Source: Thermoplasmata archaeon
GTDB lineage: Archaea; Thermoplasmatota; Thermoplasmata; Lutacidiplasmatales; UBA184
Assembly: GCA_050011075.1 (NCBI GenBank)
Contig: JBEKJT010000002.1
Location: 1-32,913, forward strand
DNA length: 32,913 nt
Direction: 5' to 3'
Made by a program: the position numbers and the translations under genes. This document shows, piece by piece, positions 1 to 32,913 of the stretch. The number at the start of each line of letters is the position of its first letter. Position 1 is the stretch's first letter. The notes under the pieces were generated by a model. The model did not search any database and was not told the DNA's origin. It worked only from the letters and a program-made list of their open reading frames with translations.

Positions 1-468
1 GACCGGGCGGCCGTGGGCCGGCTCGAGGCGGCCAAGGGGCGGCCGAGCGGCCAACCGATCTCGGTCGCGGTAAGCTCGGTGCCCGAGGTCGAGGCGCTCG
101 CCGAGCTCTCCGGGCCGGCGCGCCGGTTCCTACGGGGACATCTTCCCGGTCCGTACACGGTCCTCGTGCGCCCCTCGCCCCTCGCCCGACGCACCCTCGC
201 CCCGCGCGTCTTCGCGGAAAACGGGACGGTGGGGTTGCGCGTGCCGGACCACCCCGTCGCGCGCGAGCTCGCCCGCCGGGCGGGGCCGCTGACGGCGACC
301 AGCGCGAACTTCCACGGAGCGCCGCCGTGCCGCACCGTGCCGGAAGCCCGTCGCGTCTTCGCCGACCGCGTCGAGGTCTACCTCGGGTCCGACCCGCCGG
401 GGTCGGGTCGCCCGTCGACGCTGGTCGACCTGACCCGGGAGGAGCCGCGGGCGGTCCCGCGGAAGTGA
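1..468 (+). CDS. tsaC: L-threonylcarbamoyladenylate synthase, YrdC/Sua5-domain protein (5' end probably outside window)
   Basis: The frame is open from the window edge. ORF 13..468 shows YrdC-family hallmarks (KGRPSGQPISV, LPGPYTVLV, TATSANFHG). The TGA stop at 466-468 lies 5 nt before the next gene. Confidence 0.7.
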   Translation, partial: DRAAVGRLEAAKGRPSGQPISVAVSSVPEVEALAELSGPARRFLRGHLPGPYTVLVRPSPLARRTLAPRVFAENGTVGLRVPDHPVARELARRAGPLTATSANFHGAPPCRTVPEARRVFADRVEVYLGSDPPGSGRPSTLVDLTREEPRAVPRK

Positions 469-473
469 GGACC

Positions 474-1370
474 GTGGCTCGCTATCCGGAGGGCCTCGAT
501 CGATGGCGCCGGGCCGGGCAGATCGCCGCCGGGGCACGCGAGCTCGGGCTCCGCCTCACGGTCCCCGGGTCGCGCCGGCGGGACGTCGCCGAGGCGATCG
601 AAGCGCACATCCGCGATTCGGGCGCCGAACCCGCGTTCCCGGTGAACCTCTCCCGGAATTCCGAAGCGGCCCACTACACCCCCTCCCTGGACGACGAAGC
701 GGAGTTCGTCGCCGGCGACCTCGTCAAGGTCGACGTCGGGGCCCACCTCGACGGGGCGATCGCGGACACGGCCGACACCGTCGAGGTCGGGGGAACGCAC
801 CGGTGGGAGAACCTCATTCGCGCCGCCCGCGAGGGTCTGAGGGAAGGGATCGCCCGCGTGCGGCCCGGGGTCCCGGTCGACGAGGTGAGCCGCGCCATCG
901 CGCAAGCGATCCGGGCCCGAGGTCTCAAACCGGTGCAGAACCTCACGGGTCACTCGATCGAGCGCTACCTCCTGCACGCAGGGAAATCGATACCGAACGT
1001 GCCGGGCGCGAGCGCGGCGACCCTCGAGGAGGGTGAGGTGATCGCGATCGAGCCGTTCGCGACCAACGGGGAGGGGATGATCGCGAACGGCCCGTTCGGG
1101 AACATCGCCCGGTTCCGCAGCGACCCGGGACCGAAGGACCCCGAGCTCGCCCGGCTTTACGACCGCTTCCGGACGCTGCCGTTCGCCGTCCGCTGGGCCG
1201 CGCGGACCGAGGAGCAGGAGGCCCTTCGACGGGCCCGGCGAGTACTGCAGATGTACCCGGTCTTCGTCGAGCACGGTCGCGGTTGGGTCGCCCAGGCCGA
1301 GCACACGATCCTCGTCGGGCCCGTCGGCGCGGAGGTCCTCTCCGCCCTCCCGGGAGCGGGCGGCGCCTAG
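474..1370 (+). CDS. map: methionine aminopeptidase, type 2 (archaeal)
   Basis: GTG at 474 is in frame with ORF 327..1370 and gives ~298 aa. Metal-ligand motifs present: DLVKVDVGAHLDGAIADTA, LTGHSIERY, EVIAIEPFAT, AQAEHTILV. Residues upstream of 474 are Arg/Pro-rich read-through overlapping tsaC. Confidence 0.9.
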   Translation: MARYPEGLDRWRRAGQIAAGARELGLRLTVPGSRRRDVAEAIEAHIRDSGAEPAFPVNLSRNSEAAHYTPSLDDEAEFVAGDLVKVDVGAHLDGAIADTADTVEVGGTHRWENLIRAAREGLREGIARVRPGVPVDEVSRAIAQAIRARGLKPVQNLTGHSIERYLLHAGKSIPNVPGASAATLEEGEVIAIEPFATNGEGMIANGPFGNIARFRSDPGPKDPELARLYDRFRTLPFAVRWAARTEEQEALRRARRVLQMYPVFVEHGRGWVAQAEHTILVGPVGAEVLSALPGAGGA

Positions 1371-1371
1371 T

Positions 1372-2514
1372 CTAGTTCCGCGCGCCCTCGAGCCGACTTC
1401 GCGCGAGGACCGCGCCCCGGACCATCGCCTCAAGCTTCGCCCGGGCGATGGGCAGGCTGCGCGTCCGCAGGCCACAGTCCGGGTTCACCCAGATCCGGCG
1501 CGGGTCGCCGAGGTACTGGCTCGCCCGTTCGATCCGCGTCGCGACGAGCTCGGGGGTCTCGACCGTGTCGCGGTGGACGTCGACGACGCCGAGCCCGACC
1601 TCGCGCGTGTCGCCGTACTCGGCGAGCGCCTTCAACACCGCGTACCCGTCGTGCCCGTCGAGGTCTCGGTTCGCGAACTCCCACGCCCACTGGCGGCAGC
1701 GCTTCGCCTCGAGGAGCTTCGGCAGGAGGTGACGGTAGTCCGAGTAGCAGATGTGCATCGAGAACTCGGCGTCGAACCCCTCGGTGGCCGCGTTGAACCC
1801 TTCGACCACGAGGTCCGCTTCGTCCGGGTGGGTGCCGGCGGCGGGCTCGTCGACCTGGATGACCCGACAGCCGTGCTCGATCAACGCCTGGATCGTCGGG
1901 CGGATCGCCCGACGGGCGAGGTCGACCACGAACTCGCGCTGGCCCGCCCGCCGGGCCGTCCGGCCCTTCCAGCCTTTCTGGCGAGCGAGGTAGTGCTCGT
2001 TGTACGACCACTCGGCGAGGGTGTACGGACCCGTGATCGGGAGCTTCGGCTCGGCCCGCGCGTGGCGGCGGACGTAGTCGAACTCGTCGACGTGGTACGG
2101 GCGCTCGAGGCGGACCTCGTCCACCACCGCGGCCTTGAGGTAGTACTTGTTGTCGAAGGAGCGCACGTGGCCCTGGAAGCGGAAGCCGCGCATCTGGCGG
2201 ATCGGGTGCTCATACATCTCGATCCGGCGCGCCTCCCCGTCGTAGACCCGGTCGAGGCCCGCGGTCTCGAGGTAGCGGATTCCGAAGAGCGCCCCGAGGT
2301 CCCGCACGCTCTCGGGGTCGACCTCCCGCGCCCGGCCGGCGAGGAGGGCCTCCCGAACGTGCGGCTGGTCGGCGGCGAAGCCGGTCACCGCGTCCCAGTG
2401 GCGGAACTCCTCCTTCGCGGCGTCGTCCAGCGGCTCGTTCCGCTGGCCGAGCAGTTGCCAGCGCGGCTTCGCGAGGCTCCCGATTTCCTGGGTCGGGAAG
2501 AGCCCGCGGGTCAC
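1372..2514 (-). CDS. metE: cobalamin-independent methionine synthase, catalytic (C-terminal-barrel type) protein
   Basis: Last 380 codons of ORF 1372..3228. GTG at 2514..2512 overlaps the stop of the upstream gene (GTGA). MetE zinc-ligand motifs MHICYSDY (His-x-Cys) and VNPDCGLRT are present. The part of the ORF upstream of 2514 is Arg/Pro/Gly junk overlapping the next gene. Confidence 0.85.
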   Translation of the reverse strand: MTRGLFPTQEIGSLAKPRWQLLGQRNEPLDDAAKEEFRHWDAVTGFAADQPHVREALLAGRAREVDPESVRDLGALFGIRYLETAGLDRVYDGEARRIEMYEHPIRQMRGFRFQGHVRSFDNKYYLKAAVVDEVRLERPYHVDEFDYVRRHARAEPKLPITGPYTLAEWSYNEHYLARQKGWKGRTARRAGQREFVVDLARRAIRPTIQALIEHGCRVIQVDEPAAGTHPDEADLVVEGFNAATEGFDAEFSMHICYSDYRHLLPKLLEAKRCRQWAWEFANRDLDGHDGYAVLKALAEYGDTREVGLGVVDVHRDTVETPELVATRIERASQYLGDPRRIWVNPDCGLRTRSLPIARAKLEAMVRGAVLARSRLEGARN

Positions 2515-3482
2515 GGACGGCCTCCGGCGTCGAGCGCCTGTCGGACGGCCGGCAGGACGTGGAGCTTGCGGGTGGCCGGTTCCCAGGGCAACAGGTCGAG
2601 CGGAGCCCCCGGGGCGAGCCAGACGACCGATGGGCGTCGGCGGTCGTAGGCGGCCCGGACCACCTTCGCGACCTCGGCCGGATCCTCTCCGAGCGTGGTG
2701 CGCGGGTCGACGACCCCGAGGCCGAGGCCCGTGCGCTCGGGCGCCCGGGGCAGCTTGTCGACATCGGTCTCCGCGAGGTCGATGCCGACCGCGCCGACGG
2801 GCAAACGGTCGAGGACCGGGAAGGCCGGGACCGCGTCGGCCCCGTACGTCCACACGATCGACGTAGCTCCGGCGAGCTCGGCCCGGAGCGCCTCGTACCC
2901 GGCCGTGACCGCCGCGGCCCGGGTGCCCTCGGGGGGGTGGATCACGAGCAAGGGCTCGGAGAACACGAACGTGCGGAAGCCCAGGCCGCGCAGCTCCCGG
3001 ACCTCTTCGGCCAGCGTGCGGCCGAGCCGGTGGATGACCGACTCCTCTGTCTCCCCCGAGCGGTTGTCGAGGACCCGCGCGAACGTGTAGGGTCCGGGCA
3101 GCAGGATCCGGCCGGACTCCGGGTGGACGCGCAGCGCCGGCGGCAAGCGGGACGCCACAGCGCCCGGGGCTCGGCCGGGAGGCGCGAGAAGGATCGGCTG
3201 GCGGAAGAACGTGTTCGTCTCGAGCCACCGGGTCAAGGGACCGACCGAGAACCCCTCCCAGGTCTCCGCGAACGGGCGGAAGAGGTCGGGCCAGCGCAGG
3301 TAACCGCCAGTGACCGAGTCGAAGCCGAGCCGACGCTCGAGCGCGACGACGTCGCGTTCGGCGAGCTCATAGAGCTCCTCGACCGCCTCGGGTGTCGTCC
3401 GCCCGCGGTCGAGGTCCCGGGTCGCGTTGACGAGAGATTCGGGTCGGGGGAAGGGCCCGGTGAGCCCGGTGCGGATGTTCAT
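2511..3482 (-). CDS. MetE N-terminal-barrel-like protein (separate polypeptide)
   Basis: ORF 2511..3482, ATG start, 323 aa. Resembles the non-catalytic N-terminal half of MetE (GGYLRWPDLFRPF, WLETNTFFRQP). Translationally coupled to metE by a 4-nt overlap. Confidence 0.7.
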   Translation of the reverse strand: MNIRTGLTGPFPRPESLVNATRDLDRGRTTPEAVEELYELAERDVVALERRLGFDSVTGGYLRWPDLFRPFAETWEGFSVGPLTRWLETNTFFRQPILLAPPGRAPGAVASRLPPALRVHPESGRILLPGPYTFARVLDNRSGETEESVIHRLGRTLAEEVRELRGLGFRTFVFSEPLLVIHPPEGTRAAAVTAGYEALRAELAGATSIVWTYGADAVPAFPVLDRLPVGAVGIDLAETDVDKLPRAPERTGLGLGVVDPRTTLGEDPAEVAKVVRAAYDRRRPSVVWLAPGAPLDLLPWEPATRKLHVLPAVRQALDAGGRP

Positions 3483-3507
3483 CGCGGGCCCACCCCGGGA
3501 CCGACCC

Positions 3508-3513
3508 TTAAGT
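3508..3513 (-). promoter_or_regulatory. TATA-like box (CTTAAG) ~28 nt upstream of the metE-N ATG
   Basis: The only A/T-rich hexamer in a G+C-rich spacer. The spacing fits a leaderless start at 3482. Confidence 0.35.
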
Positions 3514-3578
3514 CTGCCGTCGCGCCCGCGGCCTGCGAGTCAGGAAATGTCGTTGCGTCGGGGACAACCCCTACCGTA

Positions 3579-4661
3579 TCATTCTGCGAGGTTCGCGCGA
3601 ACGATGCGGTCGAAGTCGGTCGGCTTCGGAGGCCAGCCCTCGGACATGTAGGCGAGGAACGCCTCGCGCGACGGCTGGAGCAGGGCTTCGTTCCTCGCCC
3701 GCTCGAAGCCGAGGGTCGAGACGAAGCGGTCGGGCAGGGCGTGTCTCGGCCCGTAGTGGGCGGGGTAGACCTCGGTCTCGGCCGGAAGGCGCAGGAGCTT
3801 CTCCTGGAGGCTCTCCCATAGGAGCTCGGGGGACCCGCCACCGAGGTCGGTCCGCCCGCAGCTCCCGAGCAGTAGCGTGTCGCCCGTGAAGATCCGGTCG
3901 CGTACGCGCAGCGTGAGATGGTCCCGGGTGTGGCCGGGGGTTTCGAGCACCGAGACCTCTTCGGTGCCGAAGCGGACCGCCTCGCCCTCGGTGAGGGTCC
4001 GGTGGGGGTACTCGGCCGGGGAACGATGGCTGACGTAGATCGGAGCGCCGGTCGCGGCATGGAGTCGCGCGTGCCCGGCGAGGTGGTCCGCGTGGGTATG
4101 GGTCTCCACGATCGCCGCGAGCCGCCACCCTCCCTCCGCCAAGAGGGAGCGGTACGGCGCCTCGTCCCGCCCCGGGTCGATGACCAGCGCGACGCGTTCC
4201 GCGAGGTCCCCGACGAAGTAGCTCAAACAGCCCTCCGGTCGGGGGAGCTGACGCAACAGGACGCGGTTCGCCGGCGCGTCGACCGGATACCGCGGCACGC
4301 TCGGGTCGGCGATCCGGGCGTACTCATCGAGGCCGCCTTCGAGGGCCGCCGCCCGCTCGAACCCCTGCCGCTCGAGGTATTCGGCGGCGTCCCGGGCACG
4401 GGAGCCGAGGTGATCGTACATCACGAGCGGTCGGTCCCGCGGGAACGTCGCCGCCTCCGCGGCGAGTCGCTCGAGCGGCACGTGCCGGTCGTTCGGCAGG
4501 TGCGCGATCGCTCGCTCGGCGGCGGGCCGGACGTCCACCAGGAACGGCGGCGCGTCCGAGCGGAGCAGGGCCTCGAGTTCCTTGGGGGCGATCAGCGTGA
4601 CGGCACCGACGCGCGGCGGCCGAAGGAATGGATGCGGTAGGGGGGAGGGGACGGAGGCCAT
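3579..4661 (-). CDS. rhodanese-homology domain fused to MBL-fold persulfide dioxygenase/glyoxalase II-like domain
   Basis: ORF 3579..4754. The preferred start is ATG 4661 (MASVPSPL...), about 33 nt downstream of a TATA-like box. The N-terminal domain is rhodanese-like (PPFLVDVRPAAE...VMYDHLGSRARDAAEYL). The C-terminal domain has THTHADH, TPGHTRDH and FTGDTLLLGSCGRTD. Confidence 0.75.
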   Translation of the reverse strand: MASVPSPLPHPFLRPPRVGAVTLIAPKELEALLRSDAPPFLVDVRPAAERAIAHLPNDRHVPLERLAAEAATFPRDRPLVMYDHLGSRARDAAEYLERQGFERAAALEGGLDEYARIADPSVPRYPVDAPANRVLLRQLPRPEGCLSYFVGDLAERVALVIDPGRDEAPYRSLLAEGGWRLAAIVETHTHADHLAGHARLHAATGAPIYVSHRSPAEYPHRTLTEGEAVRFGTEEVSVLETPGHTRDHLTLRVRDRIFTGDTLLLGSCGRTDLGGGSPELLWESLQEKLLRLPAETEVYPAHYGPRHALPDRFVSTLGFERARNEALLQPSREAFLAYMSEGWPPKPTDFDRIVRANLAE

Positions 4662-4690
4662 CGGGAACGGATTGGGACGTCGCGAACCTC

Positions 4691-4698
4691 TATTTAGA
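4691..4698 (-). promoter_or_regulatory. TATA-like box (TCTAAATA on minus strand) ~33 nt upstream of ATG 4661
   Basis: A/T island in the divergent 160-bp spacer. Confidence 0.4.
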
Positions 4699-4787
4699 CC
4701 CCCGCGCCGGCGCCGGTCTCGGACCTCCGCGGGAGCGGAGGTGGATACCGACAATTGACGAACTCGGTGAACGTCTCCGGCAAAGCG

Positions 4788-4795
4788 TTAATAAA
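4788..4795 (+). promoter_or_regulatory. TATA-like box (TTAATAAA) ~29 nt upstream of malic-enzyme ATG 4821
   Basis: A/T island. The spacing fits a leaderless mRNA. Confidence 0.4.
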
Positions 4796-4820
4796 CCGCG
4801 TCCCGGTCGTCGCTCCGTCC

Positions 4821-6257
4821 ATGGCGGAGGGCTCGACAGAGTCGGTCCCGGCAGACCGCGAAGGGCGACGTCGGGCGAAGGCGGTCGCGGCGGCCGCCGA
4901 GAAGAGCGAGGACCAGACCGACGCGCTCGGCCGTCGGTCGGTCGAACTCTCCGCGTACTTCCAGGGCAAGATCGAGACCGTGCCCAAGGTTCCCGTCCGC
5001 TCGCTTGCCGATTTCGCGTTGTGGTACACGCCCGGCGTGGCCGCCGTGTCGCGCGCGATCCACGCGGACCCCGACCTATCCTTCACGCTCACGGGTCGCT
5101 GGAACACGGTCGCCATCGTCACGGACGGCTCCCGGGTCCTTGGCCTCGGCGACATCGGTCCCCGGGCGGCCCTCCCGGTGATGGAGGGCAAGGCGCTCCT
5201 GTTCAAGTTCCTCGGCGGGGTCGACGCGCTGCCGATTCCGATCCAGGTCAGCTCGCCCGACCAGTTCATCGCGACGGTCGAGGCGCTCGCTCCCGCGTTC
5301 GGCGGGATCAACCTCGAGGACATCGCGTCGCCGAAGTGCTTCGGGATCCTCGAGGAGCTCCAGAAGCGCCTGCCGATCCCGGTCTGGCACGACGACCAGC
5401 TCGGGACCGCCGCAGCGACGGTCGCCGGCCTCCTGAACGCCCTCGAGCTCACGCACCGCTCGGTCTCCGAGGTCCGCACGGTCCTCCTCGGGGCCGGGGC
5501 GGCGAACCTCGTCACCGCCCGCCTCCTTCTCGCGCTCGGCCACGACCCGAAGCGGCTGACGCTCGTCGACCAGAAGGGGGTCCTCTACGCCGAACGGGAC
5601 GACGTCGACGAACTGATGCTGCGGAACCCGTGGAAGTACCGCATCGCGCTCCGGACGAACGGGGGAGGACGGTCGGGCGACCTCGCGGCCGCCCTCGACG
5701 GGGCGGACGTTCTCCTGGCAGCCTCCACCCCGAACCCCGACACCGTGCGACCCGCCCACATCCGGGCGATGGCTCCCGAACCGATCGTCTTCGCGCTCGC
5801 GAACCCGGTCCCGGAGATCTGGCCGGACGTCGCGAGGTCGGCCGGAGCTGCGATCGTCGCGACGGGCCGGAGCGACTTCCCGAACCAGGTCAATAACTCG
5901 CTCGTGTTCCCCGCCGTGTTCCGAGGCGTCCTGGACGCCCGGGCGCGTTCGATTCCCGACGAGGTCGTTCTGGCGGCCGCCCGCGAGCTCGCCCGTGGAG
6001 CGAATCGCAAGGGTCTCAGCGCCCACCACCTTCTCCCGACGATGGAAGAGCCCGGGGTATTCCCCGAGATCGCGGCCGCGGTCGGCGACACCGCCGTGCG
6101 CCTCGGGATCGCCCAGAACAAACTCTCCCACGAGGAGTTCCTCGAGCGGGCCCGTACGATGATGGGCCGCTCGCCCCGACTCGTTCGGGCGCTCGCACGC
6201 GCTCACATCAACCCGCCGATGCCCCGAACGGGGAGCCGGACCCGGAGATCTCGATGA
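4821..6257 (+). CDS. NAD(P)-dependent malic enzyme (small type, no PTA domain)
   Basis: YTPGVAAVSRAI, VAIVTDGSRVLGLGDIGPRAALPVMEGKALLFKF and GINLEDI are typical of malic enzymes. The ATG at 4821 lies ~29 nt after TTAATAAA. The track start at 4755 is a TTG whose first 22 codons contain that box. Confidence 0.85.
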   Translation: MAEGSTESVPADREGRRRAKAVAAAAEKSEDQTDALGRRSVELSAYFQGKIETVPKVPVRSLADFALWYTPGVAAVSRAIHADPDLSFTLTGRWNTVAIVTDGSRVLGLGDIGPRAALPVMEGKALLFKFLGGVDALPIPIQVSSPDQFIATVEALAPAFGGINLEDIASPKCFGILEELQKRLPIPVWHDDQLGTAAATVAGLLNALELTHRSVSEVRTVLLGAGAANLVTARLLLALGHDPKRLTLVDQKGVLYAERDDVDELMLRNPWKYRIALRTNGGGRSGDLAAALDGADVLLAASTPNPDTVRPAHIRAMAPEPIVFALANPVPEIWPDVARSAGAAIVATGRSDFPNQVNNSLVFPAVFRGVLDARARSIPDEVVLAAARELARGANRKGLSAHHLLPTMEEPGVFPEIAAAVGDTAVRLGIAQNKLSHEEFLERARTMMGRSPRLVRALARAHINPPMPRTGSRTRRSR

Positions 6258-6796
6258 CCGCAAGCAACGAACCGAACGCCCACCCGACCGCGAGCCCCAT
6301 GGCCGAGGGCCCCTCGATGCCGATCCACCTGCGACCGGCCCGCGAGGCCGACATCCCCGCCCTCATCCCGCTGCTCCTCCGCTTGAAGCGCCTCAACGAG
6401 GAGTTCGACCCGCTGCTCAAGGTGCGGGACGACGCGGACGAGCAGGCACGGAACCTGTTGCGCGCCAACCTCGCCGACCCGAAGAGCGTGGTCCTCTCGG
6501 CCGAGGGGGTGGGAGCCGACAAGGACAAGGTCGTCGGGTTCGTGCGCGCGGTCGTCCGCGAGCGGCCGTTCTACGTCCCCGAGCACGAGGGCGTGATCCT
6601 CGACATCTACCTCCTTCCGCTCTACCGGCGGCACGGGGTCGGCGAGTACCTCCTCCGTGAGGTCTCGGCCGCGCTCAAAGCGAAGGGCGCCGGCGTCGTG
6701 ACCGCGGAGTTCCCGGCCCAGAACGAGATCGCGAGCCGCTTCTACTCGAAGCGCGGCTTTCGGCCGATCACCGCGATCCACGCCCGGTCGCTCTAG
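6254..6796 (+). CDS. GNAT family N-acetyltransferase
   Basis: ORF 6254..6796. Acetyl-CoA-binding signature LYRRHGVGEYLLREV and C-terminal FYSKRGFRP. The ATG overlaps the malic-enzyme stop (ATGA). Internal ATGs at 6299 and 6317 are alternative starts. Confidence 0.75.
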   Translation: MTASNEPNAHPTASPMAEGPSMPIHLRPAREADIPALIPLLLRLKRLNEEFDPLLKVRDDADEQARNLLRANLADPKSVVLSAEGVGADKDKVVGFVRAVVRERPFYVPEHEGVILDIYLLPLYRRHGVGEYLLREVSAALKAKGAGVVTAEFPAQNEIASRFYSKRGFRPITAIHARSL

Positions 6797-6875
6797 GTCC
6801 GTATCGGGCAGCCCGGTCGTCCCCCGGGCACCGGTCCCCGGGAACGAACCCGCGAGCCTCCCTCAGGCCGCCCAT

Positions 6876-8189
6876 TCACAGGCTAATGGACCCCACGACC
6901 TTGGAGGTCAGCACGGTGCTGGTGACGCTCAACGAGTCGCCCGAGAGGTTCCAGGAACTGGGGCAGACGATGAGCAGCTGCTGGTGGCTCACCAGGGCGT
7001 CGACCGGGACCGACCATGCGGTCCCGTTCGGGGACACCCCGTAGCTGTTGAGCCATTCCCCGTTCGAAGAGAGAAGCAGCGCGTACCAGCCCGTGGGGTC
7101 GGCCGTGCACTCCGCCGTGGAGGCAACCCAGGACCGACAGGCCGAAACTCCCAAGGGTAGGTTCTGGCCGGTGGGGGTCGTCAGGTTGAGGCTCGCCATC
7201 CAGTTGGCGAGACCCCACGCGTCGTCGTCGTTGGTCAGGGTGCCGTTCGGGAGAGCGATGGCCACCTGGAATGGCACGGTCGCCTGGGCGGTCGAAGACC
7301 CGTTGACGACCGTGGCTGGCGAGAACATCATATCATAGGTTGCGTCGAGGGCACCATAGCCCGAAACCGGGAGGGCGCAACCGTGGGTCAAGTTCTCCGT
7401 TTCGCCCCATTGACCCTGGGCACTCTCGCCCACTAGGACCAAGGGTTCCGCCCCCCCGGCCACCCCGACCAGGCCGCAGCGGTCGAAGAACACCCCGTAT
7501 CCGGACACGTCCCCGAATCCGTCGAAGATGCCCGGTCCGACGGTGATGAGCTCCACTTCCGGCGCGTTGCGCGCGAGCCGGTTCTGGTCGACATGGTCCA
7601 AAGCGACCTGGACCGCTGCGGGACTGTCCACGGGGAACGTACCGGGCGGAATGGTCCAGCGACTCGCGTCCGTCCCGAGGTCATACCAGGCATTGCAAGG
7701 CCATGGGTAGGTCATAGGAGGAAAGACGTGCGGCGTCCCGAGAACGTCCGTCGCGAGAAGGATGTCCTCGGTCGTGTTCGAGAAGAACGCAAACTGCCAG
7801 AACGGGGCCGTTCCCGAGTCGAACGTCCCGTGGAACACCGGCATCGTCCCGTTCCACAGCGTCAGCCCGTTGAATTCTTGGCCGCACGAGTTCACGGTGT
7901 CGTTCTCGCTCGGATAGCCCACGACGTTCGGACTGAAGGGGGACTGGGCGGCAACGCCCCAGACGGAGAAGAGGGCCCACGGGCCGCCCGAAACGTCTCG
8001 GATCGAGGCGTTGACCGCCGAGAGCGCCTGGTACATCGTCGGCCCGTCGGGCTGGGGGCCGCTCGTCGCGTTGCCCGACCCGAGCGTGGAGTAGTAGAAC
8101 CGGGCCCCGGCGGCGGCCGCGAGGGCCACGCAGAACGCGACCCCGATGACGACGATGCGATTGGCCCGCAGCCAGGTCATGATCGGCAT
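6876..8189 (-). CDS. hypothetical N-terminally anchored extracellular glycoprotein
   Basis: 437-aa ORF with one N-terminal hydrophobic anchor (IVVIGVAFCVALAAAAG), 11 N-x-S/T sequons and several Cys. I recognise no family. Confidence 0.6.
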   Translation of the reverse strand: MPIMTWLRANRIVVIGVAFCVALAAAAGARFYYSTLGSGNATSGPQPDGPTMYQALSAVNASIRDVSGGPWALFSVWGVAAQSPFSPNVVGYPSENDTVNSCGQEFNGLTLWNGTMPVFHGTFDSGTAPFWQFAFFSNTTEDILLATDVLGTPHVFPPMTYPWPCNAWYDLGTDASRWTIPPGTFPVDSPAAVQVALDHVDQNRLARNAPEVELITVGPGIFDGFGDVSGYGVFFDRCGLVGVAGGAEPLVLVGESAQGQWGETENLTHGCALPVSGYGALDATYDMMFSPATVVNGSSTAQATVPFQVAIALPNGTLTNDDDAWGLANWMASLNLTTPTGQNLPLGVSACRSWVASTAECTADPTGWYALLLSSNGEWLNSYGVSPNGTAWSVPVDALVSHQQLLIVCPSSWNLSGDSLSVTSTVLTSKVVGSISL

Positions 8190-8436
8190 TCTCGGCCCGC
8201 CTCCACGAGCGCTCTCGGGCGGATGAGGTTAGCACACCCTAGGGTCACCCTACCGAGACGGGCTCCCGATTCGACGCGTCGTCTCCTCCCACGTCGGCCC
8301 TCCGCGCTCGATCCGCGGAGTACCGAGGACGGGGGGCCGAGCGGACCTCGTCCCGACCACCCCATTGCTCCGCCGACCCGAGGGGGACGCACTGCCGGAC
8401 GGTGCCGGAAGGAACGCCGCTTCCCCGTCCGCGAAC

Positions 8437-8442
8437 GTTATG
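8437..8442 (+). promoter_or_regulatory. TATA-like box (GTTATG) ~27 nt upstream of purC ATG 8467
   Basis: Spacing matches the other candidate boxes. Confidence 0.3.
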
Positions 8443-8466
8443 GGTTACCGGCCTCCTCGCGAGGCG

Positions 8467-9426
8467 ATGGCGAAGTCCACCGCTCGGCCGAACTCGACGG
8501 CTGCGAAGTACCTGCGTCGCGGGAAGGTCAAGGAGGTCTACGAGGTCTCCCCGACCGAGCTCGAGTTCCGGTTCACGAACGATATCTCGGTCTTCGACAA
8601 GCACATCCCGAGCGAGATCCCCCACAAGGGCGAGACGCTGGCGCGGACCGCGTCGCACTGGTTCGAGCTGTGCGGACGGATCGGCGTTCCCCATCACTTC
8701 CTTGGTCTTGCCGGCCCGACCGCGATGCGCGTGAAGCGCGTGCGCGTCGTCCCCCAGCCGAGGACGCTCGGCGCCCATCCGAAGGACTACCTCGTCCCGC
8801 TCGAGGTGATCGTCCGCTACTACCTGGCCGGGTCGATGTGGGACCGGGTGAAGGCCGGGAAGGTCGACCCCGAGGCGCTCGGTTTCCCGGCCGGGAAGAA
8901 GCTCGAGTACGCGATGCCGCTCCCCGAGCCCCACTTCGAGGTCACGACCAAGCTCGAGCCGGTCGACCGGCTGCTCACGATCCCCGAGGCGCTCGAGCTC
9001 TCCGCGCTCGACCAGCATCAGCTCGACGAGATCCGCGAGACGATCCTCAAGGTGGATGGAGCGATGCAGAAGGAGATCGGGCCACGGGGACTCCTCCACG
9101 TTGACGGGAAGAAGGAGTTCGGGGTCGACGTCCACGGCGTCCTTATGGTCGTTGACACGTTCGGGACCGCCGACGAGGACCGGTTCTGGGACCGGGCCGC
9201 CTACGAGCAAGGCCGGCAGGTCGATTTCTCGAAGGAGTTCGTCCGCCAGCACTACCGGCAGACCGGCTACTACGACCGCCTGTTGAAGGCCCGGGCTGAC
9301 CACGCGGAAGAGCCCGCGATCCCCCCGCTCCCTCCGGCGCTCGCGGACGAGGTGAGCCGCCTCTACACGACCGTCTTCGAGCGTCTCACGGGCGAGCCGT
9401 TCGCTCCCGCGAATCCCCGGGCCTAG
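8467..9426 (+). CDS. purC: phosphoribosylaminoimidazole-succinocarboxamide (SAICAR) synthase
   Basis: YLRRGKVKEVYEV...FTNDISVFDK, EVIVRYYLAGS and LLHVDGKKEFG match PurC. The ATG at 8467 lies ~27 nt after GTTATG. An alternative ATG is at 8440. Confidence 0.85.
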   Translation: MAKSTARPNSTAAKYLRRGKVKEVYEVSPTELEFRFTNDISVFDKHIPSEIPHKGETLARTASHWFELCGRIGVPHHFLGLAGPTAMRVKRVRVVPQPRTLGAHPKDYLVPLEVIVRYYLAGSMWDRVKAGKVDPEALGFPAGKKLEYAMPLPEPHFEVTTKLEPVDRLLTIPEALELSALDQHQLDEIRETILKVDGAMQKEIGPRGLLHVDGKKEFGVDVHGVLMVVDTFGTADEDRFWDRAAYEQGRQVDFSKEFVRQHYRQTGYYDRLLKARADHAEEPAIPPLPPALADEVSRLYTTVFERLTGEPFAPANPRA

Positions 9427-9552
9427 CCGACCCGGGGCCCCTGCGGGCCGGACCGATCGCAACGGCGGGTACCGGCCCTCGGGGCCGCCAACGCCCGGCC
9501 GCGGCAGGCGGCCGAGCCCCACCGTTCAGCGTTTCGCGACCCCTCCCCTACT

Positions 9553-9558
9553 CTTATC
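9553..9558 (+). promoter_or_regulatory. TATA-like box (CTTATC) ~27 nt upstream of the radA GTG
   Basis: The same hexamer recurs before sodN, purH and (as CTTTATC) wtpA. Confidence 0.4.
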
Positions 9559-9582
9559 TCCCCTCGGCCCGGTTCGACCTCC

Positions 9583-10581
9583 GTGCCCGCCAAGAACACC
9601 GCCCGTGCGACGGGCGCGGAGGAGACCGCGCCCGAACCGAAACCCGAGATCGCCCTCGAGGACCTCCCCGGAGTGGGTCCGACCATCGCCGAAAAGCTGC
9701 GAGAATCCGGATACACCGACCTCATGGAGCTCGCGGTCGCCTCGCCCGGCGACGTGGCGGAGGCCGCCGAGATCGGCAACGCGATCGCGCAGAAGATCAT
9801 CGGCGAAGCGCGACGCAAGGCCGACGTCGGGGGTTTCGAGAGCGGCACAACGCTCCTCGAGCGCCGGAAGAAGCTCGGCCGGGTGACGACGAACTCGAAG
9901 GCTCTGGACGAGCTCCTCGGGGGGGGCGTCGAGACCCAGGCGATCACTGAGTTCTCTGGCGAGTTCGGCACGGGCAAGACCCAGCTCGGGCACCAGATCG
10001 CCGTCGACGTGCAGCTCCCCCCCGCGCAGGGCGGCCTCTCGGGCGAGGTCGTCTACATCGATACGGAGAGCACGTTCCGCCCCGAGCGCATCGTCGACAT
10101 GGCCAAGGGGGTCGGGATCGACCCCGAGACCGCGCTCGGACGGATCCACGTCGCCCGCGCGTTCAACTCGAACCACCAGATGCTCCTCGTCGGGAAGGCC
10201 CAGGAGCTCGCTCGCGAGAAGCCGATCCGGCTCCTCGTCGTCGACTCGCTGACCGCCCACTTCCGCTCGGAGTACGTCGGCCGCGCCGAGCTCGCCCCCC
10301 GGCAGCAGCAGCTGAACCGGCACCTCCACGAGCTCCTGCGCTTCTCGGACATGTACAACGCCGCGATCGTCGTGTCGAACCAGGTCTCGTCGCGCCCGGA
10401 CGTCCTCTTCGGCGACCCGACCCGCCCGATCGGCGGGAACATCGTCGCGCACGCCGCGACCTACCGGGTCTATCTTCGGAAGTCGAAGCCGCCGCGACGC
10501 ATCGCACGGCTGATCGACTCGCCGAACCTTCCCGAGGGCGAAGCGGTCTTCTCGCTCACGACGGAAGGGATCCGCGACTAA
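9583..10581 (+). CDS. radA: DNA repair and recombination protein RadA
   Basis: N-terminal HhH ([15 protein letters not shown]), Walker [10 protein letters not shown], Walker B LLVVDSL. 332 aa. GTG start ~27 nt after a CTTATC box. Confidence 0.95.
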
Positions 10582-11246
10582 CTACTCGCGTCCGGCGGAG
10601 CAACGCGCCGAAGCGACGTCGCCTTTACGTACAGCACGACCCTCGCGCCCGGCGTCAGCCCGAGCGAGCGGACGGTCTCCCCGGTCACTGCGACGCGCAG
10701 ACGGGCGCCTCCCACCCGTACGTGCAGGGTCCGGCCGACGGGGTCGGTTCCCGCGGTGACGGTCTCGACCGTGCCCGCGAGCACGTTCCGAGCGCTCGAC
10801 GGGAAGCGCCGTCGGGCGACGAGGACCGCCTCCGGGTCGAGCACGACCGTGACGCGCTCGCCTTCGTCGGCCGAGAACGCGACGCGCAGCCGCACCCCCC
10901 GTCCGAGGAGGACCGTCGGCTGGGGGTCGCGTCGGTACGTGCCCCGGAGGCGGTTGGGGCGCGGAGGCGTCGTGGCCGGCCCGGCCTCGAGCAGGTCGAG
11001 GGAGTCGAACCCGCCGCGCGCGATCCGGTCGCCGAGCGGGGTCAGGAGGGTTCGCCCGTGGTCCGCTCCGCCCCGGACGCTCTGGACCACCGGCCCCCCG
11101 AACGCCTCCCTCAGGCGCGTGATTCGGTAGACCGCGCTGTCGCGCGAGATCCCGACCCGGCGGCTCGCGCTGACGAGCGAGCGTTCTCGCGCGAGCGAGC
11201 GCAGGAGGGCGACGTCGGTGCTCGTGACGTGGTTGCGGTGGGCCAT
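10578..11246 (-). CDS. modE: ModE-like molybdate/tungstate-responsive transcriptional regulator (HTH + TOBE/Mop domain)
   Basis: N-terminus [29 protein letters not shown]...[14 protein letters not shown] matches the ModE HTH. The C-terminus [10 protein letters not shown]...[12 protein letters not shown] is TOBE-like. It is the last gene of the wtp operon, with GGAG 9 nt before the ATG. Confidence 0.75.
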
Positions 11247-11273
11247 GTCGCCGACTCCACAGACGGGAGCGGA

Positions 11274-12284
11274 TCACCCCAAGCGGTAGACGCTCTTCTC
11301 CTCGACGGTGAACCGGACGGTCGCTCCGACCGAGGGCGCGGAGGGCGGTAGGGGAGGTGGGAGGCGGAGCGCCACCAGGAGTGAGTCCGTTCGCACGGTG
11401 AGGGAGAGTCCCTCGGGGGTGGGATGCACGCTCCGCACGATGCCCGTCCACGTCCCCCCAGCCCCCGCGGGGACGAGGGCCGGCCGGGCGAACGCGACTC
11501 CCTCGGCTCCCCCCCGCGTCGAGAGCCAGGCCGTGAAGGACCCGGGGGCTCCCGCGTCGAGCGTCGCGCGGTCGTAGACGTTTTCGAACCCGACGAACCG
11601 CGCGGCGAACGGGTCGGTAGGTCGCGAGAGCAGGGCCGTCGCGTCGCCCTCGAACGCCACCGTGCCGGCGCGCAGGACGAGGAACGTGTCGGCGACGGAG
11701 AACGCGAGCGCGGGGTCGTGGGTGACGACCACGACCGGAACCCGTTCGGTCTCCCGCAGCTCCTCGAACACGAGGCCGAGCTCGTGGCGGGCCTCGACGT
11801 CGAGCGCCTGCCACGGTTCGTCCCACAGCACGAGCTCGGGCTCGGCGGCGAGCGCCCGCGCGAGCGCCACCCGTTCGAGCTCCCCACCGCTCAGTCGGGC
11901 CGGGTAGCGGCGGGCGAGCGGAATGAGACCGAACCGCGCGAGGAGCGCGCGGCTGCGCTCGCGCGCGTCGAGGCGTCCCCGTACCTCGAGCGGGTAGCTC
12001 ACGTTCCGCTCGACGGTACGGTGCGCGAACAGGCCGAGCCCCTGGGGCACGTATCCGAGGTGCCGAGCCTCGGGAGGTCGGTCGGTGAGGTCGACGCCGT
12101 CGCAGAGCACGCGGCCCTGGCGGGCGGGGAGGAACCCGGCGAGCGTGCGCAGGAGGGTCGTCTTGCCCGCCCCCGAGTTCCCGAGGACGGCAAGGATCCG
12201 TCCCGGCGCGAGCGCAAGGTCGACCGGGCCGAGGTGGAACCCATCGAGGTCAGACTCGAGGCCCTCCACCGTCCAGCGCGTCAC
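11274..12284 (-). CDS. wtpC: tungstate/molybdate ABC transporter ATP-binding protein
   Basis: Last 336 codons of ORF 11274..13103. GTG at 12284 overlaps the permease stop (GTGA). Walker A GNSGAGKTT, signature LSGGELERV, Walker B LVLWDEP, and a C-terminal TOBE-like tail. Confidence 0.85.
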   Translation of the reverse strand: MTRWTVEGLESDLDGFHLGPVDLALAPGRILAVLGNSGAGKTTLLRTLAGFLPARQGRVLCDGVDLTDRPPEARHLGYVPQGLGLFAHRTVERNVSYPLEVRGRLDARERSRALLARFGLIPLARRYPARLSGGELERVALARALAAEPELVLWDEPWQALDVEARHELGLVFEELRETERVPVVVVTHDPALAFSVADTFLVLRAGTVAFEGDATALLSRPTDPFAARFVGFENVYDRATLDAGAPGSFTAWLSTRGGAEGVAFARPALVPAGAGGTWTGIVRSVHPTPEGLSLTVRTDSLLVALRLPPPLPPSAPSVGATVRFTVEEKSVYRLG

Positions 12285-13159
12285 GGCAGGAGGTCCCCCC
12301 GGCGCCACGGGACCCAGCCCGCGCGCTCTCCCACGCGGACGAGAACGAACAGCACGAACGCGATCAGGAGGAAGACCGAGCTCACCGCGGCGGCCTCGGA
12401 GAGGTTCCCGTTCTGGAACAGGTTGTAGACGAGCACCGAGAGCGTCGACGTGACCGGGCCGTTGTACGGGCCGCCCGGATAGACGGTGTACGCGAGGATG
12501 AGGATCCCGCCGATCTCGCTCACCGCCCGCGCCCAGGTCAGGAGGAGGCCGGCGACGATCCCGCGGAGGGCGAGGGGGAACGAGACGGTCAGGAACGCCG
12601 TGGCCGGCCCGGCCCCGAGCGACCGGGCGGCCTCGAGGACGCGAGAGTCGATCGCTCGGAACGAGAGGTCCGCGGCGAGGACCGTGTACGGGGCGCTCAC
12701 GAAGACCATCACGAGCACGACCCCCCAGATCGTGTCGTAGACGGGGAATCCGATCGCCGTGGTGAACCGGTAGAGAGGGGTGCCGGGGATGAGCAGGAAG
12801 AACAGCCCGAGCCCGACCAGGAGGTGGGGCACCACGACGGGGAGGGCTACGACGGCCTCCACGAGGCTCCGGCCGCGGAACGAGCGCCGGGCGAGGAGGT
12901 ATCCGAGCGGGATCGCGAAGACGACCGCGGCGAGGACGGCGATCCCCGAGGCGAAGAACGTGAGCCAGATCGCCTCGCCGACGACGGGGTTCGTCGCAGC
13001 CGCGAGGATCTGCGAGGGCGGAGCGTAGGTGAAGAGGGCGTAGATCGGGAGGAGGAACAAGAGGAGCAGCGAGCCCGACAGCACCAGCTGGAGGGCAAGC
13101 CATGGCAGTCCGGTCAGCCGGCGACGTCGGAACGGGGCGCGGGGGCGCCCGTCGCTCAT
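12281..13159 (-). CDS. wtpB: tungstate/molybdate ABC transporter permease
   Basis: Multi-TM ORF with the EAA-type loop (LEAARSLGAGPATAFLTVSFPLA). ATG at 13159 overlaps the stop of the binding-protein gene (ATGA). Confidence 0.85.
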   Translation of the reverse strand: MSDGRPRAPFRRRRLTGLPWLALQLVLSGSLLLLFLLPIYALFTYAPPSQILAAATNPVVGEAIWLTFFASGIAVLAAVVFAIPLGYLLARRSFRGRSLVEAVVALPVVVPHLLVGLGLFFLLIPGTPLYRFTTAIGFPVYDTIWGVVLVMVFVSAPYTVLAADLSFRAIDSRVLEAARSLGAGPATAFLTVSFPLALRGIVAGLLLTWARAVSEIGGILILAYTVYPGGPYNGPVTSTLSVLVYNLFQNGNLSEAAAVSSVFLLIAFVLFVLVRVGERAGWVPWRRGDLLP

Positions 13160-14250
13160 GGGAGGAACGCGCTTGCCCAGGACGGGAGGCCGGTCACGTC
13201 CGGGGCGAGGATCCCCGGGACTGCGCTCGGGGCGTTGGTCCAGCCGGGGAAGATGGGGGTCCACGCGTTGTCCTGCGCGAGGATCGCGCTGCCCTGCGGC
13301 GAGAGGAGGAGATGGACGAAGAGGGCGCCGAGCGCCGGGTTCGGAGCGTTCGACGGGACCGTGATCGCGAAGAGGATCGGCGCCGGAACGACCGTCGTGA
13401 GCGAACCCGTGGACGAGATGACCTGCGTGGAGAGCTTCGCGTAGTCCGCGAGCGCCGTCGTATTGTTGGCGCCGAGCCCGACGATCGGGTCGAGCAGGAT
13501 GTACGGGAGGTGGTTCTGGATCGCGACCGCTCTGTAGGTAATCACCGAGGAGACGATGCCGGTCCGGAGGAGGATGGCGGCCTGCGACTCGTGCTCGAGG
13601 ATCGTCGTCCCCGAGTTGGGCGTCGCGTAGCCCCCCGCGGTGCCGGAGTAGAAGTGGCTGTAGATCGCCGTGGTGCTACCGTTGTAGAGCATCCCCTGCA
13701 GCATCATGCTGAAGATCTCGTTGTAGCCGTTCGGGTCGGTCGAGGCGTTCCAGACGCCGAGGCGCGCATTCCCGCCGGCCGAGGTTACGCCGATCAGCTT
13801 CTGGGCCCAGTTGGCTTCGGTGATGCCGTTGAAGCCGGGGAGGCTCGAGTTGTAGATGAGGACCTCCTGGGTCTGGGCGAAGACGACCTCGTACGTCGCG
13901 TAGTTCGGTTCGAGGAGCTGGGGGATCAGGCGGAAGTCGGCGAGCGCGGCCACGTCCGCTTTCGCTCCCGTCGACGCGATCGCCGTGGTCACGTCGAGCG
14001 ACCCTTCGTACGTCTGGGCCGCGGCCGGTGCGGAGATACCGGGGGTCTCGTTCACGAGCGCGCTCGCGATCTCGGGGAAGGTGTAGGTCAGGGTGCCAGC
14101 CCCCAGGACCGAGAGCGTGCTGTTGGCGACCGCGCTCGGCGACGACGCTGGCGAACCGCGGTACTCGTACCCGGCAAAGAATCCCAACCCGCCGACGCCG
14201 GCGGCGACCACGATCACGATGACGATCCACACGGGAGTAGCGGCGGCCAT
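13156..14250 (-). CDS. wtpA: tungstate/molybdate substrate-binding protein, WtpA family, membrane-anchored
   Basis: GAKADVAALADFRLIPQLL..YEVVFAQTQEVLIY, DPNGYNEIF and PILFAITVPSNAPNP resemble WtpA. It has an N-terminal anchor and at least 6 sequons. ATG 14250 lies ~27 nt after CTTTATC. An in-frame ATG at 14271 is the longer alternative. Confidence 0.8.
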   Translation of the reverse strand: MAAATPVWIVIVIVVAAGVGGLGFFAGYEYRGSPASSPSAVANSTLSVLGAGTLTYTFPEIASALVNETPGISAPAAAQTYEGSLDVTTAIASTGAKADVAALADFRLIPQLLEPNYATYEVVFAQTQEVLIYNSSLPGFNGITEANWAQKLIGVTSAGGNARLGVWNASTDPNGYNEIFSMMLQGMLYNGSTTAIYSHFYSGTAGGYATPNSGTTILEHESQAAILLRTGIVSSVITYRAVAIQNHLPYILLDPIVGLGANNTTALADYAKLSTQVISSTGSLTTVVPAPILFAITVPSNAPNPALGALFVHLLLSPQGSAILAQDNAWTPIFPGWTNAPSAVPGILAPDVTGLPSWASAFLP

Positions 14251-14273
14251 CGATGCGGGAATTACCCACATCG

Positions 14274-14280
14274 GATAAAG
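14274..14280 (-). promoter_or_regulatory. TATA-like box (CTTTATC on minus strand) ~27 nt upstream of wtpA ATG 14250
   Basis: Lies in the 32-nt gap after the sodX stop. Confidence 0.4.
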
Positions 14281-14303
14281 GCTTTCACTTGGGCGCCGGC
14301 GGG

Positions 14304-14696
14304 CTACAGCTCCGCCCGCCGCTCGGGGGGAAAGTAGCGTCGGTAGACCCGGCCGACGAGCGCGCCCGTGGGAACCGGACCGAAGCGTCGGCTGTCCCGG
14401 GCGACCGCAGCCGCATCGCCGCGGACCTCGACCGTCCCGGTCGACGGGTCGACGGACGCGACCCGTTTCACGAGCCAACGACGCGGGTCCTCGGGGTCCA
14501 TCAGCACGACGAGCTCCCCGACCCGGGGCGAACGGTCCCGGTAGGCCCGCCGGTCGACGAGCAGCCGGTCCCCGGGCCTCAGGGTAGGCTGCATGCTCTC
14601 GTCCTCGACCACGACCCGCTGGCTCCACCACCGCCGAAACCGGCACGGTCCGGCCTCGACCCGGGACCCCGTCTCCCCTGAGCGCGGTTCCGGCAT
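14304..14696 (-). CDS. sodX: S26-family peptidase, nickel-SOD maturation protease (SodX type)
   Basis: 130 aa with no TM segment. Ser/Lys dyad motifs ESMQPTLRPGD and WLVKRV. Divergent from sodN, 30 bp away. Confidence 0.8.
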   Translation of the reverse strand: MPEPRSGETGSRVEAGPCRFRRWWSQRVVVEDESMQPTLRPGDRLLVDRRAYRDRSPRVGELVVLMDPEDPRRWLVKRVASVDPSTGTVEVRGDAAAVARDSRRFGPVPTGALVGRVYRRYFPPERRAEL

Positions 14697-14697
14697 C

Positions 14698-14703
14698 CTT
14701 ATC
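14698..14703 (+). promoter_or_regulatory. TATA-like box (CTTATC) 26 nt upstream of the sodN ATG
   Basis: Sits in the 30-bp divergent sodX/sodN spacer. Confidence 0.4.
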
Positions 14704-14726
14704 CGACCCCCGGGGCTCGCGGGGCC

Positions 14727-15260
14727 ATGGCCGCGAAGAGCTCCTCGCTTGGTTTGATGGAACGTCTACTGGACACCGTGCATCCCCCCCGCACGGTCTA
14801 CGCGCACTGCGACATCCCCTGCGGTATTTACGACCCCCACGAGGCCCAGATCGCGGCCCTCACCGTCCTGCGGATGGACCAGCTGATCGGCGAGCTCGCG
14901 CATCCCGCCGCGGACGCCAAGCTCGAGGAACGCGCGACGTACGTCTCCAAGATGTCCCGCTACACCGCCGTGAAGGAGCAGCACTCCGAGCGCGTGAAGC
15001 AGGAGGTCCGTGTCATCTGGGGCGACTACTTCACTCCGGACCACGTGAAGCAGTTCCCGCAGGCGCACGAGCTCGTCTTCAAGATCCTGAAGCAGGCGTC
15101 CAAGACGCGGCAGGGCAACAACGTCGCGGACGCCCAGGAGCTCTTGAAGCTCGTCCAGGAGTTCGCGGAGCTCTTCTGGCAGACGAAGGGCGCCAAGACC
15201 CGCCGGCAGCCGTCGCTCCAGAAGTCCGGCGGAGAGATCGTCGTCCCGGTCCCGGCGTAG
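14727..15260 (+). CDS. sodN: nickel-containing superoxide dismutase precursor
   Basis: Ni-hook HCDIPCGIYDP follows a 26-aa propeptide ending in TVYA. The remainder aligns with Streptomyces SodN (VKEQ...VIWGDYF...FWQTKG). The ATG lies 26 nt after CTTATC. Confidence 0.9.
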   Translation: MAAKSSSLGLMERLLDTVHPPRTVYAHCDIPCGIYDPHEAQIAALTVLRMDQLIGELAHPAADAKLEERATYVSKMSRYTAVKEQHSERVKQEVRVIWGDYFTPDHVKQFPQAHELVFKILKQASKTRQGNNVADAQELLKLVQEFAELFWQTKGAKTRRQPSLQKSGGEIVVPVPA

Positions 15261-15286
15261 ACCCGAGAGGGGCCTCGGCCCCCACC

Positions 15287-16816
15287 ATGCCGGACACGGT
15301 CGCGATCGACGGTCGCTCCCTCACGCTGGATCAGTTCCTGACCGTCGCCCGCGCGGGCGGCCGGGTGGCCCTTTCGGCGCAAGCCCGGGAGGCCGCGACG
15401 GCGAGCCGCGCGGCGGTGGAACGAGCCGTTGCGGCCGAGCGGCCGGTCTACGGCGTTACTACGGGGGTCGGCGCGTTCTCCGACCGCACGATCCCGCGGG
15501 CGAAGGCGCTCGAGCTTCAGGCGTCGATCGTGCGCAGCCACTCGAGCGGGAGCGGCCCCGCGCTCCCCGAGGACGTCGTCCGTGGGCTCATCCTCCTGCG
15601 GCTGAACTCGCTCGCTCGAGGCTTTTCGGGCGTGCGGGCCGAGGTGCTCGACCGCCTCGTCGCTCTGCTCAACCGGGACCTCATTCCCTGGATCCCCGAG
15701 CAAGGGTCGGTCGGTGCCTCGGGCGACCTCGCCCCCCTCGCGCACCTGGCCTCGACGCTCACGGGGGAGGGCGCGTTCCTCGTCCGCGGTAGCTCCGGGG
15801 TCGAGCCCGCGCGGGACGTGCTGGCGCGCGAAGGGATCCCGGCGCTCACCCTCGCGGAGAAGGAAGGGGTCGCGCTTCTCAACGGCACCGCCCTCATGGC
15901 GTCCTACCTCGCGCTCTCGGTCGCCGACGGCCGGGCCCTCTTGGATGCCGCGCTCGTCGCGGCCGCGCTCTCCTACGATGCCCTCGAGGGCAATCCCCAG
16001 TCGCTCGACGACCGGCTCGGGGCCGCCCGGAACTCCGAGGACCATCGGGCGATCGCCGCGGCGCTCCGCTGCCTCCTCGCCGAGAGCCGACTCGCGACGG
16101 TCCGGACGGACTGGACAGGGCAGGACCCGTACACTCTTCGGTGCCTCCCCCAGGTCCTGGGGGCGGTGCGTCTCGCGCTCGGGTTCGCCGAAGGCGTCGC
16201 GAGGAACGAACTGAACGCCGTGACGGACAACCCGCTGGTCTTCGAAGGGGACGATTTCGTCAGCGGAGGGAACTTCCACGGACAGCCCCTGGCCCTCGCG
16301 CTCGACACGCTCGCGATCGCGGTGCAGTACGTCGCCGGGTTCTCCGAGCGCCGGATCGCCCGGCTCGTCCACCCGGCACTGAACCGGGGACTCCCGGCAT
16401 TCCTCGCGCCCGAGCTCGGCGTGAGCTCGGGCTTCATGGTACTCCAGTACCTCGCCGCGGCGCTCGTCAACGAGAACCAGACACTGGTCCACCCCGCGAG
16501 CGCAACGAGCCTCTCGACCTCGGCCGACCAGGAGGATTACGTTTCCATGGGCCCGTGGGCCGGCGCGAAGCTGCGTCGGGTCCTCGGAAACACCCGGCAC
16601 GTCGTCGCGGTCGAATGGATCGTCGCAGGGCAGGCGCTCGAGCTACGTCGGCCGCGTTCGGGCGGTCGGGGCAGCGAAGCGGCGCTCCGGGCCCTGCGAA
16701 CGCACGTCGCACCATGGACGGCCGACCGAAGCCCCTCGGCGGACATCGAGCGGGTGGCGGCGACCCTGAACGACGGGTCGCTCGTGCGGGCGGTACGCGC
16801 GTCCTCGCCGTTCTAG
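15287..16816 (+). CDS. hutH: histidine ammonia-lyase (MIO-dependent)
   Basis: MIO-forming GSVGASGDLAPLAHL, YGVTTGVGAF, and the substrate-selectivity SH in IVRSHSSG as in HALs. 509 aa. Confidence 0.9.
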   Translation: MPDTVAIDGRSLTLDQFLTVARAGGRVALSAQAREAATASRAAVERAVAAERPVYGVTTGVGAFSDRTIPRAKALELQASIVRSHSSGSGPALPEDVVRGLILLRLNSLARGFSGVRAEVLDRLVALLNRDLIPWIPEQGSVGASGDLAPLAHLASTLTGEGAFLVRGSSGVEPARDVLAREGIPALTLAEKEGVALLNGTALMASYLALSVADGRALLDAALVAAALSYDALEGNPQSLDDRLGAARNSEDHRAIAAALRCLLAESRLATVRTDWTGQDPYTLRCLPQVLGAVRLALGFAEGVARNELNAVTDNPLVFEGDDFVSGGNFHGQPLALALDTLAIAVQYVAGFSERRIARLVHPALNRGLPAFLAPELGVSSGFMVLQYLAAALVNENQTLVHPASATSLSTSADQEDYVSMGPWAGAKLRRVLGNTRHVVAVEWIVAGQALELRRPRSGGRGSEAALRALRTHVAPWTADRSPSADIERVAATLNDGSLVRAVRASSPF

Positions 16817-17514
16817 ACGCGGGCGAGCGGCGCGACGGCGGACGAGGTCTCTGGGGTCGCGGTGGGGAAGCGGACCAGCTGGCCGCAGCCCGGGCAGCTG
16901 TACTCGCTGACGCTCTTGTGACGCAGCGGGGTGCGGCACTTGGGACACGGGATCGGCTTCGCCGTCACATAAGCCGCGAACATCTCCTGGGCGCGGCGGT
17001 CGGACAACGAAACCGCCGCCGGTGTGGTGCCCTTCGGGGAGGCGGCGGGACTCGGGGCCGGACCAGCCTGCGGTTCGGAGGTACCAGCGACCGACGTACG
17101 GGGGGAGGCGAGCCGTCCACATTCCGGACAGACGGCGAGGTTGGTCGACCCGGTCGCGAGGAGCGGTACATGACAGTGGGGGCAGAGGGTCTTCAGTCCG
17201 GTGCTCGTGAGCACCGGGGAGGGGGCCCGGGGCGCGCGCAGGGGCACCGCGGGCGCCGGCGCGGGCGTTTCGGCCGCCGGGGACGGCGCCGTGGGCGCGG
17301 TCGACGGGGGTGTCCAGCGGACCACTCTACGCGCGGGTTCGTAGACGAGCGGCGTGCCCGGGCGGGCGAGCTCGCGAGAGAGCAGCTTCTCGACCTTGTG
17401 GCTGCGCCAGGAGAGCGCGGCCGCGAGACCGGGAACGCTGGTCGTGCCGAGGGATTGGACGGTGGATCGGAGGCGTTCGAGGTCTTGGTCGGACGGACCG
17501 AAGAGGGCGACCAT
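16813..17514 (-). CDS. hypothetical protein with possible N-terminal winged helix and two zinc ribbons joined by Pro-rich linkers
   Basis: ATG 17514 within ORF 16813..17646. Zinc ribbons CPHCHVPLLATGSTNLAVCPEC and CPKCRTPLRHKSVSEYSCPGC. The 44 codons upstream start with TTG and look like junk. The stop overlaps the hutH stop (CTAG). Confidence 0.55.
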   Translation of the reverse strand: MVALFGPSDQDLERLRSTVQSLGTTSVPGLAAALSWRSHKVEKLLSRELARPGTPLVYEPARRVVRWTPPSTAPTAPSPAAETPAPAPAVPLRAPRAPSPVLTSTGLKTLCPHCHVPLLATGSTNLAVCPECGRLASPRTSVAGTSEPQAGPAPSPAASPKGTTPAAVSLSDRRAQEMFAAYVTAKPIPCPKCRTPLRHKSVSEYSCPGCGQLVRFPTATPETSSAVAPLARV

Positions 17515-17667
17515 CACGCGAAGTCGCCCGCAACCCAAGAAGAACCTGTCGCTCGAGCCGCACGCGGAGGGAAGGCATCGGCGGGGCGACCCCTGGTCTC
17601 TTGGACGGTGCCACCAAGAGGCGCTTCCACCGATGCCCGAGGCCAACTACCGACAAACCTCGACCGA

Positions 17668-17680
17668 CTATATAGTTATC
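17668..17680. promoter_or_regulatory. palindromic TATA element CTATATAG followed by TTATC, between the zinc-ribbon and receiver genes
   Basis: Strongest A/T element in the 280-bp divergent spacer. In-frame ATG 17695 lies ~24 nt downstream on the plus strand, and TTG 17646 ~25 nt downstream on the minus strand. Confidence 0.35.
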
Positions 17681-17793
17681 CGATGCCTCGGAGGATGGAG
17701 GGTGAGGTCAATCGGGCCCCGGAACCGACGCTTTGCACCAGAACATCATTAAGCTGGGGGGTACTCACATGCCATAGGACCGGGGTTCCGTGC

Positions 17794-18261
17794 ATGAGCG
17801 CTTCGGGACCGCCCTCGTCCGCGATGGGAAGTACTCCGGCGGGTCCGGACCGGCAGGGCGCCATCCCTACCGTCCTGTGGGGGCGGAACGAGGATACGCG
17901 GCTGTTGCTCCGCGGACTCCTGCGTCTCAACCGGTATCCGATCGTGCACGAGGCGGCGACCCTCGACGATCTCCAGGGACTGCCGGTTTCCGATGGGCCA
18001 CGGCTCCTTGTCGTCGACGCAGAGACGGAGGAGGGCAACTGGTACGAAGACATCGCGGCCGCGCTTCGCGAACACTCCGAGCTGCGTGCGGTCGTGATCC
18101 TTCCGCGGGACGCCCGAGGCACGGAAGACCTGGCCCGGGCCGCCGGCGCGCGGGTCGTCCTTTCCCGACCGTTTGCGATCCAGGACCTCGTCGCCGCCCT
18201 CGAACGCGCGACGGAGGATGACGGGTCTCCGTTCGCTGCGGGACCGCGCCCGACGTCGTAG
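17794..18261 (+). CDS. stand-alone CheY-like receiver-domain protein, degenerate active site
   Basis: Last 155 codons of ORF 16141..18261. LLVVDAE, VVILPRD and VVLSRPF fit the receiver fold. In-frame ATGs at 17683 and 17695 are alternative starts, but codons 17740-17790 are A/T-ending and atypical for this genome. Confidence 0.6.
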   Translation: MSASGPPSSAMGSTPAGPDRQGAIPTVLWGRNEDTRLLLRGLLRLNRYPIVHEAATLDDLQGLPVSDGPRLLVVDAETEEGNWYEDIAAALREHSELRAVVILPRDARGTEDLARAAGARVVLSRPFAIQDLVAALERATEDDGSPFAAGPRPTS

Positions 18262-18291
18262 ACCCCCCGCCAGCGGTAAGCCCTCTCGGGG

Positions 18292-19734
18292 TTGCCCCTC
18301 TTCGTGGAGCCGTCGATTGAAGGGTCGCTCGCCCGGTCGGTGCGCGGGTCGGTCCGCAGCGATCCGGCCTCGCTCGAACCGTTCCGTCACGACCGGTCGC
18401 ACCTCGAGGGTACGCCGGTGGCGGTCGTGGCGCCGGCGGATGCCGACGACGTGGTCTCCCTGGTGCGCTGGGCAAGACGGTCGAGGGTCCCCCTCGTTCC
18501 CCGGGGGGCCGGAACGTCGCTCGACGGTGAGTCGGTCCCTCCCAACGGCAGTGTGGTCGTCGACCTTTCGGGGTGGAACCGGGTCCTGGAGGTCGACCCC
18601 GGCGAGCTCTGGGCCCGCGTCGGCCCGGGGATGGTCAACCTCGACCTGCAGGCCGCCCTCCACCCCTACGGCGTCTTCTTCCCCCCCAACCCGGGCTCCT
18701 GGACGGTCGCGACGGTCGGGGGGAACCTCGGCACGAACGCCTCGGGACCCCGTTCGTACCGCTACGGTCCGACGCGGGCCTGGGTCCGGGCCGTCGAAGC
18801 GGTGTTGGGAACGGGCGAGCGCGCCCGTTTCGGTACCCTCGTGGCCAAGCGGTCGGTCGGGCCCGACCTTCTGCCGCTGATCGTGGGCAGTGAAGGCACG
18901 CTTGCGATCGTCACCGAGGTCACCGTGCGTCTCGCGCCCCTCCCGGCGCGGCGCGAAGGTCTCGTCTTCCCTCTTGCGGCCGGGGTCTCGCTCGGCGCCG
19001 TCGCCCGCCGTCTCCGGCAAAGTGCCGACACCGGCCTCTCGGCCGTGGAGTACATCGACCGGGCGTCGGCGGCCGTGCTCGCCGAACGGCGGACCGTCGG
19101 TTGGCCGACCGGGTCCGCGCTCCTCTTGCTCGAGGTCGAGGCCGAGAGCGACCGCGAGGCGGGGTTCCGGCGGGAGCGTCTTGTCGAGGTCCTGCGCACC
19201 GTCGGGGTCGACCGCGGCCCGACCGTCTTCGCGGACGCCGACCAGCTCTGGACGCTCCGCGGCGAGAGCAGCGTCGTGCTCGACGAGCGAACCGGCCATC
19301 GGGTCCGCGAGGACGTCGCCGTCCCGCTCGGACGCATCGACGAGCTCCTCGCCCGGTTGGAGGAGATCGGACGGGGCGCCGACGCCCCTTACTACCTGTT
19401 CGCCCACCTCGGGGAAGGCAGCTTCCACCCGAACTACGCGTGCGACCCGGCGAGCCCGACGGGCGACCGGGTGCGGAGGGCGGTGCTGAACGCCGCGCTC
19501 GAGCTCGGAGGGAGCGTGAGCAGCGAACACGGGATCGGCCGGCTCAAGGTCGATTTCCTCGAGCGGGAGCTCGGCCCCATCGCGGTCGACCTGCTGACGG
19601 GGCTGAAACGTCGCTTCGACCCCGACGGGATCCTCAACCCGGGGAAGCTCTATCCCCCCCTCCCGCCGAGAGTAGGCGGACGACCTTCTCCGTTGCTTTC
19701 GGGATCGGGAGCCCCGCGAGCGCCCGAGGGCTGA
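18292..19734 (+). CDS. FAD-linked oxidase (GlcD / D-lactate dehydrogenase family)
   Basis: FAD-binding PCMH-type motifs (VVAPADADDVVSLVRWA, LVPRGAGTSLDGES, GGNLGTNASG) and a C-terminal EHGIGRLK...FDPDGILNPGKL. TTG start at 18292, with GTG 18304 as an alternative. Confidence 0.85.
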   Translation: MPLFVEPSIEGSLARSVRGSVRSDPASLEPFRHDRSHLEGTPVAVVAPADADDVVSLVRWARRSRVPLVPRGAGTSLDGESVPPNGSVVVDLSGWNRVLEVDPGELWARVGPGMVNLDLQAALHPYGVFFPPNPGSWTVATVGGNLGTNASGPRSYRYGPTRAWVRAVEAVLGTGERARFGTLVAKRSVGPDLLPLIVGSEGTLAIVTEVTVRLAPLPARREGLVFPLAAGVSLGAVARRLRQSADTGLSAVEYIDRASAAVLAERRTVGWPTGSALLLLEVEAESDREAGFRRERLVEVLRTVGVDRGPTVFADADQLWTLRGESSVVLDERTGHRVREDVAVPLGRIDELLARLEEIGRGADAPYYLFAHLGEGSFHPNYACDPASPTGDRVRRAVLNAALELGGSVSSEHGIGRLKVDFLERELGPIAVDLLTGLKRRFDPDGILNPGKLYPPLPPRVGGRPSPLLSGSGAPRAPEG

Positions 19735-20743
19735 CCCAGCGACGCCCCGGGCGGGGCCTGGGCCGGCCACGACCTCGGAAGACGTGGAGCTCGACGGTGA
19801 AGTGGCTGTAGGCGTGACGAACCACCCCGACGCGAACGAGGCCGACGACCCGGACCCCGGTCTCCTCGCGCAACTCCCGGGCCGCCGCCATCCTCGGCGT
19901 TTCGCCCGATCCGACCTTGCCGCCGGGGAACTCCCAGAGCCCTCCAAGGAGCCCGGTCGGCGCACGACGCTGGACGAACCATCGTCCCTGGGCGTCCGTC
20001 AACGCAACGACCGATGCCCTAACGTGGGGACGACGCCGGGGGGCGGGGCGCTTCGGGAGGACCGCCGGGTCGTCGAGCTCCCCCCGGGCCCGGCAGACGG
20101 AAGACACCGGGCAAGCTCCGCAGTCCGGATCGGTCGGGTGGCAGACGGTCTCCCCGAGTTCCATGATGGCTTCGGTAAAGGCGCCGGACGGTCGGTCGCC
20201 GATGGCCTCGCGAAGGGCCCGTTCGATGCGGGCCCGCACCGCCTCGCGACGAACGTCTCCCTCTTCCCGGGTCCAACGGGCGGCGACCCGGAGTCCGTTC
20301 GCTTCGAGGGCGACCGTGGGCACGTCAAACGCCAGGCTGGCGACCGCGCGCGCGATGTAGCGACCGATGCCGGGCAGCTGTTCGAGCTCGGGGACCGTCT
20401 CCGGAAGCCGACCCCCGGATTCGCCGACGAGCCGTCGAGCGGCCGCATGCAAGTGACGCGCGCGCGCGTAGTACCCGGCGCCTTGCCACACCTTCAGGAC
20501 CCGTCCAAGCGGGGCTCGAGCCAGGGCCGCCACGTTCGGGAACGCCCGGAGGAAACGTTCGTAGTAGGGAACGGCCTGGGCGACGCGGGTCTGCTGCAGG
20601 AGGACCTCCGCGACCCAGAGATGGTACGGGTCCCGATCACGGCGCCACGGCAGGGGACGGCGGTGGAAAGCGAACCATTCGAGGAGGGCCGGAACGAGGG
20701 CCGGCGGCAGCGTGGGCGCCGAGCGTCTCGAACGGGCCCCCAC
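19634..20743 (-). CDS. mutY: A/G-specific adenine DNA glycosylase with Nudix-type C-terminal domain
   Basis: HLWVAEVLLQQTRV, HhH LPGIGRYIA, 4Fe-4S loop CHPTDPDCGACPVSSVC, and C-terminal LWEFPGGKVGSGETPRMAAARELREETG. GTG start ~33 nt after a TTTAAG box. Confidence 0.9.
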   Translation of the reverse strand: MGARSRRSAPTLPPALVPALLEWFAFHRRPLPWRRDRDPYHLWVAEVLLQQTRVAQAVPYYERFLRAFPNVAALARAPLGRVLKVWQGAGYYARARHLHAAARRLVGESGGRLPETVPELEQLPGIGRYIARAVASLAFDVPTVALEANGLRVAARWTREEGDVRREAVRARIERALREAIGDRPSGAFTEAIMELGETVCHPTDPDCGACPVSSVCRARGELDDPAVLPKRPAPRRRPHVRASVVALTDAQGRWFVQRRAPTGLLGGLWEFPGGKVGSGETPRMAAARELREETGVRVVGLVRVGVVRHAYSHFTVELHVFRGRGRPRPRPGRRWVSPRALAGLPIPKATEKVVRLLSAGGGDRASPG

Positions 20744-20773
20744 GATCCTCTTCGGGCGGTAGGGGTCCCGGCC

Positions 20774-20779
20774 TTAAAT
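20774..20779 (-). promoter_or_regulatory. TATA-like box (ATTTAA on minus strand) ~33 nt upstream of the mutY GTG
   Basis: A/T island in a G+C-rich spacer. Confidence 0.3.
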
Positions 20780-20979
20780 CACGGGAGGAACGACGGGGCG
20801 CGCCGAAGGACCGGCGGCGGACGACGCACCGCCCCTTTCGTAGCGGAACAATGCGGATCCGTCCCCGAGGGGGAGGACCTTGCCCGCGCTTCGCCGCGCA
20901 CCCCGGCCACGGAGTCGGCGGATGGCTGGGAGATTCCCCGCCGACAAAGACAATCGGCCATTCCCCTGTCGTTCTCCTC

Positions 20980-21628
20980 GTGACCGCACCCGGCGGGAAG
21001 CTCGTGCGAGTCCGGCTGCCCGTCGTGACGCCGCGACTCGCGCTTTGCCTCGCTGAGCTTTCCGGTCTGCCGTTCTTCCTCCGCTCCACGAACGATCCCT
21101 CGGTCCTGCGCAACTACATATCCCGACGGGCGCCGTTGAAACGGTCGGAGGAGGTCGCCTACGTGACGAGCTCCCGACGCGCGACCGCAAAGGGCGAGAA
21201 GCTCAACCTCTCCATCACGTTCCGGGAGACCGGGGAACTCGTCGGAGGCATCCGGCTCGAGGTCCGGGACTGGACCCACCGCCACGGACGGACCGGATAC
21301 TCGTTGACGGCCCCCTACTGGCACCGGGGCTACGGTTCCGAAGCGGCGTCCGCCGTCCTCCGGGTCGCGTTCCAAACGCTCAAGCTCCACCGGGTCGACG
21401 CCAGGGTGTTCTCCTTCAACCCCCGCTCTGCTCGTTCGACGTTTGGGTTTCCGGAATGAGGGGTAGAGAAGGGAAGTCCTCTACCGAGGAGTTCGATGGC
21501 ATGACGAGGTGGGATACGGTCTCCTCGCGAAGGAGTTCCGTTCCTTCCGCCCACTCCGCGGCAGGTACCACCGGTGCGTCCCGCCAGGTACTCGGGGTAT
21601 GCCAACGTCCGGCCCCCCGGGGGTCTAA
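20980..21628 (+). pseudogene. RimJ/RimL-type GNAT acetyltransferase pseudogene (1-nt frameshift plus in-frame TAG)
   Basis: Frame A (ORF 20851..21459) carries TPRLAL...YWHRGYGSEAASAVL...HRVDARVFSFNPRS and then ends in nonsense. The expected continuation LVRRLGFRNEG is in the +1 frame from 21431 and hits TAG at 21464-21466. It then continues RREVLYRGVRWHDEVGYGLLAKEF to TAA at 21626-21628. Confidence 0.65.
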
Positions 21629-21646
21629 GCCCACGCGGGGACGCAC

Positions 21647-23215
21647 CTAGTGGCGGAAGACCCGCCAGCCCGTGAAGTACATCGCGATCTTCGCCCGTTC
21701 CGCGACCGCGATCACCTCCGGGTCTCGTACGCTGCCCCCGGGCTGGACGATGGCCCGAACGCCGGCCTTCACGGCCACCTCGATACCGTCCGGGAACGGG
21801 AAGAACGCGTCCGAGGCGAGGACCGCCCCGCGGGCCCGGTCCCCGGCGACCCCGCAGGCGAGCTCCACCGACTTCACGCGCGTCGGCTGGCCGGAGCCGA
21901 CCCCGACCGTCTGGGAACCCCGGGCGAGGACGATTCCATTCGACTTCGCGTGACGGACGACCTTCCACGCGAACTCGAGCGCGGCGAGCTCCTCGGCGGT
22001 CGCGGCGGAGGAGGTCACGAGTCGCAGCTCCGAGGGCAGGAGTTCCCGACGGTCGGTCTCTTGGAGCAGGAGGCGGCCGAGGGCGCTCTTGGCGTCCCAG
22101 TGCGACCGCTCGGCGGCCGGGAGTCCGGTACGAACGACCTTGAGCTTCGGCCGGTGGCCGAGTGCCTCCAGCGACGTGGGGTCGAACTCGGGAGCGACGA
22201 GCAGGTCGACGAACACACCCTTGAGCGCCGCCGGGTCGTCCGGCCCAAACCGCCGGTTTACCGCGATCGCGCAGCCGTAGCGGGCGACCGGGTCGGTCTC
22301 GATCGCCCATGCGAGGGCTTCCGTCAGCGTCGGGGCCGAGGCCACGCCGCAGGGGGTCGCGTGCTTCACCACGGCGGCGGCCGGTCGAGCGAACTCGGCG
22401 ACCGCGCCAACGGCGGTGTCGATGTCGAGCAGGTTCGTGAACGAGAGGGCGTCCCCCTTGAGGACCGCGAGCGGCGCCGATTCGAGGCCCGTCCCGGCGA
22501 GGCTCGCGGCACCGTAGACGGCAGCCTTCTGGTGCGGGTTCTCCCCGTAGCGAAGACGCAGGGGCTCGCGCCGGAAGACCAGCTCCTCCGGGAACCCGTC
22601 CGAGGGAGCGGGGTGCGGGCGCAAGCCACGCGCGATCGCCGCGTCGTACTCCATGCACCGGTCGAACGCCCGAACGGCGAGCCGCTGTCGGGTCGCCGCG
22701 GAAACGCTCCCGCCGGACGCTCGCAGCTCGTCGAGGAGCGGCGCGTATTCCCCGGGTTCGGTGAGGACCGTCACCCACTCGTGGTTCTTCGCTGCCGCCC
22801 GCACGAGCGTGACGCCGCCGATGTCGATGTACTCCTCACGGTCCGTCGCCTCCGGATGCTGGGCGAGGTGCTGCTCGAACGGGTAGAAGTTCACGACCAC
22901 GAGGTCGAACGGAAGGAGTCCTCGCTCGAGGAGCTCGCGGCGTCCGGCTCCGGTACGCGGGGCGAGGACGCCTCCGAGGATCCCTGGGTGCAGGGTCTTG
23001 ATCCGGCCGCCGAACCACGCGGCGATCCCGGTCAGCTCCTCGGCGGGCCGGACCGCGATGCGCTCGTCGGCGAGCGCCTTCCGCGTGCCGCTCGTGGCCC
23101 AGAGCTCGACGCCGAAGGCCGAGAGCCCGCGCGCGAGCTCCGAGAGCCCGGCCTTATCGTCGACCGAGAGCAGCGCCCGTTCGACCCGGGTCGTCGACTT
23201 CGCTTCGGACGCCAC
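21647..23215 (-). CDS. purH: bifunctional AICAR transformylase / IMP cyclohydrolase
   Basis: RALLSVDDKAGL, GGRIKTLHPGILGG and VVNFYPFE, with the C-terminal AICARFT region through YFTGWRVFRH. GTG 23215 gives the usual ~10-aa lead before RALLSV. An in-frame ATG at 23320 is the longer alternative. Confidence 0.9.
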   Translation of the reverse strand: MASEAKSTTRVERALLSVDDKAGLSELARGLSAFGVELWATSGTRKALADERIAVRPAEELTGIAAWFGGRIKTLHPGILGGVLAPRTGAGRRELLERGLLPFDLVVVNFYPFEQHLAQHPEATDREEYIDIGGVTLVRAAAKNHEWVTVLTEPGEYAPLLDELRASGGSVSAATRQRLAVRAFDRCMEYDAAIARGLRPHPAPSDGFPEELVFRREPLRLRYGENPHQKAAVYGAASLAGTGLESAPLAVLKGDALSFTNLLDIDTAVGAVAEFARPAAAVVKHATPCGVASAPTLTEALAWAIETDPVARYGCAIAVNRRFGPDDPAALKGVFVDLLVAPEFDPTSLEALGHRPKLKVVRTGLPAAERSHWDAKSALGRLLLQETDRRELLPSELRLVTSSAATAEELAALEFAWKVVRHAKSNGIVLARGSQTVGVGSGQPTRVKSVELACGVAGDRARGAVLASDAFFPFPDGIEVAVKAGVRAIVQPGGSVRDPEVIAVAERAKIAMYFTGWRVFRH

Positions 23216-23248
23216 GCCCCGTACCCCCAACGGGGAGGGAGGGGGCAA

Positions 23249-23254
23249 GATAAG
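23249..23254 (-). promoter_or_regulatory. TATA-like box (GTATCTTATCTT on minus strand) ~36 nt upstream of purH GTG 23215
   Basis: Contains the recurrent CTTATC. This argues against the longer ATG 23320 start. Confidence 0.3.
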
Positions 23255-23364
23255 ATACACGGAGGCACCGAACGATTCGTCGGCCCGTTCCCGCAGGCCG
23301 TCCTCCGCGGCGGTAGCCATTAATACGGCGACCCGAGCTAGATAGTCTCCCCGGAAGCCCCGCC

Positions 23365-24336
23365 ATGCATCGGACCCACAGCGCGCGTCGGAGCCCCGTC
23401 TCCCAGCCGCGGCTCGACCGGACCGCCCGGCTCGGCTCGGAGAAGGGACACCGCCGCTGGCGTCGTCGCGGACGGCGGGGCCAGGTCGCCCCGGTGGCGA
23501 CAATCCTCGGTCTCCTCTTGGTCGTGACGTTCATCGCGAACTACCTTACGACCACGCTCCCGGGCCAGATGTCGGTCAACGACCTCAACCACGAGGTCCA
23601 AGTGGAGAACCAGGTCGGGAAGCTTTCCGCGCTGCTTCAGGCGGTCTCGCTGACCGGAACCCAGGGCGCCCAGGTCATCCAGCCGATCTCGCTCGGGACG
23701 CTCGCCGCGCCGCCGTTCGCGGCGGCCGACTACTCCGTCCTCTCGCCCGGGAACCTGACCGGGAGGCTGACGGTCAGCTTCTCGGTGACCGGACCGGGGC
23801 CGACCGTCCACAAGTACACGAACCTCGGCGTGCCCGGGGGCTCGCTGCTCGTCCACCTCGCGAACACCTACGCTACGGCGGCGGACGTGGCGTACGACCA
23901 AGGGGCCGTCATTTACGCCCAACCCGCCGGCTATCCGATCCTGGTCGACCCGCCGTCGATCACCCTCGTGAACGGAGCCCTTTCGATCTGGGTCCCCTCG
24001 TTCCAGGGGACCGCCCGCACCGAATCCGGGATCGGCACGGCGGTGGTCACGGCGCGTCTCGTCTCGCTCGATGCGCTCTCCTACCCCGTGAACGGGTTCG
24101 CGCTCACGACCGGCTCCACGGTCTGGGTCAACGTCAGCACTCCGTACCCGGCGGTCTGGACGAACTTCCTCAACGCGATCACGCCGACGAGCGTGTCCCC
24201 GACCTGTACGGGCGTGAGGAACGTCTGTTCGAGCTCGTACCAGTCGAGCGGTCCCTCCGCCCTCGTCTCGATCGCGATCCCTTCCGTGACCTCGCTCTCG
24301 ATCGATTACGCGACCTTCGCGGTCGCGTTCGGTTAG
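23365..24336 (+). CDS. hypothetical surface protein with archaeal class III (type IV pilin-like) signal peptide
   Basis: A basic N-terminus is followed by RRGQ-VAPVATILGLLLVVTFIANYL, which resembles the archaeal prepilin/DUF1628-type motif. The rest is beta-rich and Thr/Ser/Val-rich. Confidence 0.55.
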   Translation: MHRTHSARRSPVSQPRLDRTARLGSEKGHRRWRRRGRRGQVAPVATILGLLLVVTFIANYLTTTLPGQMSVNDLNHEVQVENQVGKLSALLQAVSLTGTQGAQVIQPISLGTLAAPPFAAADYSVLSPGNLTGRLTVSFSVTGPGPTVHKYTNLGVPGGSLLVHLANTYATAADVAYDQGAVIYAQPAGYPILVDPPSITLVNGALSIWVPSFQGTARTESGIGTAVVTARLVSLDALSYPVNGFALTTGSTVWVNVSTPYPAVWTNFLNAITPTSVSPTCTGVRNVCSSSYQSSGPSALVSIAIPSVTSLSIDYATFAVAFG

Positions 24337-24692
24337 TCCCGCGTCGGCCGGGGGCGCATCGACCGCAACCAGGCCTTGGCTCCGACCAGGGTTCCCCACG
24401 TTCGTCGGGTCGCCAGTCTCAGGTCCGGACCGGTCCGGCCCGCGACCGTCCAGGCCGTGCGTGCGGTCCGGACATGGAGGTGCCCGACCTCGACGATCGC
24501 CCGTCGCCCGTCGGAGCGTACCAGCCGGAACGTCAGGTTCCCGTGGCCCGACCGGTCGAGCCGCTCGCGTAGCAGGGCCTCCCAGTCTCGGGAGAACGAG
24601 GGAAAGTGTTCCCCCGCTACCTCGAGGCCGAGGTAGCGGGGACGAAGGGGTCTCGGCCTATCGGACGAGGTCGATGACTTCCTCGGACTCAC
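24333..24692 (-). CDS. rnp2: RNase P protein component 2 (Pop5-like)
   Basis: 119 aa. LRPRYLGLEV near the N-terminus and RRTWGTLVGAKAWL near the C-terminus parallel the archaeal Pop5 motifs (KRYIAFKV / GVSGTIKRLK). GTG start overlaps the ftsZ 3' end by 35 nt. Confidence 0.6.
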   Translation of the reverse strand: MSPRKSSTSSDRPRPLRPRYLGLEVAGEHFPSFSRDWEALLRERLDRSGHGNLTFRLVRSDGRRAIVEVGHLHVRTARTAWTVAGRTGPDLRLATRRTWGTLVGAKAWLRSMRPRPTRD

Positions 24693-25791
24693 CGGCCGCG
24701 TAGCCTCCCTTCTGTCCGAGAAGGCTCTGGGCGCGGACCCCCGTGATGATGAGGAGCACCTTGATGGTGTTCTCCATGTCGGGGGAGTTCTCGACCGAGC
24801 AGCCCCAGATGATGCGGGCGCGCTTCGAGATCTTGCCGCCGACGAGCGCGGCGGCCTTTTCGGCCTCGCTGACCGTCATCGTCGGACCGCCGATCACGCG
24901 GACGAGCGCGCCGGTAGCGTCCTTCAGTTCGACCGAGCCGAGGAGCGGCGACGTGAGGGCCTCCGTGACCGCTTCGGTGACGCGGTCCGTGGCGCTCTCG
25001 CTCTCGCCGAGCCCGATGAGGGCGACCCCGCCGTCCTTCATGACGGTGAGGATGTCGGCGTAGTCGAGGTTGACGAGGCCGGGCTTCGTCACGATCTCGG
25101 TGATCCCCTTGATCGCGGTCATCAGGACCGCATCCGCGAGCTTGAAGGCGGAGTCGAGCGGCATGCGGGGGACGAGCTCGAGGAGCTTGTCGTTCTGGAT
25201 GACGATCGTCGTGTCGCAGACGCGGCGCAGGCGCTCGAGGCCATCACGGGCCTGTTCCATACGGGCCGTGCCTTCGCCCGAGAACGGCAGCGTGACGACG
25301 CCCATCGTGAGCGCGCCGGCTTCCTTCGCGATCCGGGCGACCAAGTGGGCGGAGCCGGTACCGGTTCCGCCGCCCATGCCGGCGGTGATGAAGACGATGT
25401 GCGCACCGTTCAGAAACTGGCGCAGCTCTTCCTCGTTCTCGCGGGCCGCCTCTTCCCCGATCTCGGGGCGGGCGCCGGCGCCGAGGCCCTTCGTGGCCCT
25501 TCGGCCGATGAGGATCTTCCGGGGAGAGTGGATGGTGAGGAGATGTTTCGCATCCGTGTTGATGGCGCACATCTCGGCACCCTGGATGCCCTCGTCGACG
25601 CACCGGTTGATGGTGTTCGAGCCTCCACCGCCGCAACCGACAATCCGGATGTTGACCCGGAGGGTCTCCGCCAGCTTCGCGAGCTCGGCATCGTCCGAGC
25701 TAGCGTAGGCGGGCGCGGCCGGCTTCTTCTCCTCGACCAGGGCCTGGTTCTCCTGGTGCTTCGCAATCGCTTCCTGGATGATGGACTTCAT
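24658..25791 (-). CDS. ftsZ: cell division protein FtsZ
   Basis: GCGGGGSNTIN, tubulin signature GMGGGTGTGS, and NTDAKHL. ATG 25791 is preceded by GAGGA 7 nt upstream. The 24 codons upstream in ORF 24658..25863 contain the putative TATA box. Confidence 0.95.
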   Translation of the reverse strand: MKSIIQEAIAKHQENQALVEEKKPAAPAYASSDDAELAKLAETLRVNIRIVGCGGGGSNTINRCVDEGIQGAEMCAINTDAKHLLTIHSPRKILIGRRATKGLGAGARPEIGEEAARENEEELRQFLNGAHIVFITAGMGGGTGTGSAHLVARIAKEAGALTMGVVTLPFSGEGTARMEQARDGLERLRRVCDTTIVIQNDKLLELVPRMPLDSAFKLADAVLMTAIKGITEIVTKPGLVNLDYADILTVMKDGGVALIGLGESESATDRVTEAVTEALTSPLLGSVELKDATGALVRVIGGPTMTVSEAEKAAALVGGKISKRARIIWGCSVENSPDMENTIKVLLIITGVRAQSLLGQKGGYAAGESEEVIDLVR

Positions 25792-25860
25792 CGGTATTTC
25801 CTCGCTTCCGTTTGTCAGACGAGCGTCATACGCTCCGAGGTAGCACTCTTGAGATTCGTA

Positions 25861-25866
25861 CATAAA
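25861..25866 (-). promoter_or_regulatory. TATA-like box (TTTATG on minus strand) for ftsZ, ~72 nt upstream of ATG 25791
   Basis: Here a ~45-nt leader with a GAGGA Shine-Dalgarno is implied, unlike most host genes. It lies 6 nt from the left 21-bp repeat. Confidence 0.3.
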
Positions 25867-25871
25867 CGTTT

Positions 25872-25892
25872 GCGTTTAGCGGAACTGTAACG
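25872..25892 (+). repeat. left copy of 21-bp direct repeat GCGTTTAGCGGAACTGTAACG
   Basis: Checked base by base against 31321-31341. Lies 12 nt from the transposase stop codon. Confidence 0.95.
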
Positions 25893-25903
25893 TAATCGCG
25901 GCT

Positions 25904-27121
25904 TCACGACGCTCGCGATTCGGTCGTAACAACTCGCGGCTTGCTCGCCTTTTCGATGATTCGCTTCCACCGGAATCCGTCGCCGACCGGGATCCCGGCC
26001 GCTTCGCCCGGCGTCATGCCGAGTGCCTGGTGTTCCCGCACGAGGTTGTAGTGGACCCGGAGGCCTTCGGCAAGAGTGACGGTCCCGGGTTCGCCATCAA
26101 ATCCTCGCATGACCTTGAACCGTTCCTTCTCGGTGCCATGAAATCGCTCGACTCGGTTGTTGGAATCCTTGGCCCGGATGCTGGGGACCCTTCGATGGGG
26201 GTTGAACCGTCCGCCACGGACGAATCTCGGGTCATCCGATGGAGTGGCCTTCCGTCCGAGTTCCTTTCCAACCGCGGCCGGGTAGGCCTGCATCCCGTCC
26301 GTGAGTACGTCCACAGGACGGTCGGGAGTGACCGCCTTCGCCTTTCGAATCGGGGCGCGGGTGTTGGCGAGACCCCGGTCCTCGCTGACGTGCGTGGCGA
26401 GCAGGAACCGGGTCTCGTGGTCGAGTACGTTCCAAAGGTACTCGTTCTTCCCGTTGACATTCACGACCGTCTCGTCGATGTGCCAGCGGTCGGAGGTCCG
26501 CGCTCCTTGCGCGTCCATCCATTCGGCGGCGAGCTTCGAGTAGTGGACGATCCATCGGAAGACCGTCATGTGCGATACGCGGAGCCGCTCGACCTGTTCC
26601 AGATGCTCTCTGACCTTTCGGACGCTCATGCCTCGGAAATAGAGATCGAGCGCACGAGCGATGTTGGTCGGGTCAACGCGGCGCTTGGCGAAGCCTTCGC
26701 AACCAACGAAGCGCCTACCACACGACTTACAGACATAGGTCTGGACATCGCCGCTTTTGTTGTGACGCATCCCCCGGCTCGCCACTTGTTTGGAATGGCA
26801 CTTATCGCATCGGACACTGAGCTCGGCCACGACAGGGGCGGACTCGTCGAAGCCGATCTTGTAACGGACGGCGAGAATGTGAACGCACGACATCGATGTC
26901 GCGACAAAGAAGCGGCAGTCGCAGGACCAGCTCGCGCCCGACTCCACGACATGGTGGAACATGCCCGGTGCGCTCTGCGAACAGACGGCAAATCTCCCTG
27001 GCTCGGGGGCGGTGATCTGGTCCCCACGTGCAACAATGGCGAGAGCCGGAGTGCGCTGGTCCGCCCAGGCGTGTGCCTTCCACCACTCGGCCCCGGGTGT
27101 CGGTTCCGCGACATCGGTCAT
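25904..27121 (-). CDS. IS6-family (IS240/IS26-like) DDE transposase with N-terminal SWIM zinc finger and zinc ribbon
   Basis: ATG 27121 within ORF 25904..27478, with GGAGGG 8 nt upstream. DDE motifs WHIDETVVNVNGKNEYLW, VLTDGMQAY and SNNRVERFHGTEKERFKVMRGF. SWIM CDCRFFVATSMSCVH. Ribbon CDKC...(21)...CKSC. Confidence 0.85.
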   Translation of the reverse strand: MTDVAEPTPGAEWWKAHAWADQRTPALAIVARGDQITAPEPGRFAVCSQSAPGMFHHVVESGASWSCDCRFFVATSMSCVHILAVRYKIGFDESAPVVAELSVRCDKCHSKQVASRGMRHNKSGDVQTYVCKSCGRRFVGCEGFAKRRVDPTNIARALDLYFRGMSVRKVREHLEQVERLRVSHMTVFRWIVHYSKLAAEWMDAQGARTSDRWHIDETVVNVNGKNEYLWNVLDHETRFLLATHVSEDRGLANTRAPIRKAKAVTPDRPVDVLTDGMQAYPAAVGKELGRKATPSDDPRFVRGGRFNPHRRVPSIRAKDSNNRVERFHGTEKERFKVMRGFDGEPGTVTLAEGLRVHYNLVREHQALGMTPGEAAGIPVGDGFRWKRIIEKASKPRVVTTESRAS

Positions 27122-27140
27122 GTTCTGTGCCCTCCAAGTA

Positions 27141-27158
27141 TAGGCTATGTATAGCCTA
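27141..27158. promoter_or_regulatory. perfect 8-2-8 palindrome TAGGCTAT-GT-ATAGCCTA between the transposase TATA box and its SD (operator-like)
   Basis: Read directly. It lies 20-37 nt upstream of the transposase ATG, in the divergent region shared with the AbrB-like gene. Confidence 0.4.
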
Positions 27159-27173
27159 CATCGCCGAACGTAC

Positions 27174-27179
27174 TTATAC
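27174..27179 (-). promoter_or_regulatory. TATA box (TATAAG on minus strand) for the transposase
   Basis: ~55 nt upstream of ATG 27121. The predicted transcription start falls inside the 27141-27158 palindrome. Confidence 0.35.
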
Positions 27180-27254
27180 GTATCGGCTAATTTCATGCCT
27201 ATCTCGAGGCTACAGTTATCGGCTCGGCCATCGATAAACATCAGGGGAGTACTT

Positions 27255-27458
27255 ATGCCCGGAACCTTTCGCTCGGCGGTGCTCTTAGTGAACGACGCGT
27301 CCGATTCAGTTCGGACTACGATTCCCGGGGGCGTAGCGGAGATTCTCGGAGCGGTTCCGGGGTCAACCCTCGTATGGTCAGTCGATCTCAAAGGCGGCCT
27401 AGTGACCGTTTCGGTCGAACCCAATCCGCGAAGACGTAACGAGTCAGCCCGGACTTGA
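27255..27458 (+). CDS. AbrB/SpoVT/MazE-family DNA-binding protein (67 aa)
   Basis: Internal ATG of ORF 27147..27458, with GGGGAG 7 nt upstream. SVRTTIPGGVAEILGAVPGSTLVWSVD fits the swapped-hairpin AbrB motif. Confidence 0.6.
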   Translation: MPGTFRSAVLLVNDASDSVRTTIPGGVAEILGAVPGSTLVWSVDLKGGLVTVSVEPNPRRRNESART

Positions 27459-27759
27459 AAGGGACTCGATACAACCAACCGCCACCGGCTTGACCGTCAT
27501 TACCATCACGCAGCGCCGTTCGTGTCGCCATCCTTCTGGACTCTGGAAGAGAGCTTAGACTGTCGGGGGAGAGTCGCAAGTGAGATACCCGTGCGTGGCT
27601 TCTCCTCTACGAATGAGACGCAATCGCGTCGAATCGCTCGATGTAGAGGCTTTGCCGGTTTCCGGGAATCGGCGGGCGACCCTACGACCGAGGCGCGTCC
27701 AAGTGCCGCTCAGCTGCGGTGCGACGCTGGGTGGGGTGCGTACATGATTTTCCCGGAAG

Positions 27760-28065
27760 ATGACCCACGAATTGACTCGGATTAGTAAGAAGGCCGGGAC
27801 CCTCGATGTACTTGTCTCGCTCTACACCGAGGGAGAGCTCGGGATGTCGGGTTTATACCGGATGATTCACTTAGATCGTGGTACGATCTCCAGTGCCGTC
27901 GTACTGCTGAAGAGCCTCAACCTCGTAACGCTTCGGAAAGGGGAATTATTCCCCTACGCGCAGACGGTAGCACTCACCGCGCTTGGCCGAAGACTGATTC
28001 GTAGACCAGTGTTTGAATGGCCATCGATCCTATTCGAGAATGAGGTCGGAGGCACCCGACCGTAG
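27760..28065 (+). CDS. small winged-helix DNA-binding protein (101 aa)
   Basis: ORF 27760..28065. LDVLVSLYTEGELGMSGLYRMIHLDRGTISSAVVLLKSLNLVTL has an ArsR/MarR-like helix-turn-helix-wing pattern. Confidence 0.5.
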   Translation: MTHELTRISKKAGTLDVLVSLYTEGELGMSGLYRMIHLDRGTISSAVVLLKSLNLVTLRKGELFPYAQTVALTALGRRLIRRPVFEWPSILFENEVGGTRP

Positions 28066-28322
28066 TCGTCTACATCGCACGAGCGAAGACATACTTCGGG
28101 TCAGGACCTAGCAACATTGTCTGGGTCAAAGCCACCAAGAAAGTTCCGGTGCCGACTGCTCGAGAGGTCGCCGCGTTGGTTGCCCCACTTGCTGAACGTC
28201 TCTCCGCCATTCTGCGATATCGCGCCGGCGGTTCGTCTGTCACTTCGACTAATCGATTGATAATCAGTTGAAGGGGTTATGAGGGCGGCTTTACACCGTC
28301 CGACCGATCGATTCGTTCATCC

Positions 28323-28844
28323 CTAACTTACCGTAGCTGTTAGGAACCCGTCGTACGTTCCCGAGGTTACGGGTACGCTCATACAGAACGGGCTGATGGG
28401 GTTGGTCGTGTTGGTGTCCGAGTTCAGGTTGTTGCAGGCGAAGGGATTACCTAGTGTGCCGGCTCCCTTTTCGCCATAGAACGCGTCACCCGAAACGGTC
28501 CACTTAGAGAACGAGTAGCCTTGAGCCGAGGTGTCGGTGGTCGTGTAGGTACACAACGTCTGATCGCAGGAGTCAACTTCTACGGACGCTTGGTCGTTGC
28601 AGACGGTCGATCCTGCAACCACAATCTTGGAGTTTGTGCAGCTGTAGGTTATGTAATCTCCAGCTAGCATTGCAGTGCGGAATGTCGCACCGCCCTGCGA
28701 TGCCGTGTGCGCAACCCCGATTGCTGCCATTCCCATCACCGTCACTGCCAAGAGAATCAGCACGAAAGTGCCAATCCCTCTGTTCAATCCCCCTACTCTA
28801 GTCGCTTTCGCTCTTGCATCTACCCAGGCACGACAACCTCTCAT
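28323..28844 (-). CDS. Cys-rich secreted protein with class III (pilin-like) signal peptide
   Basis: ATG 28844 within ORF 28323..29264. LNRG-IGTFVLILLAVTVMGMAAIGV is followed by a 130-aa Thr/Ser-rich domain with 8 Cys. The upstream part of the track ORF overlaps the permease gene. Confidence 0.5.
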   Translation of the reverse strand: MRGCRAWVDARAKATRVGGLNRGIGTFVLILLAVTVMGMAAIGVAHTASQGGATFRTAMLAGDYITYSCTNSKIVVAGSTVCNDQASVEVDSCDQTLCTYTTTDTSAQGYSFSKWTVSGDAFYGEKGAGTLGNPFACNNLNSDTNTTNPISPFCMSVPVTSGTYDGFLTATVS

Positions 28845-28968
28845 GGCCCCTCCAAGAGAAATCTTCGTTGTGGTTCTTAACCACTCGGCGGAAACATCCT
28901 TGCCGACAATCCCACCATCGTGTTTTCCGCGCGCGAAAAGTGCCGCAACGATGTATCTCGCTCGTCCG

Positions 28969-29967
28969 TCATCGCTCAAAGCGTTGTCGGCGCGCAAGGC
29001 CATCGCAGACCAGCGCGATGGCAAATCCAAGGACGACCATCGCGAGGAGTGGAAACATGTACATCCACCAATAGTCGAAGATGCCGGGTAAACCGAACCC
29101 TTCGCACGCTCCGAATCCCAACAGGTACCCCCACTCGGGGAACGAAGCCGACGGAAGCGGCGAGGCAAATCCGAGGACGGGCGTTGTGTAGTAACCCCCG
29201 ACCGCTCTCCCGCAGCTGGAAACCCAGGGATAGATGGACAAGAAGAAGAAAATCGGCGCCACATCGATTGGTATCTGCGCGAAAACCGGGCCCATGGAGT
29301 TGGGCAAGATGTGCCTAGTCAAGATCTGTTGCGAGTTCGCTCCTGCGGCTCGCGCCGCTTCCACATACCGTTCATGGCTGATGAACCGAGCCCTCTCCCG
29401 GACCGCGCGACCCATCGTGGGCCAGAGGAGGAGTCCGAACACGACGACAAAGGTGGGAAGGCTCACCGCACCCGGAATGGCACCGATTCCGGCGAACACC
29501 ACCGGGACAATGATGTACGATGGCACCGAGCCGATCGAGTCCCCGACGAACACAACTACTCCATCGACGAGACCCCCCTCGTGAAGGCCGGCGCTTGCTC
29601 CGAGGAAGAGCGCAAGGAGAGTGTCGATTGCCAGAATGCTCGCGACGATAGCGAGGTCCCACGGGGTGGCCCTCCAGACGGCGTGGAACAAAACCGTACC
29701 AAACCCCGGCAACACTCCGAACGGGTGGACCAGCGATGGTCCGATTGGAGAGAAGGGAGCAACCCATGCCGGATTCGTTGGCAGGGTGGTGAGCGACTTA
29801 CGAAAGACAACAAGCGCGCTGCCCGCAGCAACGAGGTACATCCCCAGGAGCCCTGCCCCGACCCAAAATGCGATGCCGAGAGGCCTTCGTGCCAAACGGG
29901 CTCGAAGAGTGGGCCGGAATCTACGGATTCGTTCCCTTGCAGCAGGAACGTCAGAGACACTGCTCAT
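28969..29967 (-). CDS. ABC transporter permease, DppC/OppC-like
   Basis: 332 aa, multi-TM, with the EAA-type loop YVEAARAAGANSQQILTRHILPN. The ATG overlaps the upstream permease stop (ATGA). Confidence 0.85.
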   Translation of the reverse strand: MSSVSDVPAARERIRRFRPTLRARLARRPLGIAFWVGAGLLGMYLVAAGSALVVFRKSLTTLPTNPAWVAPFSPIGPSLVHPFGVLPGFGTVLFHAVWRATPWDLAIVASILAIDTLLALFLGASAGLHEGGLVDGVVVFVGDSIGSVPSYIIVPVVFAGIGAIPGAVSLPTFVVVFGLLLWPTMGRAVRERARFISHERYVEAARAAGANSQQILTRHILPNSMGPVFAQIPIDVAPIFFFLSIYPWVSSCGRAVGGYYTTPVLGFASPLPSASFPEWGYLLGFGACEGFGLPGIFDYWWMYMFPLLAMVVLGFAIALVCDGLARRQRFER

Positions 29968-31148
29968 CGAGCTGCCGCTCCTCGGGGGTCGAGCCGAATC
30001 GCGATGAGGTCGACTATGAAGGTCCAGACCAGGACTACGACGGCGACTAGGAAGACGATGGCTTCAACCATCGGAAGGTTGCCCAAGTTGCGGAAGTAGA
30101 GGACCCCGAAGCCGCTCTGATCGAGGAAGGCGGCTTCGACTGCGAAGAGGATTCCGAGAAACTCTGGAATCGTGAGCGCGAAGATGAGGAAAAACGAAGG
30201 GGTTAGGCGCTTCGCCGCGTGCCGCCACAGCAACGTCCGCTCAGAGATCCCGCGCGACCGGGCCCCGACGATGTACGGTTCTTCCCGAACCGATCGCACC
30301 ACGCTCGACGCATGGCGGAAAAAGATTGCGACGTAGGCGACCGCAACTATCAACGCCTGGATGAGCGTCTTGACCAGCACGATCTCGCCGATCGCCCACG
30401 CGTGATGGATCGCGACGTCAATCAACGGGAACCCAGTGGGCTGGGTGACCGCTTGTCCGACGATCCAATTCGGGTATCCGCCGTGGAGGACAAACCAACC
30501 AATTGATGGCAAAAGGCCGAGCGTGGGAATATCTCCGTCGAAGATGTGCTCGAAGGGAAAGAAGAGGGCATTCGCGACCCAGATCCCCACGACAAACACG
30601 GGGAGCAAAGCTCCTAGTAGGGTGAGATAGCGTGCGGGCGCGTCCGATCCGGGCCGGCGACTCCATCCCGCCATGAGGCTGACTGGATAAGCCAGTCCGG
30701 CCGCCATCGGCAGGGCGAAGAGTGAAACTTGGATGGAAGGGGGGACGTACGCCGCAAAATACTGAGCCCATGAGGTATAGATTTCAAACCTCGGCCCGTA
30801 AACTGGGCTCGACCAGTTGCCGGCGAAATTGTTGAGCACGAAGTAGTAGAAACCCTCCGTGAACCCGCGGAAGTAACCGAGAGTACCTCCAGTCGCCCCG
30901 TGCTCGTAAGCGGCGGGAAGGTTGAGTACCGCGTAGAGAATGAACAGAATGAAAACGAGCTGAACTGGAATCAGCGACGCCCGTCTTATCGCGAAGACCC
31001 AGAACGCCGAACGCCGACTCCACCAACCCTTCTGAATAGGCCAAGGGCCCGTACCCGCCATCCATCGGAGTACTCCCGTGCCGGGAACTCTTCCAGGTCG
31101 GCTCCCGGGAGGGGGGGCGGACTGCCGGACGGGAACCTCGGCGCCCAT
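29964..31148 (-). CDS. ABC transporter permease, DppB/OppB-like
   Basis: Multi-TM with the loop EPYIVGARSRGISERTLLWRHAAK. ATG at 31148, with an in-frame alternative at 31061. Confidence 0.8.
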   Translation of the reverse strand: MGAEVPVRQSAPPPGSRPGRVPGTGVLRWMAGTGPWPIQKGWWSRRSAFWVFAIRRASLIPVQLVFILFILYAVLNLPAAYEHGATGGTLGYFRGFTEGFYYFVLNNFAGNWSSPVYGPRFEIYTSWAQYFAAYVPPSIQVSLFALPMAAGLAYPVSLMAGWSRRPGSDAPARYLTLLGALLPVFVVGIWVANALFFPFEHIFDGDIPTLGLLPSIGWFVLHGGYPNWIVGQAVTQPTGFPLIDVAIHHAWAIGEIVLVKTLIQALIVAVAYVAIFFRHASSVVRSVREEPYIVGARSRGISERTLLWRHAAKRLTPSFFLIFALTIPEFLGILFAVEAAFLDQSGFGVLYFRNLGNLPMVEAIVFLVAVVVLVWTFIVDLIAIRLDPRGAAAR

Positions 31149-31309
31149 CGAAGGAGGAAAATCCTGGGGTCGGACGCCCCGCTCGGGATCTTCTTTGAAC
31201 CCCCCTAAGGAACAGGAGGTTACATCAGCATATGGCCGCAGAGGAACCTGTTCTTTCCTGAGCCGCGGCCCGTTACACTTGCCTTCGAGTCGGCGAAGAG
31301 CCCCGAAAA

Positions 31310-31340
31310 GTTACAGAACCGCGTTTAGCGGAACTGTAAC
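31310..31340. repeat. 12-7-12 imperfect palindrome (GTTACAGAACCG-CGTTTAG-CGGAACTGTAAC)
   Basis: The arms are complementary at 10/12 positions (central AA/AA mismatch). The right arm and spacer belong to the 21-bp repeat. Confidence 0.8.
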
Positions 31341-31341
31341 G
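31321..31341 (+). repeat. right copy of 21-bp direct repeat GCGTTTAGCGGAACTGTAACG
   Basis: Identical to 25872-25892. The next 20 nt still match the left copy at 13/20 positions. Confidence 0.95.
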
Positions 31342-31443
31342 GTATCGTGACCTCATGACCCCGTGGTCTTCGTTGTTCCACATGGGGACCGGCTCGAACG
31401 GTGACGAAGTGTTCTTGGGGTGGGGCCGGGTCGGGAGAATGCG

Positions 31444-32109
31444 ATGAAAGTCCTCCTGTTCGGCGCCTCGGGGATGGTGGGGCGGGGGGTTCTCCGGGAG
31501 TGCCTGCTCGACCCCGGGGTGGAGTCCGTCCTTTCGGTGGGAAGGAGCGCTACCGGGCAGCGGTCGGAGAAGCTCGAGGAGGTCGTCCTGTCGGACCTCG
31601 CGAACCTCACACCGATTGAGGACCGTCTGCGGGGGCACGATGCCTGCTTCTTCTGCCTCGGCGTCTCCTCCGCCGGGATGTCCGAGGCGGACTACCGGCG
31701 CACGACGTTCGACCTCACGGTGGCAGTGGCTCAGACACTGTCCCGGCTGAACCCGGCCCTGACGTTCGCATACATCTCGGGGGCCGGAACGGACAGTTCC
31801 GAGCACGGTCGAACCATGTGGGCCCGGGTGAAGGGGCAGACCGAGAACGCGCTCTTGCGGCTCCCGTTCCAAGGGGCCTACATGTTCCGCCCCGGGATCA
31901 TCCAGCCACTGCACGGGATCAAGTCCAAGACCCGGGGGTACCGGATCGGATACGTGGTGATGGGACCATTCCTTCCGCTGGTCAAGGCGCTCTTCCCGAA
32001 CGCGATCACCACGACCGAGCGGGTCGGGCGAGCCATGATCCGGGTGGCGAGGGAAGGAGCGCCGACGCCCCTTCTGGGGACTCGAGAGATCAATCGCCTC
32101 GGAACGTAG
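31444..32109 (+). CDS. NAD(P)-binding atypical SDR / NmrA-like protein
   Basis: ATG 31444 with GGGAG upstream. MKVLLFGASGMVGRGVL is a Rossmann motif. 221 aa. Confidence 0.8.
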   Translation: MKVLLFGASGMVGRGVLRECLLDPGVESVLSVGRSATGQRSEKLEEVVLSDLANLTPIEDRLRGHDACFFCLGVSSAGMSEADYRRTTFDLTVAVAQTLSRLNPALTFAYISGAGTDSSEHGRTMWARVKGQTENALLRLPFQGAYMFRPGIIQPLHGIKSKTRGYRIGYVVMGPFLPLVKALFPNAITTTERVGRAMIRVAREGAPTPLLGTREINRLGT

Positions 32110-32111
32110 CT

Positions 32112-32156
32112 ATCCGGTCCGGAATCGGGTCGGTTAGGTTCATCTCGGGACCGGAT
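32112..32156 (+). terminator. 9-bp perfect inverted repeat (ATCCGGTCC ... GGACCGGAT) followed by TTTCT, just after the SDR-like stop
   Basis: Read directly (32112-32120 and 32148-32156). It could be a terminator or an operator for the downstream MBL gene. Confidence 0.25.
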
Positions 32157-32184
32157 TTCTCGCATCGAACCGGGGGCTCGTACC

Positions 32185-32913
32185 ATGAAGTTCACCGTGC
32201 TGGGGAGCAGCGGTGCGTGGCCCGCCGCGGGACGGGCCTGCAGCGGTTACCTCCTCGAATCCGGAGGCACCCACCTCGTACTCGACCTGGGGTTCGGCGC
32301 GCTTCCGCGCCTCCTGGAACGCTGTCCCGCCGCGGACGTCGGGGCGGTCTTCGTAACGCATGCCCACGCGGACCACTGCGTGGACCTCTTCGGGCTCTAC
32401 CGGGCGCGTGCGCTGCCGAAGCCAGCGTTCCCGCCGTTACCGATCCACGCCCCTCCCGAGGTCTTACACCGTGTCGGAGCGCTGGACGGACCCGACGGGC
32501 CGAGCCGCCTCAGGCGGGAGTGCGACTTCCACCCGATCGGACCCGGTCAGACGGTCGAGGTCGGACCGTTCCGGGTCCGGACCTTCGCGCTGCCCCATTT
32601 CGTGCCCGACCTCGGCTTTCGCGTCGAGGTCGACGGGGTCGTGATCGCGTACACCGGCGACACCGGACCCTCTCCCCGATTGGTGGAACTCGCCCGCGGG
32701 GCGGACCTCTTCGTGTGCGAGGCCACGTACCAGGGAGCTCCGCCGGAGGGCGTCGAACGGTTCCTTCTCACCGCGAGCGAGGCCGGGCGATACGCGCGCG
32801 AAGCGGGCGTCGCGCGGCTGATGCTGACCCACTTCTGGCCCGAAGACGTTCGGACGGTTTCCCGGACCGAGGCCGCCCGCGAGTTCTCGGGCGAGGTTCT
32901 GCTCGCCGAGGAA
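32185..32913 (+). CDS. MBL-fold metallo-hydrolase (3' partial, runs off window)
   Basis: Not in the ORF track because it has no stop. My translation from ATG 32185 reads MKFTVLGSSGAWPAAGRACSGYLLE...VFVTHAHADHCVDL...AYTGDTGP...MLTHFWP and stays open to 32913. Confidence 0.8.
   Translation, partial: MKFTVLGSSGAWPAAGRACSGYLLESGGTHLVLDLGFGALPRLLERCPAADVGAVFVTHAHADHCVDLFGLYRARALPKPAFPPLPIHAPPEVLHRVGALDGPDGPSRLRRECDFHPIGPGQTVEVGPFRVRTFALPHFVPDLGFRVEVDGVVIAYTGDTGPSPRLVELARGADLFVCEATYQGAPPEGVERFLLTASEAGRYAREAGVARLMLTHFWPEDVRTVSRTEAAREFSGEVLLAEE

Follow-up and report, generated by a model that had tools for sequence, protein, structure and literature searches.

A site-specific cargo transposon beside the ftsZ promoter in a Thermoplasmata archaeon

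We analysed a window of 32,913 nucleotides from a Thermoplasmata archaeon and found that the lower-G+C island next to ftsZ is a real feature, a site-specific cargo transposon. Positions 25881-31320 very probably form one DDE transposon of 5,440 bp, belonging to a site- and orientation-specific family whose insertions stack beside older ends. The features of the locus are as follows.

24658-25791, - strand: ftsZ, 377 aa, start MKSIIQEA..., Pfam Tubulin and FtsZ_C
25792-25871, - strand: ftsZ promoter and 5' region, with TATA box TTTATGTA (+ strand 25859-25866), palindrome GAGCGT-ATG-ACGCTC (25821-25835) and Shine-Dalgarno-like GAGG
25872-25880, no strand: target-site duplication copy 1, GCGTTTAGC, the identical 9-mer lying outside both inverted-repeat ends
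25881-25940, + strand: transposase-proximal end (IRR), terminal GGAACTGTAAC-n5-CGCGGC, with a second TAAC-n4-CGCGGC about 45 nt further in
25904-27121, - strand: transposase, 405 aa, with SWIM-like CxCx(n)CxH (residues 64-85), zinc ribbon, HTH and IS6-type DDE domain
27122-27254, no strand: divergent control region between the transposase and AbrB-like genes, 47% G+C, with TAGGCTA-n3-ATAGCCT palindromes and a TAAGTAC box
27255-27458, + strand: AbrB/MazE-like small protein, 67 aa, the conserved transposase partner
27760-28065, + strand: winged-helix (MarR-like) small protein, 101 aa, cargo or regulator
28323-29003, - strand: 226-aa pilin-like protein, cargo
28969-29967, - strand: ABC permease, OppC/NikC-like, 332 aa, cargo
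29964-31061, - strand: ABC permease, OppB/NikB-like, 365 aa, cargo
31261-31320, - strand: transposase-distal end (IRL), reverse complement GGTTCTGTAAC-TTTT-CGGGGCT ... TGTAAC-GGGC-CGCGGCT
31321-31329, no strand: target-site duplication copy 2, GCGTTTAGC
31330-31389, + strand: IRR-type end of an older, truncated relative of the same family, remnant GGAACTGTAACGG
31444-32109, + strand: SDR/NAD(P)-binding protein, 221 aa, host-like composition (GC3 0.86)

The island and its ends

The initial annotation had described a foreign, low-G+C segment bounded by a perfect 21-bp direct repeat and inserted immediately upstream of the ftsZ promoter, and to this extent our results bear it out. GCGTTTAGCGGAACTGTAACG is present exactly twice (25872-25892 and 31321-31341, both on the + strand, 0 mismatches); no third match was found in the window even allowing 3 mismatches, and none is expected from 100 shuffles. 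In 500-nt windows G+C is 0.55-0.63 from about 25500 to 31500 and 0.65-0.77 outside this stretch, the element as a whole having 59.3% against 70.5% and 67.9% in the left and right flanks, and G+C at third codon positions (GC3) is 0.60-0.75 in the element genes and 0.86-0.90 in host genes, the SDR gene included. An assembly artefact is ruled out, since parts of the island occur at 99.9-100% identity in six independent assemblies and one contig (L001) covers all of it plus both flanks; independent contigs likewise yield a 377-aa ftsZ gene call.

Reading the 21-mer as a single border or attachment sequence did not hold up. It is composed of the 9-bp target duplication GCGTTTAGC and of 12 bp, GGAACTGTAACG, common to the ends of two elements, because the new insertion abutted the matching end of an older one: the left copy is the end of the 5,440-bp transposon, and the right copy is the end of the older relative beside the SDR gene. 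Similarity between the copies extends imperfectly, and rightwards only, over 39 nt, and over about 60 nt when other element ends are compared. The first 12 nt of the older end are identical to those of the new one, both motifs survive in degenerate form, and its positions 13-60 resemble nine other IRR ends (z about 4.8; 0 of 5000 shuffles equal it). A search near polD for the outer end of that older element found none; the SDR and metallo-beta-lactamase genes are possible cargo of it.

The element itself lies between inverted ends, GGAACTGTAAC... at 25881 and ...GTTACAGAACC at 31320, each bordered by GCGTTTAGC; the inverted copy GTTACAGAACC (31310-31320) directly abuts the right-hand 21-mer. 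These ends are about 60 bp long and imperfectly inverted, each carrying the TGTAAC-n4-CGSGGC motif twice, and IRR extends into the 3' part of the transposase gene. Such two-part motifs are common to at least 10 other elements (IRR ends were aligned from the window, L014, L018, L029, L033, L045, L054, L056 and L074; left ends homologous to IRL are found in L018, L045, L054, L074, L051 and L085), and they are putative transposase binding sites. The inverted repeats at 25881 and 31320, which are the true ends, had been missed earlier.

A conserved core, formed by the transposase and the divergent AbrB-like gene, occupies one end of the element, and the remainder is cargo. The transposase scores 77 bits for Pfam DDE_Tnp_IS240 and 124.4 bits for NCBIfam IS6, just under the cut-off of 125; its SWIM match (15.3 bits) is below cut-off, while homologues carry PF04434. 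D216, D275 and E325, which together with K332 mark the DDE domain, are invariant in our transposase alignment (A1), and the enzyme is probably active at present. Homologues of the AbrB-like gene adjoin the transposase in L018, L036, L045, L054, L085, L093, L098, L134, L142 and L143, and the control-region motifs recur in the corresponding regions of L018, L054, L098 and L148. An AbrB-like fold is weakly supported: the top Foldseek matches (AbrB-N, Sso7c4, SpoVT, MazE) are all weak, with E of 0.08-2, and a 58-aa partner protein in L153 weakly matches Pfam MazE_antitoxin.

The gene content given in the initial annotation otherwise stands, with a DDE transposase of IS6 type, a pair of BPD_transp_1 permeases and a protein that weakly matches winged-helix families. 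The 101-aa protein weakly matches Pfam MarR and HrcA_DNA-bdg and has no homologue in the related elements. The 226-aa protein, an open reading frame that is also a gene call, matches nothing in Pfam or NCBIfam; a single hydrophobic segment (..NRG/IGTFVLILLAV..) resembles a pilin signal, and on this basis it may be pilin-like. For the 332-aa permease Pfam BPD_transp_1 (4e-16) is accompanied by NCBIfam matches to Opp/Nik C-type permeases, all far under their cut-offs; the 365-aa permease is assigned by Pfam BPD_transp_1, NCBIfam and gene calls. Neither an ATPase nor a binding protein for them is encoded in the element.

The same site in related archaea

Related Thermoplasmata (Lutacidiplasmatales-like), a soil group, carry homologous elements of 0.6-8.7 kb that share this position and orientation. 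Perfect 9-bp duplications flank eight of them: those of the window, L018 (7.6 kb), L045 (7.4 kb), L054 (4.0 kb), L056 (0.8 kb, without transposase), L148 (7.3 kb), L149 (8.7 kb) and L150 (6.5 kb). Nine transposase relatives with 56-81% identity were chosen irrespective of ftsZ, six being metagenome loci found by transposase profile (L091, L092, L094, L098, L101, L140) and three coming from protein search (P0020, P0028, P0043). All nine adjoin ftsZ, which lies downstream in the same orientation, with a gap of 100-156 nt in eight; L091 differs in having one additional gene between transposase and element end. In the loci sampled the family is specific for site and orientation, the transposase reading towards ftsZ; the sequences are mostly metagenome-assembled genomes and metagenome contigs, in which copies elsewhere in a genome are possible.

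FtsZ is 93-98% identical across 80 related genomes, and the palindrome GAGCGT-ATG-ACGCTC is invariant in their aligned ftsZ upstream regions. An SDR homologue lies near the locus in only one of the 80 (L043); the conserved neighbour of ftsZ in 46 related species is the gene for the polD large subunit (DP2). The SDR-like gene is thus no ancestral neighbour of ftsZ; the DP2-ftsZ interval is 315 bp at its shortest and exceeds 9.4 kb at its longest, and SDR and metallo-beta-lactamase (MBL) genes belong to its variable part. Nor is the suggested effect on ftsZ expression indicated, the TATA box and adjoining sequence being intact and the same junction occurring in many species.

Filled and empty sites can be compared in L044 and L045, where flanks are 99.7-99.96% identical and L045 has a 7.4-kb element at TTCC|GCTCTACGC|AAACGTTTATG; in principle, a precise loss instead of a gain could account for this difference. 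The empty site predicted for the window, ...CATAAACGTTT-GCGTTTAGC-GGAACTGTAACGGTATCG..., is also the pre-insertion state implied by the transposon model. It was not found for the window's own species among contigs with its exact FtsZ, SDR or transposase protein, all of which are of the same strain and have the island.

Relatives with the same genes at the same locus were named beforehand as grounds for doubting a foreign origin. The transposase/AbrB module is indeed shared in this way, and the cargo is not; the shared module reflects site-specific transposition, not vertical host DNA. A single ancient insertion, inherited vertically and since altered by decay, precise deletions and replacement of cargo by homologous recombination between the conserved ends, is improbable. 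It would suit the confinement of all clade members to one locus and one archaeal order, the approximately 90% identity of L036 and L045 in both transposase and PurH (as co-inheritance predicts), and the near-universal retention in relatives of a ..TTCC end-like sequence beside the 9-mer. However, tandem arrays in which an end, the 9-mer and a next end follow one another (window, L074, L149, L104, L108, L110) require repeated insertion at the same site; the duplications are perfect though the ends have diverged; presence differs between genomes with nearly identical flanks, as in L044 and L045; DDE residues are intact, with transposase conservation between species equal to or above that of PurH; and the site is also used by an IS5-type transposase that is unrelated but has a homologous SWIM domain. 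Transposase divergence is moreover uncorrelated with host divergence (Spearman -0.04 against PurH pairwise identity; window-L029, 79% against 64%; window-L045, 67% against 72%), from which horizontal spread of the family appears likely.

Comparison with known systems

The catalytic domain (DDE_Tnp_IS240/IS6) matches that of the IS6/IS26 family, and the nearest comparison is with its distant archaeal branch (ISC774, ISPfu1, ISH14-type). Archaeal IS6 elements also share the zinc ribbon and HTH before the DDE domain and ends that start GG with G at position 7, and the E...K.R spacing that follows the catalytic E comes close to their reported motif (PMC6807381). Classical IS6 elements have an 8-bp duplication, 14-bp inverted repeats and a length of 0.7-0.9 kb, a single member with one passenger gene being listed in review (PMC7986276). 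In contrast, the window family has a 9-bp duplication, two-part ends of about 60 bp instead of inverted repeats of 14-18 bp, a size of 4-9 kb with several passenger genes in one inverted-repeat pair, an extra SWIM domain, an obligatory AbrB-like partner gene, strict site and orientation specificity, and apparently one copy per locus, not multicopy direct repeats.

An IS26-style origin, by which an IS6-like IS of about 1.35 kb with adjacent DNA joined an existing copy (as translocatable unit or cointegrate) to give a pseudo-compound transposon, one copy being later truncated, is about as improbable as vertical inheritance. The transposase is IS6-like, the two GGAACTGTAACG ends are directly oriented, and IS6 elements typically flank passenger DNA as direct repeats and can target existing copies (PMC7986276). 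Yet the cargo lies inside a single pair of inverted ends, the far one (31261-31320) bearing the same two-part motif, with no second inverted repeat between transposase module and cargo; the 9-bp duplication flanks the whole 5.44 kb, while conservative IS26 targeting makes none; and the same layout (left end, cargo, abrB, transposase, right end) abuts non-IS6 sequence in L018, L045 and L150. Least probable of all, and already disfavoured, is an integrative element whose 21-bp core recombined (attP x attB) to leave attL/attR direct repeats: the perfect repeat at both borders and the one-sided partial similarity are also an attachment-site pattern, but none of the six element genes encodes a tyrosine or serine recombinase, the borders bear DDE-transposon inverted repeats, seven other elements duplicate the 9-mer only (plus a 2-4 nt chance match to the end), no IS6-type end follows the distal 9-mer in L018, L045, L054 or L150, and the window's 12 extra bases are accounted for by the older end, recognisable over about 60 nt.

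Under the preferred reading, site-specific DDE transposition, the transposon would have made a 9-bp staggered cut in GCGTTTAGC, whose distance upstream of the ftsZ TATA box is 5 nt, and thereby duplicated this 9-mer. The 9-mer would already have abutted the end of an earlier family member that has since been truncated. The target might be recognised through the resident end-like ..ACAnnTTCC, the promoter itself or the SWIM/AbrB module. Among 12 independent, non-tandem sites in the wider family, 5 have a TATA-like A+T-rich box beginning 12-15 nt past the element end, compared with 2% of background positions.

Tn7 and Tn7-like elements at attTn7 (downstream of glmS), including archaeal ones (bioRxiv 10.1101/2025.07.27.667033), resemble the window family in homing in one orientation to a single safe site by an essential conserved gene, in ends with several transposase-binding repeats (putative in the window family) and in frequent defence or transport cargo; the preprint does not mention ftsZ, IS6 or SWIM. 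The window family differs from Tn7 in lacking TnsA, TnsB, TnsC and TniQ homologues, its catalytic protein being IS6-like, in duplicating 9 bp, not 5 bp, and in using a site upstream of a promoter, not downstream of a gene end; its tandem stacking suggests that, unlike Tn7, it has no target immunity. IS30 and IS911 insert next to sequences like their own inverted repeats, and similarly each window-family insertion abuts a resident end-like ..ACAnnTTCC, new elements adjoining older ends with the duplicated target between; the transposase families are different, however, and the window-family site, which two unrelated DDE families share, also keeps a constant spacing to a TATA box. Ty3 integrates at Pol III start sites through TFIIIB/TBP and offers an analogy only, in that insertion occurs at a short, constant spacing from a core promoter element; the window element is a DNA transposon, not a retroelement, only some of the family's sites show a TATA box, and any part played by TBP or TFB would be hypothetical.

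Successive insertions of this family would thus stack in tandem with copies of the 9-mer between them, and a site-specific family behaving in this way makes the polD(DP2)-ftsZ interval a hypervariable cargo hotspot.

Structure and integrity of the insertion

From about 25.5 to about 31.5 kb the G+C content is 0.55-0.63, down from ~0.70, with exact values of 59.3% for the segment, 70.5% for the left flank and 67.9% for the right flank. GC3 is 0.60-0.75 in the segment genes and 0.86-0.90 in ftsZ, purH, the DUF7289 gene and the SDR-like gene. Pfam and NCBIfam scans bore out the gene content proposed in the initial annotation, six genes from a DDE transposase through two ABC permeases.

Genes of the segment
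25904-27121, minus strand: IS6-type DDE transposase (Pfam, NCBIfam)
27255-27458: 67-aa protein, tentatively AbrB-like
27760-28065: winged-helix protein (weak match)
inside the segment: 226-aa membrane-anchored protein
inside the segment: two BPD_transp_1 ABC permeases

The 21-mer GCGTTTAGCGGAACTGTAACG does occur twice on the plus strand, at 25872-25892 and 31321-31341, and has no further match in the window at up to 3 mismatches (0 expected by chance). Similarity between the copies extends, imperfectly, rightward only (39 nt at 85%); GTTACAGAACC, directly before the right-hand copy, is an inverted version of GGAACTGTAAC within the 21-mer; and the left copy lies 12 nt from the transposase stop codon. 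These three features give the plus-strand structure GCGTTTAGC / GGAACTGTAAC ... 5,440 bp ... GTTACAGAACC / GCGTTTAGC / GGAACTGTAACGGTATCG. As read from sequence, the segment is a transposon whose terminal inverted repeats lie at 25881 and 31320, with a 9-bp target-site duplication outside them; another end of this type, distinct from its own, comes next. Alignment of the window element with ten related elements gave two-part ends of ~60 bp, with the tip GG(T/A)(T/A)CTGTAAC-n4-5-CG(G/C)GGC and a second TGTAAC-n4-CG(G/C)GGC ~45 nt further inward. The separate end at 31330-31389 keeps both motifs in degenerate form and, past the 12 identical bases, resembles nine other right ends far above shuffles (z ~4.8; 0/5000 as good). 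Given the inverted ends and the degenerate remnant, the 21-mer is best explained as 9 bp of duplicated target plus 12 bp that the ends of the new element and of an older, truncated one have in common, and not as a single border or attachment sequence. The outer end of the older element was sought between the metallo-beta-lactamase gene and polD, in L006 and by comparison with relatives, and neither an inverted repeat nor a 9-mer there was convincing. The pre-insertion junction in the window species would read CATAAACGTTTGCGTTTAGCGGAACTGTAACGGTATCG.

An integrative element with an attachment-site repeat (tyrosine or serine recombinase type) was rejected: the ORFs of 25872-31341 include no recombinase domain, the segment has terminal inverted repeats and only 9 bp are duplicated. 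Integration into a tRNA or other RNA gene was ruled out, since ARAGORN found no tRNA gene in the window and Rfam no family at gathering thresholds.

Island parts were recovered in independent contigs from six samples at 99.9-100% identity, and one contig (L001) covers the entire island with both flanks, so the island is no assembly artefact. Some same-strain contigs stop inside the cargo, at ~29630-29670 in two other samples and at 30566 and 30792 in a third; no repeat or unusual sequence is visible at these breakpoints (29630-29670, 30566-30792), and the stops could reflect strain heterogeneity or a drop in coverage. Exact look-ups of the transposase, FtsZ and SDR protein returned only the same strain with the island (99.9-100%), and no empty site in the window species. 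The original view of the segment as a foreign mobile insertion at the ftsZ promoter holds; its account of the repeat and of the ancestral neighbor does not. The conserved neighbor is the polD large subunit gene (DP2), and the SDR-like gene belongs to the variable part of the locus.

The transposase, its partner and known systems

The transposase scores 77.3 bits against Pfam PF13610 (DDE_Tnp_IS240; cut-off 27) and 124.4 bits against NCBIfam NF033587 (IS6), slightly below the cut-off of 125. D216, D275 and E325 are invariant in an alignment of its homologues. Residues 64-85 hold a SWIM signature, C67-x-C69-x9-C79-x-H81, of which C79 and H81 are invariant in the same alignment; the SWIM family PF04434 scores 15.3 bits on the window protein, below its cut-off of 19.6, and precomputed PF04434 matches exist for homologues at 57-61% identity. 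The 67-aa protein has no Pfam match. Its AlphaFold model is of moderate confidence (pLDDT 77) and Foldseek returned mostly AbrB-N, Sso7c4, SpoVT and MazE, weakly (E 0.08-2; TM ~0.4-0.5); a distant homologue has a weak Pfam MazE_antitoxin match on record, and the profile of the AbrB-like protein, searched against PDB sequences, gave only insignificant matches. An AbrB-like fold for this partner, as modelled, is weakly supported. The divergent region between the two genes (27122-27254) contains TAGGCTA-n3-ATAGCCT palindromes and TAGCC/TAGGC repeats, conserved in the elements of several species; the palindromes are likely operator sites, by prediction, of the transposase/AbrB-like module.

IS6/IS26 insertion sequences measure 0.7-0.9 kb, up to 1.7 kb, and encode a transposase only (PMC7986276, PMC6807381). 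They produce an 8-bp duplication (PMC7986276) and have 14-18 bp inverted repeats that start with GG and have G at position 7, with no cargo and no target specificity (PMC7986276, PMC6807381). They move through cointegrates or translocatable units, which leave directly repeated copies. Our element shares the DDE transposase (Pfam; borderline in NCBIfam). Its ends, GGAACTG and GGTTCTG, carry GG and G7, and end conservation reaches ~60 bp and includes a second internal motif. It differs in holding six genes within the 5,440 bp bounded by its inverted repeats (4-8.7 kb in relatives), in carrying cargo, in being target-specific and in its 9-bp duplication. This duplication is perfect at eight complete elements with the same ends, seven of them outside the window.

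Complete elements and their sizes
Window: 5.4 kb
L018: 7.6 kb
L045: 7.4 kb
L054: 4.0 kb
L056: 0.8 kb (without transposase)
L148: 7.3 kb
L149: 8.7 kb
L150: 6.5 kb

The likeness to Tn7 at attTn7 is in behavior only: one site, one orientation, a position beside an essential gene, and cargo. Pfam and NCBIfam scans found no TnsA, TnsB, TnsC or TniQ/TnsD among the six element genes, and a preprint on archaeal Tn7-like elements (bioRxiv 10.1101/2025.07.27.667033) does not mention ftsZ, IS6 or SWIM. In our literature search, of incomplete coverage and thus yielding absence of evidence only, we found no description of a SWIM-IS6 archaeal transposon, of a hotspot upstream of ftsZ or of TATA-directed archaeal transposition; the IS6-like SWIM cargo-transposon family and the hotspot are apparently undescribed. 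Scanning IMG/VR with the transposase profile found no relatives on viral contigs.

Occurrence and target sites in relatives

Scanning GTDB species representatives with FtsZ gave 80 loci, all from Thermoplasmata metagenome-assembled genomes, Candidatus Lutacidiplasma silvani among them; their FtsZ shares 93-98% identity with that of the window. The high G+C fits the ~69% reported for Lutacidiplasmatales (PMC9287336). Gene order is conserved downstream of ftsZ (orf119, DUF7289, purH) and, beyond a variable part, from polD DP2 through o101, an HTH protein and cox genes. The DP2-ftsZ interval ranges from 315 bp to >9.4 kb (46 species), and neither the SDR nor the metallo-beta-lactamase gene of the window is conserved in it. 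Several stacked elements or remnants are frequent in this interval (loci L011-L090). A 119-aa ORF at 24333-24692 (minus strand), which overlaps the ftsZ 3′ end by 35 nt and has no Pfam match, follows ftsZ in nearly all relatives (41-68% identity).

Five of these loci (L014, L029, L036, L045, L054) have a transposase 63-85% identical to ours immediately upstream of ftsZ, reading toward it across a gap of ~115-160 nt. In L018 (81%) an additional gene separates the transposase from the end of the element; in L068 (67%) the distance to ftsZ is 481 nt, and in L067 just a fragment is left. The AbrB-like gene is also present in L018, L036, L045 and L054. The flanks of L044 and L045 are 99.7-99.96% identical, and L045 has 7.4 kb exactly at TTCC/GCTCTACGC/AAACGTTTATG that L044 lacks. 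Cargo elsewhere includes restriction-modification and defence-like genes, namely a BglII-like endonuclease with N6/N4 methyltransferases, DndB, EcoRII-C, Schlafen/AlbA_2 proteins and AAA_15. Only simple duplication-flanked insertions were seen, with no second full copy in any locus inspected. Small MITE-like elements of 0.6-1.0 kb, with family ends and no transposase, were observed at the same site, sometimes in tandem: two in tandem in L074 (8306-9911), and others in L056 (9132-9912), L033 (9016-9910) and L085 (1123-1951).

The GTDB loci cannot test specificity because they were selected via ftsZ, and two ftsZ-independent samples were examined. A metagenome scan with the transposase profile gave 57 loci, of which six distinct elements had enough downstream sequence to be judged (L091, L092, L094, L098, L101 and L140; transposase identity at least 56%, and in five at least 63%); ftsZ follows the transposase in the same orientation in 6/6. 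From a protein search, transposases were chosen solely for their long contigs (P0020, 72%; P0028, 69%; P0043, 66%), and 3/3 lie 100-113 nt upstream of ftsZ. Thus all nine ftsZ-independent elements, like all those seen in the ftsZ-selected GTDB loci, stand upstream of ftsZ in one orientation. Pairwise transposase identity does not track host PurH identity (Spearman -0.04), a pattern that favors horizontal spread and renewed insertion at this site over one inherited insertion. Conservation of the transposase between species is on par with that of PurH. By these sequence comparisons, the feature is a cargo transposon with an IS6-like transposase and with specificity for both site and orientation. 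Nearly all the data are metagenome assemblies, and transposases were assessed per locus.

More distant homologues (51-61%) occur at L117, L118, L123, L125, L128, L129 and L131, where the element end (..ACCAGAACC or ..AGACAGAACC) is separated by 9 nt from the TATA box of an RHH(CopG)-ftsZ operon; at L151 the opposite element end adjoins the same kind of site, and the insertion site at L109 precedes a TBP gene. The RHH(CopG)-ftsZ sites are from a different archaeal lineage in which this ftsZ is a paralogue (e.g., L131:7231-8659, L151:3924-5312), an arrangement that we take to resemble the haloarchaeal cdrS-ftsZ2 locus. A TATA-like A+T-rich octamer begins 12-15 nt past the end in 5/12 independent non-tandem junctions vs 2% of background positions; the remaining junctions have no TATA box, and the pattern holds for part of the family only.

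An unrelated transposase occupies the same ftsZ site at L085 (1960-5449), L058 and L065. Pfam (DDE_Tnp_1) and NCBIfam (IS5, slightly below cut-off) place it in the IS5 family, and its element has its own 12-bp inverted repeats, GGACGTTGTGCC, a 7-bp duplication (TCTCTAC) and an AbrB-like neighbor. Its N-terminal SWIM domain (PF04434, 19.8 bits) is homologous to that of the window transposase (46% identity over 46 residues). Homologous SWIM domains on two unrelated transposase cores that use one site suggest an exchange of DNA-targeting modules between transposon families. IS5-type remnants adjoin IS6-type elements in L018 (1910-2254) and L150 (3316-4696), and an end lies directly against the 9-mer in 12/73 (IS6-type) and 11/73 (IS5-type) assessable species. 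The ..ACAnnTTCC beside the 9-mer may or may not be an element remnant in every case; the sequence there still ends in ..CC or ..TTCC in the three species whose intervals are shortest (315-390 bp).

The ftsZ promoter, targeting and significance

The region upstream of ftsZ is highly conserved in all relatives, reading ..TTCC-[GCTnnACGC]-AAACGTTTATGTA.., and for this reason the reverse complement of GCGTTTAGC with the following GG is regarded as host promoter-proximal sequence. The ftsZ TATA box (25859-25866) lies 5 nt from the duplication and the core promoter is intact. An effect of the insertion on ftsZ expression had been suggested; the sequence gives no indication of it, since the TATA box is untouched and the same junction is common among species. 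A long ORF from 25863 (MYESQ...) was rejected as the ftsZ start because its first codon falls within the TATA box and MKSII is the start in all relatives and gene calls. The block 25809-25836 (AGAGCGTATGACGCTCGTCTGACAAAC, ftsZ strand) is virtually invariant in 80/80 related genomes, above the surrounding promoter, and holds a perfect palindrome, GAGCGT-ATG-ACGCTC (25821-25835), ~25 nt downstream of the TATA box, a possible operator where transcription starts or a possible 5′ UTR hairpin. RHH-ftsZ promoters of other archaea have a similar inverted repeat, GTCTGACGAAA..TCGTCGGAC.

The sequences show a DDE transposon with two-part ends, insertion by a 9-bp stagger, a conserved module of transposase and AbrB-like protein with a shared divergent control region, and repeated insertion at one promoter-proximal position. 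Every insertion restores the order of end, 9-mer and TATA box at the target, so that stacking is possible. The TGTAAC motifs are putative protein-binding sites. Targeting may be by the SWIM domain, by the tentatively AbrB-like protein or by both, and the target may be recognised via a resident end-like ..ACAnnTTCC, the promoter itself or both. Movement may be cut-and-paste, or replicative as in IS26.

The insertion targets observed are ftsZ in Lutacidiplasmatales-like Thermoplasmata, an RHH(CopG)-ftsZ operon in other archaea and, in one case, a TBP gene. A broader reading, possible though on balance doubtful, is that a guild of archaeal cargo transposons homes to one set position immediately before the BRE/TATA core promoter of housekeeping genes, those for cell division among them. 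Its targeting module would be portable, an N-terminal SWIM domain with a small AbrB-like partner that recognises TGTAAC-type motifs and/or the promoter, and would have been combined with two unrelated cores, IS6-like and IS5-like. If true, archaea would have their own parallel to attTn7-type safe-site homing or to Ty3-like promoter-directed integration, which would also explain the defence/cargo hotspot beside ftsZ.

For the organism, the island was acquired recently, and the genes it carries should not be counted as core metabolism. If truly site-specific, the family would be a simple system that places 4-9 kb of cargo at one defined archaeal chromosomal position, apparently needing two proteins only, the DDE transposase and the small AbrB-like protein. 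It would offer a natural model of how a DDE transposase can choose its target when Tn7-type machinery is absent, might serve as a basis for targeted integration tools in archaea, and would explain the hypervariable polD-ftsZ island, with its restriction-modification, defence-like and transport genes, in a widespread order of soil and peat archaea.
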